Shown piece after piece: positions 1 through 64,000 of a DNA stretch of 64,000 bases. The DNA is taken from sequence record OR885871. One strand, 5' to 3'. This DNA comes from Escherichia phage vB_EcoM_JN03. Position numbers and translations under genes: made by a program. Positions within the stretch are counted from its first letter, which is position 1; each line of letters opens with the position of its first letter. Below the pieces are notes generated by a model. The model had not been told where the DNA came from and did no database searches. It worked only from the letters and a program-made list of their open reading frames with translations.

Positions 1-1
1 T

Positions 2-2509
2 TCTACAATTACCTGGGTCTATAATGGGGGTTCAGCGATTGGCGGTGAAACCGAAATCACGTTAGACATCGTTGTTGATGATGTTCCAGCCATTGATATA
101 AACGGAAGTCGCCAGTATAAAAATCTGGGGTTCACATTCGATCCATTAACCAGTAAAATCACTCTTGCGCAAGAACTGGATGCGGAGGATGAAGTTGTTG
201 TAATTATCAATGGAACGCCAAACATCTATAATCAAATTGATTATACTTTGCGGGAAGTGGCTCGTGTAACCAATGTTAAAGATACAGAGGTCATTTATTT
301 TAGTGTTGGTGCTGTGTTAAGTGGATATAAAGTTATCTATGATAAAGTAACACAGAGATCATATTTTATTCCAGAGTTACCGACTGGAACCACGGCGGTC
401 AGCCTTAGTTCTTCGGCTGTACTTGTGCATTCTGCTGGTAGTGTTGATCTGGGCGCATTAGCTGTATCTCGTGAAGAATACGTAACATTGTCTGGGACAT
501 TTGATTCTGGTGCTGTCATCAATGTTAAAAATGAATTACTCACCCACACGGATGGAAAGTATCGCTGGGATGGGGAATTCCCCAAAATCGTTCCGGATGG
601 TTCAACTCCGGCGACGTCTGGTGGCATTGGTATTGGGTCATGGGTTGCAGTAGGTAATGAAGCAATACGTGTAGAGCTTGCAAGTCCTGCAAGTGGGTAT
701 GGTGCTGAAATGGTAGCACTGAAACAGCCAGTTTCTGGCTCAAAAGAGCGCACTGTTTACGACTGGATTGCTGATATCATAACTGCAAAGGATGGGGATA
801 GTATTGTTGCAGATGGTATTAATAATGATGCTGTTGGTATAAACGCTTTCCTACCTGTACTGGCAGCAGCGCAGCGTGAACTCCTTTTAGTTCCTGGCGT
901 TTATTTGATAAACGATGACATTACAATAGATATTCCGGTAACGATCCAGCCAGGTGCAATCCTGAAGCCTAGAAATGGTGCGCAACTTACGTTCAAATCA
1001 GAGATAAGAGCTGGATGCTATAAAATATTCGACACCGAGGATGATTTTTACACGTCACCTGTCGCCGTGCCATCTGTAAAGATAGCAAAAGGCGGAGTAA
1101 AACCAGAGTGGTTTGGTGCTGCTACGGTGAGTTCTTATGATGAGATTGCATCAGCGGTTAACTGCTCTCCGGCATTCATGAAAGCGTGGAGGGCAACAAC
1201 TGGGGAATATACCGCAAACGTTACGGCATCATACAGGCAGTCTGAGTACATGCACTCGTATATAGACCTATCCGCTGGAAAATACCGCATGGATAAAGAG
1301 GTATTCCTTGGTCACACTGATTTCACACCAACAACTGTAAGATACAACAAAAACGGTGGTGGCGTTATAGGGCAAGGTGCAGGTTTATCTATTCTGGTAT
1401 TCACTGACAGCGAGTATGCTGGGAACGCATATTTTACCGCAAATGATATGTCAGGAGAAATGCACACGTTTAAAGGATTTAAATGTACAGCATTCGATCC
1501 ATCAAAAACAGGCACTGCTCAGTATGAAACAAAAGTTGGCGCAATGATTCTGATTGGTAGCGCTGATTCCATAACTACTTCTGATTTATGGGCCGCTGGA
1601 GCGACTACTGTCGTTGCAGATACTAATGGCTTTGGTAGAGGTGGTGTTGGCATTCAGTTTGATTCTCTTGTAGACCATCAATTTTCTGACCTGTTAGTTG
1701 AACATTGTGTGCATGGGGTGGCATTCAGTTCATGCATTTCAACAGGAAATAACATTAAGGGGTTTGCAAACAAAATTAGTGATTTGTCATTCGGAAACTA
1801 CATCCCTGACTGGCCTCAAATGGTATCACAAACAACTAAGAATACTATAGGGGTTAACGGTTTCGAGTCTAAATTCTGCCTGAATAACCCAATAACATTT
1901 GGCACATATGACAACATGGTTGATATAACCGGTGTTGTTGTTGATGGTCGTGCAGAGTCCTCACTGTCAGTCGTTACCAACCGTGTGATTGGATTTGGTG
2001 TTGGTGGTGGTGTGTCAGGCACTATTTCTGGGTCTGCCAGGAATCTGCTTTTAGGACTAATTGCAGATTTCGGGGTCTCATTTGCAGGAAGGGACGGCGC
2101 ACCATTAAGACTTAATTTCGATATCGAGAATATTGTTGGGGCCTCATCTTCTGAAAACGCCGTTGTCGCTGTTGATAAATCTGACTCCAATTTAATTGGT
2201 TCGATTGGTATCTCATCATCTGTGTTTCCTATATTGAGGTCATCTAGCACCACCACCACAATTGAAATAAATGCTAGCGACATAACACTAACAACAGGAA
2301 GCCCTTCTGGAACAAATGCAATCTTATGTAAAGGTGGTAACTTAAACGTCACGGCTTTAAAGATATCAAACTCAACAGGAATAACTGGGTTAGTCTACGC
2401 AGAAAATAGTTCTGTATTACTACCTACACACACTATAAGCCCAACAAGAGCAGTGACAAAAGTTGGCGGAGCGACTATTAAATCGTACTCTATAACTGAT
2501 TTTGCTTAA
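2..2509 (+). CDS. Tailspike / receptor-binding protein TSP-A, 5'-partial (continues upstream of window)
   Basis: Frame is open from nt 2 to the stop at 2507-2509; the ORF-track start at 248 is an internal TTG. Upstream translation (...GGETEITLD...NIYNQIDYTLREVARVTNVKDTEVIYF) parallels the first ~175 aa of TSP-C. Carries the conserved module (NVKD-EVIYF, SGYKVIYD, GSVDLGALAVSREEYVTL, NVKNELL, YRWDG, GSTP..SGG.G.G.W) followed by a Gly/Thr/Asn/Ser-rich divergent C-terminal region. Confidence 0.75.
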   Translation, partial: STITWVYNGGSAIGGETEITLDIVVDDVPAIDINGSRQYKNLGFTFDPLTSKITLAQELDAEDEVVVIINGTPNIYNQIDYTLREVARVTNVKDTEVIYFSVGAVLSGYKVIYDKVTQRSYFIPELPTGTTAVSLSSSAVLVHSAGSVDLGALAVSREEYVTLSGTFDSGAVINVKNELLTHTDGKYRWDGEFPKIVPDGSTPATSGGIGIGSWVAVGNEAIRVELASPASGYGAEMVALKQPVSGSKERTVYDWIADIITAKDGDSIVADGINNDAVGINAFLPVLAAAQRELLLVPGVYLINDDITIDIPVTIQPGAILKPRNGAQLTFKSEIRAGCYKIFDTEDDFYTSPVAVPSVKIAKGGVKPEWFGAATVSSYDEIASAVNCSPAFMKAWRATTGEYTANVTASYRQSEYMHSYIDLSAGKYRMDKEVFLGHTDFTPTTVRYNKNGGGVIGQGAGLSILVFTDSEYAGNAYFTANDMSGEMHTFKGFKCTAFDPSKTGTAQYETKVGAMILIGSADSITTSDLWAAGATTVVADTNGFGRGGVGIQFDSLVDHQFSDLLVEHCVHGVAFSSCISTGNNIKGFANKISDLSFGNYIPDWPQMVSQTTKNTIGVNGFESKFCLNNPITFGTYDNMVDITGVVVDGRAESSLSVVTNRVIGFGVGGGVSGTISGSARNLLLGLIADFGVSFAGRDGAPLRLNFDIENIVGASSSENAVVAVDKSDSNLIGSIGISSSVFPILRSSSTTTTIEINASDITLTTGSPSGTNAILCKGGNLNVTALKISNSTGITGLVYAENSSVLLPTHTISPTRAVTKVGGATIKSYSITDFA

Positions 2510-2513
2510 CAAA

Positions 2514-2540
2514 AACCCCGCTTCGGTGGGGTTCTTATTA
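2514..2540 (+). terminator. Rho-independent terminator (aaccccgcttcggtggggtt + U-tract)
   Basis: GC-rich perfect hairpin immediately after the TSP-A stop, followed by a T-rich run. Confidence 0.7.
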
Positions 2541-2571
2541 TACCTTTGTTCATAAATTTTATTAGTTCAGA

Positions 2572-2579
2572 CTAAATAC
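2572..2579 (+). promoter_or_regulatory. Late-promoter-like box CTAAATAC upstream of TSP-B
   Basis: 7/8 match to T4 late promoter TATAAATA; the same box recurs upstream of several structural genes in this window. Confidence 0.45.
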
Positions 2580-2611
2580 CCCATATTGGTCATCCTTTAT
2601 GGGGTATTATC

Positions 2612-4525
2612 ATGATTTCTCAATTCAATCAACCACGCGGCTCCACTTCCATAGAAGTTAACAAACAATCTATCGCTCGAAATTTCGGTGTCAAAGAAGA
2701 CGAAGTCATTTATTTCACTGTCGGTATTGATCTCAGCGGATTTAAAGTAATTTATGATGAGTCTACCCAACGGGCTTATTCTCTTCCTTCGGGTATTGTT
2801 TCAGGAACGATTGCGATAAGTCTGAACGAACAAGCCATCCTTACTCATTCTTCTGGCTCTGTTGACCTTGGGGAATTAGCAGTAAGCCGCGAAGAATATG
2901 TGACTTTACCTGGTTCTTTTAATTTCGGTCATACCATTAATGTGAAAAATGAACTTCTTGTTCACGATGATAAAAAATATCGATGGGATGGTTCTTTGCC
3001 AAAGGCAGTTGCCGCTGGTTCTACACCCGATAACTCAGGCGGTGTTGGTTTAGGTGCATGGTTGAGTGTTGGTGATGTATCATTGAGAGCGGATTTGGCT
3101 AGTGGCACACTTGGTAAAGGTGCGAATCTTTTGACATATAAGTCACAAGTATCAAACTCGGTTGCTATAAGCCAACAAATTAAAAATAGTGAAAGGGTTT
3201 CTGTTTTTGAGTATTTGGCTAAGCCTATTCCTGGTTTTGATAATGCATCAGCATTCGCTGCTATGAAAGCTGATGCTGAAGCAGGTGTTGTAATAACAGT
3301 ACCTTCAGGAGTATATGAAACATCTGAACCACTGAGATTCACAAAACCTGTTCAAATATGGTTTGATGTAGGAGTGCGAATAAAACTTACATCTGGTGCA
3401 CATGACCATGTTGTGGAAATAGATTTACGTGGACAAGATGAGGGGTATTGGGGGTATAAACCTTTCTTTGGTGGTGGCAGGGTTATTCTTGATGGTCTTG
3501 GTCATGCTAAGTACGGGCTATCACTTCGTGGCGTAATATCTGGTGGTTTTCCTGGTATTCAAGCAACCAATATAACAACTGCTGGGTTATATCTGGCTTG
3601 GACTCAATGCTGTACATACACTGATTTTATTTGCTCTAATAACGTGGAGGTTTTCACAACAAAACCCCTGCACGGTATTTTAGTAGATAAAGATAACAAT
3701 CCGTCAAATCCACGTGGTACATCATGCGATATCTTTATTAACCCATGTGTAGAGCACACTGCGGGTGATGGGTTTGTAGGACTAAGCCTGATGAACTCAA
3801 TGGTTATAAACGGAACAATCGAGGGAAACCTTGGCGCAGGCATTTCATTGGGGCATCCTACAGATAATACTTACACTGCACTGGGTAATACATTTCTTGG
3901 TATTGACCTTGAGGTGAACACGCTAACTGATATTGTGATTAACAAGTTTTCACACATGAACGAGTTCATAGGACTCAAATCAGGTTATTCATCTCCATCA
4001 GTTCAGGTCAGAGGTTTTCGTAACTATTTCTCTGGAGGTACTGTTAGCGATTTCGACTTCAGGCCAGATAGCCATGACAACCACGTACAGGATGTAACAC
4101 TTTTAGCTGAGTTTCCTGTTGTTAATGATGAAGGGATAAGAAACACTTATGAAAGATTATGGAATCTTAACAATGCTCAAGTTAACGTAAGCACAAACCC
4201 TGTTAACACAAGAAGCAATCAGCCTATAGCGGGAGGTGAGACAGTAACGTTAGACCCATATAAAGCATCCTATGTTGTATGCACCGCAACAGGAACACCT
4301 ATTAATATAGTTTCTGCCACCAAAAAATTAGATGGAGCAAGAATAGATTTGACAATTCACAATGCATCAGGAACAGATTCATTAGTCATTAACTGGGCAT
4401 CAGATATTAGAGTTGGCAATTTTACTCCTCCACCAGCAGGTAAACATAAGGGGTTATCACTAAGATATGATGCTAATTACGGTTATTGGACTGTAGTTGG
4501 TGTTGGACTGGACGCTTTATCGTGA
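2612..4525 (+). CDS. Tailspike / receptor-binding protein TSP-B (637 aa)
   Basis: N-terminus carries the conserved module shared with the other three genes (GVKEDEVIYF, SGFKVIYD, GSVDLGELAVSREEYVTL, NVKNELLVH, YRWDG, GSTPDNSGGVGLGAWLSVG); divergent C-terminal domain. Confidence 0.75.
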   Translation: MISQFNQPRGSTSIEVNKQSIARNFGVKEDEVIYFTVGIDLSGFKVIYDESTQRAYSLPSGIVSGTIAISLNEQAILTHSSGSVDLGELAVSREEYVTLPGSFNFGHTINVKNELLVHDDKKYRWDGSLPKAVAAGSTPDNSGGVGLGAWLSVGDVSLRADLASGTLGKGANLLTYKSQVSNSVAISQQIKNSERVSVFEYLAKPIPGFDNASAFAAMKADAEAGVVITVPSGVYETSEPLRFTKPVQIWFDVGVRIKLTSGAHDHVVEIDLRGQDEGYWGYKPFFGGGRVILDGLGHAKYGLSLRGVISGGFPGIQATNITTAGLYLAWTQCCTYTDFICSNNVEVFTTKPLHGILVDKDNNPSNPRGTSCDIFINPCVEHTAGDGFVGLSLMNSMVINGTIEGNLGAGISLGHPTDNTYTALGNTFLGIDLEVNTLTDIVINKFSHMNEFIGLKSGYSSPSVQVRGFRNYFSGGTVSDFDFRPDSHDNHVQDVTLLAEFPVVNDEGIRNTYERLWNLNNAQVNVSTNPVNTRSNQPIAGGETVTLDPYKASYVVCTATGTPINIVSATKKLDGARIDLTIHNASGTDSLVINWASDIRVGNFTPPPAGKHKGLSLRYDANYGYWTVVGVGLDALS

Positions 4526-4573
4526 CATCACCAACATTATAAAATGATGTTGTTGCTGTTAAAATTTAAATAA

Positions 4574-4598
4574 CCCCGCTTTGGCGGGGTTCTTGTTA
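4574..4598 (+). terminator. Rho-independent terminator (aaccccgctttggcggggtt + U-tract)
   Basis: Near-identical copy of the hairpin at 2514-2540; part of a ~100-bp repeated intergenic cassette. Confidence 0.7.
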
Positions 4599-4629
4599 TA
4601 CCTTTGTTCATAAATTTTATTAGTTCAGA

Positions 4630-4637
4630 CTAAATAC
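4630..4637 (+). promoter_or_regulatory. Late-promoter-like box CTAAATAC upstream of TSP-C
   Basis: Same cassette as at 2572-2579. Confidence 0.45.
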
Positions 4638-4672
4638 CCCATATTGGCAAATCCTTTATGGGGTATTTTCAA

Positions 4673-7438
4673 ATGACCAGAAATGTAGAAGAATTATTCG
4701 GCGGCGTAATCACAGCTCCTCACCAGATTCCTTTCACGTATAAATCAAATGTCGGTGGAGAAACTTTCCTTTCTTTGCCGTTCCATCCCGTCACTGGTGT
4801 TATCACAATCAACGGTGGTATGCAAGTTCCGTTAGACAACTTTGAAATCGAAGGAAATACGTTGAATCTCGGGCGCGCATTGTCCAAAGGCGATGTTGTG
4901 TATTGCTTATTCGATAAAATTCTTTCGCCAGAAGATACAGCCAAAGGTATCCGCATATACAAATTTCAGGCCGTGGGAGGTGAAACCGAGTTCACTCCTG
5001 ATTTCACATCCTATGGTGTCCAATCTCTTTATATCGGTGGCGAGTACAAAACACCCGAAATTGAATATTCCTATAACAGCACGACAGGGAAAGTGTCTTT
5101 GCAAACTGCACTGACTGCAGGCGTTTGGGTAGTCGCTGAAATGTCTGTTAAACAACCGAATATCAGTCCGGCGTTTGACCGAAGTATTCAAGAAATCGCC
5201 CGTTCTGCTAATGTAAAAGACTCTGAAGTCATCGTTAGTACGGACACCATATCTTTGTTGGATGGGAAGAAAGTTGTTTATGATATAGCGACGCAAACCA
5301 GTTATGGTTTACCAACCATTCCTGATGGTTCTGTCATTTCTTCTGTATCTGCTGGGAAATTGAATTACAACCCAGGTGATGTGCAGGTTGATTTGTTGCC
5401 TTTAGAAGATTCATTTATTAATGTGATAAACACTCTGGGGCGCAATGATGGTGCCAAGTATATTGGAGAATGCCATTCTGTTGCTGATCTCAGGAATACT
5501 GAACCCACTATGGATGGACAACGCATTATTCTTAAGCAACACACTGCGGGTACTCTTCTTGGCGGAGGGGTATTCCGTGCGTTAATTGATGGTACAGGAA
5601 AGACTGATAATAACGGTACTGTGATCAAAACTGTTGGCGGCGCGGCATGGTTACGTGTTAATGCTGATAGAGTTAACCCATTCATGTTTGGTGCTTTGGG
5701 TGGTTCTAATGATGATACTATTCCAGTACAATCTTGTGTGGATAGTGGTAAGGCCACACAATTAACTGATGCACATTACGTTAGCAATATCCAGTTAAAA
5801 TATAATACGTCGTCTATTTATGGGTCTGGATTACATTACTCAAGGTTGCATCAGTTGCCTTCTGCTACTGGGAATTGTATTACCATAAAAGATACATGCT
5901 CCCTTATTGTATTAGACGCCTTTGGGGTATATGGCACAGGTGCACAACAAGGCATGCCATTTACTGCGGGCACAACAGGTATCTATGTAGAAACTCCTTC
6001 AGGTCTCTCAGCCGATTATCCGTTCCACACTACCGCAGACCCAAGACGCGACTTGTGTATTTCTAAGGTCCATATAGCAGGTTTTGATGAATATGGGTTA
6101 AATATTGATAGTGGTAACTTTAGTGTTACTACAGATTCTCTTTTAGTCAACCACATCAATCAGGTGGGTGTCCGTTGTGCTACTACTGATTGGACTTGGA
6201 CAAATATCCAGGTTAATACCTGCGGTAAACAATGTCTGGTTCTTGATGGTTGTGGTAATGGTCGTATTATTGGCGGTAAATTCATTTGGGCTAACTGGCA
6301 ACCTTATGGTACAGTAGGACAGTTCCCAGGCATTACTATTAATAACAGCCAGAATATGGTTATTAATGGTATTGAGGTACAAGATTGTGGCGGGAATGGC
6401 ATTGAGATTAGCGATTCATATTCAATTTCCATGAACGGATTGAACACCAATCGTAACGGCATCAATGCTAACAACACTTTCTACAACATCGTATTTAACA
6501 AAAGCGATGCAGTTATCAACGGATTCGTAGGACTCAATTATGCCGCGAATAGTGGTTCAGGTGCTAACTCTAGTGCAGGCAATTTTCAGTTCCTGTCTAA
6601 TGATTGTAGTGTCACCATTAATGGTGTGGTTGAGACTGGTTATATGGGCATTAACTTTATTGGTGATAACAATATTATCAACCCCACCAATTCCGACCTG
6701 AGCATTAACGGATTGGTTAATTATTCCAAGACTGGTTTGCAAACCATGAACGAGACCCCTACATTTGATGGTGTTAGCACTACACCTGTTTATGTAAGTG
6801 TCCCATCTTCTGTAGGGCAAGTAAATGGTCTGAGACTATCACAAGCCAACAAAGATAAATTACTGTATTCAAGAACAGCAGGTCCAGAAGGTATTACCAT
6901 GGCTGCTGTTGTAGTACCCACCATATCTGGAGCTGAAGTATTTAACTTCATGGCCATTGGTTCAGGGTTTAGTGATACATCCAACAGTCTTCATCTTCAA
7001 TTAGTTATAGACGCTTCTGGAAAACAAACAATTGCTTTGCTATTGGGGGGCGATGGTACAACCCAAATTTTATCTGGGGATTTACCTAACGACCTTAAAC
7101 TACAAAGTGGTGTACCATATCATATAGCTATTGGTGCTAAACCTGGATATTTCTGGTGGAGTATTCTTAATATTCAGACGGGTAAGAGAATCAGACGGTC
7201 ATTCCGAGGCGCTTATTTAGCCGTACCATTTAATTCTATATTCGGATTAACTTCTTCATTAACATTCTTCTCGGATAGCAATGCTGGTGGGGATGCTTGT
7301 TCTGGGGTTGGTGCTAAAGTGTATGTTGGTATGTTCTCTTCTGAGAACGATTATGTAGCTTCACGATACTACAACCTGATTAATCCTGTAGACCCTACTA
7401 AGTTAATTAGTTACCGTATATTGGATTCTTCTATTTAA
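4673..7438 (+). CDS. Tailspike / receptor-binding protein TSP-C (~921 aa) with long N-terminal extension
   Basis: Start moved to the ATG at 4673 because the ORF-track ATG at 4658 lies inside the conserved hairpin. The conserved module is internal (IQEIARSANVKDSEVI ... from ~aa 175), preceded by an N-terminal domain like the upstream part of TSP-A. Confidence 0.7.
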   Translation: MTRNVEELFGGVITAPHQIPFTYKSNVGGETFLSLPFHPVTGVITINGGMQVPLDNFEIEGNTLNLGRALSKGDVVYCLFDKILSPEDTAKGIRIYKFQAVGGETEFTPDFTSYGVQSLYIGGEYKTPEIEYSYNSTTGKVSLQTALTAGVWVVAEMSVKQPNISPAFDRSIQEIARSANVKDSEVIVSTDTISLLDGKKVVYDIATQTSYGLPTIPDGSVISSVSAGKLNYNPGDVQVDLLPLEDSFINVINTLGRNDGAKYIGECHSVADLRNTEPTMDGQRIILKQHTAGTLLGGGVFRALIDGTGKTDNNGTVIKTVGGAAWLRVNADRVNPFMFGALGGSNDDTIPVQSCVDSGKATQLTDAHYVSNIQLKYNTSSIYGSGLHYSRLHQLPSATGNCITIKDTCSLIVLDAFGVYGTGAQQGMPFTAGTTGIYVETPSGLSADYPFHTTADPRRDLCISKVHIAGFDEYGLNIDSGNFSVTTDSLLVNHINQVGVRCATTDWTWTNIQVNTCGKQCLVLDGCGNGRIIGGKFIWANWQPYGTVGQFPGITINNSQNMVINGIEVQDCGGNGIEISDSYSISMNGLNTNRNGINANNTFYNIVFNKSDAVINGFVGLNYAANSGSGANSSAGNFQFLSNDCSVTINGVVETGYMGINFIGDNNIINPTNSDLSINGLVNYSKTGLQTMNETPTFDGVSTTPVYVSVPSSVGQVNGLRLSQANKDKLLYSRTAGPEGITMAAVVVPTISGAEVFNFMAIGSGFSDTSNSLHLQLVIDASGKQTIALLLGGDGTTQILSGDLPNDLKLQSGVPYHIAIGAKPGYFWWSILNIQTGKRIRRSFRGAYLAVPFNSIFGLTSSLTFFSDSNAGGDACSGVGAKVYVGMFSSENDYVASRYYNLINPVDPTKLISYRILDSSI

Positions 7439-7444
7439 AAATAT

Positions 7445-7468
7445 ACCCCTCTTCGGAGGGGTCTTTAC
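7445..7468 (+). terminator. Rho-independent terminator (acccctcttcggaggggt + U-tract)
   Basis: Perfect hairpin right after the TSP-C stop. Confidence 0.6.
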
Positions 7469-7489
7469 TAGAAAAACAATGAGGTACTT

Positions 7490-9535
7490 ATGAACGAAAT
7501 GTTTAGTCAAGGTGGTAAAGGTTCGACTGGAATCTTAACCAATAAACAAGCAGTAGCCAGACACTTTGGTGTTAAACAATCTGAGGTTGTTTATGCCAAA
7601 TCAGGACAGTCCTTGTCTGGTTATAAAGTGATCTACGATAAGGTATCTCAACGTGCCTACGCTCTCCCTTCTAACATTGGTGCTGTAACGGTCACCAGTT
7701 TGGTCGACGGCATCCTCACGCACTCTGGAGGCACCGTAGATTTGGGTGCATTGGCTGTGTTAAGGGAAGAGTATGTTACTCTTGTTGAAAATTTTACTTC
7801 TGGATTTACGATTCGTGTCAAGAACGAAGTCGTGAGCGATGGGGTGAGTCTATATCGTTGGGATGGTGCTTTACCTAAAACCGTTGCACCTGGCTCAACA
7901 CCTGAAACAACTGGTGGAGTTGGTTTAGGTGCATGGTTGAGTGTTGGTGTTGCCACATTAAGAAGTGAATTAACATTGAATGTTTCAGATATTAATGGAT
8001 TGATTAACGTTAATACAAGAAACAAAAATTTCATGTATGTTACATCATCGTTTCGAGGGGGTGGAGGTGCTGGTGTATATGTATGGAATCCCACAAAAAA
8101 TAAATCATTACATAACGGAGCGACTATCATAGACCCATCAAGGACTCTACCGATAAACTGGGATTCTCAGTCGCAAATAGATGATTGGTTTACAATTTCA
8201 TCCACAGATGGGGTGGGATGTTTTGAATTAATTGAGGGGGAGAGCTCGGTTAATCCATTGCAGTGGGGCTGCTTGGGCGATTCATCAAAAGACAACCCAC
8301 ATAGTGGGTATGATAACTCTTTAATATCTGATTATGTTGATGACTACGCTGAATCAGTAAATAAAACAGTATTTTGGCCTCACGGTATATTTAGATTCAC
8401 TGGCCCACAGCAAAGAAAGACAAGGCATGATGGACATGAATACATTAGAATGAATAGTGAGTTTTCTACTGTTTTTATTATTGATAATCAGACGCCAATA
8501 ACTTTTCTAAAAGGAAAAGGGATTGGGACCGACCATCAGAAACTGTATGCCCACGGTTCAAGAGGAATAGAATATATTGGCAACCCTAAACGAATCCATA
8601 CTCTTCTTGATGCATACATGTACACGACATCATGGGAGCATTTTGCTGTTCGTGGATTTAAATATGGATTTGATATAAATTTTGTTTCTTTCCATATTCA
8701 GAATTTCTATTTTACTGATAATGAAATTGGAATTTACCCAAAACCACTAATGCCGCCATTGCAAGCTGCCGCACCAAGTACAATGCTATCATTATCTTAC
8801 GGTGCATTTGATTTCAGTAAGAATGGAATAGTATTCACTGAGAGATTTGGGCTTGGCGAGGCAGAAAACGTCATAAACGTAAATCTATCTTCTGTTGTGT
8901 TCGAACAAAATGAATTTGACGGATTCAGTTGTGCTAACTATCCATTACCTGTCGGTGTGAAAAATGCCAACAACAGGGTTATGAACCTTACAGTAAATAA
9001 TTGCTGGGCTGAACTTAACGGTAGAGCTGGTTTCAATTTCGAGAACGCTGACGTAACTGCGAATTCATTGAGAATAAATGAAGCGGATGAATTGATTTAT
9101 CCAGCAGGGGCAAGGACATACTCTATTGATGTAAATGGTGTAAGGGAAACAAACGTACTAAAATCGTCACTTTATGGAGCGCATAATATAGAAGCTCCGG
9201 TATCTGGTCAAATGATAATAAAACCAGATGGTAGCATTTATTCTGGTGCGACAATGCCTTTTACTGTTACAAAGACATCGGAAGGTCAATTTAAATTAAC
9301 GAATGCATCATCTACTCAGGGGTTTCAATACGTATCAATAGAGGTTATGCCATTCGATAGAGCAAGGATTGATACTGTTGTGACATGTGACCCATCAGAT
9401 GTCGCAGCGTTCGTTCAGTTTGGTACAATATCAAGCTATAAGATTGAATTTACATCGAGAGGCACATCTACATTTGTAACTCCAGAGGCTGGTTTCGCAG
9501 TTAAATTCTCATGGGTTCACCCTCTTAATAATTAA
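7490..9535 (+). CDS. Tailspike / receptor-binding protein TSP-D (681 aa)
   Basis: RBS gagg 7 nt upstream. N-terminal conserved module present (GVKQSEVVYA, SGYKVIYDKVSQRAY, GTVDLGALAVLREEYVTL, RVKNEVV, YRWDG, GSTPETTGGVGLGAWLSVG); divergent C-terminus. Confidence 0.75.
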   Translation: MNEMFSQGGKGSTGILTNKQAVARHFGVKQSEVVYAKSGQSLSGYKVIYDKVSQRAYALPSNIGAVTVTSLVDGILTHSGGTVDLGALAVLREEYVTLVENFTSGFTIRVKNEVVSDGVSLYRWDGALPKTVAPGSTPETTGGVGLGAWLSVGVATLRSELTLNVSDINGLINVNTRNKNFMYVTSSFRGGGGAGVYVWNPTKNKSLHNGATIIDPSRTLPINWDSQSQIDDWFTISSTDGVGCFELIEGESSVNPLQWGCLGDSSKDNPHSGYDNSLISDYVDDYAESVNKTVFWPHGIFRFTGPQQRKTRHDGHEYIRMNSEFSTVFIIDNQTPITFLKGKGIGTDHQKLYAHGSRGIEYIGNPKRIHTLLDAYMYTTSWEHFAVRGFKYGFDINFVSFHIQNFYFTDNEIGIYPKPLMPPLQAAAPSTMLSLSYGAFDFSKNGIVFTERFGLGEAENVINVNLSSVVFEQNEFDGFSCANYPLPVGVKNANNRVMNLTVNNCWAELNGRAGFNFENADVTANSLRINEADELIYPAGARTYSIDVNGVRETNVLKSSLYGAHNIEAPVSGQMIIKPDGSIYSGATMPFTVTKTSEGQFKLTNASSTQGFQYVSIEVMPFDRARIDTVVTCDPSDVAAFVQFGTISSYKIEFTSRGTSTFVTPEAGFAVKFSWVHPLNN

Positions 9536-9540
9536 TATAA

Positions 9541-9568
9541 AAACCCCGCTAATGCGGGGTTTTATTTC
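9541..9568 (+). terminator. Rho-independent terminator (aaaccccgctaatgcggggttt + U-tract)
   Basis: Hairpin plus T-run directly after the TSP-D stop. Confidence 0.7.
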
Positions 9569-9589
9569 TATCTGTTTGTTGGCTGTATA

Positions 9590-9597
9590 CTAAATAT
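9590..9597 (+). promoter_or_regulatory. Late-promoter-like box CTAAATAT
   Basis: About 33 nt upstream of the ATG at 9630. Confidence 0.4.
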
Positions 9598-9629
9598 CTC
9601 TATAAAATGGCACTCGATGGAGCATCAAA

Positions 9630-12600
9630 ATGCAATCTACAAATTTAAACCGTCGCCCGTATTGGGATGACTGGAATCCTGGGAAACGTTTTTCACGGAT
9701 TCTTTTTCGTCCGATGCCTATCAAGGTTCAGACTCGCGAACTGAACCAGATGCAGACTATTCTTCAGGATCAAATTGAAAAACTGGGCAACCATTTGTTC
9801 AAAGATGGTTCTATGGTTATCCCTGGCGGTCTGACGATCACTAACGCCGCAGTCTCTTTGAAATTCACTTTGGCGGGTGGTACTGAATTCACCGATCTGG
9901 AAGGTATTTCTGAACTCTACGTTTTGGGGAAGGACAATAATGCCAAAGCGCGTGTGTTGTCTCTTGAACGTGATCTGTCTGCTCCTGATACGATGCTGGC
10001 TATCCTTGAGATGACTGAAGCGGGTAATGCTGACGGATTCCATGTTAACGATAATCTGTATTTCCAGACTTACGACGTGAATGATAATTTCATTCGTATT
10101 GGTTATGGTATCGCAGCTGCGGTGACTGGTTCTATCGTCGCTCGTATGACGAAAGGCGTTTACTTCATTCGTGGGATGTTCCTAGACGTTGATGACGCAA
10201 CTCTTATCGTTGATAAAACTTCGAACACGTCTTCCCACCGCATCGGATTTAAAGTCACCGAAACCATTGTCACTGAAACAGAAGATGAATCCCTTTATTC
10301 AAATGCTCAGGGAACGATTAACTCCAAAGCCCCAGGCGCTCATCGTCTTCGAATAGATCTGGTCTTATCTCGATTTGATTATGATGCTGTGGTTGAAGAC
10401 TTTGTTGAACTGGCCAAAGTTCGTGATGGTAAAATCCAGTCTATGGTGACTCAGTCTACCTATAATATTCTGGAAGACACGTTAGCCCAACGGACTTATG
10501 AAACCAACGGCGATTATAACGTTTCAACGCACCAGATCGACATCCGCGAACACCTGAAAGTCAATAACAATGGTGGTGTATTCAATGCTGCTGATGGCGG
10601 TGACGAGAGCAAATTTGTTTCTGTGATGAAACCAGGTATTTCCTATGTTCGCGGTCGACGTATCGAAAATGTCGGGGAAGAACTGGTTATTGTCGACAAG
10701 GCGCGGGATACCGATGTCCTGAATAACACCCCTGTTGCGGTGGCCACAGGCAATTATCTGGTCACTAAGAATTCTAAAGGTGTGCCAGTGATATCCCGCA
10801 CCGTTCGATACAAATTACTGAATGCTTCAGGCGTTACCCAGGCTACAGCACTTTGTATATCAGCTGAACGTAATTCAACAGAATTTCGTCTGTATATGCG
10901 CGACCTGGTCGTTACTGGCGATGCATCCACTATCACCAAAGTGTCTTACGAAGAAAGCGGTATCACCATGTTCTCTGCTGAACTGGAATCCAATCAGTTT
11001 AACCAGAGTTCTATGATAGATCTGATCTTCTCTCTTCCGGTATTCGGTGTCAAGACTTTAGCACCAACTGGCTCCGTGGATATCAACTACACTGTTCTCA
11101 GAACGTATAAAGTGACGTTGGACAACAGCGGCGCGGGTTCTATTTCTGCTCCATTGGGATATAGTTTTTCCCCAGAATTTTCGTTGTACTCTGCAGCGAA
11201 ATCTGATGGTTCTGAAGCGCAGTTCGATATCTCTGGTTCTTTGTCTTTGACTGGTTCTCCGGTCGGTTCGGCGCTGCAGATTTCTCTGGGTAGTGGTAAT
11301 GCTAACCAGTCAATCAATTTGCTGGCGCTGATGATTCGTACCACGGCCACAATCAAAACGAAGACCATCACTGAAACAACTGAAACAGTGACGTTCACCT
11401 CGCAGACTAGCCGTCCTTTGGCGAATCACGATGGTTGGAAATTGGTATCGGTCAAAAACGATACTGGCGCAGACGTGACCTCCAGCTTCGTCCTAGATGG
11501 CGGACAGCGTGATGCAGGGTATTACAAGTCTAACTTGTTATCCAGCGCTGGAGCAATCTCAGGGACGTATACAGTGGTGTATCAATACTTCGCCCACAGT
11601 TCCGGTGATTTCTTCTCTGCTGATTCGTATACTTCGATGGATTATAAAGATATCCCGAATTATACATCTTCTACATCAGGCGCGGTGTACGGCCTGGCAG
11701 ATAGTTTGGATTTCCGTCCGAAAATCACCAACGGAACTTCTGACACAGATATGGTTCGTCCAAACACTGCAGTTATTCTGGACACAGAATATTATCTGCC
11801 GCGTATTGACGCGATTTATCTGGCAGACAACGGTGTGTTTGGTGTGGCTCGAGGCATTAGTTCTAACAACCTGGCTTCTCCAGCAATCCCAGCGAACGCC
11901 ATGCGTTTGTATGAATTGTTGATCCCACCGTATACGCCGAATATTGATGATATACAAATTCGCACTATTGACAATCGTCGTTATACGATGCGCGATATCG
12001 GTAAACTGGAAACCCGTATTTCCAATGTTGAATACTATACCTCTCTGTCACAGCTGGAATCTTCGGCGATGACACAGCAAGTGTTCGACCCCATCACGGG
12101 TAATCCCCGTTTCAAAAATGGTATTGCGGCTGATCCGTTCAAAGACTTCCGGTTGATTGATGACTTGTCTGAAGATTGGATGGGTTCTATCGATACCGAA
12201 AACGGACGTCTGCGCCCGTTTGTACAACAAAACGTTGTTGACATGACTCCTGTTGGCTGGAACAAAGTGATGGATGGGATGGTGGTTTGCAATTACACGC
12301 CTGAAATCTCAGTGAACCAAGAATATGCGACGACGACGATCAACGTTAACCCGTACGCAGTATTCAATTGGGAAGGTTTCTTGAAGATTAACCCGACCAC
12401 AGACTACTGGTTCGAAAACTATTATGTTGCACCGCGTATTATCAATGAAACGATCAACACCCGTGGTACTGTACAAGAAGGTTCAGTGTACGGAACATGG
12501 CGTACTGTTTCTGTTTCTGATCGTGTTTGGGAACCGCATGGTGCTGGTGGTGTGTGGTGGGGATATCGTTACCGCACGACTGTTTCTGCCCGTGATGTCA

Positions 12601-14468
12601 CCACATATACATACACGGACAAAACAACCACGACCATGACTGGTGAACAGATTGTGGAGACGCAAGTTATCCCATACATGCGCGAGATCGATATTTCTTT
12701 CGACGCATCTGGGCTGCGACCTTTCACTCGTATGTATGCGTTTTTCTCTGGTCGTGACGTTAATCTGTATTGCAAACCGAATGGTGGTAATTTCGGAGAC
12801 CCAATCACCACTGATGCCAATGGTGCTGTTAAAGGTGTATTCCGCGTTCCACAGAACGATACAATCAAGTTCAACACAGGCGACAACGTGTTCCGCTTAA
12901 CGGATAGCCCTGTTGACAGTAAATCTGCGGATGATACACTGACCAATGCAGAAATTGTTCATAAATCTTTCGGTAAGAAACAAGGTATTCAAAAGACCTT
13001 TGTCAACACTCGTGTCCTTGGTTACACTGCCAGTACTCGCACCGAAACCAGCACTTCTGAAGTTGTGGTCGACCAATGGCGTGATCCGATTGCCCAATCG
13101 TTTATGGTGGCGACTAAGAATGGCGGCGAGTATATCGAAGGCGTGGAAGTATTCTTCTCTACCAAGTCACGTGATGTTCCGATCACTCTGGAAATTCGCG
13201 AGATGGAGAATGGCTTACCTTCTCACACAGTCATTACTCGTAAGACTTTGAACCCATCTGAAGTGACGATCTCTACAGACTCTTCCGGCGGTACGAAGTT
13301 CACCTTTGATTATCCGGTGTATCTGCAAGCATCTACTGAGTTTGCTATCGTTTTGTTGGCGAATACTCAGGATTACAACGCGTATATCGCGGAAATGGGC
13401 AAGAAAAACCTTCTGTCCAACGAATATATCGCCAAACAACCGTATACGGGGGTGTTCTTCACTTCTTCAAACGGTTCAACTTGGTCTCCGAACCAAATGG
13501 CCGATATGAAATTCCGCATATATCGTTGCAACTTTGCGGCTGGTCAGAACGTTGTAACATTTGATCCGAAGCTCGGGCCAAAACAACGTCCGTTGGGATT
13601 GAACACTCTGAACTGCGTAAGCGGGTCTTCTGTTGTGACTGTGTTTGCACCTGGTCATGGTTTGGTTGCTGGGAACAATGTCACTCTTTCTGAATTGACA
13701 GGCGGTTGTGGCTTTACTCCTGAACAACTTAACAAAACGTTTACTGTGACAGATGCGAGCTATACTTCATTCAAGATTGACGTCGGTACGGCAGCAGACA
13801 GCAATGGGCAAATCGGTGGAGATAATGCTTCTTTCTTGGGCAATTATCTGGTTGATATGTTCTATGCCAGCGTTACCAATTCGGCTCTGGAAGGTTCAAT
13901 TCTGAAATTGGAATACCGTTATCGCGATGCCACTTCAAATTCTATGTCTGATTGGGCTGAGTTTGAAACTGACACTGACGTGGCGTTACCGACTGAAGGT
14001 ATCTATCGTCAGGTTGGTGACTTCCAGATTCGTGCTACTATGACTCGTAGTGAAAACAACGTGTACACAGCACCGATGATTGATGGTGATGACCTGAGCG
14101 TGATCTTCAACTCTTATGGCGTAGATCCTTTTGAAGACGTTTTCAAATATGTCACAAAGGACATTGGTTTCGATAACCCATGTTCGACTGTGAAACTGTT
14201 CTTCGGGGCGATGCTGCCTTCTCAGTCTTCGATGAAGATGCAGGTGAAACTTCTACGAGCAGGGCAAGAGATGGATAGTGTGGCTTGGGAAGACGTCGCC
14301 CCAACTTCGCCTTTGGTTAACGACGGTTCCACATTCTTTGAATATGAGTATGACAAGACTGTGGCAAGCAACAATCCGTTCGTTGGATTAAAAGTCAGAG
14401 CACTTGTAAGGGGGAACCGAGTTGCTCCTCCTTCGTTCAAAGACTTCCGTCTTATTGCTCTGGCATAA
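9630..14468 (+). CDS. Large (1612 aa) putative virion structural protein, tail/baseplate-associated
   Basis: Long uninterrupted ORF between the tailspike cluster and the neck genes, preceded by a late-type box. Ser/Thr/Gly/Asn-rich composition typical of fibre or baseplate proteins. No catalytic motifs recognised; function is positional inference. Confidence 0.45.
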   Translation: MQSTNLNRRPYWDDWNPGKRFSRILFRPMPIKVQTRELNQMQTILQDQIEKLGNHLFKDGSMVIPGGLTITNAAVSLKFTLAGGTEFTDLEGISELYVLGKDNNAKARVLSLERDLSAPDTMLAILEMTEAGNADGFHVNDNLYFQTYDVNDNFIRIGYGIAAAVTGSIVARMTKGVYFIRGMFLDVDDATLIVDKTSNTSSHRIGFKVTETIVTETEDESLYSNAQGTINSKAPGAHRLRIDLVLSRFDYDAVVEDFVELAKVRDGKIQSMVTQSTYNILEDTLAQRTYETNGDYNVSTHQIDIREHLKVNNNGGVFNAADGGDESKFVSVMKPGISYVRGRRIENVGEELVIVDKARDTDVLNNTPVAVATGNYLVTKNSKGVPVISRTVRYKLLNASGVTQATALCISAERNSTEFRLYMRDLVVTGDASTITKVSYEESGITMFSAELESNQFNQSSMIDLIFSLPVFGVKTLAPTGSVDINYTVLRTYKVTLDNSGAGSISAPLGYSFSPEFSLYSAAKSDGSEAQFDISGSLSLTGSPVGSALQISLGSGNANQSINLLALMIRTTATIKTKTITETTETVTFTSQTSRPLANHDGWKLVSVKNDTGADVTSSFVLDGGQRDAGYYKSNLLSSAGAISGTYTVVYQYFAHSSGDFFSADSYTSMDYKDIPNYTSSTSGAVYGLADSLDFRPKITNGTSDTDMVRPNTAVILDTEYYLPRIDAIYLADNGVFGVARGISSNNLASPAIPANAMRLYELLIPPYTPNIDDIQIRTIDNRRYTMRDIGKLETRISNVEYYTSLSQLESSAMTQQVFDPITGNPRFKNGIAADPFKDFRLIDDLSEDWMGSIDTENGRLRPFVQQNVVDMTPVGWNKVMDGMVVCNYTPEISVNQEYATTTINVNPYAVFNWEGFLKINPTTDYWFENYYVAPRIINETINTRGTVQEGSVYGTWRTVSVSDRVWEPHGAGGVWWGYRYRTTVSARDVTTYTYTDKTTTTMTGEQIVETQVIPYMREIDISFDASGLRPFTRMYAFFSGRDVNLYCKPNGGNFGDPITTDANGAVKGVFRVPQNDTIKFNTGDNVFRLTDSPVDSKSADDTLTNAEIVHKSFGKKQGIQKTFVNTRVLGYTASTRTETSTSEVVVDQWRDPIAQSFMVATKNGGEYIEGVEVFFSTKSRDVPITLEIREMENGLPSHTVITRKTLNPSEVTISTDSSGGTKFTFDYPVYLQASTEFAIVLLANTQDYNAYIAEMGKKNLLSNEYIAKQPYTGVFFTSSNGSTWSPNQMADMKFRIYRCNFAAGQNVVTFDPKLGPKQRPLGLNTLNCVSGSSVVTVFAPGHGLVAGNNVTLSELTGGCGFTPEQLNKTFTVTDASYTSFKIDVGTAADSNGQIGGDNASFLGNYLVDMFYASVTNSALEGSILKLEYRYRDATSNSMSDWAEFETDTDVALPTEGIYRQVGDFQIRATMTRSENNVYTAPMIDGDDLSVIFNSYGVDPFEDVFKYVTKDIGFDNPCSTVKLFFGAMLPSQSSMKMQVKLLRAGQEMDSVAWEDVAPTSPLVNDGSTFFEYEYDKTVASNNPFVGLKVRALVRGNRVAPPSFKDFRLIALA

Positions 14469-14520
14469 ATAATGTTGAAAGGTGGGCGTAAAGCCCACCA
14501 AACCAATAGAGGATAAAAAT

Positions 14521-14769
14521 ATGCGTGGAGTGAAAGTACAGGGGCACGCATCCATGTTGAGAAGCAGTTCTTGCCCTGGCGCGATTATTTGCACCGATCA
14601 CGCCGCTGGCATGGCTGCATTGCAAGCCCGTCAACGCAATGAAACTCGTGAAGCCACCATTGTTGAACAATCAAACCAGATATCTAATCTGGAGGCGACA
14701 ATCAAAATGATGGCCGAAAAGTTGGGGATCGAAATCCCCGAAGGAGGTCAGAATGGCGACGCAAGCTGA
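14521..14769 (+). CDS. Hypothetical small protein (82 aa)
   Basis: ATG with RBS agagga upstream; the ORF-track start at 14482 has no RBS. Confidence 0.45.
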   Translation: MRGVKVQGHASMLRSSSCPGAIICTDHAAGMAALQARQRNETREATIVEQSNQISNLEATIKMMAEKLGIEIPEGGQNGDAS

Positions 14770-15094
14770 AAGAACGGGGCTTGACATCCGTGGTATCTTA
14801 ACCGCTGTCGTGGCTTCTGCATTGGTCTCGGCAGCATCGTTCCTTTGGTTCATGGGCGGGATGGAAACGCGCGTGAATGTATTGGAACGAGATTCCAACA
14901 AGATGGATCAAGTTCTTCAGAAAGTGAATGACATGAGTGAACGTATGGCGATCATGAATACTGACCTCGCATATGTCAAACAAAACATGGCTGAGTTAAA
15001 ACTCAATAGCAGCAGTCTTTCAGATGATGTTCGCACACTGCGGATTACTGTATCTGATTTGCAGCAAAAGGGGAATAACAATGGCCGTCAATAA
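14753..15094 (+). CDS. Membrane-anchored coiled-coil protein (113 aa)
   Basis: RBS gaaggagg. One hydrophobic helix (ILTAVVASALVSAASFLWFMGG) followed by a heptad-like segment. Confidence 0.5.
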   Translation: MATQAERTGLDIRGILTAVVASALVSAASFLWFMGGMETRVNVLERDSNKMDQVLQKVNDMSERMAIMNTDLAYVKQNMAELKLNSSSLSDDVRTLRITVSDLQQKGNNNGRQ

Positions 15095-15833
15095 GATTCG
15101 AGACAAAAAATCTTTTATGAATTATGTCTTGCGTAAATTGGGCGCTCCTGTGATCCAAATTAACCTTGACAGTTCACAAGTCGAAGATGCAGTCGATGAT
15201 GCTCTGCAGAAATTTTGGGAATATCATCGTGATGGTAGCCAAGATGCGTTCTTCCTGTACCAAGTTAAACAAGAAGATATCGACAAGGGATATATAGAAT
15301 TTCCCGATGATATTGACGATGTGATTGAAGTTATCCCTGGACCTCCTATTGAGTCAATCGGAAACTGGGCAACTCCTCAATGGCAAATGGCTCAAGCAAT
15401 GCTTGTCCCCAAAGCAGCGCTGGTTTCTATTCGTCTCATTGATTATGTTTCCATGCAACAACGCCTGTCGGATATCACAAGCGTCTTAAATGTTCGCCGT
15501 AATTTTGTGTACAAGAAGTTCCAGCGACGCCTTTACCCGCAGTTTGCTGCCATTGTTGATGAAACTCTGGCTTTTCGTTGTTATCAAAATATCGACCCCG
15601 AATCGGAAGAAAACGCTGAAGCATGGAATGATATGTGGTTGAAAGCGTATGCGACTGCATTGGTCAAGCGCCGTTGGGCAGAGGTGCTTAAGAAGGCAAG
15701 AGGCATCCGTCTCCCTGGTGGTATCGAACTGGATGGTGATAGTATGTTCAGTGAGGCCGAGACCGAGATAGAGCGGCTGGAGGAAGAATTGCGTACTGGT
15801 CAGCAATACCCTATCGATTTTATGATGGGATAA
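15081..15833 (+). CDS. gp13: Neck protein gp13 homolog
   Basis: N-terminal RKLGAPVIQINLDSSQVEDAVDDALQKFWEYHRDG resembles T4 gp13 (recalled from memory); sits immediately upstream of gp14/gp15 as in T4. Confidence 0.65.
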   Translation: MAVNKIRDKKSFMNYVLRKLGAPVIQINLDSSQVEDAVDDALQKFWEYHRDGSQDAFFLYQVKQEDIDKGYIEFPDDIDDVIEVIPGPPIESIGNWATPQWQMAQAMLVPKAALVSIRLIDYVSMQQRLSDITSVLNVRRNFVYKKFQRRLYPQFAAIVDETLAFRCYQNIDPESEENAEAWNDMWLKAYATALVKRRWAEVLKKARGIRLPGGIELDGDSMFSEAETEIERLEEELRTGQQYPIDFMMG

Positions 15834-15837
15834 GAGA

Positions 15838-15868
15838 AGGCGGGTTATCCCGCCTTTCTTTTTATAAC
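15838..15868. terminator. Bidirectional terminator hairpin (aaggcgggttatcccgcctt flanked by A/T runs)
   Basis: Lies between the convergent gp13 (+) and the minus-strand ORF 15862..16074. Confidence 0.6.
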
Positions 15869-16074
15869 TTGATGTCGCGTCCGGAAGGATCTGAATTTGC
15901 TAGAATATAACCATCAACCACGTTCTTTTCGTCCCACCATTCAATAAAATCATTATCCTTTTCGCCTTTGATAAGACCCACAATGTTATATGAACCATCG
16001 GCGATTTTAGCATCTACACAGATAATTCTCACACGCCTTCCGTCACGAGTTTCTTTAATATCTTCAACCTTCAT
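15862..16074 (-). CDS. Small minus-strand protein (70 aa), function unknown
   Basis: Occupies the 300-bp gap between gp13 and gp14. Strong RBS on the minus strand (ttgaggaattgataaATG). No similarity recognised. Confidence 0.5.
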   Translation of the reverse strand: MKVEDIKETRDGRRVRIICVDAKIADGSYNIVGLIKGEKDNDFIEWWDEKNVVDGYILANSDPSGRDIKL

Positions 16075-16105
16075 TTATCAATTCCTCAAAAGAATTAATG
16101 ATTGA

Positions 16106-16113
16106 CTAAATAC
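16106..16113 (+). promoter_or_regulatory. Late-promoter-like box CTAAATAC upstream of gp14
   Basis: About 22 nt upstream of the ATG at 16136. Confidence 0.4.
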
Positions 16114-16135
16114 CTTCAAAATTGAGGGTAAAGTC

Positions 16136-16777
16136 ATGGCTACTTCAAAATATTTCAACTATACAGCACATCAAGGTACTCAAAAATTAATTGATGACTT
16201 GGTGGTCGAGATGATACAATTGCGTGGGATTGACGTCAAGTATATCCCACGTTCTATTGTTGAAAAATACCCAATTTTAAACGAGGCCGAACACAAATTC
16301 GACCAAGCGTTTGACATCGAAGTGTATATGCAGGATTATCAAGGCTTCAACACACAGATGTGGGAAAAGTTCGGCGGTATCCAATTACAAGATGAAGTGA
16401 CCTTCACTATTGCTCGTCGTCGTTTTTCAGAAGTTATTGGTAATGGTCCAGGCCTTGAACAAATGCCTCAAGAAGGTGATTTGATATATCTGCCTATGGC
16501 TAACAAAATATTTAAAGTGAATAACCCGAACAACGATGAAGAATTCATGCAATTTGGGAAATGGTACACATATTCCCTACCATGTACGTTGTTCCAATAC
16601 GGTAACGAAGATTTCGATACAGGTGTATCTGAAATAGACGATATCGATAAACGATTGCAGGATCTGGAAGGAGACGGTGTGTACAAAGACGCCAGCCTGC
16701 AAACGGATAACCAATTTGCGGACGAAATAGAGAAAGATCTTTCGCCCAATAAAATGAAGATAGACTTCGGGGAATAA
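16136..16777 (+). CDS. gp14: Neck protein gp14 homolog
   Basis: EKYPIL, PQEGDLIYLPMANKIFKV and LPCTLFQYGNED segments resemble T4 gp14 (from memory); position between gp13 and gp15. Confidence 0.7.
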   Translation: MATSKYFNYTAHQGTQKLIDDLVVEMIQLRGIDVKYIPRSIVEKYPILNEAEHKFDQAFDIEVYMQDYQGFNTQMWEKFGGIQLQDEVTFTIARRRFSEVIGNGPGLEQMPQEGDLIYLPMANKIFKVNNPNNDEEFMQFGKWYTYSLPCTLFQYGNEDFDTGVSEIDDIDKRLQDLEGDGVYKDASLQTDNQFADEIEKDLSPNKMKIDFGE

Positions 16778-16779
16778 TC

Positions 16780-17478
16780 ATGGCCAGACCATTTGAAAAA
16801 TATTTCTACCATGAATCGTTGTTGAAATATATCCATGTTTTCAACGCTATCATGTCGGATTTAAAAGTCAAAACCGAACGTGGCTTGATGGAAATCCCGC
16901 TGCATATGGCCATTGGCCGCCGTAATGACCTCAACAGGAACGTGCCAGCCAATATGCTGCCATTTGCAACAATGTCCTTTGGTCAGTTCGAAATCAATAA
17001 ACAGGTGACCAAGTCGTATCATAATCAGATATCGACTGCAACTGCGCGGTCCAAACAACGAATTCCGATCATTATAGATTTTGAATATAACATCAGAACG
17101 AAGAAACTGGTCGAAATGCTACAGGTGTTGGAACAAATTTATTCTGTGTTCACTCCTTCTGTTGACTGTCAGATAAAGGACAACGACACTTTATCTCAAG
17201 ATCAGAACGTGAAGATAATGTTGGTAAATCACACGATTTCTGACAACTGGGAAGGAGACGCAACAGAATCACCACACATAGATTGTTCATTCAATTTTCA
17301 ATTACATGGTCACATCTATGGAGAAGATTATTGGGTTGATGATGGTTCGGGCGGTGGGGATCCAAACGTCATCAAAGAGATAATTATTGAAATGTCTAAT
17401 GATTTGAACATGCCATGGTCGGAACTTCCTGAATGGTTCCGAGTTGATAAAGACGGCATACATCATCCGGAGGATTGA
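16780..17478 (+). CDS. gp15: Tail sheath stabilizer / tail completion protein gp15 homolog
   Basis: LLKYIHVFNAIMSDLKVK and VKIMLVNHTISDNWEGD...FNFQLHGHIY resemble T4 gp15 blocks; starts 2 nt after the gp14 stop. Confidence 0.65.
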   Translation: MARPFEKYFYHESLLKYIHVFNAIMSDLKVKTERGLMEIPLHMAIGRRNDLNRNVPANMLPFATMSFGQFEINKQVTKSYHNQISTATARSKQRIPIIIDFEYNIRTKKLVEMLQVLEQIYSVFTPSVDCQIKDNDTLSQDQNVKIMLVNHTISDNWEGDATESPHIDCSFNFQLHGHIYGEDYWVDDGSGGGDPNVIKEIIIEMSNDLNMPWSELPEWFRVDKDGIHHPED

Positions 17479-18161
17479 TCATGAGCAATATGTCAGAAAG
17501 GTTACTCGCCACACTTGATGCGGTGACTGCCCGAGACGAAGTTGGGAAGGAGGCAATGGAGGCTGTCGCCCCTCGTCCAGGTATTGACTTCGATGAAAAT
17601 ACAGGTGAATGGTTTGGTGAACGTCCGGAAGGGTATCAGCCGATTCCTGAACCGCCTTCATTGGAGGATATTGCTTCCAAGGAATCCAAAGTACCTGAGT
17701 TTGCGGACACTGATGCTACAACGGATTACAAACGGATACGCGACACAACATATGCCATGCAAGAAGCCACAATGTTCATGATGGGACAAGCCGCTAAATT
17801 GGCTGCATCCACAGAAGCTCCGCGAGCATTTTCTGTTTTCCGTGAATTGGGTGAACTCATGCGAGGTCTGAATAAAGACTTGATGGAAAACCAGAAAACC
17901 ATCAAGGCAGTAACAGGTGATAAAGAACCACCTGTTGATGACACGACAGTGGATGTTACAACTTCACCAGACGGAACAACAACAGTATCGGTTGGGAAAA
18001 AGGCGCGATCTTCTCGCGATTTATTGAAGACGATCGAAGATGCACGCCGCCGCGCTGAAGAAAGAGCACAAGCAAAGGCCGCACAACAACCAGAAGATGA
18101 AATCATTGATGGTGAAACAGTTGATGTGAAGGAAGAAGACGATGGCGTATCAGAAGCGTGA
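17475..18161 (+). CDS. gp16: Terminase small subunit gp16 homolog
   Basis: Immediately upstream of and overlapping the large terminase. Segment EAPRAFSVFRELGELMRGLNKDLMENQKTIK resembles T4 gp16; acidic C-terminus. Confidence 0.65.
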   Translation: MIMSNMSERLLATLDAVTARDEVGKEAMEAVAPRPGIDFDENTGEWFGERPEGYQPIPEPPSLEDIASKESKVPEFADTDATTDYKRIRDTTYAMQEATMFMMGQAAKLAASTEAPRAFSVFRELGELMRGLNKDLMENQKTIKAVTGDKEPPVDDTTVDVTTSPDGTTTVSVGKKARSSRDLLKTIEDARRRAEERAQAKAAQQPEDEIIDGETVDVKEEDDGVSEA

Positions 18162-20352
18162 TATAGAATATGCCCCAATTAAAACGGGGTTCAAAATAGA
18201 CGATGTGAAATTGCGTATGGACCAAACGTTCATGCGCAAACCTTCTGTGCGTGCTCCTCGAGTCGAGTTAATGCTGACAGATGAACAAGAAGACGAATTC
18301 GTTGAATGTTCTATGGATGCACACTACTTCGCCGCCAACTATTACAAGATAACCACGATCGATAAGGGCTTTATCCTTTTCGATATGCATGATTATCAGA
18401 AGCAGTTGTTCCACGACTTTCAGGACTATCGATTCAATGCGGTCGTCCAGGCTCGTCAGTCCGGTAAATGCGTCCGTGGTGATACTCTTGTTTATGTCTA
18501 TGATACAATCAGTCAACAAGAGTTGCATCTCACCATAGAAGAGCTTCACAAGCGCTTCGAAGGACCGAACCATGCTGTGCCACTGAATACCATTGGCAAC
18601 CACAATAAGTTTGTAGACAGCCGTTTCGGGAAACGATATTTTGTTGAGTCCGACACTGGCTGGGTTCCGGTTATTGCCGCTCATAAAACGAAAGAATACG
18701 CTGAATACGTTGTCAGGACTGAAACCGGACGCACAATTCATGTCGCAGATGAGCACATGTTCTTCAATGAATATGGGCGCGAAGTATTTGCTAAAGACAT
18801 GGAGGCCGGAGATGCCATAATGACCCAGGAGGGAATAGAATTCATCTCTGAGATCTGGGAGACTGGTGAGTACCACCACATGTATGACTTGCAAGTCAAG
18901 TCCAGCGATCAACGTTATTACACGAATGGGTTCCTCAGCCATAATACCACGGTCGTGGCTGCGTTTCTTCTTTGGTATGCGATGTTCCACTCAGACAAAG
19001 AAATCGCGGTACTGGCAAACAAAGAGAAACAAGCGATTGAAATTCTTGACCGTATCAGGAAGGCGTATCAGGACCTCCCATTCTTCCTTCAGCAGGGTTG
19101 TGAGAAGTTTGGTTCTACCCTGATAGAGTTTGAGAATGGTTCTAAGATATACGCTTATGCCACGTCTTCGGACTCCATCCGTGGTCGTTCTGTATCGCTC
19201 TTGTACGTTGACGAAGTCGCGTTTATCGAAAACGACTTTGAATTTTGGGAATCAACTTTCCCAGCCATTGCATCTGCCGATACATCACGCTGTATTTTGA
19301 CAAGTACTCCGAAAGGCCAGCGAGGGTTGTTCTATGATATTGTCACCAAAGCAGATCCGCGCCATCCACAATACAACGACTTCCACCTAACTGAAGTCCC
19401 ATGGTATAAGGTTCCGGCATATACCAAAGATCCAGATTGGGAAACCAAACAACGTGCCCGTCTGGGGGATGCTCGTTTCGATCAAGAATTTGGCATTAAG
19501 TTCCGTGGTTCCGTGGGTTCATTGATTCCGGCCAAATGCTTAGATAAAATGACGTCCAAGTTATATCGGGAACCTAATGAATTCACCAAGATTTATAAGG
19601 AATACGACCCACAACGTCTCTACTTTGGGATTGCGGACACTGGGAAGGGGGTGGAAGGAGATTATTCCGTCTTAACAATTCTGGATATAACTGAATATCC
19701 GCATGTTATAGCAGCCAAGTACAGGAATAACACGATACCTCCTATGATGTATGCATACACGATAGCTGATATGTGCACCGAATACGGGGAATGCCCTGTC
19801 CTTGTTGAAACAAACAACGACGTCGGCGGTCAGGTTATTACAATTCTTTATCAAGAGATAGAATATCCAGAAATCATATTCACATCAACAGATAACAAAG
19901 GGACGGGGAAACGGATTGGTGGACGTAAACCGGAACCTGGTATCAATACCAACAGAAAAGTCCGATCTATCGGTTGTGCTAACCTGAAAGCGCTCATTGA
20001 GAAAGAAATGTTGGTGATAGAAGACCAGGACACGATAGATGAACTCAGTACATTTGTGTTCAAAGGCGCTCGGTATGAAGCCGATGACGGTTGTCACGAT
20101 GACTGTGTCATGCCGTTGGTCTTATATTCTTGGGCAGTTAAACAAGAATGGTTCAGTGATTTGACATCTACAAGTATTTCTCAGGACATGAGAAACCGAA
20201 TGTCTTCAACTGAATCTCAGCAGGTATTCCCATTTGGTGGTTTAGTCGTTGGAGACACCCCATCCGAAACTGAGCATTTGCCTGGTTTCGGGGGTATTCA
20301 AGTTTTCAACGAAATGTCAGGGATGACCATGGATGAGTGGTTTAAGAATTGA
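18142..20352 (+). CDS. gp17: Terminase large subunit gp17 homolog, interrupted by a mini-intein
   Basis: Extein sequence QARQSGK/TTVVAAFLLWYAMFHSDKEIAVLANKEKQ matches the T4 gp17 Walker A region (SRQLGKTTVVAIFLAHF...). Downstream blocks (LLYVDEVAFI, TSTPKG) fit the ATPase/nuclease. 736 aa in total, 577 aa after excision. Confidence 0.9.
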   Translation: MAYQKRDIEYAPIKTGFKIDDVKLRMDQTFMRKPSVRAPRVELMLTDEQEDEFVECSMDAHYFAANYYKITTIDKGFILFDMHDYQKQLFHDFQDYRFNAVVQARQSGKCVRGDTLVYVYDTISQQELHLTIEELHKRFEGPNHAVPLNTIGNHNKFVDSRFGKRYFVESDTGWVPVIAAHKTKEYAEYVVRTETGRTIHVADEHMFFNEYGREVFAKDMEAGDAIMTQEGIEFISEIWETGEYHHMYDLQVKSSDQRYYTNGFLSHNTTVVAAFLLWYAMFHSDKEIAVLANKEKQAIEILDRIRKAYQDLPFFLQQGCEKFGSTLIEFENGSKIYAYATSSDSIRGRSVSLLYVDEVAFIENDFEFWESTFPAIASADTSRCILTSTPKGQRGLFYDIVTKADPRHPQYNDFHLTEVPWYKVPAYTKDPDWETKQRARLGDARFDQEFGIKFRGSVGSLIPAKCLDKMTSKLYREPNEFTKIYKEYDPQRLYFGIADTGKGVEGDYSVLTILDITEYPHVIAAKYRNNTIPPMMYAYTIADMCTEYGECPVLVETNNDVGGQVITILYQEIEYPEIIFTSTDNKGTGKRIGGRKPEPGINTNRKVRSIGCANLKALIEKEMLVIEDQDTIDELSTFVFKGARYEADDGCHDDCVMPLVLYSWAVKQEWFSDLTSTSISQDMRNRMSSTESQQVFPFGGLVVGDTPSETEHLPGFGGIQVFNEMSGMTMDEWFKN
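18469..18945 (+). other. Mini-intein (159 aa) within the terminase large subunit P-loop
   Basis: Begins with Cys (CVRGDTLV, block A-like), ends with ...NGFLSHN followed by a Thr +1 residue. Removing it restores the canonical GKT Walker A. Too short for an endonuclease domain. Confidence 0.8.
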
Positions 20353-20355
20353 TCA

Positions 20356-20363
20356 CTAAATAT
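20356..20363 (+). promoter_or_regulatory. Late-promoter-like box CTAAATAT upstream of the sheath gene
   Basis: About 42 nt upstream of the ATG at 20405. Confidence 0.4.
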
Positions 20364-20404
20364 CTTTCAAATTGAGCGAAACTCTACCGAGAAGGAATGA
20401 TATT

Positions 20405-22300
20405 ATGGCAACTCAAAGCTTCAGCGTTGCGCCGTCCGTTCAGTGGACTGAGCGTGATGCCACGCTTCAGACGTCCCCGTCCGTTGTTGTTCAGGGCGCG
20501 ACCGTCGGAAAATTTCAATGGGGTGAAGTTGAACTTCCAGTGCTGGTGACTGGTGGTGAGACAGGTTTGGTGAAGAAATTCTTCAAACCCAACGACAGTA
20601 CTGCGACCGATTTTCTCGTAATCGCGGACTTTTTGTCTTACAGCTCTATGGCATGGGTGACCCGTGTTGTTGGTCCTCTGGCCAAGAACTCTGTTACCAA
20701 AGGTCAGACAGCGATTGCGATCAAAAACAAACTGGATTTTGAAACAGCAAGTCCTTCGGCGTCCATCACTTGGACTGGTCGTTATCCAGGTTCCCTGGGT
20801 AATGATATTGCTATCAATGTTTGTGATGCTGCTGGATTCTCAACTTGGGAATTCCGTAATAACTTTGCATACGCACCTCAGTCTGGTGAATTCCATGTAG
20901 TTGTCGTAGACAAAGTTGGTCGCATTACCGACTCTGCTGGCGCGGTCGGTCAGGTTGACCGTATCTCCGTTTCTGGTACGGCTACTGCTGCTGGCACCAT
21001 CAGTGTGGCAGGTGAAGATATCGCATATCTGGATACTGATACTCCAGCCGATTTGGCAACCAAAATCGGTACAGCACTAACTTCCCTGACAAGTGTTTAT
21101 TCTTCTGTTGTCGTGAAGTCCAACACTGTCATCGTGACCCATAAAGCTATTGGTCCCCAGACAGTTACTGCTATTGTTCCAGATGATAAGGGGCTGACTG
21201 CAACCGCCGTGATTACCACTGTTGGCGCATCTGGTTCTATTATCGAAAAATACGAACTCATGCAGAACACACAGGGTTCCAAAAAGTCCGATGGCGCGAA
21301 TGCGTACTTCAAAGATGTCATCAATGATACATCAAATTGGGTGTACACCTTCGCTACCGCTCTGGCAGCAGGTGTTGTTGAATTAGAAGGCGGCGTAGAC
21401 GATTATAACATCAACCGCGTGGCAGCTATCCAAGTCTTGAACAATGCTGAAGCATATGATGCGAAGCCAGTATTTGCGTACTGTGAAGAACTGATTGAGC
21501 AACAAGCATTGATCGACTTATCTACTGAGCGAAAAGATACGGTATCTTTCGTATCCCCGCTCCGTGATACGGTTGTTGGCAACCGTGGTCGTGAAATGGA
21601 TGATGTCGTTGCTTGGCGTGAAAGCCTTGTTCGCGACTCTTCTTATTTCTTCATGGATGATAACTGGGCATATGTGTACGACAAGTACAACGACAAAATG
21701 CGTTGGATTCCGGCTTGTGGTGGCACCGCAGGTGTTTGGGCGCGAAGCATTGAAATCGCGGGTATCTACAAATCTCCGGCGTTCCACAACCGTGGTAAAT
21801 ACAACAACTATAATCGAATGGCGTGGTCTGCTTCTTCTGATGAACGTGCTGTGTTGTACCGCAATCAGATCAACAGCATCGTAACCTTCTCCAATGAAGG
21901 CATCGTCCTGTATGGTGACAAAACTGGCCTGACCCGCCCGTCGGCGTTTGACCGCATCAACGTTCGTGGTCTGTTCATCATGGCTGAGCAGAACATCGCC
22001 GCAATCGCCAAATACTATCTTGGTGAGAACAATGACGCGTTTACACGTGGTCTGTTCAGCAATGCGGTTCGTCCATATATCCGCCAGCTGGCAAATATGG
22101 GCGCGATTTACGATGGTAAAGTCAAATGTGATGAAGACAACAACACTGCTGATGTCATTGCGGCAAACCAAATGGTTGCAGGCATTTGGTTGAAGCCTGA
22201 GTACAGCATTAATTGGGTCTACTTAGATTTTGCTGCAGTTCGACCAGATATGGAGTTCAGCGAAATCGAATCCGGTGGCGGCATCGTTGCTGCTTCATAA
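20405..22300 (+). CDS. gp18: Tail sheath protein gp18 homolog
   Basis: Start set at MATQSF (RBS gaagga). GATVGKFQWGEVE aligns with T4 gp18 AGKFQWGPAF; size ~630 aa. Confidence 0.85.
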   Translation: MATQSFSVAPSVQWTERDATLQTSPSVVVQGATVGKFQWGEVELPVLVTGGETGLVKKFFKPNDSTATDFLVIADFLSYSSMAWVTRVVGPLAKNSVTKGQTAIAIKNKLDFETASPSASITWTGRYPGSLGNDIAINVCDAAGFSTWEFRNNFAYAPQSGEFHVVVVDKVGRITDSAGAVGQVDRISVSGTATAAGTISVAGEDIAYLDTDTPADLATKIGTALTSLTSVYSSVVVKSNTVIVTHKAIGPQTVTAIVPDDKGLTATAVITTVGASGSIIEKYELMQNTQGSKKSDGANAYFKDVINDTSNWVYTFATALAAGVVELEGGVDDYNINRVAAIQVLNNAEAYDAKPVFAYCEELIEQQALIDLSTERKDTVSFVSPLRDTVVGNRGREMDDVVAWRESLVRDSSYFFMDDNWAYVYDKYNDKMRWIPACGGTAGVWARSIEIAGIYKSPAFHNRGKYNNYNRMAWSASSDERAVLYRNQINSIVTFSNEGIVLYGDKTGLTRPSAFDRINVRGLFIMAEQNIAAIAKYYLGENNDAFTRGLFSNAVRPYIRQLANMGAIYDGKVKCDEDNNTADVIAANQMVAGIWLKPEYSINWVYLDFAAVRPDMEFSEIESGGGIVAAS

Positions 22301-22308
22301 AAATGACC

Positions 22309-22336
22309 AACCCCGCTTCGGCGGGGTTTTCCTTTG
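22309..22336 (+). terminator. Rho-independent terminator (aaccccgcttcggcggggtt + U-tract)
   Basis: Hairpin plus T-run after the sheath stop. Confidence 0.7.
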
Positions 22337-22358
22337 TCTTATTGATTTGAGTTATTGA

Positions 22359-22817
22359 ATGATATACGCATACAAAATTGAAACGATAACTAATGGAAAG
22401 GTCTACATCGGTGTGACCAATGACCCACAACGAAGATATGATCAGCATTTTGCGAATGCTTTTCATCATGGAGTCCAAAGTGAATTGTATGATGCCATGC
22501 GTAAGTATGGAACATCTGGATTTACTTTCGTTGTAATTGCTCAGACCGATGAAGTCCATAAATGGGAATTAGAGAAGCAACTCATCGCTCAATATAATTC
22601 TTATGAGATGGGTTACAACATGAATAAAGGCGGTAATGATGGAAGTCATATGCTGGGTAAAACTGCAGCAAAATTGACATCCACAGGTGAACACATTGGT
22701 CTTGTTTCTCTCATAGATCCCCGTTGGGAATTGTGTGAAATCGAACCCGTTTTAAGCAATGTTGACCACGGATTTGATTTTTCTTCCATGAAGATTAAAA
22801 GATTGACGACTAATTAG
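22359..22817 (+). CDS. GIY-YIG homing endonuclease (free-standing, short form)
   Basis: IYAYKIE...GKVYIGVT (GIY/YIG), RRYDQH (conserved Arg), YNMNKGGNDGSH (conserved Asn region). Inserted between the sheath and tube genes. Confidence 0.8.
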   Translation: MIYAYKIETITNGKVYIGVTNDPQRRYDQHFANAFHHGVQSELYDAMRKYGTSGFTFVVIAQTDEVHKWELEKQLIAQYNSYEMGYNMNKGGNDGSHMLGKTAAKLTSTGEHIGLVSLIDPRWELCEIEPVLSNVDHGFDFSSMKIKRLTTN

Positions 22818-22847
22818 AATTGTGTACTCTTATTTGGAGATATAAAA

Positions 22848-23381
22848 ATGGCGACAGTCAATGAGTTTCGCGCAGCCATGTCACGAGGGGGCGGCGTACA
22901 ACGCCAACACCGCTGGCGTGTGACTGTAAACTTTCCTTCTTTTGTTGCTGGTTCCGACACAATTCGTGACGTGTCCTTGCTGGCTGTAACCACCAACACC
23001 CCAACAGGTCAGCTGGGCGAAATTCTGGTGCCCTGGGGTGGTCGTGAACTTCCGTTCCCAGGGGATCGTCGTTTCGAAGCGCTTCCTGTGACGTTCATTA
23101 ACGTGGTGAACAACGCTCCATACAATGCTTTTGAAGTGTGGCAGCAATTCATCAACGGTAGTGAAAACAACCGCGCCAGCGCGAATCCAGATGATTATTT
23201 CCGTGATATCATCATGGAACTTCTGGACGCGAATGACAACGTGACTAAGACATGGACTTTACAGGGCGGCTGGCCTCAAAACCTCGGCCAACTGGAACTC
23301 GATATGTCGGCAATGGACTCTTACACACAGTTCACTGTCGACTTGCGTTATTTCCAAGCCGTTTCTGACAAGTCATTGTAA
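22848..23381 (+). CDS. gp19: Tail tube protein gp19 homolog
   Basis: C-terminus TWTLQGGWPQNLGQLELDMSAMDSYTQFTVDLRYFQAV aligns with T4 gp19 KGLWPTNVGELQLDWDSNNEIQTFEVTLALDYWE. Confidence 0.8.
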   Translation: MATVNEFRAAMSRGGGVQRQHRWRVTVNFPSFVAGSDTIRDVSLLAVTTNTPTGQLGEILVPWGGRELPFPGDRRFEALPVTFINVVNNAPYNAFEVWQQFINGSENNRASANPDDYFRDIIMELLDANDNVTKTWTLQGGWPQNLGQLELDMSAMDSYTQFTVDLRYFQAVSDKSL

Positions 23382-23448
23382 TGTCCTCGGTGCTGGGGGA
23401 ATGTTATTCCCCCTCACTAATTACAAGAAAACGTTGAGGACTTAGATC

Positions 23449-25131
23449 ATGGCTGGATACGGCATGGGGTTCTTCGGTTTGTTTGGTGGCGGCGGTTTAG
23501 TCAATGCCAAAGTCGACACCGATAAGTTAGCCCAAAAACAAGATGAATTGTTGCTCACCAAGGCGACAGTTGTTGCTCTGGACGATGCTCAAGACGGTTC
23601 TATAATCCTTCAGGGCGGTGCAAACACCTACAACTATGTTGGCGTTGAGAGTGAACTTCTCAGCGTTAAAACAGTTGTGGAAGAATATCAGTCCATGGCT
23701 CAACAGCCTGAAATTCGCAAAGCTGTGGACATTATTGTCAATGATGTTGTCACCTGTGAGGAAGATGAAACTCCAGTGACAGTAAACCTTGACAAAGTTG
23801 AAGGGATATCTGATACTGTTAAAGAATCTATCACCGAATGCTTCAAAGAAGTTATGCACTTGATGGACTTTGACAATACAGCATATCAGAAGATCCGGAA
23901 ATGGTATGTTGACGGTCGACAAGCATATCATGTCATCGTTGATCCCACGAATAAAAAAGGCGGGATCAAGAAATTGGTTATGCTTGATTCTCGTTGCATT
24001 CGTCCTGTCTATATCGTTGAGAAGGCGATGCGTGAAGGCGGTATTGAAGCAATAGAATCTGTAACATTGAAGTATTATTACAACCCGAATTATAATCGAA
24101 ACCAATTCACTGGCCAATCTGGTACTTCCCAGAACTTCCAGCCTTCACAGCAAGAACTCGTATTCGATGACGAAAGCATTGTTTACATCGATAGTGGTGA
24201 AGAGCCATTGGCCAATGGTATTGTCCCAGGCCTTTTAAATCCTGCTATCCGTCCGTTGAACAACCTGGTTACGACTGAAGATGCGACTGTAATTTATGCC
24301 ATCACTCGCGCCCCTGAGAAACGCGCATTCTATCTTGACGTCGGTACTCTCGGTAAGAAATCTGCTGAAGAATACATGACCATGATGATGGGTAAATTCA
24401 AAAACCGCAACGCATATGACCGCACCACTGGTAAGATAACAGGTAATGCCCATCTTATGGGTATTGCAGAGGATTATTGGTTGCCGCGCCGCGAAGGTCA
24501 GAATGCTACAGAGATTGCGACTGTTGGGGGTGGGAATCAATTGGGCGAAATGGATCACGTGAACTATTTCCGTGAAAAACTCTATGATGCTCTAATGATC
24601 CCTAAGAGCCGCCTCCAAGAGGAAGGATCTATTAACATTGGGGGTTCTAACCTTGCGGAGATTACACAGGAAGAGCTGCGCTTCAGCAAGTTCTGTGCTG
24701 GGTTACGACGCCGTTACTCCCATTTCTTTATGGAATTCTTGCGCCGCCAGTTAATTTTGAAAGGCGTTACGGATGAAAAGGATTGGAATGAGAAGATCAA
24801 ACCGTTTATAAAGTTTGAATTCACATCCGATAGTTACATTCGTGAACAACAAGAAAACGCTATCTTGAATGATCGTCTGGCTTCATTGAACACTGTTGAG
24901 CCATTTGTTGGTTCCATTTTCTCCATAGACTACGTCATGAGAAATGTATTGCGTATGTCTGATGAAGAAGTTAAAGAACAACAAACGAAGATCGCGGAAG
25001 AGAAAAAGAAAGGTCTCTATCCGAAGGTTCAAGCAGATGAAACTGGCAATTATAGCGGTTCAGATGTTAGTCCGTTGAAGTTTAAACCTGAGACTATCCC
25101 ATTCTCCGGTTCAACAGACGATAGTATTTAA
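23449..25131 (+). CDS. gp20: Portal vertex protein gp20 homolog
   Basis: 560 aa ORF in the T4 gp20 position, between tube and prohead core genes; acidic C-terminal tail. Assignment mostly by size and synteny. Confidence 0.65.
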   Translation: MAGYGMGFFGLFGGGGLVNAKVDTDKLAQKQDELLLTKATVVALDDAQDGSIILQGGANTYNYVGVESELLSVKTVVEEYQSMAQQPEIRKAVDIIVNDVVTCEEDETPVTVNLDKVEGISDTVKESITECFKEVMHLMDFDNTAYQKIRKWYVDGRQAYHVIVDPTNKKGGIKKLVMLDSRCIRPVYIVEKAMREGGIEAIESVTLKYYYNPNYNRNQFTGQSGTSQNFQPSQQELVFDDESIVYIDSGEEPLANGIVPGLLNPAIRPLNNLVTTEDATVIYAITRAPEKRAFYLDVGTLGKKSAEEYMTMMMGKFKNRNAYDRTTGKITGNAHLMGIAEDYWLPRREGQNATEIATVGGGNQLGEMDHVNYFREKLYDALMIPKSRLQEEGSINIGGSNLAEITQEELRFSKFCAGLRRRYSHFFMEFLRRQLILKGVTDEKDWNEKIKPFIKFEFTSDSYIREQQENAILNDRLASLNTVEPFVGSIFSIDYVMRNVLRMSDEEVKEQQTKIAEEKKKGLYPKVQADETGNYSGSDVSPLKFKPETIPFSGSTDDSI

Positions 25132-25172
25132 AGTTCAACTAAATATAGAAAATTAATTCGGAGATCAAAATC

Positions 25173-25343
25173 ATGAGCGCAATTGATATCGTTCGTGCAG
25201 TAATTGACGGTGACACTGAAACTGCTGTTGCAGAATGCAACATGGAACTTGATGCACGTAGTCAAGAACTATTAAACCAAGGCACAGCATATGTTCTGGA
25301 TTCTATCGCAGCTGATATGAATTCAAACAACAACGGCCAGTAA
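25173..25343 (+). CDS. Small prohead core protein-like ORF (56 aa), below the ORF-track size cutoff
   Basis: ATG with RBS ggag and a CTAAATAT box ~30 nt upstream. Acidic helical peptide MSAIDIVRAVIDGDTETAVAECNMELDARSQELLNQGTAYVLDSIAADMNSNNNGQ in the T4 gp67 position. Confidence 0.5.
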   Translation: MSAIDIVRAVIDGDTETAVAECNMELDARSQELLNQGTAYVLDSIAADMNSNNNGQ

Positions 25344-25351
25344 GGAGATGC

Positions 25352-25669
25352 ATGATGGAAATCACAGAGATCGCCACGTTCGCTGATTTCCTGGCCTCTC
25401 GTATGGACGAGCAGCGAGTCATCGATAAAGTGAACGCTCGTGGTAAACGCCGCCGCCGCTTGAAATGTGCCCCTGGGTTCAAATTGTCGGCTGATGGTTC
25501 ACGTTGTGAAGTTATGGACGCCAGCGAACGTCGTGTTCGCAAGATCGGCAACCGCAAAGCCCTCCGCTCTAAAAAGCGTATGGGAATGGGCTATCAACGT
25601 AAAATCGAGCGCCGCAAGAAAAAGGCTATGAAGTTCCGCAAAATGATGGGACTGAGTAAGAACAAGTAA
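25352..25669 (+). CDS. Highly basic Arg/Lys-rich protein (105 aa), putative prohead core / internal protein
   Basis: RBS aaggag. Runs of R/K (KRRRRLK, RKIERRKKKAMKFRK). Lies between portal and protease, like T4 gp68 and internal proteins. Confidence 0.45.
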   Translation: MMEITEIATFADFLASRMDEQRVIDKVNARGKRRRRLKCAPGFKLSADGSRCEVMDASERRVRKIGNRKALRSKKRMGMGYQRKIERRKKKAMKFRKMMGLSKNK

Positions 25670-25676
25670 GGAGTTT

Positions 25677-26345
25677 ATGATGAAACTGTTGCGTGAGATC
25701 ACAGCGATAGGGAAGGATCTTCAAATCGGTGAGGCCACAACCTCAACTGGTGGGAAGGCCATGTTCATCGAAGGTCCGTTTGTGATGTGTAACCAAGTCA
25801 ACCGTAACGGGCGTAACTATGATCTGCAGAAAGTGGGTATTCCTGCTGTCGAAGCATACGACAAAGAGTATATCCAAGATCGTCGCGCAATCGGTGAAGT
25901 CACACATCCTGACTATCCTTTCCCTAATCTGGTGGAAGCTGCGCTCAAAACCGAATCCCTTCGCTGGGAAGGCACCAATGCCATCGGTCGGGCGCGAATT
26001 TTAAATACACCAAAAGGCCAAATCATACGTGCATTGGCTGAAGCAGACTTCAATCTGGCCGTGTCTACACGTGGTCTGGGTGAGACCAAGTCAGTAAACG
26101 GTTATGACGACGTTCAACCTGGCTTTATGCTCACCGCTGTTGATGCAGTCGACCGTCCTTCTGGACAAGTTTGTTATGTTAAGGCTGTGAGTGAATCTGT
26201 TGAATGGCAGCTTGATGAGGCTTCTGGTATTTGGATGCCTCGGGATGTTAAAGGAAACGTTGTTGATCAGTTGGTGAAAGCCAATATTCAAGTAGAAGAC
26301 GACTTCCTGCGCCGCCTTGATGCAGCATTGAATCATCTGGGCTGA
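25677..26345 (+). CDS. gp21: Prohead core protease gp21 homolog
   Basis: 222 aa ORF directly upstream of the scaffold and capsid genes, as T4 gp21; called by synteny and size. Confidence 0.55.
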   Translation: MMKLLREITAIGKDLQIGEATTSTGGKAMFIEGPFVMCNQVNRNGRNYDLQKVGIPAVEAYDKEYIQDRRAIGEVTHPDYPFPNLVEAALKTESLRWEGTNAIGRARILNTPKGQIIRALAEADFNLAVSTRGLGETKSVNGYDDVQPGFMLTAVDAVDRPSGQVCYVKAVSESVEWQLDEASGIWMPRDVKGNVVDQLVKANIQVEDDFLRRLDAALNHLG

Positions 26346-26356
26346 ATTTCAGCTCA

Positions 26357-26364
26357 CTAAATAC
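26357..26364 (+). promoter_or_regulatory. Late-promoter-like box CTAAATAC upstream of the scaffold gene
   Basis: About 28 nt upstream of the ATG at 26392. Confidence 0.4.
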
Positions 26365-26391
26365 TGAAAAATCGTTCAGAAGGAAACTATC

Positions 26392-27225
26392 ATGAAACCT
26401 GAATTGCAAAAACTGTTTGAAGGCGTTAATGGCCTCAGCACCGATTTCTTGGACAAAGTATCTGGTCTGCTGGAATCTAAAGTTGAAGCCGCCCGTCTGC
26501 AAGCTATTCAAGAAACTGAAGCGGCTGGTAACGTTGAGCGCCTGACTCTGGTAGAAGCCCACCAGAAAGAAGTCGCAGACCTTAAAGAAAATTTCACTCT
26601 TCAGTTGGCGGAAAAAGTTGATTCGTTCCTCAACGCGGTGGTTGAAGAATGGGCTAACAAAAATGCCCCAGCTATTGACGCTCAGATCAAAACTGAAGCT
26701 GCTGAACGCTTCCTCACTGGTTTCTCCAACGTGCTGAAAGAAGCAGGTGTGAGTTTCGCTACTGACCCAGACGGTCAGATTGCCGCCCTCACCAGTCGCC
26801 TTGCTGAAGCAGAACAACGCGCCAGCATTGCCAATACTGAATTGGCTCAGCTCAAAGAAAGTGAAACCAAACGCCAGCGCACCGACGTAATTGATCGCAT
26901 TTGTGAAGGCATGGTTGACACCAAGAAAGACACTGTTGTCAACCTGCTGGAAGGTATTGAATTCCAGACCGAGTCTGAATTTGAATCCCGTGTGCGCACC
27001 TTCCGTAACCTGGTAGAAGGCAAAGATGACTTCTCTGATAAAGTCGGCAAAGACAATGAAAAAGGCAAGCCGGATGGCGACAAGTCTGAAAAAGACATCA
27101 AAGAAGGTAAAAAACCGAAGAAAGAAGGTGAAGCCGACGATGATGACGATGACGACAAAGACGAAGTTGGCAAAGAAGTCAACGAAGCCGTCCGTCGCCA
27201 GATCAGTGCTTTGCTGAACGGCTAA
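26392..27225 (+). CDS. gp22: Prohead core scaffold protein gp22 homolog
   Basis: Acidic coiled-coil protein with a poly-Asp tract (EADDDDDDDKDE). LNAVVEEWANKNAPAIDAQIKTEAAERF resembles T4 gp22. Confidence 0.7.
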   Translation: MKPELQKLFEGVNGLSTDFLDKVSGLLESKVEAARLQAIQETEAAGNVERLTLVEAHQKEVADLKENFTLQLAEKVDSFLNAVVEEWANKNAPAIDAQIKTEAAERFLTGFSNVLKEAGVSFATDPDGQIAALTSRLAEAEQRASIANTELAQLKESETKRQRTDVIDRICEGMVDTKKDTVVNLLEGIEFQTESEFESRVRTFRNLVEGKDDFSDKVGKDNEKGKPDGDKSEKDIKEGKKPKKEGEADDDDDDDKDEVGKEVNEAVRRQISALLNG

Positions 27226-27316
27226 TTTTAGCAGCCACAGCCCTCGAAAGGGGGCTTGATTTTGAACTACTAAGTAATTTCAACTTAACTGAATATCAAT
27301 GTAAGGAACGAGCATC

Positions 27317-28639
27317 ATGACTAAGAAACTTGTAACCGAAGAAATGCGCAAACAGTGGCTGCCAGTTCTCCAAAAAGAATCTGAAGCTATTCAACCTCTG
27401 TCTGCCGAAAACGTAACCATCCGTCTGATGCAGAACCAGGCTGAATGGAACGCAAAAAACCTGGGCGAATCTGACGCACCTGGTTCTGTGAACAGCACTG
27501 TCGGTAAATGGCAGCCAGTTCTGATCGACATGGCAAAACGTCTGGCGCCGATCAACATCGCGATGGACTTCTTCGGTGTTCAGCCGCTGTCTGGTCCTGA
27601 CGGTCAGATCTTTGCACTGCGCGCTCGCCAGGGTGTTGGTGACAGTTCCAACACCGCACAGTCTCGTAAAGAACTGTTCATGCAGGAAGCCGATTCCGGC
27701 TATTCCGGTGATGGTACTGTACAGGCTGGCGACCCGTCAGGCTTTAGTCAGGCTGAGATCGAAGGTTCCGGCTCTGTCGTGACCACTATCGGTAAAGGTA
27801 TGCCGTCAACCGACGCGGAACTGCTGGGTACTACCACCAATCCGTGGGCGCGTGTTGGTATCACCGTTCAGAAAGCGACCGTTACTGCCAAGTCTCGCGG
27901 CCTGTACGCTGATTACAGCCATGAACTGCGTCAGGACATGATGGCAATTCACGGCGAAGACGTGGACAATATCCTGTCTGACGTGATGGTAACTGAAATT
28001 CAGGCGGAAATGAACCGTGAATTCATCCGTACCATGAACTTCAGTGCTGTTCGCTTCAAAAAATTCGGCACCAACGGTGTTGTTGATATCGCGCAGGACA
28101 TCTCCGGTCGTTGGGCGCTGGAAAAATGGAAGTTCCTAACTTTCATGCTGGAAGTTGAAGCGAACGGTATCGGTGTTGACACCCGTCGTGGTAAAGGCAA
28201 CCGTGTTCTGTGTTCTCCGAACGTGGCATCCGCTCTGGCGATGTCTGGCATGCTGGACTATGCTCCGGTTCTGCAGGAAAACACTAAACTGGCTGTTGAC
28301 CCGACTGGCCAGACCTTCGCTGGTGTTCTGTCCAACGGTATGCGCGTCTATGTTGACCCGTATGCTGTAGCAGAATATATCACTCTGGCATACAAAGGCG
28401 CAACTGCGCTGGATGCCGGTATCTTCTTCGCGCCGTATGTGCCGCTGGAAATGTACCGCACCCAGGGTGAAACCACCTTCGCTCCGCGTATGGCGTTCAA
28501 AACCCGTTACGGCATCTGTGCTAACCCGTTCGTACAGATTCCGGCTAACCAAGACCCGCAGGTTTACGTGACTGCTGACGGTATTGCTCAAGACAGCAAC
28601 CCGTATTTCCGCAAAGGTCTGATCAAATCTCTGTTCTAA
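27317..28639 (+). CDS. gp23: Major capsid protein gp23 homolog
   Basis: MDFFGVQPLSGPDGQIFALRARQG aligns with T4 gp23 FDICGVQPMNSPTGQVFALRAVYG; high-expression codon usage. Confidence 0.9.
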   Translation: MTKKLVTEEMRKQWLPVLQKESEAIQPLSAENVTIRLMQNQAEWNAKNLGESDAPGSVNSTVGKWQPVLIDMAKRLAPINIAMDFFGVQPLSGPDGQIFALRARQGVGDSSNTAQSRKELFMQEADSGYSGDGTVQAGDPSGFSQAEIEGSGSVVTTIGKGMPSTDAELLGTTTNPWARVGITVQKATVTAKSRGLYADYSHELRQDMMAIHGEDVDNILSDVMVTEIQAEMNREFIRTMNFSAVRFKKFGTNGVVDIAQDISGRWALEKWKFLTFMLEVEANGIGVDTRRGKGNRVLCSPNVASALAMSGMLDYAPVLQENTKLAVDPTGQTFAGVLSNGMRVYVDPYAVAEYITLAYKGATALDAGIFFAPYVPLEMYRTQGETTFAPRMAFKTRYGICANPFVQIPANQDPQVYVTADGIAQDSNPYFRKGLIKSLF

Positions 28640-28657
28640 TCGACAGGGTTTGATAAC

Positions 28658-28687
28658 AAACCCCGCCGAAGCGGGGTTTTTCTTTAT
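28658..28687 (+). terminator. Rho-independent terminator (aaaccccgccgaagcggggttt + U-tract)
   Basis: Strong hairpin and T-run right after the capsid gene. Confidence 0.75.
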
Positions 28688-28733
28688 AGGGATATGTAAG
28701 ATAATAAAGCCTCATTTATCAAAGGAGGTTAAA

Positions 28734-28970
28734 ATGTCTCATCAATTATCCGGCGGTGCCGTCGATACTCTATTCGTTCTTTTCTGGTTTGGACCTCGTG
28801 AAGCTGGGGAAATACCTGCTAAATCTGGAGAAGCCGAATTGGCCTCCCTGGGGTTTTGTAAACGAGTTGATGTTAAAAACGTACCAAAAGGTCGAGATAC
28901 ACATCTGTGTGTACTCACCGAGGAAGGTTACAAATACGCATATCTGAAATATGTTTCTCAAAATACGTGA
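28734..28970 (+). CDS. Hypothetical protein (78 aa)
   Basis: ATG with RBS aaaggagg; the ORF-track start at 28650 overlaps the terminator. Confidence 0.5.
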   Translation: MSHQLSGGAVDTLFVLFWFGPREAGEIPAKSGEAELASLGFCKRVDVKNVPKGRDTHLCVLTEEGYKYAYLKYVSQNT

Positions 28971-29057
28971 TTGTTTATCGTAACGATTTAATACGCGAAT
29001 AGTTCAATAACAATTCCTGTTGTACGATATAACTTTCTTACAACAGGAGTATCAGTC

Positions 29058-29372
29058 ATGACAACCCGAAATATTACCTCTGAACAATCCGTGTCACAAA
29101 TCCTCATTAATTCCCGCACCCAAAAAGAACGTCTTTTTGACATCCTCACTAATGTGATCAATATTCGTCGACAATTAGATGGTGAATTTCCCGAATCTGA
29201 TTCTGAAGAAAAATCAACACACAATCCAGGTCTTGTTGGTGCTATCCTTAACATACAAGGAGAGCAGGACGATATCATCGATAGAATCAATGCTCACATG
29301 GACGTCATCCATACTAAACTGGGAACGTTTTATCACCCAAATTGTGAAGACGAGTCTAAAGATAATTGTTAA
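29058..29372 (+). CDS. Hypothetical protein (104 aa)
   Basis: RBS caggag 8 nt upstream. Confidence 0.5.
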   Translation: MTTRNITSEQSVSQILINSRTQKERLFDILTNVINIRRQLDGEFPESDSEEKSTHNPGLVGAILNIQGEQDDIIDRINAHMDVIHTKLGTFYHPNCEDESKDNC

Positions 29373-29433
29373 TGTTTTCAATAAATGGGTAATGAACCAT
29401 CATTACCCAACTTTCACAATAGGAATACAACTC

Positions 29434-29628
29434 ATGGCAAAAGAAACTCTTAACAATGAAAACTCCAACTTTGCAGAATGGCATACCGAATTAGAGCGCG
29501 TTGCCCGTTCTCAACATGGTTCTGCCGCTGATGCAGATGCTTGGCGTGAAGATTATGAATCTGGAAAAACTCCACGTCAGGCTTGGGAAGACGAATGGGG
29601 GTGGGATGATGCCGACTCTAATCCGTAA
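29434..29628 (+). CDS. Hypothetical small acidic Trp-rich protein (64 aa)
   Basis: Internal ATG of ORF 29179..29628, with RBS agga; the longer form overlaps the previous gene out of frame. Confidence 0.4.
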   Translation: MAKETLNNENSNFAEWHTELERVARSQHGSAADADAWREDYESGKTPRQAWEDEWGWDDADSNP

Positions 29629-29839
29629 GATATATCTGGATAAGAACTATTTGGAATCTAAAATCGAAGTTTTCACGGCTCAAAAAATATTTGAAGACGG
29701 TGAAACGAGATATTATCTGAATCCAGACCTTTATCTCCCAGGAAGTAATTTGAATCGCGACATATCCCAAATAGATGGCACAATCATTCGTTGGGAAATA
29801 GCGACGCAAGAAGACAACTGTCACAACATAACACTTTGA
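29606..29839 (+). CDS. Hypothetical protein (77 aa)
   Basis: ATG after a G-rich RBS-like stretch (ggggtggg); overlaps the upstream stop. Weak support. Confidence 0.3.
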   Translation: MMPTLIRKIYLDKNYLESKIEVFTAQKIFEDGETRYYLNPDLYLPGSNLNRDISQIDGTIIRWEIATQEDNCHNITL

Positions 29840-29854
29840 AGAGAGAACTACATC

Positions 29855-30301
29855 ATGTCTAAACAAAATTATATCTTTATTAGTCCAGGACGTTCCCAGT
29901 TTTTTCGTAGCGACATCGATACACCTATCGAAGGTTTTCGCATTTTCAAATGCTATAAATTGGCCAGCGGTGACATTGATTATCAAAGTCACGACAATGA
30001 CCGCCAAGACTTGGTTGATAACGGTTGGGAAGAAATAGATTCTCCTCAATATCTGACCGTCAACCTTTATTATATGAAGGAAAGCGGTAAATATTATTCG
30101 ACTGGGGAGTTGAAAATCCGAGTTTCAGAAGCCCAATCCAATCCAGCAAAAAGTTGGTATGACACGCAAGAGTTAGTGCGTGATCTCCTGAAGAAAGGCG
30201 AACTGCCTGGCTTGGTTAAAGGTTCCCGTTTTGATACCTTCATGTCCTGCGAACAACACCCGTGCTATGTTCCGACTTTATTTAAAATCAGCAACATGTG
30301 A
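29855..30301 (+). CDS. Hypothetical protein (148 aa)
   Basis: ORF with start close to the upstream stop; no motif recognised. Confidence 0.45.
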   Translation: MSKQNYIFISPGRSQFFRSDIDTPIEGFRIFKCYKLASGDIDYQSHDNDRQDLVDNGWEEIDSPQYLTVNLYYMKESGKYYSTGELKIRVSEAQSNPAKSWYDTQELVRDLLKKGELPGLVKGSRFDTFMSCEQHPCYVPTLFKISNM

Positions 30302-30312
30302 GAGATTAATAT

Positions 30313-30687
30313 ATGAGCAATTTACCACTGCTTCAAGTCGGCGATGTGTTCGTTCTCACAGAAGAAATGACCATTGAAACTCAGGTGCCTAAGCATTTCT
30401 TGTATTCTAATTGCAAGGGAGATTGGCAAACGGACTCTGGTTATATCACCCCTGAGGGATTCTTCGGTTACATGCAAGGGCATTATGTCGTTACCAAAAC
30501 AGCTCTACAAGGAGGTAGCGCTGGTCACGACCCATACCCAGACGGTCATCATGTTTGGGCACAGCATACCGAAAATGAACGCATCAGGATCTGTTTTTAT
30601 CAGACAGGCAGCTTCAGAAACATGCACCGTAACGTTCCAGTAGTCGGAAAAGCCAAGGCGCAAACATGGACTTGGGAGAAATTATGA
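30313..30687 (+). CDS. Hypothetical protein (124 aa)
   Basis: Compact spacing; no motif recognised. Confidence 0.45.
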   Translation: MSNLPLLQVGDVFVLTEEMTIETQVPKHFLYSNCKGDWQTDSGYITPEGFFGYMQGHYVVTKTALQGGSAGHDPYPDGHHVWAQHTENERIRICFYQTGSFRNMHRNVPVVGKAKAQTWTWEKL

Positions 30688-30920
30688 GAATCAAAAAGAT
30701 TGGAGCAAGCCCGTTGACGGGCACTATCTTCCAAGGTACATTGAATACCAAAACCAGTATGTGGGTAGGTGAGAAGACCGACGTGACTAACGACTGTGTA
30801 GCGGCTACGGCTGAACACATGCGCCACATCAAGAAAGACTACTGCTTCCCTACTAAAGACGGCAAGTTCCTGGTGCTGAGCGCTGAGGTTCACGACACTC
30901 TTCCTGATCGCTTCAAATAA
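30666..30920 (+). CDS. Hypothetical protein (84 aa; start may be the ATG at 30684)
   Basis: Overlaps the upstream gene; the ATG at 30684 has RBS ggaga. Confidence 0.4.
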   Translation: MDLGEIMRIKKIGASPLTGTIFQGTLNTKTSMWVGEKTDVTNDCVAATAEHMRHIKKDYCFPTKDGKFLVLSAEVHDTLPDRFK

Positions 30921-30945
30921 ATTTAAAATTTATTCAATAAACGGG

Positions 30946-30974
30946 GTTTACTTCTTCAATAAACCCCGTATACT
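30946..30974 (+). promoter_or_regulatory. Sigma70-like early promoter (GTTTAC - 17 nt - TATACT) embedded in a hairpin
   Basis: Same GGGGTTTAC -35 context as the cassettes at 49.7 and 50.05 kb; 17-nt spacer; upstream of the gene at 31008. Confidence 0.45.
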
Positions 30975-31007
30975 TCATTCCATAAGCAGCACAACACTGA
31001 CTCTGAA

Positions 31008-31319
31008 ATGAAGGACTACACCATGAACAACATGCCAACCACCAAAACTGCTCTGGAAATCGATTCTCGCTTTATCGTTGAAGCATGGGCCAACAGCCAA
31101 AACTCTTATGTGTATTCCCTTTATGTCGGTGACACTTATGTTTCTTGCCTCGGCATCGACGGCTCCAAGAACGAGCACGGCGTGAACGAGCGCTATACCA
31201 AAAAGCAGGCTATCGCTGATGCTACCAAATTCGCGACCGACATTCTGGGTCGCATCAATGCGGGTAAACCGTACAAACGCGGTGAAAAGGGCTATGTCAC
31301 CCAATTGCTTGGTGCTTGA
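31008..31319 (+). CDS. Hypothetical protein (103 aa)
   Basis: Start context gaaggactacaccATG, a recurring early-gene initiation motif in this window. Confidence 0.5.
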   Translation: MKDYTMNNMPTTKTALEIDSRFIVEAWANSQNSYVYSLYVGDTYVSCLGIDGSKNEHGVNERYTKKQAIADATKFATDILGRINAGKPYKRGEKGYVTQLLGA

Positions 31320-31388
31320 TTTGTTCTAAACCTTTGAACGGGGTATGTTAACCGCATACCCTATCCCCTACAAATAGAGGACTTTACC

Positions 31389-31733
31389 ATGACAGTCGAC
31401 ACCAAACTGAATAATTCCGTGGAGATCCCCAACATCGTCAAATTCGAAAAGCCGAGCGAGCGTAAGCCACGCAAAACGCGCCGCCTGGTCACCAAGCTGG
31501 ATCTTCTGAAACAGAAGTTCGGCGATCACAGTGTGTTCACTCGCATCCGTAACGCATTAAAGGAAGGGCGAACCGAGTTGGAGCTATATCGTCCAAACGG
31601 TTCCACTCGTGCGTATCAGACCACCGACGGCTTGCTGGAACTGATCCGCCTCTCGGGAATGAGCATAGAACCTCGTTCATCAGGGACTCCCTTGTGCAGC
31701 CTGTATGTAATCGGCAATCTTGGGGCGCTGTGA
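31389..31733 (+). CDS. Hypothetical protein (114 aa)
   Basis: RBS agagga; basic N-terminus. Confidence 0.45.
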   Translation: MTVDTKLNNSVEIPNIVKFEKPSERKPRKTRRLVTKLDLLKQKFGDHSVFTRIRNALKEGRTELELYRPNGSTRAYQTTDGLLELIRLSGMSIEPRSSGTPLCSLYVIGNLGAL

Positions 31734-31738
31734 GTTCT

Positions 31739-32161
31739 ATGAAGAAGTATATCGTTCTTATAACGGGTTCCCGTTCTATAACTGAGCGGGATAAAATATT
31801 TGCCAAATTAGATGAACTCTTAATCCCTCACGAGATAGAGACGTTTATTGAAGGTGAAGCAGTAGGTGTGGATCTGATATCCCGTGATTGGTGTGAAATC
31901 AATTATGTGCATATTACACCAATGCCGATTCCTCAAAATTACCATACGTTATATGGGAAAGGTGCGGGCAATCAACGTAACAAAGATATGCTGGACAAGG
32001 CTCTAACATTGGCGAAGCAAAAAGATCTTGAGGTCTTTGGAATTGCATTATGGGATGGTTCGTCTACTGGGACGCAAGACATGATCAAGCGCATGAAGAA
32101 AGCGGGAATAAATGTCAATATCACTCTCATGGGCAAACCCAAAACCAAACGATTGTTATAA
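31739..32161 (+). CDS. SLOG/LOG-like Rossmann-fold protein (DUF2493-like)
   Basis: N-terminal LITGSRS and downstream ALWDGSSTGTQDMIKR resemble the GGSR and PGGxGTxxE motifs of the Smf/DprA-LOG (SLOG) fold. Start uncertain (31694 or 31739). Confidence 0.45.
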   Translation: MKKYIVLITGSRSITERDKIFAKLDELLIPHEIETFIEGEAVGVDLISRDWCEINYVHITPMPIPQNYHTLYGKGAGNQRNKDMLDKALTLAKQKDLEVFGIALWDGSSTGTQDMIKRMKKAGINVNITLMGKPKTKRLL

Positions 32162-32191
32162 ATAAATTTGCCACCCATGAGGAGTTATACC

Positions 32192-32362
32192 ATGTTACAA
32201 ATACTGTTGGTGCTTTGTGTCGCATTTACCATGTACTTCATGGCGCGCATCTGTTTTATTACTTTAGATGACATGAAGGGTATCCCACGTGACCCCAAAT
32301 TCATCTTTCTGAAGAAGTTTGCCAAAAAGTTCTCAGAAAACTTTATTTATCATCTACCATGA
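32192..32362 (+). CDS. Small hydrophobic membrane protein (~57 aa)
   Basis: ATG with RBS gaggag; single TM helix LQILLVLCVAFTMYFMARICFI. Confidence 0.4.
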   Translation: MLQILLVLCVAFTMYFMARICFITLDDMKGIPRDPKFIFLKKFAKKFSENFIYHLP

Positions 32363-32392
32363 TTAAATACCCCCAAAATTGGGGGTATTTTT

Positions 32393-33121
32393 ATGAACGC
32401 ACAAATCTACGATGTCCTTTCCTCTGGTAACGCATTTAGCAATCCGCTTCCGTCCCTCTCCGGTCCCTCACAGGATTTAATCACCAGTGGTAGTACCAAT
32501 ATACCATTGATAACTGCCAACGCGACTCCGGAAATGCAGGTGGCTATGTCAGCAGGTGGATTAACACCAGATAAACTTACAGCAGCCACAAACATGTATA
32601 GCTCTGCCAACACGGGGATAACGACACTGAACACATATGGCGACCAGAGCATAAATGAAGCGTATTCAAGAATTGGGACTTCCGTTTCATATAAATCAGG
32701 TTTGAAAAGTATATCACGGGAACCAAACAATTGTGACCTGATCAACAAAGCATTCGGTGTTATTCAGGATCTAGGCCGCCAATGGTTAAACGCTATGGAA
32801 GGCGCTCTCCAGACTGTGACTAACAAGATATCGGAATTGTATGACATGATTATGGAAGGTGCCTCAGAAGGGATGGCAAAACTACAGCAATTGGCTGCTG
32901 AAGTAACAGGACATATCAATGAGGCAATAACCGCCGTCAATGGAGTTATAAATGATATCACCGATGGGATAGCTGCAGAACTTGCTCATATTGAAAGTAT
33001 GATCAAAGAATGTCTAAACTTCTCTTTTGCGAATGTTCTTGGAGAATGGGCCAAAGATCTCTGTGCTGGAGGCGTTATTGATAAAATAGGGACTCCAGAA
33101 TTAAAAGAGTCCCTGAAATAA
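32393..33121 (+). CDS. Hypothetical protein (242 aa), possibly virion-associated
   Basis: Preceded by the box TTAAATAC and a hairpin; Ser/Thr/Gly/Asn-rich N-terminus, helical C-terminus. Confidence 0.45.
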   Translation: MNAQIYDVLSSGNAFSNPLPSLSGPSQDLITSGSTNIPLITANATPEMQVAMSAGGLTPDKLTAATNMYSSANTGITTLNTYGDQSINEAYSRIGTSVSYKSGLKSISREPNNCDLINKAFGVIQDLGRQWLNAMEGALQTVTNKISELYDMIMEGASEGMAKLQQLAAEVTGHINEAITAVNGVINDITDGIAAELAHIESMIKECLNFSFANVLGEWAKDLCAGGVIDKIGTPELKESLK

Positions 33122-33820
33122 TCAATGTCTAGCGGGGAGAACTCCCACTGGTTCGATACCTTCCATCACCAGGGAGTTCACCCCAACATCACTCATTCGA
33201 ATCCATACTTTACCGCCTGGTCTTATTTCATAGATGTTCATTTCATTACCCACAGCAGATCCATTAACGAAAACACCCTGAGTGGCAATTCGGATCGGAG
33301 ATTTGGTGTTATTAACTATCTGAAATGATATTGCAACGTCTCTGGTGATTTCTACGTCCCTTGCTTGAGTATTCCTTCTGAGTTTGTCAAAGAAAGAAGG
33401 GTTGAAAGTCGCTATGATGCTATTATTCTGAGAGTAATAAATACTTGCGGATAGATATGGGATCTTTCCTTCGTCACCTTTCCTCAATAGGGGAATCGTG
33501 GTTTTCCAGTATGGTCTCAGTGACTGGTTGTTATCATCAAAACAACCAACAGCTTGAAGAGTCTGGAAGTTCTGAAAATCAGATACTACTTGATTCAGAA
33601 TATTTTTATTGCATTTATCAATGTCGGCTGAGATGTTAACAGGTATGGTTCTGATTTCAGGATCCCAGAGGTCGGTTACAGAAATGACGGACGTGACAAA
33701 GATACGGCAACTTGTGAGTGCAAGCACCATTATCATCGTCATGATCCATTTTCTGAATCCGCGTGTCAGGAACACTAAAACGTTCTCCACAGCAAAGGTG
33801 CTAACATGACAGGTGTACAA
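33122..33820 (-). CDS. Putative lipoprotein / membrane protein (minus strand)
   Basis: Positively charged n-region and hydrophobic stretch ending in lipobox-like LTSC (RGFRKWIMTMIMVLALTSC). True start may be an internal Met near 33742. Confidence 0.5.
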   Translation of the reverse strand: MYTCHVSTFAVENVLVFLTRGFRKWIMTMIMVLALTSCRIFVTSVISVTDLWDPEIRTIPVNISADIDKCNKNILNQVVSDFQNFQTLQAVGCFDDNNQSLRPYWKTTIPLLRKGDEGKIPYLSASIYYSQNNSIIATFNPSFFDKLRRNTQARDVEITRDVAISFQIVNNTKSPIRIATQGVFVNGSAVGNEMNIYEIRPGGKVWIRMSDVGVNSLVMEGIEPVGVLPARH

Positions 33821-34303
33821 TTCAAAAACGAAAATCCTAATTTCGCGGCTTCCGATAAATGGCGCTTAACTATCGGAGACCTGATATTGCTTACTCGTTC
33901 AATACATGACTTCAGTATTCCTGGAGTGTATTCTGAAGGTATCGAGGGTCCATCCCCTGGCGATGTGCTCAACTCCATACCTTCAGAACGTCTCACGTAT
34001 GACCCCATCGTATTTACGTTCGTTATCGATGAGAGTTGGTACAACTGGGAACAGATTTACAATTGGATTGCGTCTAATGCTGGATCTGATTTAGCTGTTA
34101 GCCGCGACATCACCATCGACCTTCTTGATAACATGAATCGACCTATTGGTCTACAATTGTTGTTGGAAGAAGCCCGTCCCACAGCTTTGGATAACGTATT
34201 GGTGGATGTGGATGCTGCGGTTCCCCAACTGGTCACGACTGTTACGTTCAAATATTTGAAACTGACTCCGACTCGCGTCACCCGCGAAATTGATAAACAA
34301 TAA
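33806..34303 (+). CDS. Tail-tube-fold paralog (gp19/gp48/gp54-like), putative baseplate tube protein
   Basis: C-terminus LVDVDAAVPQLVTTVTFKYLKL mirrors the tube protein C-terminus LELDMSAMDSYTQFTVDLRYF; adjacent to recombination genes as baseplate hub genes are in T4. Confidence 0.4.
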   Translation: MTGVQFKNENPNFAASDKWRLTIGDLILLTRSIHDFSIPGVYSEGIEGPSPGDVLNSIPSERLTYDPIVFTFVIDESWYNWEQIYNWIASNAGSDLAVSRDITIDLLDNMNRPIGLQLLLEEARPTALDNVLVDVDAAVPQLVTTVTFKYLKLTPTRVTREIDKQ

Positions 34304-34341
34304 GTTATAATACAGAGAGTTGAAACAGCAGGGAATAAATC

Positions 34342-34797
34342 ATGAGCGAAACAAAACTTGAAACGATGAAAACCGAAGATATAATGGCAGAATTGGAACC
34401 TCTTATTTCGGTAAATCCTGAAGACATGAACTTGGACCAAATGTCATTGAAAATTGGTCGTTCGTGGATGACTGTGCAACGCCATTATATTCGTGAAGGA
34501 AGATATCTGGAGTATCTAACTGGCAAATTCCGCCAAATAGATCTCTATTTACGCCGATTTTATGCAGGGGAATTGCCGCCCAACGTTTATGTTGAACGCC
34601 CATTAAAAGTTCGACCCCTGAAATCTGATATAGATGTATGGGTAAAAGCAGATGATGATTATATCGAATTGTCTAGCATGCTTCAAGAGCAGAAAGCCAA
34701 AGTCAAGTTCATCGAAAGTTGCTTAGATCGTTTGAACAAACTCGGATATGAAGTGAAGAATGCTATTGATTGGCGAAAATATTTGGATGGGATGTAA
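34342..34797 (+). CDS. uvsY: UvsY-like recombination mediator (tentative)
   Basis: C-terminal FIESCLDRLNKLGYEVKNAIDWRKY resembles T4 UvsY FCSGALDAIKSRGFAIKHIQDMR; next to uvsW; similar size. Confidence 0.4.
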   Translation: MSETKLETMKTEDIMAELEPLISVNPEDMNLDQMSLKIGRSWMTVQRHYIREGRYLEYLTGKFRQIDLYLRRFYAGELPPNVYVERPLKVRPLKSDIDVWVKADDDYIELSSMLQEQKAKVKFIESCLDRLNKLGYEVKNAIDWRKYLDGM

Positions 34798-35543
34798 TGG
34801 TTTCTCTACAGGCTTTGCGCAAACTTAATGACTTTGAAAATCGTCATCATACATTTCAGCAATATTCCTTGCCGTTTAAGGAACTGACTTGCGTAACTAC
34901 CGAAAATGGTCGTCACTATGTTTCTCCCACTGGAGTCAAACTGACTTCAGTGACGACCATGTTAGGGCGTACTGGTGACCACACATGGTTAGAAGCCTGG
35001 CGGGACAAGTTGGGGCATGAAGCTGCTGATATAGAAACGCATCGTTGCGCAGACCGTGGGGAAAAACTTCATTTGGCTTGTGAGTTGTATCTCAAAAACA
35101 GACCAATGAAAGAAGTTCTGGAAGCTGCAGGGGAATACGTGTTTATGTTCAAACAGGTTTTCCCCTACCTTAACAAAATGAGCAAGATATATGCACAAGA
35201 GATTCCATTATATAGCGAAGTCCTGGGTCTTGCTGGTCGTGTTGACCTCATCGGGGTTTACGAAGGAATTCCAAGCATAATCGATTTCAAAACATCCAAC
35301 ACCCTAAAAACTCGAAGCATGATAGAAGATTATAGTATTCAATTGTGTCTATACTCAGTCATGTTTCAACAAATGTTTAATGTCAAGATAGAGCGTTTAA
35401 TCAATATTATATCCAACGAAAATGCCCTTGTTCCCACCATAATCGAATTCGATCGCAAAGACGTTATTTCTAAAATGTTTGACCGTGTCCGTCTGTATCA
35501 CAAAATGGACAAAGAACAGAAAGGAATCTGGGCGGATCGCTAA
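34770..35543 (+). CDS. PD-(D/E)xK-type nuclease superfamily protein
   Basis: Motif GRVDLIGV...SIIDFKTS (D ... D-x-K) with an upstream acidic residue, typical of RecB/Cas4/lambda-exo-like nucleases. Confidence 0.5.
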   Translation: MAKIFGWDVMVSLQALRKLNDFENRHHTFQQYSLPFKELTCVTTENGRHYVSPTGVKLTSVTTMLGRTGDHTWLEAWRDKLGHEAADIETHRCADRGEKLHLACELYLKNRPMKEVLEAAGEYVFMFKQVFPYLNKMSKIYAQEIPLYSEVLGLAGRVDLIGVYEGIPSIIDFKTSNTLKTRSMIEDYSIQLCLYSVMFQQMFNVKIERLINIISNENALVPTIIEFDRKDVISKMFDRVRLYHKMDKEQKGIWADR

Positions 35544-35547
35544 ATAC
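35540..35547 (+). promoter_or_regulatory. Late-promoter-like box CTAAATAC upstream of uvsW
   Basis: About 25 nt upstream of the uvsW start. Confidence 0.4.
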
Positions 35548-35572
35548 TCCATAATATTGGGGGAAATTAGTG

Positions 35573-37072
35573 ATGTCTGAGATCCAAATAGTCAAAGTGA
35601 ACGAAGTTAGAATGCGGATCCTTGCCGAGGATTATATCCGTGAAGAACTCAACGATTACTTCAAATTTGAAGATCCTAATTTCCAACCGAATCCGTTCAG
35701 TAAATGGGACGGCGTAGTGCGGTTGTTCACAAAGAGTTCTGGGCTTATCGACATCGGCCTGTTATTTGAGGTGTTCAAATTCTGTAAGATGAACGGTTAC
35801 ACCATCAAATTAGATCCGGCCTTAAAATATATTCAAGATATTCCGGATGAAGAAATTCATGCGTTCATCGATACATTGAATGCGGTGTACCGAGACGAAA
35901 ACAAACAATATCAAAAAGCGATTGTCCGCGATTATCAATTTGATTCTGTTGCCACAGCAATACGCCAAAGCAGATGTGTCCTCGAAGCTGCCACGAGTGC
36001 TGGCAAATCCTTTATTTTGTACATCATGGCGCGTTACTACAGGCAACGCAGAGATGCCCTCGAAAGTAATCTGAGGACGTTAATCGTTGTACCATCCATT
36101 CATTTGGTGACTCAGTTGTATGACAACTTCGAAGAATATAGCCACGGGACAGAATGGAAACCATTGATGAATGTCCAGACAATATACGAAGGGGCAACGA
36201 AAGAGATTTTCAAACCCATAGTTATTTCAACTTGGCAAGGTATCCAGAACCAACCCAAAGAGTGGTTCCATCAATTTGGAGATATCGTCGTCGACGAAGT
36301 ACATACATCAAAATCAGATAAATTGTCTTACATCTTGAATAACTGTATTAACGCTGATCAACGTTTGGGAGTAACCGGAACCCTGGCGAATACAAAGGTC
36401 GCAGGGTTACAAGTCGTTGCTCACTTTGGCGCATATCATAAAATTATTACAGCGCGCGATTTAATCGATCTAGGATTTGCGGCGGACATCAATGTTAATA
36501 TGATTGAAGTCATACATCCTATGGCAGACTGTATTGAAATGCACGGTGCTGAGTATCAAAAGGAAATAGAATTCCTCATTGCTAACGAACGCCGCAATGA
36601 ATTGATAGCTCGAATGGCTCTATCTTTGAAAGGGAACGTCGCAGTAATGTTCGAACGTATCGATGCACACATGATGTTGGTTTATGAAATGCTATCGGCA
36701 GTCAAGAAAAACGTATTCGTCATCAACGGGGAAGTCAAGACAGAAGTTCGTAAACAGATTCAGGCTGCTATGGAAGAAGGGGAAGATATAACACTGTTAG
36801 CATCATATGGCACTATGCAACAGGGCGTATCTATCAAAAAACTCCATCATCTGATTTTGGCCCATCCCAGCAAATCTTATATCCGTGTTATACAGACATT
36901 GGGGCGTTTGATGCGTCAGCATTCCTCTAAGGATGTTGCGCGAATCTGGGACCTGGTAGACAACCTGCGCTACAACGGTTCTTACAACCATGCTCTCAGG
37001 CATTCTCATGAGAGATATAAATTTTATCTTATGGAGCGCCACCCTGTTAAAATGAAAAAAGTGGCGCTCTAA
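35573..37072 (+). CDS. uvsW: UvsW-like SF2 DNA helicase
   Basis: Walker A EAATSAGKS, DEVH box (IVVDEVHTS), ~500 aa like T4 UvsW. Start may be the GTG at 35570. Confidence 0.75.
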   Translation: MSEIQIVKVNEVRMRILAEDYIREELNDYFKFEDPNFQPNPFSKWDGVVRLFTKSSGLIDIGLLFEVFKFCKMNGYTIKLDPALKYIQDIPDEEIHAFIDTLNAVYRDENKQYQKAIVRDYQFDSVATAIRQSRCVLEAATSAGKSFILYIMARYYRQRRDALESNLRTLIVVPSIHLVTQLYDNFEEYSHGTEWKPLMNVQTIYEGATKEIFKPIVISTWQGIQNQPKEWFHQFGDIVVDEVHTSKSDKLSYILNNCINADQRLGVTGTLANTKVAGLQVVAHFGAYHKIITARDLIDLGFAADINVNMIEVIHPMADCIEMHGAEYQKEIEFLIANERRNELIARMALSLKGNVAVMFERIDAHMMLVYEMLSAVKKNVFVINGEVKTEVRKQIQAAMEEGEDITLLASYGTMQQGVSIKKLHHLILAHPSKSYIRVIQTLGRLMRQHSSKDVARIWDLVDNLRYNGSYNHALRHSHERYKFYLMERHPVKMKKVAL

Positions 37073-37077
37073 CTATT

Positions 37078-37443
37078 TCAAAGATCTTGGTTCACATAGG
37101 CGGGGGTTGCCTCGCCTTCTTTGTTGGAACCAAATAAACAGTCGATCGTGCCAATACATTGTTGTAGCACTTTCGGCTCAAGAATCTGAGAAAACAATTC
37201 TTCATTAGATGCCAGCAATGGAACAACTTTCACTTCCCGCGCCTGGCCTTGTTGAATAATGCCAACATACAGACCTTTGTTATTTGGGAGTAATGGTATC
37301 ACCATCATCGGTGTCACAACAAACCCCGATGTACAGAAAAGGCTTTGTAAATAAACGCCTTTTAATGACGAACGTTGTTCTGATATGGAAAGAATTGCTT
37401 CTTGGTCTTCCCCTACTGCGTATAAACCAACAAATTGCTTCAT
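37078..37443 (-). CDS. Hypothetical protein (121 aa, minus strand)
   Basis: Convergent with uvsW and divergent from gp45; no recognised motif. Confidence 0.45.
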   Translation of the reverse strand: MKQFVGLYAVGEDQEAILSISEQRSSLKGVYLQSLFCTSGFVVTPMMVIPLLPNNKGLYVGIIQQGQAREVKVVPLLASNEELFSQILEPKVLQQCIGTIDCLFGSNKEGEATPAYVNQDL

Positions 37444-37781
37444 ATGTATTTCTCGCGTGTTAGCAAACTTGGCTACATAATAATGTCATGCTCTGTTTAG
37501 ACCAAATAAAATATTTTACTTGTTGAATAAAAATCGCTTTCTTGTTGAACAATCCGTGCGTAATATACGAGTTGTGAGCTTTGCGAGCAACGAGTATTAT
37601 CACGAGCGAAGCGAGTAGACTGATAAAGAAAGGTTTTATTAAAACAGAATATTATAAATGCCGTCAGGCATTTATTTATCGCGCGTAGGGCAATTTATCA
37701 CTTGTTCTATAACTACAAACACGCGATACTAATTTGCGTCAAATATGACTTGAACCCCACTATATTTTGAGGATACAACTA
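37444..37781. promoter_or_regulatory. Long (~340 bp) divergent intergenic control region
   Basis: AT-rich; contains CGAG-rich repeats (cgagttgtgagc / gcgagcaacgag / cgagcgaagcgag) and a perfect hairpin aaatgccgtcaggcattt followed by a T-run. No tRNA-like structure seen. Confidence 0.5.
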
Positions 37782-38450
37782 ATGCAAGAGATCACTCTCT
37801 CCGAACGCACTTTACAACTGCTGGCTAACTTTGAAACCATCTGCCCCTCTATCGTTCTGGCACCTGGTAAAAAGTTGCGCACTGTTAACGATTCCAGTAC
37901 AGTTATCGCTATTGCCGACATTGACGAAGACTTCCCGTTCGAATTCCCGATTCTGGATCTGACCAAATTGCTGGCAATCCAGCGTCTGCCGAGTTTTAAA
38001 GGCGGTAAAATTGAAATGTCGGAAGACCACATTTTGCTGAAAGGTGAAAACTCCCAACTGCAATTCTGGCGTTCCGCTAAAGAACTGACTGTCGTTCCAG
38101 CAGACAGCATCGATCTTCCGTCTGTAGAATTTGAAGCAACAGTCACTCCTGAAAAAATGAAAGAGCTGACTCGCGCCTGTTCTACTCTGGGCCACAAAAC
38201 TGTACGCCTGGTGGCCAGCGGCGGTAAAACTCGTCTGGTGGGCACGACCACTACTATCGACAATTCCAACGATTACACTGTTGAGTTGGGTGAAACAACT
38301 CTGGGTGATTTTGCTATGCCTGTTGATGTGGTCAACCTGAAAATGATCGAAGGCAACTACGTGATCCGCGCCTGTGCCGAAATGCAACTGGTTAACTTCC
38401 AATCCGCAGACGGCACCATCAACTATTACGTCGGCATGCAGCTGGATTAA
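37782..38450 (+). CDS. gp45: Sliding clamp gp45 homolog
   Basis: Start at the ATG with RBS gagga; the ORF-track start is a TTG. 223 aa; N-terminus MQEITLSERTLQLLANFETI aligns with T4 gp45 MKLSKDTTALLKNFATI. Confidence 0.75.
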   Translation: MQEITLSERTLQLLANFETICPSIVLAPGKKLRTVNDSSTVIAIADIDEDFPFEFPILDLTKLLAIQRLPSFKGGKIEMSEDHILLKGENSQLQFWRSAKELTVVPADSIDLPSVEFEATVTPEKMKELTRACSTLGHKTVRLVASGGKTRLVGTTTTIDNSNDYTVELGETTLGDFAMPVDVVNLKMIEGNYVIRACAEMQLVNFQSADGTINYYVGMQLD

Positions 38451-38480
38451 TCAATAACGATTCGGCGCTTTATTATCGGT

Positions 38481-38505
38481 GGCGGGGGTTTCCCCGCCCT
38501 TTGAA
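38481..38505 (+). terminator. Terminator-like hairpin (ggcgggggtttccccgcc + T-rich)
   Basis: Immediately downstream of gp45. Confidence 0.5.
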
Positions 38506-38528
38506 ACGTTTTATCTAAAGAGGCTGCA

Positions 38529-39518
38529 ATGTCTAACATCACTATCGTCACAGATCAATACGCGTGGGAAAACAAATATCGTCCTGACAATCTGGATGAG
38601 ATCGTCCTCCCTTCAGACGTCCGTGCAAAAATCCATGGCTATGTTACATCAGGCAATGGAAACATCCCCTCAATGCTGTTCTATTCCCCTCAGCCTGGCA
38701 CGGGCAAGACTACTTCTGCTCTGGCTGTGTGCAACGAAATCGGTTGTATCAAACCGTTGATGATCAATGCGTCACTGGATAACAGCATTGATGTCATCCG
38801 TGACCGTGTTATTCAATACGCAACTGGCGTCAGTGTTTTCGGTGGCCGCAAAGTCGTTATCCTCGATGAAGTTGAGCGACTTTCCATGGCGGCGCAGGAA
38901 TCCCTGAAAGGCATCGTAGAGAAAGTCTCCAAAAACTGCTCCTTCATCCTGACGACTAATGCGAAACAGCGCGTTAACGAACCTCTGCGTTCCCGCTGTC
39001 GTGAAATTGATTTTATCTGGTCCGAAAAGGAAGCAGATGAAGTTAAACTCCAATTCATGCGTCGTTGCGCAACTATCCTGACAGAGGAAGGTATTCCGTA
39101 TGAAGCTGGTGTAATTGCTTCCATTGTGAAAGCATATTTCCCAGATAATCGCAAAATTATGGGAACTCTTCAGGATAATGCCACCACGTTTGGTAAAATC
39201 GATGAACGCGCTCTGGCACAGGTTAAAGCAGGGGAATTCCAAGCGCTGGTTGATTTCCTGAAAACCAATGATTGGGCTGGGATGAAGCAGTGGGTGACCG
39301 ACAACCAAAACTACATCACTGAAGATTTTTATTCCCGTTTCTTCCATTTCTGCGTTCCCCAGAACAAGGAAAAGACTCCTTTGATTCAAAAAGAGTCAAT
39401 CCCTGATCTGGTATGTGTCTGTGGTCAGTCTCAGATTGAACATCGTTCCGTCGGCGACGTCTGGTTACACGGCGTTTACTTCTTGACTAACGTCATGCTC
39501 AACATCAAATGGAAGTAA
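38529..39518 (+). CDS. gp44: Clamp loader large subunit gp44 homolog (AAA+)
   Basis: KYRPDNLDEIVLP...SPQPGTGKTT aligns with T4 gp44 KYRPSTIDECILP...SPSPGTGKTT; DEVE Walker B. Confidence 0.85.
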   Translation: MSNITIVTDQYAWENKYRPDNLDEIVLPSDVRAKIHGYVTSGNGNIPSMLFYSPQPGTGKTTSALAVCNEIGCIKPLMINASLDNSIDVIRDRVIQYATGVSVFGGRKVVILDEVERLSMAAQESLKGIVEKVSKNCSFILTTNAKQRVNEPLRSRCREIDFIWSEKEADEVKLQFMRRCATILTEEGIPYEAGVIASIVKAYFPDNRKIMGTLQDNATTFGKIDERALAQVKAGEFQALVDFLKTNDWAGMKQWVTDNQNYITEDFYSRFFHFCVPQNKEKTPLIQKESIPDLVCVCGQSQIEHRSVGDVWLHGVYFLTNVMLNIKWK

Positions 39519-39522
39519 TATT

Positions 39523-39945
39523 ATGGCCGCTCCGTCACTGTTCGATTACCTCGGTGCGTTGAATAGCACCAAAGAGAATCTGTTGATGACCGAAGACCCC
39601 GAAATCAGAAAGGCATTTGATCCTTTCATGACTCGGCGCGGCCTTGCTCAGAGTAAAGACACGCTTGTGGTTGCTGAACAAATGAACCGCTTCCATGCCA
39701 TTACTCCTTGGATGCAATGGAACCTGGCGTTTCATAGCATTCCGGCAAAACGTCGCTATGACAAGTGGTCTAAGAAGGGAGCTATGGATCCTGATGTAAA
39801 ATTGATTTCTGAGTATTATTACATCAGTCCTGAAAAGGCTTCAGAATATGTTCGATTCCTGCCGAAAGAAGTCCTGGCTGAAATCAAGGCGAAGGTCGAA
39901 CGTTCCAACAGCAACGAAAAAGCCAAACCGCGCAAGGCTAAGTAA
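39523..39945 (+). CDS. gp62: Clamp loader small subunit gp62 homolog
   Basis: SIPAKRRYDKWSKK resembles T4 gp62 AVPRGKRYGKWAKL; position after gp44. Confidence 0.7.
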   Translation: MAAPSLFDYLGALNSTKENLLMTEDPEIRKAFDPFMTRRGLAQSKDTLVVAEQMNRFHAITPWMQWNLAFHSIPAKRRYDKWSKKGAMDPDVKLISEYYYISPEKASEYVRFLPKEVLAEIKAKVERSNSNEKAKPRKAK

Positions 39946-39974
39946 TTCAAATAATTGTTAAAGGGGTATGAGTC

Positions 39975-40439
39975 ATGGCGCGTAATACGCTGGACATCTT
40001 AAAACTTTCAGCTGTCAACGATGAGGCCAGCATTGTTGACTGTATGGTTGAAGTTCAATTGAACCAAGACAAACCAGGGATTTTCCTGGGTATCAAGGAA
40101 ACGCTGAGTCGGATAGGGGTTAACACTCGTCAAGAGCCTAACACCTTGTATCAAACGTGCCATATTCTGCATAAATTTGGCAGATATCACATCGTGCATT
40201 TCAAGCATTTGTTCATGCTAGATGGGCACTACAACGGCTTTACGCGTGAAGATGTCCTGCGTATGAATCGGATTATACGGCTTCTGGAGCAATGGAATAT
40301 GGTTAAGATCTTGCATCCGGAACAAATAACCGAAGTGGCTGACATGTCTCGGATCAAAGTTGTAAAACATGACCAAGTTTCTGAGTGGAAATTGGTTCCA
40401 AAATACACCATTCGCCCAAGTCGGGCAAAAAGCGAATAA
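39975..40439 (+). CDS. regA: Translational repressor RegA homolog
   Basis: LYQTCHILHKFGRYHIVHFKHLF and EWKLVPKYTIRP match T4 RegA LYQSCHILQKKGLYYIVHFKEM and EWKLVPKYTIG. Has ~23 extra N-terminal residues if the RBS-supported ATG at 39975 is used. Confidence 0.85.
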   Translation: MARNTLDILKLSAVNDEASIVDCMVEVQLNQDKPGIFLGIKETLSRIGVNTRQEPNTLYQTCHILHKFGRYHIVHFKHLFMLDGHYNGFTREDVLRMNRIIRLLEQWNMVKILHPEQITEVADMSRIKVVKHDQVSEWKLVPKYTIRPSRAKSE

Positions 40440-40455
40440 CTGGAGTCGCTATATT

Positions 40456-41319
40456 ATGACAACTACATTTAATAAAAACGTGAGATTGAATTTGGCTTTT
40501 GGTAATGCGGCTGGAGATATTACAGCCCCTGACTTCGGTAAAATTCGCAATCAGGCCAAACTGGTTCTGGAAGAGACCCGCGAATTACTGGAAGCGGCTT
40601 ATTTCGATCATGACATCAAACTTGAGCTGGTGGCAACTCCAAAAGAAGACACCGATGATGTTGATATGGATAAAATCCTGAAAGCCATCATGGACGCTCA
40701 GGGTGATATCACAACTGTTAATGACGGCGTGGCCCATATCGCTGGGTTTAATGGTGATGAATGTTTACAACGCGTGTTTGCCTCTAACATGAGCAAATTT
40801 ATTCGCTCAGAAGATGAAGTCGGTCCGGCACTGGAATATTATTATTCACGCGGTTTCCCAGATGGCCAGTTACGCGTTGAAGGTGAATTCCCTCAGGCAT
40901 GCATCAAAGTGAATGAGACTGTGATGTGGAATGGCAAAGAATATCCGAAAGGAAAATTCCTGAAAAACATGGCTGTGTTCAAAGAGCCTGATTTCTCTGA
41001 TATGCTGACGAATACCCCTTCCCGTCAGATCAATGACATCGTTGCCAGCATGGCAATTGAAGAAGGTCAGGTATTTATTGATGATCTGAACGGCGTGGCG
41101 TTGGTATCTCCAAAAACGTTGGAAGTAATTCTTTCTATGGCAGTTGAAAAATCTTCTCGACCCGTAGATGTTAACGGCCAAATTGAAAGTTATGTGCCAG
41201 CGTATATCATTAACGATACCAATATGCCTAAGCTGTGTGGGGTGTGGGGTGCTAATGTTCGTGTATACGCGTGCGCACCTGTTCAAAACACTGTGACACA
41301 CCTCTCTCGCTTCGATTAA
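40456..41319 (+). CDS. MazG-like NTP pyrophosphohydrolase domain protein with C-terminal extension
   Basis: N-terminal helix with EExxE signature (AKLVLEETRELLEAAYFDHD) typical of MazG/HisE all-alpha NTP-PPases; ~190-aa uncharacterised C-terminal region. Confidence 0.5.
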   Translation: MTTTFNKNVRLNLAFGNAAGDITAPDFGKIRNQAKLVLEETRELLEAAYFDHDIKLELVATPKEDTDDVDMDKILKAIMDAQGDITTVNDGVAHIAGFNGDECLQRVFASNMSKFIRSEDEVGPALEYYYSRGFPDGQLRVEGEFPQACIKVNETVMWNGKEYPKGKFLKNMAVFKEPDFSDMLTNTPSRQINDIVASMAIEEGQVFIDDLNGVALVSPKTLEVILSMAVEKSSRPVDVNGQIESYVPAYIINDTNMPKLCGVWGANVRVYACAPVQNTVTHLSRFD

Positions 41320-41342
41320 TATAATCCGTTATTCACTAAACA

Positions 41343-41370
41343 ACAGAGGCTATAATGGCCTCTGTTTTTG
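41343..41370 (+). terminator. Terminator hairpin (acagaggctataatggcctctgt + T-run)
   Basis: Perfect 8-bp stem followed by ttttg. Confidence 0.6.
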
Positions 41371-41388
41371 TATTCTAGAGAGGATACC

Positions 41389-42612
41389 ATGAAAGATAAA
41401 CCATATGACATCCCATATTGCGGTGTCCGTGAAACCAAAATCAAATCAGCCCATCCTATGTTAAGTTCATTCCACCGCCAGCTGGCATATGAATGGATGA
41501 GGGATCGTTATGCGATACATGTCAAGAAGGACGTGCAATGCCTTCCAGCGCCATGGACGGATAATCCGGTATTACGCCAAGTCAAGTTTTGTAACGTGCG
41601 GAGAGAGCACGATAGGCAGTCTCGAAATTTGATCAATAATATCATCCTCGATCAGGATCTCACGCTATCTGACAAAATGTTCAACTGTGTATTGTTCCGC
41701 ATGTACAACATGTGGGAACCTATACAGGCTTTGGGTGGTCCATGGACGATCGAAGAATTCGGAAACATAAATCTTGAATGGTGTCGAGATGTTCTTCAGG
41801 AATTCGAATCTAAAGGTGGCAAAGTTTTCACCAATGCGTTTAATACAGGCGGTCTGAAACAATGCCTGGCTTTCCCTGAACTAGTTGTCAACCACAAGGA
41901 GCAACGCTTTGGCGGCATGAAAGTAAAAGTCCATCGGGTTGGCGGTGTTATAGATGAAATGGATTACAAGGTTGCCAAGAAGCTGGCCGAAGATAATCCT
42001 GGTGAATACAAAATAGAAGGCTGGGAACCATACATGCCGATGCGAGTCATCCGCTCTTTGAAGGCATTCGTCAACAAACACCCTCATTACTTTGATCGCC
42101 TCAGGGAATTTAGCCGTCCCGACTCTGTTTACCAGGCGATGTATGACGACATTGAGGGGCTTGGACCATTCTTGGCATACCAGATTTGGGTTGATTTTAC
42201 ATACATCGATGAATATCCATTCAGTGAAAACCACTTCACTATCGCTGGTCCAGGTTGCCGTGCTGGTATCGATCTGTTATTTTTGGACAAGGACGGCATG
42301 ACGCATGAAGAATGCATATTCTGGGTTCGTGATCATCAAGATCAATTGTTCGCTCAGTATGGGTATAAACGTAATGAATTTTGGTCGGCAGAAGAACCGG
42401 AAGATCGTTGCATGAATGTTATGCAGCTGGAGAACATGTTCTGTGAACTTCAGAAATATACCCGCTGCGTTGAGGCGGTGATGCGCGGGGAGAAACCTCG
42501 AGGAAAGGTGGGGTATGACGGGAATGGCAGTGCGTATAAGCAACGTTGTGATGAAGTCGTCCTCAAACGTGGTTCCGTGAATCTTTTAGAACGTTTGAAG
42601 AAACCTGAATAA
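41389..42612 (+). CDS. Hypothetical protein (~407 aa), function unknown
   Basis: ATG with RBS gagagga; the ORF-track start at 41368 is a TTG inside the terminator. No confident motif. Confidence 0.5.
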   Translation: MKDKPYDIPYCGVRETKIKSAHPMLSSFHRQLAYEWMRDRYAIHVKKDVQCLPAPWTDNPVLRQVKFCNVRREHDRQSRNLINNIILDQDLTLSDKMFNCVLFRMYNMWEPIQALGGPWTIEEFGNINLEWCRDVLQEFESKGGKVFTNAFNTGGLKQCLAFPELVVNHKEQRFGGMKVKVHRVGGVIDEMDYKVAKKLAEDNPGEYKIEGWEPYMPMRVIRSLKAFVNKHPHYFDRLREFSRPDSVYQAMYDDIEGLGPFLAYQIWVDFTYIDEYPFSENHFTIAGPGCRAGIDLLFLDKDGMTHEECIFWVRDHQDQLFAQYGYKRNEFWSAEEPEDRCMNVMQLENMFCELQKYTRCVEAVMRGEKPRGKVGYDGNGSAYKQRCDEVVLKRGSVNLLERLKKPE

Positions 42613-42727
42613 AGATTCCCTTTACTTCATTCTTCAATAACTCTTTTCAACGTATTATTGACCTCACTTAAACGAAGCGCCCTGGCAAACGGGGCGCACA
42701 TTTGAACTGAAACAGGAAGACTATACC

Positions 42728-44746
42728 ATGGCAGAATTCAAACCCTTCGCAACGGCAGTTAATAACAACGTGCTGGCGATGTCCGCAACTGGTCTGTTCA
42801 TGACCAATATCGATAAAGATGCTCTTTGGGATCTGTATCTGGAATCTTTCCCTGCTGGTACCAACCCGCTCTACCGTGAGCGTACCGAGCACGACTGTAC
42901 CTGCTGTAAACAATTCATCCGTAACATCGGCGGTGTGGTCACCATCGACTCCGACCTGAACGTGATTTCCATCTGGGACAACATTGATCTGGGTAATGAA
43001 TATGACGTGGTGGCTGCGGCGCTGTCGGCGTATGTCAAACAACACGCAATCGTCGATGTTTATTTTAACGATTCTGCCAAAGTCGGCCTGTCTCACAATC
43101 ACGAATCTGGTGAAGATGGCAAAATCCGTACTTATAATCATTTCCATACCCAATTACTTGGTAGCTATGTTCTGCGTCCGGACGCAATCGCTTCGAAAAA
43201 AGGTGAAATCCGCCAGGCTATTGAATTGTTTGAACGCGGTCTGCGTGAAATTACTCTGGAATCAGCTGAAATCGTTCTGGAACTGATTGACCAGAATTCT
43301 CTGTATCGCGGCGCAGAACACAAAGCAGCAGTGAAGGGATTTGTTGAAACCAAAAAGGCATATGAACAAGTCCCCGAATCAGCCCGTTCTCTTTGGGCAT
43401 GGCATACTGGATACCGTTCAAACAATCATGTTCCACACGGCATCCGTAACACAGTTATCGGCACTCTGCTGACAGATATCAGCGAAGGCGTGGAACTGGA
43501 AAAGGCTGTTAAATCGTTTGAATCCAAAGTTGCTCCGGCGAACTACAAACGTCCGACAGCGCTGGTTTCAAAATCCATGATCGAAAACGCTCAGAAAGAA
43601 GTTATTGCTCTGGGTTTGGAAGACTCACTGGCGCGTCGTTATGCGGTTTATGATGATCTGACAATCAACAACGTTCTGTTCGCAGATCTGGCTGCTCAGA
43701 AAGCGATGGATCCGTTTGCACAGCTGGCCGCCGAAGTGAAAACTCCGACCAAGTCCCTGGAAAAAGTTGAAGAGATCAGCGTTGATGATTTCCTGAGCAA
43801 TGTTCTGCCAAAAGCGCATTCAATGGAAGTGCTTGTAGAGAATTCTCATACTAGCAACCTGATGTCCCTGGTTGCTCCGGCGAACCCAGATGCGCCTAAC
43901 TTGTTCAAGTGGAACAACGGTTTCTCCTGGTCTTACAATGGTGAAGTGGCCGATTCCATTAAAGAACGTGTAAAGGCTGCTGGCGGTAAAGTTGACGGGT
44001 ATCTGCGCGTTTCCTTGGCGTGGCACAATAACGACGACCTCGATCTGCATATGTTCAACAACATGGAGCACGTTTACTTCCGCGATCGCCGCTCTATGAC
44101 AGGTGCCCATCTGGATATCGATATGAACGGTATGGATGGTATTGATCCAAACCGCGCTCCGGTGGAAAATATCATCTTTACAGATGAAAGCAAGCTGCGC
44201 GATGGTGAATACCGTTTCGAAATCCACAACTACAATCAACGTGAAAAAATCGACGAAGGGTTTGAAGTAGAAGTAGAATACAAAGGCGCAACGCATCGTT
44301 TCAGCCATCCTGGCCTGAAAGATCAGGGGCGTATCACTGCAGTCATCCTGACTGTTAAAGACAAACAAGTTGTTGGCATTAAGTCCGAACTGGCTAATGT
44401 TGATAAGTCTAAAGAAGTTTGGGGTATCAAGACTGCGACCTTCCAGAAAGTACAGCTGGTCCTGAACTCACCAAACCATTGGGATGGCGAGCAGACAGGC
44501 AACAAGCACGTGTTCTTCATCCTGGAAGGTTGTGCTAATCCTGAAGGTACTCGTGGTTTCTACAACGAATATCTGAAGCCAGAACTGGATAAACATCGTA
44601 AGGTTTTTGAAATGTTGGGTAGTAAAATGAAAGTCCAGCCGAATGAAAACCAACTGTCCGGTCTGGGATTCTCGACGACGCAACGCAACCACGTGTTCGT
44701 CAAAGTGTCCGGCGCGTTTAACCGTACTGTAAAAGTCATTTTCTAA
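42728..44746 (+). CDS. Large hypothetical protein (672 aa), function unknown
   Basis: Start context caggaagactataccATG. Cys cluster near the N-terminus (HDCTCC). No polymerase or P-loop motifs found. Confidence 0.5.
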   Translation: MAEFKPFATAVNNNVLAMSATGLFMTNIDKDALWDLYLESFPAGTNPLYRERTEHDCTCCKQFIRNIGGVVTIDSDLNVISIWDNIDLGNEYDVVAAALSAYVKQHAIVDVYFNDSAKVGLSHNHESGEDGKIRTYNHFHTQLLGSYVLRPDAIASKKGEIRQAIELFERGLREITLESAEIVLELIDQNSLYRGAEHKAAVKGFVETKKAYEQVPESARSLWAWHTGYRSNNHVPHGIRNTVIGTLLTDISEGVELEKAVKSFESKVAPANYKRPTALVSKSMIENAQKEVIALGLEDSLARRYAVYDDLTINNVLFADLAAQKAMDPFAQLAAEVKTPTKSLEKVEEISVDDFLSNVLPKAHSMEVLVENSHTSNLMSLVAPANPDAPNLFKWNNGFSWSYNGEVADSIKERVKAAGGKVDGYLRVSLAWHNNDDLDLHMFNNMEHVYFRDRRSMTGAHLDIDMNGMDGIDPNRAPVENIIFTDESKLRDGEYRFEIHNYNQREKIDEGFEVEVEYKGATHRFSHPGLKDQGRITAVILTVKDKQVVGIKSELANVDKSKEVWGIKTATFQKVQLVLNSPNHWDGEQTGNKHVFFILEGCANPEGTRGFYNEYLKPELDKHRKVFEMLGSKMKVQPNENQLSGLGFSTTQRNHVFVKVSGAFNRTVKVIF

Positions 44747-44784
44747 TTGATTTTGACCACAAATTCGTAATAAGGAACAATGAA

Positions 44785-45156
44785 ATGTTTGATCAAGCAA
44801 CCCGTTTAAAACTGCGTTTCAACTCTAACAAAGGTCTGCTGTCTGTTGAGCAGGTTTGGGATCTGAACCTGAATGCCCTAAACGAACTGGCGAAAGACCT
44901 CAGCCGTCAGGTGAAGGAAGCCGCCAGCGATGAAGAAGATTTCATCGGCGTGAAAAGCGCAGTCGACTCTCAGTTACAACTGCGTTTCGATATCGTGAAA
45001 GCTATCATCGGTGTTAAACTGAAAGAACGTGACGAAAGCGCAACCGCCGCCGAACGTAAAGCGAATAACCAGGCGATCATGGAACTGATCCAGCGTAAGA
45101 AACAGCAGGAACTGGAAGGTCTCTCTGTTGAAGAACTGGAAAAACTCCTGAAATAA
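44785..45156 (+). CDS. Hypothetical coiled-coil protein (123 aa)
   Basis: Charged helical sequence; terminator directly downstream. Confidence 0.45.
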   Translation: MFDQATRLKLRFNSNKGLLSVEQVWDLNLNALNELAKDLSRQVKEAASDEEDFIGVKSAVDSQLQLRFDIVKAIIGVKLKERDESATAAERKANNQAIMELIQRKKQQELEGLSVEELEKLLK

Positions 45157-45176
45157 TCTGTCGGCTCCGGCCTGAG

Positions 45177-45206
45177 CAACCCCGCCGTGTGCGGGGTTTC
45201 TTTTGG
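45177..45206 (+). terminator. Rho-independent terminator (caaccccgccgtgtgcggggtt + U-tract)
   Basis: Hairpin plus tcttttgg. Confidence 0.7.
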
Positions 45207-45215
45207 ACAAAGAAT

Positions 45216-45452
45216 ATGAAACAAATTACTAAGACAGTACAAATCACCCAATATCAAACGGATGACGGCAGAGTGTTCGATACTCTTGGTCAGGCCGAAC
45301 ATTATGAGAAGATGAAGTCCGGTATTCGCAAGGTATGCCCTTCTTGTGATGGCAAAGGTCGCGACTCTCCGTCTGGCGACGGGCGTGATATGACGACTTG
45401 TCATTATTGTGGTGGTAAAGGCTGGGTAGAAAAGAAAGAGATATGGGGTTAA
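45216..45452 (+). CDS. DnaJ-type zinc-finger mini-protein (78 aa)
   Basis: Two CxxCxGxG repeats (CPSCDGKG, CHYCGGKG). Confidence 0.5.
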   Translation: MKQITKTVQITQYQTDDGRVFDTLGQAEHYEKMKSGIRKVCPSCDGKGRDSPSGDGRDMTTCHYCGGKGWVEKKEIWG

Positions 45453-45862
45453 TGAAACCTGTCATCTGTGATTACTGCGGCCTTCCTGCCAAATACGTCA
45501 GTGGTGATGTACTCTACCCTCATCGCCCAGATCTACACAAACTGAAGTTCTGGGTATGCTCGCCATGCGACGCTCGTGTGGGTTGCCATACCCATGGGGA
45601 TGGTAGACAACCTCTGGGAAGGATGGCGAATGCCGCTCTCCGTGCTGCTAAGCAGGAAGCTCATAGGTCGTATGACCCTATCTGGAAAAGTGGGCAGAGG
45701 AGCAGGAGTGATGCTTACAGCTGGCTGGCTCATAATCTGGGGATCAAGAAGCGCGATTGCCATATCGGCTTGTTCGATATCGATATGTGCCGTAAAGTAG
45801 TCGCTGTGTGTAATCAACTAGAGGTGTCAAACGATGTCAAAGGAAATACAAGAATCTTTTGA
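45443..45862 (+). CDS. Cys-rich zinc-ribbon protein (139 aa)
   Basis: CDYC ... CSPC cysteine pairs near the N-terminus. Confidence 0.45.
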   Translation: MGLMKPVICDYCGLPAKYVSGDVLYPHRPDLHKLKFWVCSPCDARVGCHTHGDGRQPLGRMANAALRAAKQEAHRSYDPIWKSGQRSRSDAYSWLAHNLGIKKRDCHIGLFDIDMCRKVVAVCNQLEVSNDVKGNTRIF

Positions 45863-46085
45863 AAAGTTATCTCAGGTAATGACCGACTGCAACCGCCGAA
45901 ATTATTGCGATGAAGCGTATACGCAATTGAAAACCGTCGTCGAATCTGAGTTGAATAACCTTTCAACTTTTAAAGATATTCAGACCGAAGTGCTATATCT
46001 GTCGGATGAAGATTTAAGGCGTTGTCCCCGCAAGATTTACCAATTACTGGATCGTTTGGTGAAAGTGGGGGTGGATAATGGGTAA
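45834..46085 (+). CDS. Hypothetical protein (83 aa)
   Basis: Overlapping compact arrangement; no motif recognised. Confidence 0.4.
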   Translation: MSKEIQESFEKLSQVMTDCNRRNYCDEAYTQLKTVVESELNNLSTFKDIQTEVLYLSDEDLRRCPRKIYQLLDRLVKVGVDNG

Positions 46086-46803
46086 TCGTGAAGGGATTAA
46101 ACTCACACAAGAACTTCTGAAGTCACATATTGCTGAAGTGATTTATGAAGACCGTGAAGTCGGTGGCCATCGTGTCATTACATGCCACTTCAAGATGGAC
46201 AATGGCTTCGTCGTCTGGGGGAAGAATAGTTCAACTTCTATCGACCCAGCCAACTTTGATGAAGAGTTGGGTAAGAAACTGGCCTATGAAAAGACCTTCT
46301 CCCAGCTGTGGGAACTGGAAGCATATCGCGCGATGGTAGAAAGGCAGATTATCGATGTGTCCGTCAAAGATGCTAAGATCAACATTGATGAATATGTGTC
46401 AGAAAGGGAAGCGATACATGAGATGGGTGGTTCTGAATTCCTTAAGGGTAAAGGACAATCCGTCGTGTTTCGTCATCCCAAGGATCCAAGTCGGGGATTT
46501 CGAGTTGAATTTGTTCGCACCGATAATGAACGTTATAACGAACGGCGTAATGGTGAAGCAAGATCTTTGGTGGAAGCGTATCTTCGCTCATTCATGACTT
46601 CTGAAGAACTAAATTCTGAACTTGTCTTGCGTTTGGCGAAAACGTGTAATGCTGCTTCAGGGGATTATCCGTGGTGTGACCTGTCAGAAGACAAACGCCA
46701 AGCAGCTTGTGATCGTGTTAAGAAATTCTTGTTAGATCCGAAAGCCCAACCTGGTGATTCCGTGGGGGCGCTGTATAGAGCCATCGTGGTGTCCTACTTG
46801 TGA
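46078..46803 (+). CDS. Hypothetical protein (241 aa)
   Basis: No motif recognised. Confidence 0.45.
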   Translation: MGNREGIKLTQELLKSHIAEVIYEDREVGGHRVITCHFKMDNGFVVWGKNSSTSIDPANFDEELGKKLAYEKTFSQLWELEAYRAMVERQIIDVSVKDAKINIDEYVSEREAIHEMGGSEFLKGKGQSVVFRHPKDPSRGFRVEFVRTDNERYNERRNGEARSLVEAYLRSFMTSEELNSELVLRLAKTCNAASGDYPWCDLSEDKRQAACDRVKKFLLDPKAQPGDSVGALYRAIVVSYL

Positions 46804-46902
46804 TTTTCAAAAGTCTTTCAAAATCAATAACGTCCGGCAAATTGCTGGGCGTTTCAATTAACAAGCCAAGGTATAATGGTCTAATTGTAAAGCGAGGAAA
46901 TC

Positions 46903-47097
46903 ATGTCCGTAAAAATGAAAATTGATATGACCAAACCATTTTTGCGTTCAGGAGTTGACTCTCTTGACTCACAGTTTAAACCCAGCGAAGTTTTAATCCA
47001 ACAGATTGAGACTAATCGCGAATTCATAGAACACATGCTGGTGAAGCCGGAAGGTGAAGCCGTCCATACCACTAAAGAAGGTAATAACGATGATTGA
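46903..47097 (+). CDS. Small protein (64 aa) translationally coupled to the vWA protein
   Basis: Stop codon overlaps the downstream start (ATGATTGA arrangement). Confidence 0.45.
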   Translation: MSVKMKIDMTKPFLRSGVDSLDSQFKPSEVLIQQIETNREFIEHMLVKPEGEAVHTTKEGNNDD

Positions 47098-49306
47098 ATC
47101 ATTAACATTTAAGAATGCGGTTGCGACCGTCGCGCCGTCTAACCATGTAATCGTTGTGGATATCTCCGGTTCCATGTATCGTTCACTTCCAGAAGTCCGT
47201 AAGCATCTGAAGGAGAACCTGCCTTCCCTGGTGAAACCGGAAGATACTGTGAGCATCCTTTACTTTTCATCTCGCGGTGATTTCGGAACGGTATTTGCCG
47301 GACGTCAGATTAACAGTGCAACTGACCTCAGTGAGATCAATAATCTAATTGACCGTTTCCTGAAGCCTTCTGGTTGTACTGGTTTTGTTGAGCCGCTGAA
47401 ACTGGCTGCGGAAACTGCCATTAGCCTGAATAAACCTGGTTATGTTAACAACCTGGCATTCATGACCGACGGGTATGACAACTGCTGGCGTTCTAATGAA
47501 ATCCTGGATGCCGCTGAAGTACTGCCCAAAGCGTTTGATAACATTACCTTCATCGAATACGGTTGGTATTGTAATCGCGAACTGCTGGGGCTAATGGCAG
47601 AACGTTCTGGTGCGACCCACGTATTCGCCGAAGGACAGAATGAATATCAGACCGAATTGGAAAACGTGCTGAAAACTTCTTCACCGAAAGTTGTAGTCGA
47701 TGTTCCTCTGGTTTATACCCATGCCATTTATGTTGAAAATGGCGTGGCGACTGTTTTAGCTGTGCATCCTGATGAAGAGCACCCTATTGGCCACGTCAGC
47801 ATCCCTGAAAGCGTTTCTCAGCTGTGGGTTGTAAACCCCAACATGATCGACCAGCTGGATAATCTGGCAGACATCCAAGCGGCATACGTGCTGGCATTTT
47901 ACGGCGTGTATACCATGGACGCAGATTTGGTTTGGGCTGCGCTGAAGAAAACGGGAGATGTTCGTTTCATCAAACAATACAGCAACTGTTTCACCAAGCA
48001 GGACTATTCCAACATCAAAGTCGATCTGACCCAGGCTATCGTGGATGAAACTCTGCGCGGCGTAGATGGCATCGATTACAATATGGTTCCGGCTGAAGAC
48101 GCCACCACCATTGTTGATGTTCTGACGTATTTGGCTGAAGCAGATGTCTCTATCGTCACCAAGCATCCGCTATTCTCTTACAAGAGCATTGGGCGCGGTA
48201 CTATACAAAAAGTTGACGACACCGAAGACAAGTTGGCCGAAGAGATTGCGAATGCGACTTCTAAAGAAGAGCGTAAAGCCCTGGCGCTCAAACTGGCCGA
48301 GCACGAAGATTGGACGCCGGAATTCAATCCAGCAGATGATAAAGGGATTGTCCCGATCAGCAATTTGGTCTATAATTCAGAACGTCCTAACATCAGTGTG
48401 CAGACAGTTCAACACGGAACGGTTATTGTGCCTGAGTTTGTACAGAAGAAATATGAACTTCCTGAAGAGCTGGGAACCTGGCGTTATCGCAATTACACCA
48501 TTGTCAAGGATGGTATCATCAACCTGAAAACAATGCCTATCACTGCAGATTCTCCGATTGTTCGGGCTAAGGTGGCACAGGATTTGACTGCCATGGGTGT
48601 TCATGTGTTTGGTGGGCCGGAAGTCTTCATTGTAAATCTGGAAAGTGTCCCAATGGTTAACCGCGCCATGACAAAGAATATCAGTGCTGCTGAATTCTTT
48701 GCAGACAATGTGCGCCGTGAAGCATTGAAGGCAAAGCAAAAAGTTCTGAAATTCTACCGTGATGAACTGGTTGGCAAAGGCAACGCTACTGGTCTGGCTT
48801 CAAAATATGGCAAAGAAGCGGCTGATTTCCTGTCAGCAAACGGCATTCGCGACTATGGATTTTCACCGAAGACTTCTTCTGTAGAATCAACCGATGTCTA
48901 TATGAGTCGTGAATTGAATGTGAAAATCAAAGGCGCATCTTCACTGCCGAGCATCGCGTCTGTTATCAAAAAACAGACGGACGGTAAAAAACTGAATGTC
49001 GCTGATCAGCTGATCGCTAATGCCCTGGCCGAATACAATGCGTTTGTTAAATCGCCGATGATCACCAGCGTACCGGAAGAGACTCAGAAAAAGCTGATCG
49101 AAAGTTGGATTGGTGATGCAGCAAAAGCAGCTATCAACGAAGTTCGATCTCTGAACAAAACGCTGTCCAAGGTAGTTTATGGGATTGTTGCAGGCCATGG
49201 TTGGTTTACCGACCTGGATTTGGAAGAATCCACTATGGATGTGGAAGTTGATGGGGTGAAATACACTGTCACTGCCGAACTGGCTGAAAAAGAAGTCAAA
49301 ATCTAA
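47090..49306 (+). CDS. von Willebrand factor A (vWA) domain protein (~738 aa)
   Basis: MIDAS motif VVVDISGSM, conserved Thr region (SGCTGF) and FMTDGYDN, followed by ~550 aa of uncharacterised sequence. Start at the ATG with RBS aagaagg. Confidence 0.75.
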   Translation: MIESLTFKNAVATVAPSNHVIVVDISGSMYRSLPEVRKHLKENLPSLVKPEDTVSILYFSSRGDFGTVFAGRQINSATDLSEINNLIDRFLKPSGCTGFVEPLKLAAETAISLNKPGYVNNLAFMTDGYDNCWRSNEILDAAEVLPKAFDNITFIEYGWYCNRELLGLMAERSGATHVFAEGQNEYQTELENVLKTSSPKVVVDVPLVYTHAIYVENGVATVLAVHPDEEHPIGHVSIPESVSQLWVVNPNMIDQLDNLADIQAAYVLAFYGVYTMDADLVWAALKKTGDVRFIKQYSNCFTKQDYSNIKVDLTQAIVDETLRGVDGIDYNMVPAEDATTIVDVLTYLAEADVSIVTKHPLFSYKSIGRGTIQKVDDTEDKLAEEIANATSKEERKALALKLAEHEDWTPEFNPADDKGIVPISNLVYNSERPNISVQTVQHGTVIVPEFVQKKYELPEELGTWRYRNYTIVKDGIINLKTMPITADSPIVRAKVAQDLTAMGVHVFGGPEVFIVNLESVPMVNRAMTKNISAAEFFADNVRREALKAKQKVLKFYRDELVGKGNATGLASKYGKEAADFLSANGIRDYGFSPKTSSVESTDVYMSRELNVKIKGASSLPSIASVIKKQTDGKKLNVADQLIANALAEYNAFVKSPMITSVPEETQKKLIESWIGDAAKAAINEVRSLNKTLSKVVYGIVAGHGWFTDLDLEESTMDVEVDGVKYTVTAELAEKEVKI

Positions 49307-49314
49307 ATTCAACT

Positions 49315-49338
49315 GGCGGGGAAACCCGCCTTCATTTT
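49315..49338 (+). terminator. Terminator hairpin (ggcggggaaacccgcc + ttcatttt)
   Basis: Right after the vWA gene stop. Confidence 0.6.
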
Positions 49339-49349
49339 GAGATATGCTT

Positions 49350-49661
49350 ATGTCAAACAAACCAACTTATGTTGAAGTAATGCGTGTTCTGGCTCAGTAC
49401 GCTTGTGACAACCTGAACATGGAAACTTGGCGCAACGGGGATCACAAGGACAAGTTTGATAACATTGATGATAATATCGATGCTTTAGCGCCGTTACGGG
49501 TTAAGAATGATCTCGGCGGTGACGATCTTGACATGATTGAGCTGGTCATGGAAATCGAAGAAGAGTACGATGTAGAAATTAGTGACGAGTGGGTGGGTAA
49601 ACATGGAGATGATCCTACCCTCGGAGAGTTAGCTGAACTCGTCGTTGCCCTGCGCAAGTAA
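49350..49661 (+). CDS. Acyl carrier protein-like protein with Ser-to-Asp substitution at the phosphopantetheine site
   Basis: VKNDLGGDDLDMIELVMEIEEEYDVEISDE aligns with E. coli ACP [29 protein letters not shown]; the DSL serine is Asp (DDL). Confidence 0.7.
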   Translation: MSNKPTYVEVMRVLAQYACDNLNMETWRNGDHKDKFDNIDDNIDALAPLRVKNDLGGDDLDMIELVMEIEEEYDVEISDEWVGKHGDDPTLGELAELVVALRK

Positions 49662-49667
49662 CTGAAG

Positions 49668-49734
49668 ATCCCCAACGTTTGTTGGGGATTTTTACTTTTA
49701 GGGGTTTACTTCTATAAGGCAAATGCGTATTATT
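49668..49734 (+). promoter_or_regulatory. Terminator hairpin + sigma70-like early promoter cassette, copy 1
   Basis: Hairpin ccccaacgtttgttgggg, then GTTTAC - 18 nt - TATTAT; 53 bp identical to copy 2. Confidence 0.6.
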
Positions 49735-49782
49735 GAATTCATCGGGCGGGGCGTTCCCGTTCATTGAAAGAAGGTATATATT

Positions 49783-50013
49783 ATGTCTGCTGTATCACGC
49801 GTTGTTGACCTCACCCCATTTTGCCTGAACAATATTGCTAACCCTAAATTGGTATTGTTTAAAGATCCCTCTAATTTCTGCTGGCTGGCAAGTTGTGATA
49901 CCCACAACGGACGTCGTGCTGTTTGGGAGTTTCCCGCAACTGATGAAGGTAGAATTTCCGCTATAAGAAAATTAGAACTGGAAAATTCAAGCCGAGAAAT
50001 TAAACAGGCATAA
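49783..50013 (+). CDS. Hypothetical protein (76 aa)
   Basis: Sits between the two promoter cassettes. Confidence 0.45.
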   Translation: MSAVSRVVDLTPFCLNNIANPKLVLFKDPSNFCWLASCDTHNGRRAVWEFPATDEGRISAIRKLELENSSREIKQA

Positions 50014-50079
50014 CTTTTATTAAATCCCAACAAACGTTGGGGATTTTTACTTTTAGGGGTTTACTTCTATAAGGCAAAT
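50013..50079 (+). promoter_or_regulatory. Terminator hairpin + sigma70-like early promoter cassette, copy 2
   Basis: Hairpin cccaacaaacgttgggg (loop is the reverse complement of copy 1's loop), then an identical promoter. Confidence 0.6.
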
Positions 50080-50139
50080 GCGTATTATTCAATAACTGGC
50101 GAACGATGGGTTCACCAGGTTGAAAGGTAAGATTATATC

Positions 50140-50379
50140 ATGAAGAACAAAATGGTAGAAACTTCAGTGGAGATTGATCGTAATTGGGGCTTGCTCCGCG
50201 CTAAAGGGTTCCGTCGTGTGTATGCGACCAAAGAAGTATATGCCCAGCGCCGCGATGTTATCATCAGCAAGAAGGGAAAAGATTGGGTTGCCGAAGAAGT
50301 CGATGTCGAAACAGGCGTCGTCGGAAAGGTGAAAGCCAAGGCCGCGATCCTCTTCGCTCTTCTGAAGCACATCAGTTAA
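50140..50379 (+). CDS. Hypothetical basic protein (79 aa)
   Basis: Downstream of cassette 2; RBS aaaggtaag. Confidence 0.45.
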   Translation: MKNKMVETSVEIDRNWGLLRAKGFRRVYATKEVYAQRRDVIISKKGKDWVAEEVDVETGVVGKVKAKAAILFALLKHIS

Positions 50380-50438
50380 TTCTATAACTTAGGGTGGGGT
50401 ATGATTACCCCGCCTATTTGAAATGCAGGAACTATACC

Positions 50439-50945
50439 ATGACCGATCAACAAATTCAAGATTTATTTTACCTCGTCCATGATAAGTCCCATATTATGCG
50501 CCCTGGCACTGTTTCTCCTGTCGTCCGTGATCTGGTGCAAGAATTACGCGAACCGCAGATGACCACACTTTATCGTGGGTTGCCTAAAGAGGACGTTGTG
50601 CGTTTAGAGATGATGTTTGAACGAGGCGACATGTTCCAGACATGGGATTCTTGTCTTAGCTTCAGTGAATTGAAGCATGTGGCCAAAAAATTTTCTAAAT
50701 CGTATGGAACCAGAGCTGTTGCTCGCATTTGTTACAAACATCGAAACGGACTCCCAGAGGGGCTTAATGTCTTTGGTTCTCTAGAAAAATTTGTGAACAA
50801 AGACGATGAATCAGAAATGGATATGCTGGACTTGGCGTCCATGGAGAAAGAATGGATATTCTGCCAGCCTCGCGTCTTCCCAGTTTCAAGAAAAATGGCA
50901 ACAGATGGGACGATGGTTTTTACCGTATCACTTATTACTCTATAA
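50439..50945 (+). CDS. Hypothetical protein (168 aa)
   Basis: Start context tatttgaaatgcaggaactataccATG, repeated before the next gene; begins MTDQ. Confidence 0.5.
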   Translation: MTDQQIQDLFYLVHDKSHIMRPGTVSPVVRDLVQELREPQMTTLYRGLPKEDVVRLEMMFERGDMFQTWDSCLSFSELKHVAKKFSKSYGTRAVARICYKHRNGLPEGLNVFGSLEKFVNKDDESEMDMLDLASMEKEWIFCQPRVFPVSRKMATDGTMVFTVSLITL

Positions 50946-50998
50946 ACCCACGGCGGGGTATCTTTGCCCCGCCTATTTGAAATGCAGGAACTAATATC

Positions 50999-51277
50999 AT
51001 GACAGATCAAAGAAGTATTGCTCGTTCGGAAATCAAAGATATTATACAGAGCAAAACCAACGAAACTCATGCTCAATCCAGAATGCTATCTCGATTTGTT
51101 GAAATTAAGTTTGACATTGAAGAGAATAACAATCGGAGAGCGCTGGAGGGAATGTTGGCGATTATCTTGGGCCATGTCACCAATTCAGCATACGACATGG
51201 ATGATTTAACTCGTTTGTTGAACGCCCAGAATAACGTTGGGACTTCTGTTCGCGAATTGCTGTTTAAGTCCGAATGA
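50999..51277 (+). CDS. Hypothetical protein (92 aa)
   Basis: Same hairpin + tatttgaaatgcaggaacta leader as the previous gene; also begins MTDQ. Confidence 0.5.
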   Translation: MTDQRSIARSEIKDIIQSKTNETHAQSRMLSRFVEIKFDIEENNNRRALEGMLAIILGHVTNSAYDMDDLTRLLNAQNNVGTSVRELLFKSE

Positions 51278-51314
51278 ACTAACTAAGGGATAACCCTATA
51301 TCCCGAGGTGTGTC

Positions 51315-51764
51315 ATGTTCCTTACATCCTTTATTGACTGGATGAATATCATAAATGGTCTGAGGATCCCTGTTGGGAACCTCGGGCTTTCTCGTTCTTC
51401 TATGCCGCAAATCGATGCCGACAAACAAGAAGATTTTCACAAATATCTTGAAGACAACGGCGTGTCCATAGATGCTGCGCAAGTACCCATCAAAATGCTT
51501 CGTCTTACCCAGAACGAAATCAATAAAATGAAGGTCTGGAAGATTATGAAGCAGATCAGAAATAAGAAGCCCATGGGTCGAGTTTGGGTGTCTTCTGACA
51601 ATTACGTTGTTGACGGGTCTCACCGATTTGTCGCTGCGTTGAACATGGACGGCAAACAGCGCATGAAGGTCTACAAAGTTGATTTGCCAGCGATGGAATT
51701 TGTTAAACTCGCTAAACAGTTTCAGGGTGTGCGATACAGAACGGTCAGCGATACCCGTTTCTGA
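51315..51764 (+). CDS. ParB/Srx-like nuclease-domain protein
   Basis: Motif VVDGSHRFVAALN resembles the ParB N-terminal domain core (DGxHR...A). RBS gaggtg. Confidence 0.5.
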   Translation: MFLTSFIDWMNIINGLRIPVGNLGLSRSSMPQIDADKQEDFHKYLEDNGVSIDAAQVPIKMLRLTQNEINKMKVWKIMKQIRNKKPMGRVWVSSDNYVVDGSHRFVAALNMDGKQRMKVYKVDLPAMEFVKLAKQFQGVRYRTVSDTRF

Positions 51765-51843
51765 ATACGATAGTTTATTGAAACCCTTTACTCAACATGG
51801 TGACATCCCTATCATTTTATCCAATGAAATAAGGAGAATCACC

Positions 51844-52533
51844 ATGAAACGTTTAATCATCGGGGTTGTGCTGGCTGGTCTGGCACTTCCTGCCACCGCC
51901 AAGCTGAACTCCACAGGTGAAAAACTGTGGTCTGATCTTTCCTACTGTGCTGGGTTCTCCCAAGCTGTTGCTATAGACAAAACTGGTTCCATAGAGAACT
52001 TTGCTGAACTCTGGGCCACAGGTAACGTCACAGATGCCGTTGTAAACGCTGGTATTGAGTTTAATCGATATAAGCAAGGCGCGTTCAACCTGAAAGGATA
52101 TATGAACGACGAAGCATTTAACCGAGGAGGCATGGAGGCGAGCGATCTTATTATGACTGGTCGTATGGACACACAAGGACGAATGACCGTAAGACAGTGC
52201 CGTTCTCTCCCTTCTCCAGCATTACAAAAAGGTGTGCAGGTTGGCCGACGTCAGCTGGACCTCATCAATGATGGAAACCAATGTATCCGAGTATTTGAAT
52301 ATAGCGCTGATCAAGAATCTGATCGAAGACTGAAAAAGGAATGGCGGACTCGCGCCCTTGGCCTGAGAGCATGGCTGGTGGAAAATGATCATTATTATGA
52401 AGACCGTGTTCAGAATGGTTTGAAAGATCTTTCCACTAATTTGTCTGTCAATCTTGATGATCCCAGGCTTGCCCGTGAACTCAAGCAAACAAGAATTGAC
52501 TGTGATAATATGATGAAGGAGAACGAAAGATGA
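51844..52533 (+). CDS. Secreted (periplasmic) protein with signal peptide (230 aa)
   Basis: RBS aaggag. N-terminus MKRLIIGVVLAGLALPATA is a signal peptide with an A-x-A cleavage site. The ORF-track start at 51679 is upstream and unsupported. Confidence 0.55.
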   Translation: MKRLIIGVVLAGLALPATAKLNSTGEKLWSDLSYCAGFSQAVAIDKTGSIENFAELWATGNVTDAVVNAGIEFNRYKQGAFNLKGYMNDEAFNRGGMEASDLIMTGRMDTQGRMTVRQCRSLPSPALQKGVQVGRRQLDLINDGNQCIRVFEYSADQESDRRLKKEWRTRALGLRAWLVENDHYYEDRVQNGLKDLSTNLSVNLDDPRLARELKQTRIDCDNMMKENER

Positions 52534-52850
52534 AAATCAAAATCTTATTGTTATTCCTGTACACTTTCATGTCTTCCCAAGTATTGGCAGCTCCGGCCAG
52601 TAAGTTGAATATTTGTGCTGCTTGGTTGTCTACATATCAACAATTCCATCCGGATGATAAGGATACATCAATCCTTTTATCTGATTATGAAGGTGAATTG
52701 AAACGCCTTGATCTCTATAGTGTGGACCAGATAGAGAATGCGCTTGATTTACCCATGATGGAATCTGCTGCAGACAACAGCAAACAGACTATTAAAGATT
52801 TGACCATGTGCCGTGAAATTGCAACTAATTTCGTTGGAAATCAAAGATAG
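52530..52850 (+). CDS. Secreted protein with signal peptide (106 aa)
   Basis: MKIKILLLFLYTFMSSQVLAAPA signal peptide; start overlaps the upstream stop (ATGA). Confidence 0.5.
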   Translation: MKIKILLLFLYTFMSSQVLAAPASKLNICAAWLSTYQQFHPDDKDTSILLSDYEGELKRLDLYSVDQIENALDLPMMESAADNSKQTIKDLTMCREIATNFVGNQR

Positions 52851-52899
52851 TTTCAGGTTAAAATTTTATTCCCCATTGAACTGAAAGGTGTATTTCGTG

Positions 52900-53691
52900 A
52901 TGATCATTACCAAAAAGATCGCTGAGGCGATCGTTGAAAAGAATAAAATGTTCGCACCTAGCAAAGCAAAGGTTATTCTGATCCATGATGATGGTCGCGT
53001 GGTCTTCGCTGAAAAATTTGAGCAAGGGTGCGCTTTCTGGTTTGCAGACACTATGCGTGAAAGCAAGCTACAGGGCATCATTTACAAATTAACTCTGGTT
53101 GCCAAGCGCAACGATCAGGGTGACTGGGTTACGGTTTGTGATTTCAGCTCCAAGGTTGATACTCGACCAAAATCTCGCCAAGAGAGAATTCTGGAAGCTC
53201 AGGAAAAACTTGTTGCTGCTCGTACTTCACCAGTCATTAAGCCAGCAGTCATCTCCCCTTCTATTGATCTGCCGCCTGTCAGCCAAAAGGCTGTTGAGCA
53301 ATATGCAGAAAAACGAAAAGAAGAACCCGTGAAGTCTCCAGTTGAGAATAAAGAAGAATCTGAATTTATTTCAATCAGGCAGTTATGTCCGCAAGAAAGA
53401 CGATTTTCTTCACCAAATGATTTATTCGTGTCTTTCCGGTCTAATGGGAAGATTATATTGTGCAAAACCCTACGGGAACAATTGCAGTGGACTAACATCA
53501 ATATGATGGTGAGTCGGAACTTCAAACGATTCGCAATCGGTGAAGGTAAAGATTATCCTGTTAATAAGAGCGGAACATATGCAAATCGTCATATGTGCGA
53601 CAAATTGTCTTTCCCAAACGATTCCGGAACCATCCGCGTTCGTTTAGAATGGGATGAAAGTTTGAACATGTATGTCGGTGATATAAAATAA
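52900..53691 (+). CDS. Hypothetical protein (263 aa)
   Basis: No motif recognised; start ambiguous (52888 or 52900). Confidence 0.45.
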   Translation: MIITKKIAEAIVEKNKMFAPSKAKVILIHDDGRVVFAEKFEQGCAFWFADTMRESKLQGIIYKLTLVAKRNDQGDWVTVCDFSSKVDTRPKSRQERILEAQEKLVAARTSPVIKPAVISPSIDLPPVSQKAVEQYAEKRKEEPVKSPVENKEESEFISIRQLCPQERRFSSPNDLFVSFRSNGKIILCKTLREQLQWTNINMMVSRNFKRFAIGEGKDYPVNKSGTYANRHMCDKLSFPNDSGTIRVRLEWDESLNMYVGDIK

Positions 53692-53748
53692 TTCAATAAC
53701 ATTAGGGCGGTTATTATTAAACCGCCTTTTATTTGAGAGATCTATATT

Positions 53749-54417
53749 ATGAACAACAAGAGCCGTATTATCATCGGGGCTGACCAGGGTAATTTATATT
53801 TTGAAAGATCTGGTGTTGTCGCCCACGCTATCCTTCCCACTGGAATTTCCGTTTATTGTGTGGAACATCCTGACCCTGCAGTTAAACGTCTTTGCTATGT
53901 CTCCCGTGAAAATGGACTAATTGTATTGCCAGAAGGCGCGATTATGCGCGCTCGTTTTTGGCCGATCGATTTTAATTCCATGAGCAATAGGGAGATCGAC
54001 GCCCGTTTCTTCGTACATAATATGAACCGGACTCTGAAAAATGAAACTCAGAGAGTTGTTCATTTCGACAATGAAACTCATGGAGTGACGTTAGAATTCA
54101 GAACTCGTGGTGAAGCTCTTCAGGTGAAGAAATCAAGCTGGAAAACTGAAGGGACGTTCACATATGATTATGCGTTAATCGACAAATTGTGTAATCAGTT
54201 TCGCATTAGCCTGACTGCCAACGACGATTTAGGTCAGTATGTTGTATGGACAGCCCGTTCACCACATATGAACGGTATCATGATGGAGAGTGAAACTCGT
54301 AATCGCGCTGTGCTCCAACTGCTGCTGTTAGACGCGTATTCTCGCAACCCGTTGGAATATCTGTCTCGGGAACAGATTGATAACGCGCTTTCTCATTGTA
54401 ACCGTCTGGAGGTGTAA
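53749..54417 (+). CDS. Hypothetical protein (222 aa)
   Basis: No motif recognised. Confidence 0.45.
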   Translation: MNNKSRIIIGADQGNLYFERSGVVAHAILPTGISVYCVEHPDPAVKRLCYVSRENGLIVLPEGAIMRARFWPIDFNSMSNREIDARFFVHNMNRTLKNETQRVVHFDNETHGVTLEFRTRGEALQVKKSSWKTEGTFTYDYALIDKLCNQFRISLTANDDLGQYVVWTARSPHMNGIMMESETRNRAVLQLLLLDAYSRNPLEYLSREQIDNALSHCNRLEV

Positions 54418-54418
54418 T

Positions 54419-54706
54419 ATGTCCGGCGTATGGTGTGATGTATTGTTGGTAAGATTTTCAAACGGGATGGATAATCAGATCATTTCATTCTTTTATCCTG
54501 TTCCCTTTTCTTCTATGGGTCTGACTGTCAAGCGCGTTCTTGACATAGAAGAAAAACTCAACACGATGCCGTATATGGCGCGACCACACGTGCTGGGTTG
54601 TGAACTGTTAAACGAAATGATGATTGACGAGAATCTTGTTGAAACAATTATCACGCGTGAACAGATGAAAACCATACTGTCTCAGGGAGAACCCCATGTC
54701 GAATAA
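54419..54706 (+). CDS. Hypothetical protein (95 aa)
   Basis: ATG with RBS ggaggtg, directly after the upstream stop. Confidence 0.45.
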   Translation: MSGVWCDVLLVRFSNGMDNQIISFFYPVPFSSMGLTVKRVLDIEEKLNTMPYMARPHVLGCELLNEMMIDENLVETIITREQMKTILSQGEPHVE

Positions 54707-55016
54707 ACCGTTTGAACTTAAATTTCGCGTTTGGCATATTCCCCAGGTTCCTGGGATCGCTTTTCATGTTGAGGTTCCAACATTTGAAGAAGCGCAGCGC
54801 CTGAAGAATACTCTGGCTGATTACGACCTGTTTCAGTATAACAATAACATCAAGCCGGATTATTGTAATGCTTCCGGCGTTCAAATATACCAACATGATC
54901 TGACTGAAGAAGATCTAAATGATATGGGTCTGGATGATCGTTGGGTTGATATCGAAGATATTGACGAACTCAACGATTATTTTGATCATCTGCGTAGCAC
55001 AGGGTGGGAAATATGA
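54696..55016 (+). CDS. Small acidic protein (106 aa)
   Basis: C-terminal half is strongly acidic (EEDLNDMGLDDRWVDIEDIDELNDYFDHL). Confidence 0.45.
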   Translation: MSNKPFELKFRVWHIPQVPGIAFHVEVPTFEEAQRLKNTLADYDLFQYNNNIKPDYCNASGVQIYQHDLTEEDLNDMGLDDRWVDIEDIDELNDYFDHLRSTGWEI

Positions 55017-55222
55017 TCGGGTTAATCCGTTATCTGTTCATATTCGTAATTTCAACATTCATTTTATTTTTCTTTTTCAAATACTTGAAAGAGACTAAAA
55101 TCTACCGAAGTAAACGTTGGCGTAAACGGGTGAGGGTAACTTTCCTGCTGCTGATTTCTTCGGTTACAATAACTGCACTCACATTGGGTGCTTATATTTA
55201 CATTTTTGAAGGAGTACATTGA
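55004..55222 (+). CDS. Small two-TM membrane protein (72 aa)
   Basis: Two hydrophobic helices separated by a basic loop (KRWRKRVR); stop overlaps the start of the SPFH gene. Confidence 0.5.
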   Translation: MGNMIGLIRYLFIFVISTFILFFFFKYLKETKIYRSKRWRKRVRVTFLLLISSVTITALTLGAYIYIFEGVH

Positions 55223-56013
55223 TGTTCAAGAAACTGGTATTTGGCGCAATTATGGTCCTAGCAGCAAGCATTCTTTCGGGCTGCGGCGGTGTTATCGATG
55301 AAGGAAACGTCGGTGTTCGAACCCAATGGGGTGAAGTGGACATGAACCCTGTAACCGCAGGTATCTACACCAGTTTCGTTTCAAGTGTAGATGTCTATAC
55401 GACTAAAGAAGCCGTCGTGAGTCTGACGAAAATGACGCCAAAGGCCAAAGACAACCTGACCTTGGAAGATCTGGATGTGGATGTTTATTACACACCGAAC
55501 GTCGCAAAGGTTCCGTGGTTCCATACCAAATTTGCAGGTCAGAGCGCTGAACTCGGTGACGGCACGATAGCGGTGGGATTCAACCTGGTTAAAACCGCCG
55601 CAGCATCCTCAACGATGGACGCCGTTTCCTCTTTGGATTCTATGACAATTCACACCCAACGGGCTGAGTTAGAAAAGATGATCAAGGAACGCACCCAGCA
55701 GCAATTGGAAACTGCTGCGCCTGGCATGTTCACAATCACACGTGTGTTGGTGAAAAAGGCGCTGACAGATCCTTCGATTGAGCAATCTATCCGTGATAAT
55801 GTCATGGCCGACAAACGTTTGGATACAGCAAGAAAGAACGTTGAAATTCGCGACCAAGAAGCCAGGGCGAATCAGAAACTGACGACATCTCTGACACCTG
55901 AATATTTACAACACGAATATAACATGGTGTTGCAATCTTGCGCCAACAGCGGGAAATGTACTCTGATTGTTGATGGTTCTGGCTCAAGTAAAATGCTAAA
56001 CGTCGGCAAATAA
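55222..56013 (+). CDS. SPFH/band-7 (stomatin/prohibitin-like) domain lipoprotein
   Basis: Lipoprotein signal with lipobox LSGC. VIDEGNVGVRTQWGEV start resembles SPFH domain proteins, followed by a coiled-coil-like region. Confidence 0.55.
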   Translation: MFKKLVFGAIMVLAASILSGCGGVIDEGNVGVRTQWGEVDMNPVTAGIYTSFVSSVDVYTTKEAVVSLTKMTPKAKDNLTLEDLDVDVYYTPNVAKVPWFHTKFAGQSAELGDGTIAVGFNLVKTAAASSTMDAVSSLDSMTIHTQRAELEKMIKERTQQQLETAAPGMFTITRVLVKKALTDPSIEQSIRDNVMADKRLDTARKNVEIRDQEARANQKLTTSLTPEYLQHEYNMVLQSCANSGKCTLIVDGSGSSKMLNVGK

Positions 56014-56096
56014 ACGCTTTATTCAATAGTATTTGTTAGGTAAGCTGTAGTCCTCTTGTAGTGAAACATCGTAAACAACCAACTGGAGTAATCCGA

Positions 56097-56375
56097 ATGA
56101 ACCGTACTGATTTTATCGCCCACATCGCCCAAACCCAGGGTATGACCAAAGGCGAAGCAGAGAAGATCGTGGCATCCTTTATCAACGGCGTGAAAACTGC
56201 AGTCGCAGCTGGCCAATCTGTCCAATTCGTAGGCTTCGGCGCGTTCGAAGTTAAACATCAGGAAGCGCGCACTGGCCGCAACCCGCTGAACGGACAACAG
56301 ATCCAGATCGAAGCGAAAAATGTAGTTAAATTCAAAGTCGGTGAAGGTCTGAAAGCTGCTGCCAACGGCCAGTAA
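56097..56375 (+). CDS. HU/IHF-family histone-like DNA-binding protein
   Basis: MNRTDFIAHIA...VQFVGFGAFEVKHQEARTGRNPLNGQQIQIEAKNV aligns closely with E. coli HU ([35 protein letters not shown]). Confidence 0.85.
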   Translation: MNRTDFIAHIAQTQGMTKGEAEKIVASFINGVKTAVAAGQSVQFVGFGAFEVKHQEARTGRNPLNGQQIQIEAKNVVKFKVGEGLKAAANGQ

Positions 56376-56424
56376 TCACATCCAGAGCGGTCGCGCCTAG
56401 CACAGCGTGTTAGGCTAAAAGAGA

Positions 56425-56453
56425 AAGCCGAGGTTAATGCCTCGGCTTTTTCG
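56425..56453 (+). terminator. Rho-independent terminator (aaagccgaggttaatgcctcggcttt + ttcg)
   Basis: Strong hairpin plus T-run after the HU-like gene. Confidence 0.7.
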
Positions 56454-56500
56454 TTGTTGGGATTCGGGTAAACTATAACAGAATCCAAAGGAGGAACAAC

Positions 56501-58222
56501 GTGACAGCATTTAATCAACACCGAAAGGCGATTGACGCCATAGGCCGTAAGGTTCCTATGGAAGAAATACAACGCCTTGCCAAAGATGAATTCCCATATG
56601 ACAAAGCGAACCCAGGCCAGATGGAATGCATCGTCGAAGCCATAGATGCGCTTATCAACAAAAAGGTTAAACATGTCATCATTGAAGCTCCGACAGGCGT
56701 CGGTAAATCTTTGATTGGCACTACCATTCATAAAGTGATTCGTCATCTGGTTTTACAGGCTGATCCTTATGGGCAATTTCGCACTTCTATCAGCACCCCG
56801 ACCAAAGGTCTGCAAGATCAGTATGCTGCTGAAAAAGCAGTATCGATCGATATCCTGAAAGGCAAGAAGAATTATCGTTGCCACGTACATCCAGATGTGT
56901 ATTACAATGCTGTCCAATGCCGTATAGCATGCCGTGACGGGCATTGTAGCAAACGCCGCTGTCCTTATGTACAGGCGCGTAATTTGTGGACGGATATTTC
57001 ATCATTGCGTTGTACTAATGCTGCCATGATGATCGAAATGTGTACAACAATCTGCATGAAGCCCGAAAACCGTTCCGATATGCTGATCCTTGACGAGTGC
57101 CATAAAATGCCCTCTACGCTCCTAGAGCACACGATCATGGAATACAATACAAAGGCCGTGGAGGGGCTGCGTTCTATCCCTGAGGGCAAGGAGATCGTCT
57201 CTACCATTGGTGATATCGTAGAACGCACCAAGGACTATGTCCTGGGCAAGTTATATTCTTTGTCTGGTGAACTACATTCAATGTTTGAAGACCTCCATCT
57301 CAAAGTAGAAAATTTGTTGGAAGTCCTTGAAGAATTGGTCGAAGATGATCGCTTGAGTGAAAGCCAAGTGATGAAACTCGCAGACATTATAGATGTCTTG
57401 CATAACTTGAGTGATTATTGCGGTATTATGTCACAAACCCAAGCAAGTACATTTATTGTGCAAGAAAAGGGGGAAGATTTTATCCGGTTTAAACCTGTTA
57501 TGCCTTCTGATGTAAGTGAATTCGGGTTATTCCGAAAAGCCGATTATCACGTTCATATGTCAGCAACGATCTGTGGTATAGATTCTTATGCTCGTTCATT
57601 GGGTATTCGACAGGGGGATTATCATTCCATTCAGATCGGCAACCCTATCCCAATTGAAAACAGAAAAGTCAACTATATGCCCATAGTGAAGATGACTAAC
57701 AATATGGGCGACTATGAAATGAAAAGGTTGACGGAATATATTGATGAAATAATCGCGTTCCACCCAGGTCAGTCCGGCATTATCCATACAGTGAGTTATG
57801 ATCGCGCCTTGGCAATACAAAAATTTAGTAAATATCAGAATTTTATCCATGTTCCGCGCACCCGAAAGGCGTTGATGGATATTATGGAAAATGCTTTTAG
57901 AACAAAGTCCCCATGTGTCATTGCCAGTCCGGCTATGGAAGAAGGTTATGATTTCAAAGGGGATTACAGCCGTTTCCAAATACTGATCAAAGTCCCTTAT
58001 GATTATCTGGGTGATCCACTGATAGCACATATCAATTCAGTGGATCCGTCGGCATACTTCCGCAACGCAGTACTGCGCATTGTTCAAATGTGTGGGCGTT
58101 CGGTCAGGGGTGTTGATGACTGGGCTGCGACATACATCATTGATTCATCCTTTGAATCTCTTATGATGCGCAACCCAGAATTCTTCCCAACCTGGTTCAC
58201 CGATGCAGTGTTTGAGGTTTAA
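56501..58222 (+). CDS. DinG/XPD-like (Rad3-family) SF2 helicase with Fe-S cysteine cluster
   Basis: GTG start with RBS aaaggagg. Walker A APTGVGKS, DECH box (ILDECHKM), Cys-rich insert (CHVHPDVYYNAVQCRIACRDGHCSKRRC). Confidence 0.7.
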   Translation: MTAFNQHRKAIDAIGRKVPMEEIQRLAKDEFPYDKANPGQMECIVEAIDALINKKVKHVIIEAPTGVGKSLIGTTIHKVIRHLVLQADPYGQFRTSISTPTKGLQDQYAAEKAVSIDILKGKKNYRCHVHPDVYYNAVQCRIACRDGHCSKRRCPYVQARNLWTDISSLRCTNAAMMIEMCTTICMKPENRSDMLILDECHKMPSTLLEHTIMEYNTKAVEGLRSIPEGKEIVSTIGDIVERTKDYVLGKLYSLSGELHSMFEDLHLKVENLLEVLEELVEDDRLSESQVMKLADIIDVLHNLSDYCGIMSQTQASTFIVQEKGEDFIRFKPVMPSDVSEFGLFRKADYHVHMSATICGIDSYARSLGIRQGDYHSIQIGNPIPIENRKVNYMPIVKMTNNMGDYEMKRLTEYIDEIIAFHPGQSGIIHTVSYDRALAIQKFSKYQNFIHVPRTRKALMDIMENAFRTKSPCVIASPAMEEGYDFKGDYSRFQILIKVPYDYLGDPLIAHINSVDPSAYFRNAVLRIVQMCGRSVRGVDDWAATYIIDSSFESLMMRNPEFFPTWFTDAVFEV

Positions 58223-58986
58223 TAACCCGCAATAAACGATAAATGGCACTTGATATTTGGTTCAAGTGTCGTTATCGTGATAATCATATTGTCCACATCT
58301 TGGCTGAAAGATATATTTGCGATCGGTTTGGTTTGAACATGATTATACAGGCTATAAATCAGATCTTCACCACGATAACCGATTTTGCCATCAGTGTCCT
58401 GCCAATGACCGAGGGTAGACTCTCGAGCGTGTACTCGGAATTCGACCATATGAAACAATGCTTTTGGGATGGTCTTCAGTATGCTGGTCCCAACAACCGG
58501 AATATCAATAGAAGAGTCGTTGGAGTTTCCTTCATAAACAGATTCCCAACCAAATATTGGATCACCTCCTGCCACAGGAGTTCTTTTCCAGTATTGGAAT
58601 TCTGGGTTGCCCGAAGCGTTCTTTTGTAGGAGGATTACTTCACCGCCTTCAAAATTGGAAGTGTCTATATCGTCCCTTGCTAATAAATCTGCCGGAGAAC
58701 CAATAAATTTCCAAGTTTCGCGATCTAAAATAGACTTATAATAATCGGTGAATACGTTGCTGTCGTTAGCTGCATTGATTGCGTCTTTAAGACCTTCACC
58801 TGTGACCATCTCATTAAGTTTTAGCCACATGTTTTTGACAGCTGACGCAGCTGCGACTTGACCTTCAGTCCCACCCGCCGTGTAGTCATAAATGATGTCC
58901 AGCTTTTGTATGGAATCATTTATAGACAAGAGCAAACGCTCAATTTCTGGGGCGGTCAGACTGAAACGATATGCGCGTTCTGACAT
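58219..58986 (-). CDS. Hypothetical protein (255 aa, minus strand)
   Basis: Minus-strand RBS gaggaa; a TATAAGTA-like box lies upstream on the minus strand. No motif recognised. Confidence 0.5.
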   Translation of the reverse strand: MSERAYRFSLTAPEIERLLLSINDSIQKLDIIYDYTAGGTEGQVAAASAVKNMWLKLNEMVTGEGLKDAINAANDSNVFTDYYKSILDRETWKFIGSPADLLARDDIDTSNFEGGEVILLQKNASGNPEFQYWKRTPVAGGDPIFGWESVYEGNSNDSSIDIPVVGTSILKTIPKALFHMVEFRVHARESTLGHWQDTDGKIGYRGEDLIYSLYNHVQTKPIANISFSQDVDNMIITITTLEPNIKCHLSFIAGY

Positions 58987-59028
58987 GATTCGTTCCTCAT
59001 CGATAAAACCAGTTTGGGATACTTATAC

Positions 59029-59556
59029 ATGATTGAAATATACACTGACGGGGCATCGTCCCCTCAGAAGACACGAGCCGCTGGTTGGGCATTTGCCATC
59101 AGTCCAATCACTGGAGAGCAATGGAAAGTGTTTTATGGGTATTTACCCCCGCCGTCAACGAACAATATAGCTGAGTTACTCGGGGTTATAAACGCAATGA
59201 AGATCCTATGGAAATTCTCTAATTGCGGTGAACGCTGCATTCCCCCAGCCCGCATCATATCCGACAGCCAATATGTTATCAATAGCGTTTTGGAGTGGCG
59301 TCGTAAATGGGAATATGAAGGAATGCCGCCTAAGAACACAGAACTTCTGCTCGAGTTGTTCGATTATTATGACAAAGTTTGTTCAATTTGTGAACTTGAA
59401 TTAAAATGGGTGAAAGGTCATGCAGGAACGATGGGCAACGAAATTGCGGATCAGTGGAGCGTTAGAGCCAAAGAAGATAGTTCAATGGTTCTTGAAAATA
59501 ACCGTTTCTCGGTCAAGAAAGTCGTTGGTTCTTTCAATGAATTCATTGGTATTTGA
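59029..59556 (+). CDS. RNase HI-type ribonuclease H
   Basis: IYTDGAS, GWAF, NNIAELLGVINAM and KGHAGTMGNEIADQ are the canonical RNase HI catalytic blocks. Confidence 0.85.
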   Translation: MIEIYTDGASSPQKTRAAGWAFAISPITGEQWKVFYGYLPPPSTNNIAELLGVINAMKILWKFSNCGERCIPPARIISDSQYVINSVLEWRRKWEYEGMPPKNTELLLELFDYYDKVCSICELELKWVKGHAGTMGNEIADQWSVRAKEDSSMVLENNRFSVKKVVGSFNEFIGI

Positions 59557-59567
59557 GGATTATCACG

Positions 59568-60359
59568 ATGGGTATGAATTTTGTAGACAGGGGTGATAAC
59601 GTCACCAAATATTTCACAGACGAAGATAATGACCGTGTTGTTGGAATATTGAGAGATTGGATTCCGGCTCGCAAAAAGGCTTTGGCCGAAGGAACACCCC
59701 TACCAAGAATCCCCAATTATGTGGCCATGAATGTTCAGATGATTATTAAGAACATGAGTATGCGCTACAACTATCGTGATTATCCATACCGCGAAGACAT
59801 GGTCAGTGAGGCCGTTGTCAACATCCTTCGTTACCTCCATACATTTGACGTCAGTCATATCGGCAAGAAAGGAAAAATCAATTTCTTCTCTTGGGTAACG
59901 ATGTGCGCCGACCGTTCATTCGCCAAGAAACTCACCAGTGAAGAAGAACACAATTATATCAAGTTGCGTTCATTTGAAGAAGCAGGTGGTTTCGCTGCAT
60001 TATCAGATGACCCAGACTTCCAGCAACAGACATTCGTAGACAGCACTGGTATAACAATGGACTTCCGTGAGCGTATCGGAAATTTTGAAACTAAGAAAGA
60101 AGCCCAGCGCGAAAAGGAACGCCAAAAGCAAATCGCCATCAAAGAAGAGGAAAAGAATAAGAAAATTCCTCGCGGTATACTTCAATGTCTCACAAAGAGT
60201 GAAAATACCATTACCGCCGACGCCGAAGATAATTCAGACTATGACTTCGGCTCTACTCAATTCAATCTGGAAGACGAAATATGTTCTATGGAACCAGATT
60301 GGGAAGAAGCAAAGAAACGAGCATTAGAACGGGAGCAACAAAATAATGGCGATTGCTAA
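59568..60359 (+). CDS. gp55: Late sigma factor gp55 homolog
   Basis: NYRDYPYREDMVSEAVVNILRYLHTFD resembles T4 gp55 [29 protein letters not shown]. Start at the ATG with RBS gagga. Has an acidic/basic C-terminal extension. Confidence 0.65.
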   Translation: MGMNFVDRGDNVTKYFTDEDNDRVVGILRDWIPARKKALAEGTPLPRIPNYVAMNVQMIIKNMSMRYNYRDYPYREDMVSEAVVNILRYLHTFDVSHIGKKGKINFFSWVTMCADRSFAKKLTSEEEHNYIKLRSFEEAGGFAALSDDPDFQQQTFVDSTGITMDFRERIGNFETKKEAQREKERQKQIAIKEEEKNKKIPRGILQCLTKSENTITADAEDNSDYDFGSTQFNLEDEICSMEPDWEEAKKRALEREQQNNGDC

Positions 60360-61461
60360 AATTGGCGATTTACATATCGGGAGCCGTAATGGTTCCCGTT
60401 ACGTTCGAGAATTCATAAAGAATTATCTCATCAATTATTTTATTCCAGAATTGGTTGACGCCGATATTAAAGAAGTGTGGCAATTTGGTGATACGTTTGA
60501 TGTTCGCAAATTCATGTATGGTCGTGATAAAGATTGGTTGAAAGATGAATTGACGCCAGCGCTGCGCAAAGCAGGTATTAAATGGAATGGCATCGTAGGC
60601 AACCATGATATCACGTTAGAAGAGTCCAATCGCATTAACTGGCCTTCTTATCTTAATGAATTGGCACCAGATGTTTATCATTATTACAGTGAACCAACTG
60701 AAGTAATGATTGAAGGTGTCAAGACCCTCCTACTGCCGTGGATTAACAAAGAGAACTATGATGCGTCCATTAAAGCGATACAAGATACAGACGCCAAGTA
60801 CTGTTTTGCGCATCTGGAGTTGGCAGGGTTCAAAATGTACCAGTCCTCTGTATGTGATAAAGGTCAGATCGACTTGGCGCTCCTTTCGAAATTCGAGCGC
60901 GTGGATACCGGACATTTCCATACCCGTTCGATGGAAGGTAACATTCAGTATATTGGGACTCCTTATCATCTTACCTGGGAAGACCACAAAGACGGGACGA
61001 ACCGAGGATTCTATGTAGACGACATGAATGGCGGGGAATTGTTTATCCCCAACAACGAACAACAAACGTTGTTCCGGTTCGTGGAATACGACTACACACA
61101 AATGTCTTCTGATACTGAAGGTAATTGGATCGACCCCGATTGGTTAAACAATGTTTTGGGCATTGAAGGGCAAATCGTTAAGGTGATTGTACAGAACCGT
61201 GACAATGCCAAGCATTATGAAAAGTTCTGTGACGCATTGAAGCGCTGTAAATGCATCGATTACAACTTCATCGATCGGACGATTACTGTTGCTTCCGAGA
61301 AGGTAGAAGTCACTGAAGAGATGGTGGCCACTGATGCTGTGGAAGTCCTGAAGAAAGATATCCGCGCCGCCAATAATATCCAGCGCCCTGAAAATGTTTG
61401 CAAATTAGCAGAACAATTCTATAATGCTGCCCAACAACGCCTGAACACATTGGATGCATAA
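60346..61461 (+). CDS. gp47: Recombination nuclease subunit gp47 (Mre11/SbcD-like)
   Basis: Phosphoesterase motifs GDLHIG, GNHD and a downstream GHFH motif; N-terminus aligns with T4 gp47 MKILNLGDWHLG. Confidence 0.85.
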   Translation: MAIAKIGDLHIGSRNGSRYVREFIKNYLINYFIPELVDADIKEVWQFGDTFDVRKFMYGRDKDWLKDELTPALRKAGIKWNGIVGNHDITLEESNRINWPSYLNELAPDVYHYYSEPTEVMIEGVKTLLLPWINKENYDASIKAIQDTDAKYCFAHLELAGFKMYQSSVCDKGQIDLALLSKFERVDTGHFHTRSMEGNIQYIGTPYHLTWEDHKDGTNRGFYVDDMNGGELFIPNNEQQTLFRFVEYDYTQMSSDTEGNWIDPDWLNNVLGIEGQIVKVIVQNRDNAKHYEKFCDALKRCKCIDYNFIDRTITVASEKVEVTEEMVATDAVEVLKKDIRAANNIQRPENVCKLAEQFYNAAQQRLNTLDA

Positions 61462-61463
61462 TA

Positions 61464-63797
61464 ATGAGCAATGTAGACCTATTATCAAAATTTGGTTCGC
61501 TGTTGAAAGAAGCGGACACTCCTGTTTCTGTTGAAGCACCATTTGAAATCCGTGGGGAAATTACCCACAAACTGACTTTCCATCGCGGTCGCGCTAAAAA
61601 CTTCCGTTCCATCGGTAATGAATTCATGGAAATTGATTACCAACGCAATTCGGCAACCTTGGTTACATCCGATGACAATGGGGCGGGCAAATCTACAATG
61701 CTTGTTTGGCTGTTGTTCTTCGTTCTGTATAATGACACATACAGCAAGAAAGAAAAGAAAGCCGGATTAGTCAATTCCCAAAACAAAAAGGAATGCGTGG
61801 GTGAAGTTGAGTTCTCTACTCGCGGAAGTGAATGGAAAGTCCGTCGTGGTATCAAACCTGATTTCGTAGAAGTCTATCAGATGGTAGACGGTGAGTGGAA
61901 GAAGGTCGTGAATGATGCGGCCAAAGCCGACATGAACAAATATATCGTGAACCTGATTGGCGTAGACCAGAAGATGTTTGAGAACTCCCTGGTTCTGGGC
62001 AAAGAGAAGTTCATCCCATTCACGGAAATGTACACTGCCGACCGTCGCGCTATGGTAGAGACAATCTGGGATTTGGGGTTCTTCAGTCTGATGAATGAAG
62101 ATGTAAAAGCATCTATCAAGACAGTAACGAATGAACTCACGACGGTCACCAATGATTACGCCTTTCATGATGTGAATCTAAAAGGCCAGCAAGCGCAGTT
62201 GGAACAGATCAATAATTCCAATGCGATGATCCAGCAACAATCTGCGGATATTCTTGTCCAAGAGAAGGAACGTCTGAATAGCCTGAATTCAGATATCGGC
62301 GCAGTGCAGGAACAACTGACAGAGTCCCGTGCTCAAGACTCTAAATTGGAATCAGAATTATCAGATGTTCGAAATAGACTGAATGCCGAAATGAAAGGGG
62401 ATATCGATGCCATCAATGAAGAGTATGCGGCCAAAATCCAAGCGGTTCAGGATGAGGCTGATACCAAGGCTGAAGACTATGAGCGTATCGAGGTGTCTGA
62501 TGGCGAACGTTCATTACAAGAAATTCGGGAGAGAATGGCGGTAGTCGCGGAACGTAAAAATGATCTGGTCAGCCAACGGAATGCTAACCTGGATGAACTG
62601 AACAAAGCATTAGCGCGGCGTCAGCAGGGTGAGAACTTCCGTATCAAATTCGTAACAGAAATGGAAGGACATGAATCTGCCATCAAACGTTTCCACGATA
62701 TGGGCACTTGCCCTACGTGTACGCAATTAGTGTCGGACGATACCAAATCACGCATTGAAAGTCAATATTATCCACAAATCAGTGAACTGACTGACAAGAT
62801 TCTTCAGGTTGATACAGCCCTAGAAGAAGTGAATTCCCTGATTGAGAATTACAATGTCAGAGATTCAGAATTATCTTCTCAGATTTCGGTTATTGACAAA
62901 GAACTGGATGCTTTGCGCAATGAAATCCGAGAAGCGGAATCAGCGATCGCTACATTAAAACGCGACATCCAAGGATTCTATGATGTCGCTGCTGTTGAGA
63001 AAACATCTTTACAGCGGGAACAACAGTCCAAAATTAACGACGTCCTCAAGGCCGTAGACACCCGTTACGAAGATATCACGACGTCAATCCGTCAAGCGCG
63101 TGAGCAGCTCTCTAAGAGTATCAACGACACGGCTGATAAACTCACCAGCCTGAAATCACGCCGTGCCCCTCTGGAGGCATCCATTGCCGATTTAGAGCGT
63201 AAATTGGCGGTTAAGCCGACACCAACTGACGCCCTGGAAGGAGAGATCGCTCGCATCACGGCATTAATGGAAGATCTGAATGCGCGGCGCGTAGAGTTGG
63301 ATGAGAAATTGCAAGACCTGAACCATCTTCTGTTCTTCCTAAAAGATGATCAGACCAAGGCTCGAATTATCAGCCTGTATTTGCCTTTCCTCAATAGTAA
63401 AATAAACGAGTATCTTGAAGCACTCAATATGTTCTTGGATATTGCTGTTGATGATACATTTGAAATCACCATGAGCGCTGCAGGTCGTAAAGGGCAAAGC
63501 ATCTTCTCGTTATCTACTGGTCAGCGTAGTCGCCTGAACCTGGCTGTGACATTAGCTTTACGAGATGTTGCAAACCTCAAGGCGTCGGTGCAATGTAACC
63601 TGTTTGTGCTAGATGAAATCCTTGAGAACATGAGCGAGCGCGGCGTACAAGAATCGGTTGAGATGCTGAAGCATAAATTTGGCGGGAACAATCTGTTCGT
63701 TATCAGTCAACGCGAGCAGGAATTCCAAGAGTATTTCCAACACAACATCCGTTATGGTCTGCGTAATGGCATGACTGAAGTGATTAAGAAGGATTGA
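61464..63797 (+). CDS. gp46: Recombination ATPase subunit gp46 (Rad50/SbcC-like)
   Basis: Walker A DDNGAGKST, long central coiled coil with CPTC zinc hook, signature LSTGQRSRLNLA, Walker B LFVLDEILE. Confidence 0.85.
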   Translation: MSNVDLLSKFGSLLKEADTPVSVEAPFEIRGEITHKLTFHRGRAKNFRSIGNEFMEIDYQRNSATLVTSDDNGAGKSTMLVWLLFFVLYNDTYSKKEKKAGLVNSQNKKECVGEVEFSTRGSEWKVRRGIKPDFVEVYQMVDGEWKKVVNDAAKADMNKYIVNLIGVDQKMFENSLVLGKEKFIPFTEMYTADRRAMVETIWDLGFFSLMNEDVKASIKTVTNELTTVTNDYAFHDVNLKGQQAQLEQINNSNAMIQQQSADILVQEKERLNSLNSDIGAVQEQLTESRAQDSKLESELSDVRNRLNAEMKGDIDAINEEYAAKIQAVQDEADTKAEDYERIEVSDGERSLQEIRERMAVVAERKNDLVSQRNANLDELNKALARRQQGENFRIKFVTEMEGHESAIKRFHDMGTCPTCTQLVSDDTKSRIESQYYPQISELTDKILQVDTALEEVNSLIENYNVRDSELSSQISVIDKELDALRNEIREAESAIATLKRDIQGFYDVAAVEKTSLQREQQSKINDVLKAVDTRYEDITTSIRQAREQLSKSINDTADKLTSLKSRRAPLEASIADLERKLAVKPTPTDALEGEIARITALMEDLNARRVELDEKLQDLNHLLFFLKDDQTKARIISLYLPFLNSKINEYLEALNMFLDIAVDDTFEITMSAAGRKGQSIFSLSTGQRSRLNLAVTLALRDVANLKASVQCNLFVLDEILENMSERGVQESVEMLKHKFGGNNLFVISQREQEFQEYFQHNIRYGLRNGMTEVIKKD

Positions 63798-63800
63798 ACA

Positions 63801-63974
63801 TGAACTGGGATCATCTGTGGTTGGCTATCAGTGTCTTTATGTTCTTTGATGCGTTGTTGGGAACGTACGAGATGAGTAGGGAGTCCAGAGTCGGGGTGAT
63901 GGTTTGTTGTTCCCTTATCGGCGTGGTATCCCTTTATTTCGCTATTGGGTTTGCCGCAGAGATCTTCAAATGAA
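63801..63974 (+). CDS. Small membrane protein (57 aa), below the ORF-track cutoff
   Basis: ATG with RBS gaagga; two hydrophobic segments (LWLAISVFMFF, VMVCCSLIGVVSLYFAIGF). Confidence 0.45.
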
Positions 63975-64000
63975 AGTTGTCCACTTCAAGAAGGAACCAT

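What the first reader, a model, noticed from the sequence alone, without database searches (positions are those of the whole stretch)
46903..49306. Large vWA-domain protein translationally coupled to a 64-aa ORF in the early region
A clear MIDAS-containing vWA domain (DISGS ... T ... TDG) sits at the N-terminus of a ~738-aa protein whose remaining ~550 residues have no recognisable motif. The upstream 64-aa ORF ends inside its start codon. vWA proteins usually work with ATPase or kinase partners, but none is adjacent, so the partner may be a host factor or the ACP-like protein next door. This is not a canonical T4 core gene.
Basis: partly seen in the sequence, partly recalled or inferred. Interest (0 to 1): 0.6.

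Follow-up and report, generated by a model that had tools for sequence, protein, structure and literature searches.

The report
Conserved phage vWA protein, function unknown
This is a real 738-residue protein of a ViI/CBA120-like Salmonella phage with a metal-dependent protein-binding (vWA) domain and a large tail of unknown fold; it is conserved in hundreds of large phages and already annotated, but nobody knows what it does.

Summary
The window is a Kuttervirus (Ackermannviridae, ViI/CBA120-like), not T4.

**Gene pair**
- A 64-aa ORF (46903-47097) overlaps by 8 nt (ATGATTGA) the ATG of a 738-aa ORF (47090-49306).
- The large ORF has an N-terminal vWA domain with a fully conserved MIDAS.

**Architecture**
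- Residues 1-320 have the vWA + beta-sandwich + helical layout of ArnB, Sec23/24 and ITIH.

**Distribution**
- The family is large: 503 phage records and 1,317 clusters at 50% identity, all with the same architecture.
- It spans Ackermannviridae, RB43-like T4 relatives, pf16, Bacillus PBS1/AR9 and Rhizobium phages.
- No neighbouring gene is shared across these lineages.

**Evidence against an early host-takeover role**
- The distant AR9 homologue is a late gene.
- LIMEstone1 virion proteomics found the homologue with 6 peptides; Sajous1 found only 1 spectrum.

**The proposed partners**
- The "ACP-like" neighbour has Asp/Glu in place of the phosphopantetheine serine.
- A conserved terminator-like hairpin separates it from the vWA gene.
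- It occurs only in Ackermannviridae.

**Verdict**
Most likely a MIDAS-based protein adaptor acting late, associated with virions or assembly at low copy. The mechanism is inferred, not shown. Moderate interest.

The parts
46894..46897 (+). Shine-Dalgarno-like GAGG, 5 nt before the ATG of the small ORF
   Evidence: Read directly from the sequence.
46903..47097 (+). Small acidic ORF, 64 aa, pI 5.0, with the core motif VLxxQxExNRxFIExML. Restricted to Ackermannviridae and present as several divergent alleles.
   Evidence: ORF list. phrog_8656 at E 6.5e-40. tblastn finds 209 phage records, with alleles down to 47% identity in phages whose vWA protein is 99.5% identical. Frame, motif and overlap are kept across alleles. 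pI.
47077..47081 (+). Shine-Dalgarno-like GAAGG for the vWA gene, lying inside the small ORF
   Evidence: Read directly from the sequence.
47090..47097 (+). 8-nt overlap ATGATTGA: start codon of the vWA gene plus stop codon of the small ORF. This geometry is typical of translational coupling.
   Evidence: Sequence. The same 8-nt overlap is seen in most Ackermannviridae loci, including divergent small-ORF alleles.
47090..49306 (+). vWA-family gene, 738 aa, 81.5 kDa, pI 5.0, soluble. CBA120 orf143, Vi01_123c, LIMEstone1 ORF108, phrog_2426.
47090..47674 (+). vWA domain (residues 1-195) with MIDAS: DxSxS at 47159-47173, T97 at 47378-47380, D127 at 47468-47470
47675..48049 (+). Beta-sandwich (residues ~196-250) and helical bundle (~251-320), completing an ArnB/Sec23-24/ITIH-type core
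48050..49303 (+). Family-specific C-terminal region (residues 321-738): mixed beta and long helices, with a conserved basic core around residues 531-635. No known relative.
49315..49330 (+). GC-rich hairpin GGCGGG-GAAA-CCCGCC followed by TTCATTTT: terminator-like element 9 nt after the vWA stop codon
   Evidence: Terminator scan. A hairpin is present at the same place, with different stem sequences, in other Ackermannviridae genera and in RB43-like phages. It is annotated as a terminator in LIMEstone1 and pf16.
49344..49661 (+). ACP-fold protein, 105 aa, pI 4.2, lacking the phosphopantetheine serine (DDL instead of DSL): a pseudo-ACP. Neighbour only; a link to the vWA protein is unproven.
   Evidence: Pfam PP-binding at E 3.7e-7. 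Alignment with E. coli ACP shows Asp or Glu at the serine position in all 18 distinct homologues. Found only in Ackermannviridae. pI.

Best explanation
The gene encodes a soluble ~81-kDa member of a large, phage-specific protein family.

**Anatomy**
[quoted passage not shown] This is the arrangement seen in archaeal ArnB, Sec23/24 and inter-alpha-inhibitor heavy chains.
- The last ~420 residues form a conserved domain with no known relative.

**Proposed mechanism**
- It acts as a protein adaptor. The MIDAS metal captures an acidic side chain of a partner protein, and the C-terminal domain provides the family's specific scaffold or activity.
- In Ackermannviridae it is made together with a small acidic helical protein by translational coupling, as the last gene of its transcription unit.

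**Proposed timing**
- It most likely acts in the late phase, as a low-copy virion-associated or assembly-associated factor, rather than as an early host-takeover protein.

**Shown:** gene, fold, MIDAS conservation, family breadth, coupling geometry, and detection in one virion proteome.
**Inferred:** ligand capture through the MIDAS, the late or assembly role in this phage, and binding of the small protein.
For: - Pfam VWA above its cut-off, with MIDAS residues invariant or nearly so across 44 homologues down to 34% identity.
- The ArnB paper describes the same vWA / beta-sandwich / helical-bundle architecture in Sec23/24, YfbK and 4fx5 (PMC12852372).
- The whole length is conserved, with strongly conserved polar motifs in the C-terminal part.
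- Fixed architecture in 1,317 clusters and 503 phage records across several virus families.
- No TM segment and acidic overall, hence soluble.
- LIMEstone1 virion MS: 6 unique peptides and 11.4% coverage, similar to low-copy baseplate proteins in the same table. Evident contaminants there had 1 peptide (annotation).
- The AR9 homologue g068 rises from 0.96 to 105.6 to 431.5 at 5, 20 and 40 min, with its own primary start site. This parallels virion genes.
- The 8-nt overlap with the small ORF is conserved across divergent alleles.
- The hairpin after the stop codon is conserved in position.
Against: - Virion association is inconsistent. CsCl-purified Sajous1 (Kuttervirus) gave 1 spectrum, the same as dUTPase or the clamp loader.
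- Vi01_123c is not among the genes labelled "phage associated protein" in the ViI record.
- The AR9 homologue is only ~26% identical, so its timing may not transfer.
- The gene lies among replication and nucleotide-metabolism genes, not in a structural module.
- No ligand has been identified, and no partner is conserved across lineages.
- The C-terminal domain might be an enzyme, in which case "adaptor" understates it.
- No complex modelling was possible, so binding of the small protein is inference only.
Confidence: 0.4

Rival explanations
1. A non-structural cytoplasmic adaptor for host takeover or counter-defence. It binds a host protein through the MIDAS, possibly helped by the small ORF product and the pseudo-ACP. 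Its virion detection is carry-over of an abundant protein.
For: - Located among replication and nucleotide-metabolism genes.
- 1 spectrum in Sajous1 virions and not flagged in ViI.
- The two flanking small genes exist as sharply divergent alleles (47% and ~60% identity) next to a 99%-identical vWA gene. Such a pattern can arise under arms-race selection or by mosaic exchange.
- No capsid-targeting or signal sequence is evident (inference).
Against: - 6 peptides in LIMEstone1 virions.
- Late expression of the AR9 homologue.
- No PADLOC hit, though that library does not hold anti-defence proteins.
- The protein itself is very conserved, unlike many counter-defence proteins.
- No literature support was found.
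Confidence: 0.25
2. A co-chaperone that recruits a host MoxR-type AAA+ ATPase (such as RavA) to remodel or metallate a target, as in CobST, NorQD or RavA-ViaA.
For: - vWA/MIDAS proteins often pair with MoxR ATPases. A MoxR-vWA pair is needed for tail development in an archaeal virus and is predicted in some jumbo phages (PMC7824862).
- Enterobacterial hosts encode RavA (own knowledge).
Against: - No AAA+ gene is adjacent in the window, and none recurs among neighbours in 63 loci.
- None is listed among conserved Vi01-like functions.
- The family occurs in phages of Bacillus and Rhizobium as well, so a single host ATPase partner is unlikely.
Confidence: 0.08
3. An accessory of the thymidine hypermodification (5-NeOmdU) pathway, suggested by the nearby hypermodification gene and the ACP-like gene.
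For: A gene matching Pfam HMUDK_hel (E 1.8e-83) lies 4.5 kb upstream at 41368-42612. By synteny it corresponds to ViI orf00160, one of the five proteins used to reconstitute 5-NeOmdU.
Against: - The reconstitution needed gp67, gp160, gp226, gp243 and gp247, and no vWA protein (PMC8989533).
- The phyletic ranges differ. The hypermodification gene is in Ackermannviridae, Vibrio, Microbacterium and Pseudomonas phages. The vWA family is also in RB43-like, Bacillus PBS1/AR9 and Rhizobium phages.
Confidence: 0.03
4. An exposed virion adhesin that binds a host surface ligand through the MIDAS, like pilus-tip vWA adhesins.
For: - Structural hits include pilus adhesins PitA, SpaC and RrgA.
- Detected in LIMEstone1 virions.
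- A few GenBank records call it a tail protein.
Against: - The adhesin hits cover the vWA domain only.
- The protein is 99% conserved among Kuttervirus with very different tailspike sets and has no hypervariable region.
- Very low abundance in Sajous1.
- The "tail protein" labels are unsupported automatic names.
Confidence: 0.04

Closest known systems
ArnB / ArnE of Sulfolobus (PDB 8s05, 5a8j) and the bacterial structure 4fx5 (Catenulispora vWA protein)
   Different: - ArnB is ~380 aa. The phage protein carries an extra ~420-aa conserved C-terminal domain with no counterpart.
- ArnB works with a zinc-finger/FHA partner (ArnA), a kinase and a phosphatase (PMC12852372). None of these is encoded nearby.
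- Sequence identity is 12-17%.
Sec23/Sec24 COPII core and inter-alpha-trypsin-inhibitor heavy chains (ITIH1, 6fpy)
   Different: No zinc finger or gelsolin domain (Sec23/24) and no VIT domain (ITIH). Different C-terminal region. These proteins are eukaryotic, and ITIH is extracellular.
MoxR-associated vWA co-chaperones (NorD, BchD/ChlD, CobT, ViaA)
   Different: No AAA+ partner gene. In those proteins the vWA domain is usually C-terminal. They are weaker structural matches than ArnB-type proteins.
phrog_2426 / VOG3102 / GenBank "vWA domain-containing protein" of Ackermannviridae (CBA120 orf143, Vi01_123c, LIMEstone1 ORF108, RB43 ORF119c, AR9 g068)
   Same: This is the same gene family: 99% identity to many deposited Kuttervirus proteins, and a full-length match to phrog_2426 at 1264 bits.
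   Different: Nothing differs. The family is catalogued but has no assigned function.

Membership tests
[quoted passage not shown] | Sequence match to the family profile above the curated threshold | tested here: met
   PF00092 at 30.7 bits against a cut-off of 23.8, E 4.3e-7, residues 20-182.
[quoted passage not shown] | Complete MIDAS: DxSxS, a Thr, and an Asp on three loops | tested here: met
   D24, S26, S28, T97 and D127 are present and invariant or at least 90% conserved in 44 homologues.
[quoted passage not shown] | Rossmann-like alpha/beta fold | tested here: met
[quoted passage not shown] | Metal binding and metal-dependent ligand binding | not testable with these tools
   Needs biochemistry.
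ArnB / Sec23-24-type vWA core | vWA domain combined with a beta-sandwich and a following helical bundle | tested here: met
   264-295 residues aligned to 8s05_B, 4fx5, 6fpy and 1m2v_B. Secondary-structure order: strands 200-248, then helices 252-318. Architecture as described in PMC12852372.
ArnB / Sec23-24-type vWA core | Zinc-finger (and FHA) partner or domain, with regulation by a Ser/Thr kinase and phosphatase | tested here: not met
   No such domains in the protein or in the neighbours scanned with Pfam. DUF3268 and DnaJ-type zinc-finger ORFs lie 1.2-1.9 kb upstream, but nothing links them to this gene.
MoxR AAA+ / vWA chaperone pair | A MoxR-type AAA+ ATPase gene next to the vWA gene | tested here: not met
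   None among neighbours in the window. No neighbour family is shared across 63 loci. None is listed among conserved Vi01-like functions.
Virion structural protein | Reproducible detection in purified virions at levels above contaminants | tested here: inconclusive
   LIMEstone1: 6 peptides, 11.4% coverage. Sajous1: 1 spectrum. ViI record not flagged.
Virion structural protein | Fold or domain of a known structural component | tested here: not met
Acyl carrier protein (the neighbour at 49344-49661) | PP-binding (four-helix) domain | tested here: met
   PF00550 at E 3.7e-7, above its cut-off. NCBIfam ACP models score below their cut-offs.
Acyl carrier protein (the neighbour at 49344-49661) | Conserved serine of the DSL motif that carries phosphopantetheine | tested here: not met
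   Asp (DDL) here, and Asp or Glu in all 18 distinct Ackermannviridae homologues aligned with E. coli ACP.
Thymidine hypermodification pathway (5-NeOmdU) | Required for, or co-inherited with, the pathway enzymes | tested here: not met
   Not among the five proteins that reconstitute the modification. Its phyletic range differs from the neighbouring pathway gene.

The most novel reading that the evidence does not exclude
The family is a previously unrecognised, phage-wide class of MIDAS adaptors whose ~420-aa C-terminal domain is a new fold with its own activity. The protein would be packaged at low copy or act at assembly. In Ackermannviridae its MIDAS would be plugged or regulated by an acidic residue of a dedicated partner: either the translationally coupled small protein, or the pseudo-ACP, whose phosphopantetheine serine has become Asp/Glu. 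This would be a new way for large phages to manipulate a host or phage target.
Probability: 0.12. Interest if true: 0.7.

Novelty: new variant of a known kind. Interest (0 to 1): 0.38.

Why it matters
This is one of the larger conserved "dark" proteins of big virulent phages. It is a core gene of Ackermannviridae, which are used in biocontrol and diagnostics, and it is shared with RB43-like, Pseudomonas, Bacillus jumbo and Rhizobium phages. Function unknown.

If its MIDAS ligand and the role of the orphan C-terminal domain were found, hundreds of phage genomes could be annotated at once. It might also reveal a new assembly or host-interaction step.

Two points correct current expectations:
- The "acyl carrier protein" next to it cannot carry an acyl group at the usual site.
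- The virion-proteomics record for the vWA protein is contradictory.

As it stands, though, the gene is already catalogued (phrog_2426, "vWA domain-containing protein"). Nothing here shows an unusual mechanism.

Tried and rejected
**C-terminal domain**
- Pfam on pieces of the C-terminal region at E up to 10, plus NCBIfam and PADLOC: nothing meaningful.
- PDB sequence searches with the single protein and with profiles of the whole protein and of the C-terminal part: only the vWA domain matches.
- Fold search of the full model was dominated by the vWA domain.

**Conserved partners**
- ORFs from 66 loci were clustered. Beyond the vWA gene itself (63 loci), no family is present in more than 25 loci, and all the recurrent ones are lineage-specific.
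- The upstream 672-aa protein was rejected as a partner. Its range is different: Vequintavirinae-like, Caulobacter, Bacillus, Vibrio and Microcystis phages.
- The RB43 upstream 64-aa ORF was tested as a homologue of the small ORF: no similarity.
- A link to thymidine hypermodification was rejected.

**Cellular homologues**
- Only 4 loci were found in 185,579 species genomes. The one examined lies in an island of hypothetical genes.

**Expression timing**
- The T4 late-promoter motif TATAAATA occurs once in the window (2.1 expected), so it is uninformative for timing.
- The sigma-70 scan was not above background: 12 sites against 8.8 expected.

**Literature**
- No functional study of this family was found.
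- The AR9 genome paper and the ViI proteomics paper are not held.

**Correction**
- My early note equated the gene at 41368-42612 with ViI gp67. By synteny it is orf00160.
Full report
**1. What the window is**

The 2.4-kb stretch is 98-99% identical to many Salmonella and Escherichia phages of the genus Kuttervirus (Ackermannviridae; ViI, Det7, CBA120). The large ORF is CBA120 orf143 and the small one is orf145. In phage moki they are moki_59, "putative vWa containing protein", and moki_58. In ViI the large ORF is Vi01_123c. The phage is therefore T4-related only in its replication and morphogenesis core. It is not T4.

**2. The observation**

- The small ORF runs 46903-47097 (64 aa), with a GAGG 5 nt before its ATG.
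- The large ORF is listed mechanically from a GTG at 47054, but every homologue begins at the ATG at 47090. That gives 738 aa with the stop at 49304-49306.
- The two ORFs overlap by 8 nt (ATGATTGA). A GAAGG lies 8 nt before the ATG, inside the small ORF. The small ORF's stop is therefore just past the start codon, not inside it.
- The geometry fits translational coupling. It is kept in most Ackermannviridae loci even where the small ORF is a different allele.
- Pfam VWA is matched above the gathering score.
- The MIDAS residues D24, S26, S28, T97 and D127 are invariant or nearly so in an alignment of 44 homologues down to 34% identity.

**3. Anatomy of the protein**

An AlphaFold2 model built on that alignment is confident throughout: mean pLDDT 87.2, with no segment below 50.

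N-terminal third:
- The longest and best alignments are to proteins that combine the vWA domain with a beta-sandwich and a helical bundle:
- A profile of the family also finds ArnB by sequence (E 6.5e-5).
- The ArnB paper describes exactly this three-part core and notes it in Sec23/24, YfbK and 4fx5 (PMC12852372).
- Residues 1-320 are thus an ArnB/Sec23-24-type vWA core.

C-terminal part:
- Pfam, NCBIfam and PDB sequence profiles give nothing.
- This part is as conserved as the vWA domain. It has strongly conserved polar motifs: RPNIS, YRNYTIVKDGI, GIRDYGFSPK and ESTDxYxSKELNVKIKGLSSLP.
- It has a basic core around residues 531-635 in an otherwise acidic protein.
- There is no membrane segment or obvious signal peptide.

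**4. The family**

- tblastn finds the protein in 503 phage records, 496 of them at nearly full length:
  - all Ackermannviridae genera
  - RB43-like and related Straboviridae of Klebsiella, Enterobacter, Citrobacter and Cronobacter (~48% identity)
  - Pseudomonas phage pf16 (36%)
  - Bacillus jumbo phages PBS1/AR9 (26%)
  - Rhizobium Kleczkowskaviridae (23%)
- A profile of the C-terminal region alone, run against 1.84 billion representative proteins, finds 1,317 clusters (812 at E of 1e-30 or better). The listed ones nearly all have the region behind a ~320-residue N-terminal part, in proteins of 700-800 aa.
- Only four loci turned up in 185,579 bacterial and archaeal species genomes. The family is essentially viral.
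- It is catalogued as phrog_2426, "unknown function". RB43 ORF119c was noted as vWA-like in 2006 (PMC1524935).
- I found no functional study.

**5. Neighbours and the proposed partners**

I extracted ORFs from 66 loci and clustered them. No neighbour family accompanies the vWA gene across lineages, and the recurrent ones are lineage-specific. No AAA+ ATPase or protein kinase is adjacent.

The 64-aa ORF:
- It is found only in Ackermannviridae.
- It occurs as several alleles sharing the core VLxxQxExNRxFIExML.
- Phages whose vWA protein is 99.5% identical can carry small-ORF alleles only 47% identical.
- Its conserved C-terminal Asp-Asp is forced by the overlap with the vWA start codon. It therefore says nothing about function (inference).
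- RB43-like phages have an unrelated small ORF in the same position.

The ACP-like gene (49344-49661):
- It has the PP-binding fold.
- The serine that carries phosphopantetheine is Asp here, and Asp or Glu in all 18 distinct homologues. It cannot be a conventional acyl carrier.
- It is very acidic (pI 4.2) and confined to Ackermannviridae.
- It too occurs as alleles of ~60% identity.

The hairpin:
- A GC-rich hairpin with a T-rich tail sits 9 nt after the vWA stop codon.
- A hairpin is found at the same place, with different stem sequences, in other Ackermannviridae genera and in RB43-like phages.
- It is annotated as a terminator in LIMEstone1 and pf16.
- The vWA gene therefore tends to end a transcription unit, and the pseudo-ACP lies beyond it.
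- A partnership is not excluded. An exposed Asp/Glu would be a plausible MIDAS ligand. It is untested, however, and cannot be general for the family.

**6. Timing and location**

Nothing shows that the gene is early.

- The only measured homologue, AR9 g068, is a late gene. Its expression is 0.96, 105.6 and 431.5 at 5, 20 and 40 min, with its own primary transcription start. This resembles the virion genes in the same table.
- In LIMEstone1 (83% identical protein), ESI-MS/MS of virions found ORF108 with 6 unique peptides and 11.4% coverage. That is comparable with gp27, gp6 and the tape measure in that table. Proteins regarded as unexpected there had 1 peptide. The GenBank record says "confirmed structural protein".
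- Against this, CsCl-purified Sajous1 (Kuttervirus) gave 1 spectrum for the vWA protein and 1 for the ACP-like protein. That is level with dUTPase and the clamp loader, whereas the tape measure gave 52.
- The ViI record does not flag Vi01_123c as "phage associated", although it does flag nearby MS-detected proteins. Reading that label as MS evidence is my inference.
- Other proteomic studies analysed only major bands.
- Overall the evidence points to late production and a loose or low-copy association with particles. It does not establish a stoichiometric structural role.

**7. Mechanism**

Established knowledge of vWA domains is that an intact MIDAS binds a divalent cation, and that a ligand Asp/Glu completes the coordination. 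Intracellular vWA proteins such as Sec23/24, ArnB, Rpn10, TFIIH p44 and Ku act as protein-interaction modules.

My best explanation is a MIDAS-based adaptor whose specific role resides in the orphan C-terminal domain. It would act late, at or near assembly, possibly carried in the particle at low copy (confidence 0.4).

The rivals are:
- A cytoplasmic host-takeover or counter-defence adaptor, with virion detection as carry-over (0.25).
- A co-chaperone for a host MoxR ATPase (0.08).
- A surface adhesin (0.04).
- A thymidine-hypermodification accessory (0.03). The last is contradicted by the in-vitro reconstitution without it (PMC8989533) and by mismatched phyletic ranges.

The remaining probability is for something not considered, such as an enzyme activity of the C-terminal domain.

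**8. Novelty and score**

- The gene is already deposited and named many times, and the family is catalogued, so the observation itself is not new.
- New here:
  - the ArnB/Sec23-24-type assignment of residues 1-320
  - the finding that the C-terminal 420 residues have no PDB relative
  - the breadth and fixed architecture of the family
  - the pseudo-ACP
  - the contradiction in the proteomic record
- I class it as a new variant of a known kind (vWA/MIDAS adaptors).
- I score interest at 0.38. It is a worthwhile target among phage dark matter, but nothing demonstrably strange was found.

Noticed in passing
window 49344-49661: The "acyl carrier protein" of Ackermannviridae has Asp or Glu where every true ACP has the phosphopantetheine-bearing serine (DDL/DEL instead of DSL). 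This holds for all 18 distinct homologues aligned. It is very acidic (pI 4.2) and has a ~45-residue N-terminal extension. It is probably a pseudo-ACP with a binding or mimicry role, and is mis-named in GenBank.
   Followed up: partly
window 42728-44746: A 672-aa protein of unknown function (phrog_1735, no Pfam hit) is found at nearly full length in 558 phage records from very different groups: Ackermannviridae, Vequintavirinae-like, Caulobacter phiCbK-like, Bacillus, Vibrio, Alteromonas and Microcystis phages. One record calls it DUF2135-containing. Its range does not match the vWA family.
   Followed up: partly
window 41368-42612: A gene matching Pfam HMUDK_hel (5-hmdU DNA kinase helical domain, E 1.8e-83). 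One GenBank record annotates it as aGPT-Pplase clade 1. By synteny it is Vi01_130c/orf00160, apparently the "gp160" used in the 5-NeOmdU reconstitution. The window therefore carries part of the thymidine hypermodification apparatus.
   Followed up: partly
window 46903-47097 and 49344-49661, compared with 47090-49306: The two small genes flanking the vWA gene exist as sharply divergent alleles within one genus (47% and ~60-63% identity), while the vWA gene between them stays 98-99% identical. This suggests local mosaic exchange or fast evolution confined to the flanks.
   Followed up: partly
window 49315-49330; also 45178-45198: Strong terminator-like hairpins. The one after the vWA gene is palindromic (it scores on both strands) and is conserved in position, with different stem sequences, across genera and even in RB43-like phages. 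Another follows the 123-aa gene at 44785-45156.
   Followed up: partly
window 45189-45452, 45443-45862 and 46078-46803: Between the 672-aa gene and the vWA pair lie three small genes: an 87-aa ORF with DnaJ-type CxxCxGxG zinc-finger repeats (weak hits), a DUF3268 zinc-finger protein (E 4.8e-37), and a 241-aa protein with an N4 gp49 / Sf6 gp66 family N-terminal domain (E 1.2e-12). Functions unknown.
   Followed up: no
L030 5134-5646 and L032 9094-9561 (RB43-like loci): Two different small proteins flanking the vWA gene in RB43-like phages both begin with the same N-terminal motif MKIRSGFVSNSSSSSF. The one scanned (the 170-aa protein of L030) has no Pfam match; the other was not scanned. They may be paralogues of an uncharacterised family.
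   Followed up: no
L074 9301-11320 (Vi01_128c and Vi01_129c): In the ViI reference record the homologue of the 672-aa gene is annotated as two ORFs of 552 and 1476 nt that overlap at their junction and share one orf number. This could be a frameshift, a sequencing error or a real split.
   Followed up: no
L026 and L065: In two loci the vWA gene itself appears split into two ORFs (475+291 aa and 175+471 aa). The cause could be frameshifts, assembly errors or inserted elements.
   Followed up: no

What the first reader, a model, noticed from the sequence alone, without database searches (positions are those of the whole stretch)
49350..49661. Acyl carrier protein mimic lacking the phosphopantetheine-acceptor serine
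The protein aligns residue-for-residue with the ACP helix II recognition region ([21 protein letters not shown] against DLGGDDLDMIELVMEIEEEYD), but the modified Ser is Asp. It keeps the acidic surface that ACP uses to dock with partners, yet cannot be converted to holo-ACP. It could therefore act as a decoy or competitive inhibitor of host ACP-dependent processes (fatty acid or lipid A synthesis, or other ACP partners), or as a carrier-independent scaffold. It sits in an early accessory region next to the vWA protein.
Basis: partly seen in the sequence, partly recalled or inferred. Interest (0 to 1): 0.75.

Follow-up and report, generated by a model that had tools for sequence, protein, structure and literature searches.

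The report
Phage acyl-carrier-protein look-alike without serine
A Salmonella/E. coli phage of the Vi01/CBA120 group encodes a small protein with the shape and acidic docking helix of the bacterial acyl carrier protein, but an Asp or Glu always replaces the one serine that carries the cofactor, so it cannot carry fatty acids and most likely acts by binding proteins that recognise acyl carrier protein.

Summary
ORF 49350-49661 (+) of this Kuttervirus (Ackermannviridae) window encodes a 103-aa protein. It passes the Pfam PP-binding threshold, matches type II fatty-acid-synthase ACPs in the PDB, and folds (AlphaFold2 pLDDT 87.5) into an ACP bundle whose 50 best PDB matches are all ACPs.

The cofactor serine is Asp59. 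The same position is Asp or Glu, never Ser, in every homologue found (39 cluster representatives plus relatives down to 34% identity). The aligned docking-helix residues are invariant or nearly so, and dN/dS is about 0.15. So the missing serine is a selected state of a working gene, and the database name "acyl carrier protein" is misleading.

No phosphopantetheinyl transferase or acyl-ACP enzyme is annotated in the closely related CBA120 genome.

The gene is the last in a transcription unit with a 750-aa vWA/MIDAS protein. It is also an allele-swap hot spot: the neighbouring gene is 98-99% identical between genomes whose ACP-like genes are 61-63% identical.

Ser-to-Asp/Glu ACP-like proteins also occur in unrelated phages and in bacterial lipoproteins.

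Function is not shown. Best guess (0.4): an ACP mimic that docks on host ACP clients which accept unmodified ACP (PlsB, AcpS, MukB). Main rival: a ligand of the phage vWA protein.

Rating: new variant of a known kind, moderately interesting.

The parts
49350..49661 (+). ORF of the Ser-less ACP-like protein (103 aa; alternative ATG at 49344 gives 105 aa)
   Evidence: ORF listed. Pfam PP-binding 30.8 bits, above the gathering threshold. PHROG 4154 matched full length, E = 9e-57. AlphaFold2 ACP fold. Median dN/dS 0.15.
49521..49568 (+). Helix II, the ACP 'recognition helix' (residues 58-73, DDLDMIELVMEIEEEY). Codon 49524-49526 (GAT, Asp59) occupies the place of the phosphopantetheine serine.
   Evidence: Aligned column for column with [11 protein letters not shown] of B. 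subtilis ACP. D58, L60, D61, I63, E64, M67, E70 and E71 are invariant in 39 family representatives; position 59 is Glu in 34 and Asp in 5. Helix 59-73 in the model.
49590..49619 (+). Family-specific motif W81-x-G83...D87-D88-P89-T90 (helix III, the loop, and the N-cap of helix IV). It is absent from canonical AcpP.
   Evidence: Invariant in alignment A2. Retained as W..G..D(D/N)P(T/S) in most of the relatives at 34-50% identity.
49419..49487 (+). Variable enlarged loop I (about residues 24-46), which carries most of the difference between alleles
   Evidence: Alignments A1 and A3. Lowest pLDDT block in the model. Lowest nucleotide identity between the window and L018.
49315..49330 (+). GC hairpin between the vWA stop codon and the ACP-like start codon. 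It may be a weak terminator or attenuator. No promoter-like site lies between it and the ATG.
   Evidence: -14.1 kcal/mol, z = -3.5.
49663..49700 (+). Strong intrinsic terminator that ends the vWA/ACP-like transcription unit (14-bp stem followed by a U run). It is followed by a sigma-70-like promoter, TTTACT-N17-TATTAT, at 49705-49733.
   Evidence: -19.8 kcal/mol, z = -6.25.
47054..49306 (+). Upstream, apparently co-transcribed gene: a 750-aa protein with an N-terminal vWA domain and an intact MIDAS motif. Included as context; a functional link to the ACP-like protein is not shown.
   Evidence: Pfam VWA. D36, S38, S40 are nearly invariant and T109, D139 invariant in 45 homologues. AlphaFold2 pLDDT 86.5, with a vWA + beta-sandwich similar to 4fx5, ArnB and Sec23/24. 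Adjacent to the ACP-like gene in nearly all Ackermannviridae-type loci examined; the exceptions are Miltonvirus KNP4 (~880 nt apart) and contig L078 (no ACP-like ORF).

Best explanation
The gene encodes a pseudo-ACP. The protein keeps the four-helix ACP fold and the acidic helix II through which bacterial AcpP docks on its partner enzymes. A carboxylate (Asp here, Glu in most relatives) has permanently replaced the serine that receives 4'-phosphopantetheine, so the protein cannot carry acyl groups.

I infer that it works purely by protein-protein binding. Its AcpP-like face would dock on the basic ACP-binding patch of one or more host proteins that accept unmodified ACP. The best candidates are glycerol-3-phosphate acyltransferase PlsB, AcpS and MukB. 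There it would compete with, or stand in for, host AcpP and so reprogramme lipid synthesis or another ACP-dependent process during infection. The always-acidic residue at the serine position may imitate the phosphodiester charge of holo-ACP or bind a metal ion.

Shown: the fold, the AcpP-type helix II, the family-wide absence of Ser, the Asp/Glu-only state, purifying selection, the lack of annotated phage carrier-protein enzymes, and the operon position.

Inferred: that it binds host ACP clients, which ones, and the effect on the host.
For: - ACP domain and fold. The best sequence matches are type II FAS ACPs rather than PCP or PKS carriers.
- The residues aligned with AcpP D35, L37, D38, E41, M44, E47 and E48 are invariant (D58, L60, D61, E64, M67, E70, E71) across 39 representatives, even though overall identity falls to about 60%.
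- The serine position is Asp or Glu in all family members, including relatives at 34-50% identity and the divergent Miltonvirus and Erwinia-phage versions.
- Median dN/dS is 0.15.
- No PPTase, ketosynthase, acyltransferase or other carrier-protein enzyme is annotated anywhere in the CBA120 genome, whose ACP-like protein is 100% identical.
- Ser-less Asp/Glu ACP-likes occur in unrelated phages with no shared phage-encoded neighbour. This fits a conserved host target.
- The ORF is swapped as a cassette between genomes whose flanks are otherwise 97-100% identical, as is common for host-interaction genes.
- Literature: apo-ACP stops E. coli growth by inhibiting glycerol-3-phosphate acyltransferase (review PMC3896788). 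MukB binds and is activated by apo-AcpP as well as holo-AcpP (PMC8602292). D35 and D38 are needed for AcpP-IscS docking (PMC13343975).
- The protein is made: one spectrum each for the ACP-like and vWA proteins in Sajous1 proteomics (PMC10892097).
Against: - No binding or phenotype data exist.
- Helix II conservation could be inherited or serve the fold rather than reflect selection for host docking.
- The family has invariant features that AcpP lacks (W81, G83, DDPT, a long helix I and an enlarged loop). These suggest a dedicated partner that need not be an ACP client.
- Host AcpP is very abundant (about 0.25% of soluble protein, PMC3896788), so a competitor would need high expression or higher affinity.
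- Several ACP partners need the prosthetic group: SpoT (PMC3896788) and IscS, where S36T loses binding (PMC13343975). These are poor candidates unless the carboxylate mimics it.
- The strict position downstream of the vWA/MIDAS gene favours a phage-internal partner.
- Expression timing is unknown.
Confidence: 0.4

Rival explanations
1. Phage-internal partner. The ACP-like protein is an accessory subunit or ligand of the 750-aa vWA protein encoded just upstream. The exposed Asp/Glu at the tip of helix II would complete the metal coordination of the vWA MIDAS site, as acidic ligand residues do for integrin-type vWA domains.
For: - The two genes are adjacent and in the same orientation, separated only by a small hairpin, and share the strong terminator after the ACP-like gene.
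- The adjacency holds in all Kuttervirus, Limestonevirus and Taipeivirus-type loci, in metagenomic relatives down to 34% identity, and in Erwinia phage Bue1.
- The MIDAS motif DxSxS...T...D is conserved in 45 vWA homologues.
- The residue at the serine site is always a carboxylate.
- Both proteins were detected in Sajous1 proteomics.
Against: - vWA homologues at 25-65% identity in T4-like phages (CfP1, Thanatos-2), Bacillus phage AR9, a 274-kb phage contig and an Aeromonas-associated contig have no ACP-like ORF nearby.
- tblastn found the vWA protein in 504 phage records but the ACP-like protein in only 270.
- In Miltonvirus KNP4 the two genes are about 880 nt apart.
- Essentially identical vWA proteins (98-99%) are paired with ACP-like alleles only 61-63% identical, so there is no sign of co-evolution.
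- Gene order is conserved across the family in general, so adjacency may simply be inherited.
Confidence: 0.25
2. A role in DNA or nucleotide metabolism. It could be an acidic DNA mimic, or a scaffold or chaperone for DNA replication or modification enzymes, and have nothing to do with ACP clients.
For: - Net charge -16, pI 4.2.
- The gene lies within the replication/recombination block: clamp and clamp loader, MazG-like pyrophosphatase, helicase, RNase H, SbcCD-like nuclease.
- Other Ser-less ACP-likes sit next to dUTPase-like, RNR, ThyA, ThyX, dCMP deaminase, MazG or Mu-Gam-like genes.
- One (L053) lies inside a cluster of 5-hmdU DNA kinase, FkbM methyltransferase, radical-SAM/SPASM enzyme, glycosyltransferase and ThyA-like enzyme.
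Against: - E. coli AcpP is just as acidic (net -15), so the charge is simply the ACP character.
- In Kuttervirus no nucleotide-modification gene is adjacent. The immediate neighbours are proteins of unknown function and an Alt-like ADP-ribosyltransferase.
- The neighbours of the different Ser-less ACP-likes share no family.
- Small accessory genes of large phages commonly lie among replication genes.
Confidence: 0.15
3. A genuine carrier protein that is loaded in a non-canonical way. Examples would be a substrate attached to the Asp/Glu carboxylate, as with the C-terminal Glu of the LysW amino-group carrier (own knowledge), or phosphopantetheine attached to another residue.
For: - The site is never a neutral residue, only Asp or Glu. 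That would suit a chemically used carboxylate.
- T90 (Thr/Ser in all relatives) is a conserved hydroxyl.
Against: - No ligase, ATP-grasp enzyme, PPTase or acyl-transfer enzyme is annotated in the phage.
- T90 corresponds to the ordinary helix IV N-cap Thr of AcpP.
- I know of no precedent for carboxylate loading on an ACP fold.
Confidence: 0.05
4. An ordinary acyl carrier protein, as annotated in GenBank/RefSeq and PHROGs, with the Asp being an error or strain peculiarity.
For: The gene is annotated 'acyl carrier protein' in many phage records and in PHROG 4154.
Against: - Ser is absent in every homologue.
- Two base changes separate Asp from any Ser codon.
- Scores against the NCBIfam AcpP models are 37-40 bits against cut-offs of 66-106.
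Confidence: 0.02

Closest known systems
Bacterial type II fatty-acid-synthase acyl carrier protein (E. coli AcpP, B. subtilis AcpA; Pfam PF00550, TIGR00517)
   Same: - Four-helix fold (TM-score about 0.75).
- Acidic helix II, with the equivalents of D35, L37, D38, E41, M44, E47 and E48 conserved.
- Similar net charge.
   Different: - Asp or Glu replaces Ser36, so there is no phosphopantetheine site.
- It is 26 residues longer, with a longer helix I and an enlarged, variable loop I.
- It has a W-x-G...DDPT motif before helix IV.
- It scores at about half the NCBIfam AcpP cut-offs.
- It is phage-encoded, with no carrier-protein enzymes annotated in the phage genome.
Unmodifiable or apo forms of E. 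coli AcpP (apo-ACP, S36 mutants)
   Same: - An ACP surface without the prosthetic group.
- Apo-ACP is a known growth inhibitor that blocks glycerol-3-phosphate acyltransferase (PMC3896788) and still binds and activates MukB (PMC8602292). This is the mechanistic precedent for a decoy.
   Different: - Those are laboratory or transient forms of the host protein. This is a naturally fixed, selected state in a virus.
- The replacement here is specifically acidic, and the protein has extra conserved surfaces.
- Toxicity or inhibition by the phage protein has not been tested.
Plasmodium falciparum mitochondrial ACP, which has Phe in place of the serine and binds Isd11-Nfs1 without a cofactor (own knowledge: Falekun et al., eLife 2021; not checked here)
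   Same: A natural ACP-fold protein that has lost the serine and works as a binding subunit rather than a carrier.
   Different: - It is eukaryotic and organellar.
- The replacement is hydrophobic, not acidic.
- Its partner is known. No homology closer than the general ACP family is implied.
Serine-containing ACPs of other phages (for example PHROG 5934, and many IMG/VR contigs)
   Same: Small phage-encoded PP-binding domain proteins with similar helix II sequences.
   Different: - Those keep DSLD and are of canonical length (70-95 aa).
- The Ackermannviridae family is a separate clade that is entirely Asp/Glu.

Membership tests
Acyl carrier protein / PP-binding domain (Pfam PF00550) | Sequence match above the Pfam gathering threshold | tested here: met
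   30.8 bits against a threshold of 20.8, E = 3.6e-7, residues 54-98.
Acyl carrier protein / PP-binding domain (Pfam PF00550) | Four-helix ACP bundle | tested here: met
   AlphaFold2 pLDDT 87.5. The 50 best Foldseek PDB matches are all ACPs, with TM-score (normalised to the target) up to 0.77.
Functional acyl carrier protein (AcpP-type carrier) | Conserved Ser of the D-S-L motif at the N-terminus of helix II, the site of 4'-phosphopantetheine attachment | tested here: not met
   Asp59 in the window protein. The position is Asp or Glu in all 39 representatives and in the distant relatives. No other conserved Ser except residue 2.
Functional acyl carrier protein (AcpP-type carrier) | Score above the curated cut-offs of the NCBIfam AcpP equivalog models | tested here: not met
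   TIGR00517 scores 37.5 bits against a cut-off of 70.45; NF002148 scores 40.5 against 71. The matches cover only residues 50-81.
Functional acyl carrier protein (AcpP-type carrier) | Presence of a PPTase and of enzymes that load or use acyl-ACP in the same genome or cluster | tested here: not met
   None is annotated in the whole CBA120 genome, whose ACP-like protein is identical. Caveat: many of its genes are annotated as hypothetical.
Functional acyl carrier protein (AcpP-type carrier) | Conversion to holo-ACP by AcpS or Sfp | not testable with these tools
   Needs an in vitro assay or intact-mass measurement.
PHROG 4154 (Ackermannviridae 'acyl carrier protein' family) | Full-length profile match | tested here: met
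   E = 9.4e-57, residues 1-103 on profile positions 1-108 of 108. tblastn matches in 270 phage records.
ACP mimic / decoy of host ACP clients (a functional class, not a homology family) | The partner-docking surface of AcpP is retained | tested here: met
   The equivalents of D35, L37, D38, E41, M44, E47 and E48 are invariant in the family.
ACP mimic / decoy of host ACP clients (a functional class, not a homology family) | Physical binding to, and inhibition of, a host ACP-dependent protein | not testable with these tools
   No multimer prediction or experiment was available.
Ligand of a vWA/MIDAS protein | Consistent co-occurrence with the vWA gene | tested here: inconclusive
   Adjacent in nearly all Ackermannviridae-type loci examined; the exceptions are KNP4, where the genes are ~880 nt apart, and contig L078, which has no ACP-like ORF. 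The vWA family also occurs without any ACP-like gene in T4-like phages, AR9 and other contigs.
Known anti-phage defence components (PADLOC) | Match to a PADLOC model | tested here: not met
   No hit for either the ACP-like or the vWA protein.

The most novel reading that the evidence does not exclude
Ackermannviridae, and independently other large phages, deploy a class of "charged pseudo-ACPs". These are ACP-fold proteins in which the cofactor serine is replaced by Asp or Glu as a mimic of the phosphodiester of holo-ACP. They would dock on host ACP-dependent machines (PlsB, AcpS, MukBEF or lipid A enzymes) and switch them off or re-tune them. If so, they are a previously unrecognised host-takeover strategy aimed at the ACP interaction hub. 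The allele swapping seen here would then reflect adaptation to different hosts or counter-measures.
Probability: 0.3. Interest if true: 0.75.

Novelty: new variant of a known kind. Interest (0 to 1): 0.55.

Why it matters
ACP is one of the most connected proteins in bacteria. Its partners include fatty acid, phospholipid, lipid A, biotin and lipoate synthesis, MukBEF, SpoT and IscS. A viral protein that copies its docking face but cannot be loaded would be a natural probe and inhibitor of that hub, and a new type of host-takeover factor.

In practical terms, hundreds of phage genomes, including therapeutic candidates of the Vi01/CBA120 group, carry the label "acyl carrier protein" or "auxiliary metabolic gene" for a protein that cannot be a carrier. 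That annotation should be changed.

The rule that the serine site is always Asp or Glu also recurs in other phages and in exported bacterial lipoproteins. It suggests a wider, unstudied use of the ACP fold, and it can be tested directly with simple mutants (D59S, D59A).

Tried and rejected
1. Sequencing or strain artefact. Rejected: every homologue has Asp or Glu, and two base changes are needed from any Ser codon.
2. A second, hidden serine acceptor. Rejected: only Ser2 is conserved.
3. The vWA neighbour as a Ku70/80-like (vWA + Ku core) DNA-end binder. The idea came from a Mu-Gam-like gene next to another Ser-less ACP-like protein. Rejected: the model matches vWA + beta-sandwich proteins (4fx5, ArnB, Sec23/24), and Ku is not among the top 50. 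The neighbours in L072 and L074 are also unrelated to each other.
4. A shared phage-encoded neighbour for the Ser-less ACP-likes of different phages. None found.
5. A link to the thymidine hypermodification genes in Kuttervirus, as seen in contig L053. Rejected: no such genes are annotated near the ACP-like gene in CBA120.
6. PADLOC models: no hits.
7. Literature searches for a Ser-less phage ACP, for Ackermannviridae ACP function, or for Kuttervirus transcription timing found nothing relevant. One search was too loosely worded and returned nothing useful.
8. Genomic context of the bacterial lipoprotein-type Asp/Glu ACP-likes was uninformative because the contigs are short.
9. The neighbour-joining tree of about 125 ACP domains is too star-like to count how many times the Ser-to-Asp/Glu change arose independently. 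It only shows that the Ackermannviridae family is one all-Asp/Glu clade.
No multimer prediction was possible.

Full report
**What the window is.** The region is 98-99% identical to Salmonella and E. coli phages of the genus Kuttervirus (family Ackermannviridae: SPTD1, SJ3, CBA120, Vi01 relatives). In CBA120 the same ORF is orf142, annotated "acyl carrier protein". It lies between orf143 (a vWA protein) and small hypothetical genes, inside the block that also holds the clamp, clamp loader, RegA-like repressor, MazG-like pyrophosphatase, helicase, RNase H, late sigma factor and SbcCD-like nuclease.

**Checking the observation.**
- ORF 49350-49661 (+) encodes 103 aa. An in-frame ATG at 49344 would add two residues.
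- It passes the Pfam PP-binding gathering threshold (30.8 against 20.8 bits) and matches PHROG 4154 end to end (E = 9e-57).
- Against PDB sequences the best matches are all type II fatty-acid-synthase ACPs (B. subtilis ACP, E = 5e-8; E. coli AcpP, 1.4e-5). The printed alignment puts DLGGDDLDMIELVME on [15 protein letters not shown]. Asp59 (GAT, 49524-49526) therefore sits where the phosphopantetheine serine should be.
- An AlphaFold2 model built on 39 homologues is confident (pLDDT 87.5, pTM 0.81). It has helices at 7-21, 59-73, 79-84 and 91-101, plus three short helices within an enlarged loop I.
- Its 50 best Foldseek matches in the PDB are all ACPs, with TM-score up to 0.77 normalised to the target.

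**The missing serine is a family trait.**
- In an alignment of the 38 homologues found at E <= 1e-3 plus the window protein, the Asp of the "DSL" motif (D58) is invariant. The serine position is Glu in 34 and Asp in 5, never Ser.
- A profile search of 1.8 billion representative proteins added relatives at 34-50% identity (P0039-P0049). All have Asp or Glu.
- The very divergent versions agree: Serratia phage KNP4 (Miltonvirus) has NFDELD, and Erwinia phage Bue1 has FAMDELD in an ORF that was never called.
- No Ser codon is one mutation away from Asp or Glu.
- The only other near-conserved Ser is residue 2.
- The gene is under purifying selection: median pairwise dN/dS is 0.15 over 39 comparisons with 0.05 < dS < 1.5.
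- Peptides of it and of the vWA protein were seen, at one spectrum each, in proteomics of the Vi01-like phage Sajous1 (PMC10892097).

**What is conserved.**
- Invariant positions in the family include D58, L60, D61, I63, E64, M67, E70 and E71. In the alignment with E. coli AcpP these correspond to D35, L37, D38, V40, E41, M44, E47 and E48, the recognition helix.
- D35 and D38 of AcpP were shown experimentally to be needed for docking on IscS (PMC13343975).
- Net charge (-16, pI 4.2) is like that of AcpP (-15).
- The family also has invariant features that AcpP lacks: Y7, V10, Y17 and N21 in a long helix I, and W81-x-G83...D87-D88-P89-T90 around helix III and the start of helix IV.
- Residues 24-46 are variable.
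- Scores against NCBI's AcpP equivalog models are about half the cut-offs and cover only the helix II region.
- So the protein has an ACP fold and an AcpP-type docking helix, but it fails the defining feature of a carrier.

**Genomic setting.**
- The vWA gene (47054-49306) ends 43 nt before the ACP-like ATG. The only element between them is a 6-bp GC hairpin (-14.1 kcal/mol), with no promoter-like site.
- Directly after the ACP-like stop codon comes a 14-bp-stem terminator (-19.8 kcal/mol, z = -6.25), followed by a sigma-70-like promoter.
- The two genes therefore look like the end of one transcription unit.
- Expression timing is unknown, and I found no transcriptome paper.
- The whole CBA120 annotation contains no PPTase, ketosynthase, acyltransferase or other ACP-using enzyme, although many genes are hypothetical.

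**Is the vWA protein the partner?**

For:
- The ACP-like gene lies immediately downstream of the vWA gene in all 20 Kuttervirus, Limestonevirus and Taipeivirus-type loci examined, in metagenomic relatives with ACP-like identity as low as 34-40%, and in Bue1.
- The vWA MIDAS motif (D36-x-S38-x-S40...T109...D139) is conserved in 45 homologues. MIDAS sites are completed by an acidic ligand residue (established knowledge of integrin-type vWA domains).

Against:
- The vWA family is much wider: 504 phage records against 270 for the ACP-like protein.
- T4-like phages (CfP1, Thanatos-2), Bacillus phage AR9, a 274-kb phage contig and an Aeromonas-associated contig have vWA homologues at 25-65% identity and no ACP-like ORF nearby.
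- In KNP4 the two genes are about 880 nt apart.
- The vWA model (pLDDT 86.5) resembles vWA + beta-sandwich proteins such as 4fx5, archaeal ArnB and Sec23/24. This does not reveal a function.

**Allele swapping.**
- Across loci the ACP-like protein diverges faster than its neighbour. In L018 the vWA protein is 98.4% identical to the window's, while the ACP-like protein is 60.7% identical.
- Phages SS9 and 38 show the same pattern: 99% against 63%.
- At the nucleotide level, identity between the window and L018 is 97-100% for most of the vWA gene up to about 49300. It falls to about 60% within 49350-49640 and recovers at the terminator.
- The ORF is therefore exchanged as a cassette between otherwise near-identical genomes.
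- This is typical of accessory genes that deal with the host. It also argues against tight co-evolution with the vWA protein, although the conserved surfaces are present in both allele types.

**The same trick elsewhere.**
- Most other viral ACP-like proteins recovered from IMG/VR keep DSLD. Several unrelated ones do not: L028 (DELD), L052/L059 (DDLD), L053 (DDLD), L055 (DELD) and L033 (DALD).
- Two representatives, P0081 and P0055, also sit on phage contigs.
- Their neighbours differ: a primase, dCMP deaminase, a radical-SAM/SPASM enzyme within a 5-hmdU DNA kinase cluster, a cupin/glycosyltransferase cluster, a dUTPase-like protein plus a Mu-Gam-like protein, and ThyX. No common phage-encoded partner appears.
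- A set of bacterial ACP-like proteins with lipoprotein signal peptides also has Asp or Glu at this site.
- In a neighbour-joining tree the Ackermannviridae family forms a single all-Asp/Glu clade. The other Asp/Glu forms are scattered among serine forms, but resolution is poor.
- The profile I searched with itself carries Asp/Glu at this column, so these numbers are not frequencies.

**Mechanism.**

Established:
- Apo-ACP is a potent inhibitor of E. coli growth through glycerol-3-phosphate acyltransferase (reviewed in PMC3896788).
- MukB binds and is activated by apo-AcpP as well as holo-AcpP (PMC8602292).
- AcpS by definition binds apo-ACP.
- SpoT and IscS need the modified form.

Inferred:
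- The most economical reading is that the phage protein is a fixed, unloadable ACP look-alike. It would dock through helix II on one or more host proteins that accept unmodified ACP, and compete with or replace AcpP.
- Because the replacement is never neutral, the negative charge at the serine site is probably used. It could imitate the phosphodiester of holo-ACP or bind a metal ion.
- I put this at 0.4. The vWA-ligand model gets 0.25, a role in DNA/nucleotide metabolism or as a DNA mimic 0.15, and a non-canonical carrier 0.05. The remainder is unassigned.
- Nothing here shows binding to any partner.

**Comparison with what is known, and novelty.**
- The gene family is already in the databases under the name "acyl carrier protein" (PHROG category "moron, auxiliary metabolic gene and host takeover").
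- I found no paper that notes or studies the loss of the serine.
- Ser-less ACP-fold proteins exist elsewhere. The example I know is the Plasmodium mitochondrial ACP with Phe, cited from my own knowledge and not checked here.
- Apo-ACP toxicity is classical. The concept is therefore a new variant of a known kind rather than a new category.

What is new here:
- the family-wide Asp/Glu rule;
- its recurrence in other phages and in exported bacterial proteins;
- the cassette-like allele exchange;
- the family-specific conserved surfaces.

Interest is moderate (0.55). It would rise if a host target were shown.

Noticed in passing
window 49671-49738 and 50026-50093 (flanking orf76, 49783-50013): A 68-nt direct repeat (93% identical) lies on both sides of a 76-aa ORF of unknown function (PHROG 22629). 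Each copy consists of a terminator hairpin followed by a sigma-70-like promoter (TTTACT-N17-TATTAT). In the hairpin loop region GTTTG is replaced by its reverse complement CAAAC between the two copies. The 355-bp unit is missing from L018 and from CBA120-type genomes, as if gained or lost by recombination between the repeats.
   Followed up: partly
window 50386-50434 and 50945-50993: A 49-nt repeat (86% identical) made of a GC hairpin plus CCTATTTGAAATGCAGGAACTA. It sits just upstream of the Alt-like ADP-ribosyltransferase ORF and of orf92. Similar GGCGGGG...CCCGCC hairpins precede the ACP-like gene and orf76. This may be a shared regulatory or RNA-processing element.
   Followed up: no
window 50394-50945: A 183-aa ORF matches only the C-terminal part of PHROG 832, 'RNA polymerase ADP-ribosylase' (Alt-like), E = 1e-16. 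It is strongly diverged between the window and L018.
   Followed up: no
L053 (IMGVR_UViG_3300032105_000035) 6078-12853: A Ser-less (Asp) ACP-like ORF at 7902-8195 is tightly packed between an FkbM-type methyltransferase and a radical-SAM/SPASM enzyme. The cluster also has a 5-hmdU DNA kinase, a GT61 glycosyltransferase and a ThyA-like enzyme. This looks like a thymidine hypermodification cluster that includes a pseudo-ACP.
   Followed up: partly
proteins P0089, P0113, P0114, P0134, P0137, P0138, P0164, P0165, P0173 (metagenomic bacteria; loci L083-L086): ACP-like domains that carry N-terminal lipoprotein-type signal peptides and have Asp or Glu at the serine site. These appear to be an exported, cofactor-less ACP-fold family. 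Their genomic contexts were too short to be informative.
   Followed up: partly
L079 (Erwinia phage vB_EamM-Bue1, MG973030.1) 7253-7612: An ACP-like ORF (FAMDELDYIE) lies directly after the vWA gene, but no gene is called at this position in the collection's gene list for this contig.
   Followed up: yes
window 47054-49306 and homologues (L068-L070, L077, L078): The 750-aa vWA/MIDAS protein belongs to a large family of unknown function. It is spread over Ackermannviridae, T4-like Straboviridae, Bacillus phage AR9, Rhizobium phages and jumbo-phage contigs. The predicted fold is vWA + beta-sandwich, similar to ArnB and Sec23/24, followed by a C-terminal half with no PDB match.
   Followed up: partly
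L072 (ERZ534009 NODE_31, 147 kb) 7000-8866: Another Ser-less (Asp) ACP-like protein, P0081, lies between a dUTPase-like 306-aa protein and a Mu-Gam-like protein whose start overlaps its stop codon. The phage also encodes RNR, ThyA and DHFR.
   Followed up: partly

What the first reader, a model, noticed from the sequence alone, without database searches (positions are those of the whole stretch)
49668..50079. Duplicated terminator-promoter cassette with flipped hairpin loop
Two 53-bp identical segments each combine a terminator hairpin and a sigma70-like promoter (GTTTAC, 18-nt spacer, TATTAT) and bracket a 76-aa gene. The hairpin stems are identical, but the four-nucleotide loops are reverse complements of each other (gttt versus aaac), as if the palindromic hairpin had been inverted. 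The same GGGGTTTAC -35 context recurs at ~30946. These cassettes look like portable early-gene expression units that could mediate gene shuffling.
Basis: seen in the sequence. Interest (0 to 1): 0.5.

Follow-up and report, generated by a model that had tools for sequence, protein, structure and literature searches.

The report
Duplicated terminator–promoter cassette around a small gene
A phage of the ViI/CBA120 group carries two near-identical terminator-plus-early-promoter units around one small gene; relatives have gained or lost exactly that gene at these units, and the hairpin loop flips orientation between strains, which makes this a new example of a known way phages shuffle genes.

Summary
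Window 49671-49738 and 50026-50093 are a 68-nt direct repeat, identical over 54 nt and 355 bp apart, around a 76-aa ORFan (g76). The loops are exact reverse complements (GTTT/AAAC). One correction: copy 2's 5' arm lacks one C.

The window is a Kuttervirus (Ackermannviridae). Across 39 cassettes from 27 genomes the stem, T-tract, -35 and -10 are 99-100% conserved. The spacer has 15 alleles of fixed length.

CBA120-type relatives lack exactly one 355-bp unit. Sequence identity to some relatives jumps from 74% (ACP gene) to 98-99% (g76) at cassette 1. Spacer alleles are homogenised between the two copies in some genomes.

All four loop-orientation combinations occur. A 5-nt loop variant and a second neighbouring hairpin family also occur in both orientations. 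The closest relative, SPTD1, differs from the window over 1151 nt only by this loop.

Verdict: this is a PeSL-type regulatory cassette, as described for T4-like phages, here in another phage family. It is confined to one locus, not dispersed. The loop flip matches known inverted-repeat spacer inversion by template switching. Promoter and terminator activity are inferred, not shown. Interest is moderate: a new member of a known kind.

The parts
49344..49661 (+). Acyl carrier protein gene. It lies upstream of cassette 1, and its transcript would end at hairpin 1.
   Evidence: ORF. PHROG 4154 and Pfam PP-binding matches. The allele is mosaic among relatives, 74-77% or 97-100% identity.
49668..49689 (+). 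Cassette 1 hairpin: ATCCCCAAC-GTTT-GTTGGGGAT, 9 bp plus G-U extensions. The loop GTTT is at 49677-49680.
   Evidence: Sequence. RNA fold -19.8 kcal/mol, z = -3.9. Arms 99% conserved and 99.6% paired in 39 cassettes, with one compensatory C-G to U-A pair.
49689..49703 (+). T-tract of the terminator (TTTTTACTTTT) plus AGGG. This is also the AT-rich stretch upstream of the -35.
   Evidence: Conservation 0.99, with 11 of 15 columns invariant.
49704..49733 (+). Promoter 1. The -35 is GTTTAC (49704-49709; sigma-70 register TTTACT 49705-49710), then a 17-nt spacer, then the -10 TATTAT (49728-49733). The start site is predicted near 49740.
   Evidence: Boxes are invariant while the spacer has 15 alleles of constant length. 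GTTTAC is the T4 early -35 consensus (PMC1524935).
49783..50013 (+). g76, a 76-aa ORFan bracketed by the two cassettes.
   Evidence: PHROG 22629, unknown function; no Pfam match. Homologues in 31 Ackermannviridae records, always after the ACP gene. Synonymous codon differences outnumber non-synonymous ones in all 6 comparisons.
50025..50043 (+). Cassette 2 hairpin: TCCC-AAC-AAAC-GTTGGGGA. The loop AAAC is at 50032-50035. The 5' arm lacks one C.
   Evidence: listed as terminator-like. Searches show the weakened fold, -9.2 vs -16.3 kcal/mol.
50059..50088 (+). Promoter 2, identical to promoter 1. It drives orf141 and probably the genes after it.
50140..50379 (+). orf141 homologue (79 aa, unknown function), downstream of cassette 2.
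   Evidence: PHROG 804. CBA120 orf141.
50386..50434 (+). Second linker family, copy 1. A hairpin GGGTGGGGTA-TGAT-TACCCCGCC followed by TATTTGAAATGCAGGAACTA, upstream of the ADP-ribosylase gene. No promoter boxes.
   Evidence: Fold -18.9 kcal/mol.
50945..50993 (+). Second linker family, copy 2, downstream of the ADP-ribosylase gene. It is a direct repeat of 50386-50434 (86%, spacing 559).
   Evidence: Relatives Sal38 and 3HA11 lack the bracketed gene and keep one element.
30941..30974 (+). The other GGGGTTTAC site. It is an intergenic promoter-like element: -35 GTTTAC (30946-30951) lies inside a 10-bp hairpin ACGGGGTTTA/TAAACCCCGT, and the -10 is TATACT (30969-30974).
   Evidence: Fold -14.0 kcal/mol, z = -4.5.

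Best explanation
Each unit is a composite regulatory cassette in the variable early-gene region of a Kuttervirus (ViI/CBA120-like) phage.

What it does (inferred):
- An intrinsic terminator (8-9 bp GC-rich stem, 4-nt loop, U-tract) ends transcription of the upstream small gene.
- The T-rich tail also serves as the AT-rich stretch upstream of a host sigma-70, T4-early-type promoter (TTTACT-N17-TATTAT).
- That promoter restarts transcription about 45 nt before the next gene.

What the duplication causes (shown by comparison):
- Two copies lie in direct orientation, 355 bp apart, around the ORFan g76. They give 54-68 bp of homology.
- Recombination or copy-choice between them removes g76 and leaves one hybrid cassette. 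The CBA120-type genomes have this form. The reverse event would insert g76.
- The copies also homogenise each other by gene conversion.
- They serve as junctions for exchange with co-infecting relatives.

The flipped loop:
- It is an in-place inversion of the spacer of a perfect inverted repeat.
- The most likely cause is DNA polymerase template switching between the arms.
- It is predicted to be neutral for RNA folding, so both orientations persist and the loop flip-flops in the population.
For: Anatomy.

Footprint over 39 cassettes from 27 genomes (alignment A1):
- Arms 0.99, T-tract 0.99, -35 0.99 and -10 1.00 conserved.
- Loop 0.63, spacer 0.68 (15 alleles, constant length) and left flank 0.75.
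- The stem is 99.6% paired, with one compensatory pair.

Outside support:
- One GenBank record annotates a terminator under the match to this cassette (H88).
- GTTTAC is the T4 early -35 (PMC1524935).
- TTTACW-N17-TAYWAT with the stem-loop just upstream is the PST/T4 class of PeSL (PMC4122927).

Indel:
- At least 13 listed records, including CBA120, Se-G and PM10, match in two pieces spanning 796-806 nt instead of 1151 nt.
- CBA120 is 100% identical to the window in the vWA, ACP and orf141 segments but has one cassette.
- That cassette carries the g76-type spacer allele joined to the orf141 5'UTR, as expected of a deletion product.

Homogenisation: some genomes have two different spacer alleles, A/B (pertopsoe, CAU_YEP3, SP-9-14). 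Others have A/A (window, SJ3, KE31) or B'/B' (Det7).

Mosaic junction: window vs pertopsoe, CAU_YEP3 and pSal-SNUABM-02 gives ACP 73-75% but g76 98-99%.

Loop inversion:
- All four two-copy states occur: GTTT/AAAC, AAAC/GTTT, AAAC/AAAC and GTTT/GTTT. Single copies occur in both states.
- The 5-nt variant occurs as GGTTT and as AAACC. No intermediate between GTTT and AAAC was seen among 39 cassettes; the few other loops are length variants or belong to a diverged stem.
- SPTD1 and Se_AO1 are identical to the window over at least 150 nt on each side of the flipped loop.
- A second hairpin family nearby also occurs flipped, TGAT/ATCA.
- A 6-bp-arm GNRA hairpin is never flipped in 27 genomes.
- Both orientations fold at -16.9 kcal/mol.
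- The mechanism and its preference for long arms are described in PMC8604942 and PMC8794818.
Against: - No transcript, start-site or termination data exist for this phage group in the searchable literature. Promoter, terminator and 'early' timing rest on sequence and conservation only.
- The generic promoter scan is barely above background: 52 hits found vs 37 expected.
- That scan lists cassette 2's hairpin as terminator-like but not cassette 1's. A likely reason, which I did not test, is that its G-T-tolerant stem extends into the T-run.
- The direction of events, deletion vs insertion, cannot be fixed from the present sample.
- Recombination could spread a single ancient flip, so the number of independent inversions may be small. 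At least 2-3 are needed: the 4-nt loop, the 5-nt loop and hairpin family 2.
- The high conservation of the cassette could partly reflect repeated homogenisation rather than selection for function.
Confidence: 0.78

Rival explanations
1. The repeat is a passive leftover of a local tandem duplication of an intergenic region. The hairpin and the hexamers are not a working terminator or promoter, and the repeat has no role in gene exchange.
For: The cassette is confined to one locus, with 1-2 copies per genome. Promoter-like matches are common by chance. There are no expression data.
Against: Conservation is box-specific: the -35 and -10 are invariant while the 17-nt spacer between them has 15 alleles of constant length. 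That is hard to explain without function. The g76 homologue in Klebsiella phage Magnus also has a TTTAC-N17-TAATAT site upstream, without the hairpin. Exact one-unit indels and identity jumps sit at the cassette.
Confidence: 0.07
2. The one-unit loss of g76 and the loop flips come from the same replication error process: hairpin-stalled synthesis followed by copy-choice or template switching. Homologous recombination or circle excision as in the PeSL model would then not be needed.
For: Both phenomena sit on the same hairpins. Loop flips are seen in both linker families, and both families flank gene-sized indels. The 355-bp and 559-bp spacings are within the reach of slippage between direct repeats. 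Template switching at inverted repeats was first proposed in phage T4 (PMC8604942).
Against: Identity jumps at the cassettes between distant relatives require inter-genome exchange, not just intramolecular slippage. These phages encode UvsY- and UvsW-like and gp46/47 recombination proteins (SPTD1 annotation). That makes homologous recombination the default expectation.
Confidence: 0.12
3. The two loop orientations are old alleles spread by recombination between co-infecting phages, or they arose by stepwise point mutation. They are not recurrent in-place inversions.
For: Recombination is frequent in this region. Short-patch conversion from a relative with the other loop could give the window/SPTD1 difference. 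The arms and right flank are identical across many genomes.
Against: Stepwise mutation is excluded. No intermediate between GTTT and AAAC occurs among the 39 cassettes; the few other loops are length variants or sit in a diverged stem. At least one true inversion is needed for the 4-nt loop. Separate inversions are needed for the 5-nt loop (GGTTT/AAACC) and for hairpin family 2 (TGAT/ATCA). Single-copy genomes of several genera carry either state.
Confidence: 0.2

Closest known systems
PeSL (promoter-early stem-loop) cassettes of T4-like phages RB49/phi1, PST/T4 and nt-1/KVP40 (Arbiol et al. 2010, PMC2839356; Comeau et al. 2014, PMC4122927)
   Same: Both are composite intergenic motifs under 100 bp: a stem-loop, an AT-rich stretch, a sigma-70-type early promoter, then the Shine-Dalgarno site and start of a small ORFan. 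The promoter matches the PST/T4 class (TTTACW-N17-TAYWAT, stem-loop just upstream). Two copies flank an ORFan that is absent, with a single hybrid cassette left, in very close relatives. The cassettes lie in a mosaic, variable region.
   Different: The host is an Ackermannviridae phage, not a T4-like phage (the group the PeSL papers call Tquatrovirinae). This sequence occurs at one locus only, 1-2 copies per genome, against about 50 dispersed PeSLs in RB49/phi1. Only about four TTTAC-type intergenic promoter sites occur in this 64-kb window. No experimental promoter, terminator or mini-circle data exist. None of the eight papers found that mention PeSLs together with phage concerns Ackermannviridae, judging by title and abstract.
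Inverted-repeat spacer (hairpin loop) inversion by template switching (Ripley model; Abraham & Hazkani-Covo 2021, PMC8604942; Monttinen & Loytynoja 2022, PMC8794818)
   Same: The arms are perfect and the spacer is 4-5 nt. The change is an exact reverse complement with no change in the flanks. It is reversible and recurs over short evolutionary distances. It is seen on the longer-armed hairpins and not on a 6-bp one.
   Different: Here it sits in a phage transcription terminator that is also a recombination cassette. All four orientation combinations of two tandem copies are seen in natural isolates. Arms are 8-11 bp, at the low end of the range reported in yeast.
T4 early promoters and Rho-independent terminators
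   Same: The -35 GTTTAC, an AT-rich upstream stretch, a -10 of TAnnAT type, and a hairpin plus U-tract. An RNA polymerase ADP-ribosylase homologue lies in the same gene cluster.
   Different: The -10 is TATTAT. Activity and timing are untested in Kuttervirus.

Membership tests
PeSL (promoter-early stem-loop) cassette | Sigma-70-like -35 and -10 boxes at 17-nt spacing in an intergenic region, with an AT-rich stretch upstream | tested here: met
   TTTACT-N17-TATTAT at 49705-49733 and 50060-50088, preceded by ATTTTTACTTTTA. The boxes are invariant in 39 cassettes.
PeSL (promoter-early stem-loop) cassette | A stable stem-loop within or next to the promoter that can terminate or attenuate upstream transcription | tested here: met
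   Hairpins at 49668-49689 and 50025-50043 lie just upstream of the -35, as in the PST/T4 class. Folds are -19.8 and -10.6 kcal/mol. A U-tract follows. Only the structure was tested; termination was not.
PeSL (promoter-early stem-loop) cassette | Lies immediately upstream of ORFans in a hyperplastic, mosaic region | tested here: met
   g76 and orf141 have no known function. Per-gene identities to relatives vary independently, 73-100%.
PeSL (promoter-early stem-loop) cassette | Indels or replacements between close relatives are bounded by the cassettes, leaving one hybrid cassette | tested here: met
   CBA120 and others lack exactly 355 bp. Their single cassette combines the left flank of copy 1 with the right flank of copy 2.
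PeSL (promoter-early stem-loop) cassette | Many dispersed copies per genome (about 50 in RB49/phi1), concentrated in variable regions | tested here: not met
   This cassette sequence has 1-2 places in every listed record; 217 records hold 243 places. Only 4 intergenic TTTAC-N16-19-TAnnnT sites occur in the 64-kb window.
PeSL (promoter-early stem-loop) cassette | Promoter and terminator activity shown in reporters; excised mini-circles detected | not testable with these tools
   This needs wet-lab work. No transcript data were found.
IR spacer inversion by template switching | The spacer is replaced by its exact reverse complement between perfect arms, with flanks unchanged | tested here: met
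   Window vs SPTD1 and Se_AO1: the only difference is GTTT vs AAAC.
IR spacer inversion by template switching | Recurrent and reversible, with a preference for longer arms | tested here: met
   All four two-copy states occur. The 5-nt loop and hairpin family 2 are also found flipped. The 6-bp-arm hairpin is never flipped in 27 genomes. The number of independent events is uncertain because of recombination.
Rho-independent terminator | GC-rich stem, short loop, and a U-run directly after the stem | tested here: met
   One GenBank record annotates a terminator under the match to this cassette (H88).

The most novel reading that the evidence does not exclude
Ackermannviridae may have their own modular shuffling system in the early region. 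At least two families of intergenic hairpin linkers separate single small genes: a terminator+promoter type and a promoterless hairpin+RBS type. In this reading the hairpins themselves trigger the events. Replication stalls, then template switching produces loop flips, arm extension (Det7 copy 1) and one-unit gene deletions. If so, loop orientation would be a natural read-out of template-switch frequency in phage replication.
Probability: 0.3. Interest if true: 0.5.

Novelty: new member of a known kind. Interest (0 to 1): 0.38.

Why it matters
It extends PeSL-type modular shuffling from T4-like phages to the ViI/CBA120 group, which includes phages studied or proposed for controlling Salmonella, E. 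coli O157 and Dickeya. It explains a small-gene presence/absence polymorphism among near-identical isolates. It also gives an unusually clean natural example of reversible hairpin-loop inversion.

Two practical points follow. The repeat is a likely cause of assembly breaks in this group. The 4-nt flip can be the only difference between two isolates over more than a kilobase, and it should not be scored as four independent SNPs.

Tried and rejected
- A scan of IMG/VR with the hairpin+T-tract pattern gave only 5 loci. These were useful but too few, so the GenBank phage collection was used instead.
- I searched for transcript or promoter studies of Kuttervirus, Ackermannviridae and Viunalikevirus. 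Apart from the sequence-based promoter and terminator predictions in the LIMEstone genome paper, nothing bears on this locus, so activity stays inferred.
- I considered that g76 and orf141 might be diverged paralogues from a gene duplication. They fall in different PHROGs with no shared family, so I rejected this.
- I considered that the cassette is dispersed genome-wide. One search rules this out.
- The first count of structure pairs used a structure shifted by one column. It was redone correctly.
- I compared the window with SPTD1 over 64 kb for other hairpin-loop inversions. The finding's loop was the only clean case. One 3-nt TTC/GAA cluster in a highly diverged patch is probably chance. 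Flips are therefore not common at every hairpin.
- The GGGGTTTAC matches at 35253 and 47831(-) lie in coding sequence and were set aside as probable chance matches.

Full report
**1. What is in the sequence**

- The region holds a 68-nt direct repeat, 49671-49738 and 50026-50093, 355 bp apart start to start.
- The copies differ in the 4-nt hairpin loop: GTTT at 49677-49680 and AAAC at 50032-50035, which are exact reverse complements. They also differ at one base after TATTATT.
- The identical run is 54 nt, 49681-49734 = 50036-50089.
- The 38-nt core occurs only at these two places in the window, with none expected by chance.
- Each copy reads hairpin (ATCCCCAAC-loop-GTTGGGGAT), T-tract (TTTTTACTTTT), AGGG, GTTTAC, 18 nt, TATTAT. 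In sigma-70 register this is TTTACT-N17-TATTAT.
- About 45 nt downstream comes a Shine-Dalgarno site and the start codon.
- The repeat brackets a 76-aa ORF, g76, at 49783-50013.
- One detail of the finding is wrong. Copy 2's 5' arm has lost a C (CCCAAC). The stems therefore differ, and the predicted hairpin drops from -16.3 to -9.2 kcal/mol.

**2. Where it comes from**

- The window is a Kuttervirus (Ackermannviridae, the ViI/CBA120 group). The best match is Salmonella phage SPTD1, at 99.7% over 1151 nt.
- The gene order is vWA protein, acyl carrier protein (ACP), [cassette 1], g76, [cassette 2], orf141 homologue, RNA polymerase ADP-ribosylase homologue, then a 92-aa protein.
- The cassette sequence is found in 217 phage records, all but a few from Ackermannviridae hosts. 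It always lies downstream of the ACP gene.
- Those 217 records hold 243 places, about 26 more places than records, and no listed record has more than two places. The cassette is therefore not a dispersed element.

**3. Evidence for function**

I aligned 39 cassettes from 27 genomes (alignment A1). Conservation is sharply box-specific:

| Part | Mean majority fraction |
|---|---|
| Stem arms | 0.99 |
| T-tract | 0.99 |
| -35 | 0.99 |
| -10 | 1.00 |
| Loop | 0.63 |
| Spacer between the hexamers | 0.68 |
| Left flank | 0.75 |

- The spacer has 15 different alleles, always the same length.
- The stem is paired in 99.6% of cells, with one compensatory C-G to U-A change.
- GTTTAC is the T4 early -35 consensus (PMC1524935).
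- The Comeau et al. description of PST/T4 PeSLs, TTTACW-N17-TAYWAT with the stem-loop just upstream, fits this unit exactly (PMC4122927).
- One GenBank record annotates a terminator under the match to this cassette (H88).
- g76 is a real gene. It has homologues in 31 records across Kuttervirus, Agtrevirus and Taipeivirus. Synonymous codon differences outnumber non-synonymous ones in every comparison. Its function is unknown.
- Promoter and terminator activity and early timing remain inferences. I found no transcript data.

**4. Evidence for gene shuffling at the cassettes**

(a) Exact one-unit indel.
- At least 13 listed records, including CBA120, Se-G and PM10, match the 1151-nt query in two pieces. 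In the closest ones (CBA120, Se-G, PM10 and similar) the pieces span 796 nt, which is the query minus 355 bp.
- CBA120 is 100% identical to the window in the vWA, ACP and orf141 segments but has one cassette.
- That cassette joins the left flank of copy 1 to the 5'UTR of orf141. It carries the spacer allele that A/B genomes have in front of g76. This is what a deletion between two homogenised copies would leave.

(b) Homogenisation.
- Some two-copy genomes have different spacer alleles in the two copies: pertopsoe, CAU_YEP3, SP-9-14, pSal-SNUABM-02 and ZQ1.
- Others have the same allele twice: the window, SJ3, Se_AO1, KE31, LHE287 and Det7.
- In SJ3 the converted tract runs one base further.

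(c) Mosaic junction.
- Against pertopsoe, CAU_YEP3 and pSal-SNUABM-02 the window is 76-77% identical in vWA and 73-75% in ACP.
- It is 98-99% identical in g76 and 92-93% in orf141.
- In Sal38 only the ACP gene is of the distant type: 97.7% in vWA, 76.6% in ACP and 99.6% in orf141.

(d) A relative without the second cassette.
- In Klebsiella phage Magnus the g76 homologue follows a TTTAC-type promoter without the hairpin.
- There is no cassette between it and the next gene.
- The second cassette is therefore specific to the Kuttervirus/Agtrevirus lineages.

This is the pattern that Arbiol et al. described for PeSLs and ORFan192 of RB49 (PMC2839356).

**5. The flipped loop**

- Two-copy genomes show all four orientation states:

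| Copy 1 / copy 2 | Genomes |
|---|---|
| GTTT/AAAC | window, pertopsoe, CAU_YEP3 |
| AAAC/GTTT | L007, LHE287 |
| AAAC/AAAC | SPTD1, Se_AO1, KE31, SP-9-14, pSal-SNUABM-02, ZQ1 |
| GTTT/GTTT | Det7 |

- Single-copy genomes carry AAAC (CBA120, Sal38, JA15 and others) or GTTT (Marshall, MK-13, EspM4VN, L004).
- A 5-nt variant exists as GGTTT (SJ3, 3HA11) and as AAACC (phage 241).
- No intermediate between GTTT and AAAC occurs among the 39 cassettes. The few other loops are a length variant (AAAAC in YX22) or belong to a diverged stem (AATT in heyday, AATTT in phage 241 copy 2).
- SPTD1 shares even the 1-nt arm deletion with the window. It differs from the window in a 471-nt alignment only by this loop. 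That also accounts for the 0.3% difference.
- Both orientations fold with the same predicted energy, so the flip is probably neutral.
- A second hairpin family in the same region, GGCGGGGTA-TGAT-TACCCCGCC, also occurs flipped (ATCA) in three relatives.
- The 6-bp GNRA hairpin between vWA and ACP is never flipped in 27 genomes.
- In 64 kb of window vs SPTD1, the finding's loop is the only clean inversion.
- This behaviour matches inverted-repeat spacer inversion by template switching. That process is reported to be reversible, recurrent and biased to longer arms (PMC8604942, PMC8794818).
- Det7 copy 1 has an arm extended to 13 bp at the cost of the T-tract. This looks like the companion process, arm homogenisation.
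- Caveat: recombination can spread an existing orientation. The number of independent flips is therefore at least two or three, but otherwise uncertain.

**6. The wider region**

- The ADP-ribosylase gene is flanked by a second direct repeat, 50386-50434 and 50945-50993 (49 nt, 86% identity, 559 bp apart).
- Each copy is a hairpin plus a ribosome-binding region. The similarity continues beyond the 49-nt repeat into the first four codons of both downstream genes (ATGACNGATCAA).
- Sal38 and 3HA11 lack that gene and keep one hybrid element.
- Single small genes in this stretch are thus separated by repeated linkers of two kinds, and each kind is associated with a gene-sized indel.

**7. Comparison with what is known, and verdict**

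- In working terms, this is a PeSL.
- As a family member it meets the features of composition, position, ORFan association and indel behaviour.
- It fails the feature 'many dispersed copies'. It also sits in a different phage family.
- None of the eight papers found that mention PeSLs together with phage concerns Ackermannviridae, judging by title and abstract.
- The loop flip is a known mutational class.
- I rate the finding as a new member of a known kind. Interest is moderate.

Noticed in passing
window 50386-50434 and 50945-50993: A second direct repeat (49 nt, 86%, 559 bp apart) flanks the ADP-ribosylase gene. Each copy is a 9-10 bp hairpin followed by TATTTGAAATGCAGGAACTA, with no promoter boxes. 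Beyond the 49-nt repeat, both downstream genes begin ATGACNGATCAA. Relatives Sal38 and 3HA11 lack the gene and keep one element. In relatives the loop occurs as TGAT or as its reverse complement ATCA.
   Followed up: partly
window 50394-50945: The 183-aa GTG-start ORF overlaps the linker hairpin. The real start of the ADP-ribosylase homologue is probably the ATG at 50439 (168 aa, MTDQQ...), as annotated in CBA120 and SPTD1.
   Followed up: partly
window 49315-49330 and 49344-49661: The ACP gene behaves as an exchangeable module. Relatives carry either a 97-100% allele or a 73-77% allele, independently of their vWA and orf141 identity. The module is bounded by the GGCGGG-GAAA-CCCGCC hairpin and cassette 1. 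That hairpin's GNRA loop (GAAA or GCAA) is never inverted in 27 genomes.
   Followed up: partly
window 30941-30974: An intergenic promoter-like site has the -35 GTTTAC inside a 10-bp hairpin (ACGGGGTTTA/TAAACCCCGT) and a -10 of TATACT. This is the 'stem-loop between the boxes' layout of RB49-type PeSLs. It shares TTTACTTCTTCAATAAA with the promoter upstream of the g76 homologue in Klebsiella phage Magnus (L009, around 1420-1450).
   Followed up: partly
window 2510-2611 and 4570-4657: The intergenic regions between tailspike genes carry a duplicated unit of about 75 nt: a terminator hairpin (CCCCGC-loop-GCGGGG) plus a CTAAATA motif. SPTD1 annotates 7-nt 'Kuttervirus late gene promoter' features in its tailspike intergenic regions. 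The same motif recurs before many late genes, for example near 9600, 16110, 25140 and 26355.
   Followed up: no
window 1-9500 vs SPTD1 (L029): The tailspike genes of the window (753, 637, 926 and 681 aa) match SPTD1 only in short N-terminal stretches, although most of the rest of the window is 95-98% identical. The receptor-binding modules have been swapped.
   Followed up: no
GenBank records SeTs-2, SenASZ3, SenALZ1 and selz: Several deposited assemblies start or end inside this cassette or within 60 nt of g76. A probable reason is that assemblers break the permuted genome at the 68-nt repeat.
   Followed up: no
window 42613-42727 and 51787-51815: There are two further TTTAC-type sites. At 51787, TTTACT-N17-TATCAT lies upstream of the next gene. 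At 42621, TTTACTTCATTCTTCAATAAC...CGTATTATTG resembles the cassette but has a 26-nt gap between the boxes, so it may be a degraded promoter.
   Followed up: no
L010 (Det7) 1383-1412: In Det7 copy 1 the 3' flank of the hairpin has become complementary to the 5' flank (AGAAGTCCCCAAC/GTTGGGGACTTCT, 13 bp, -23.3 kcal/mol). This destroys the T-run and has the signature of arm homogenisation by template switching.
   Followed up: partly
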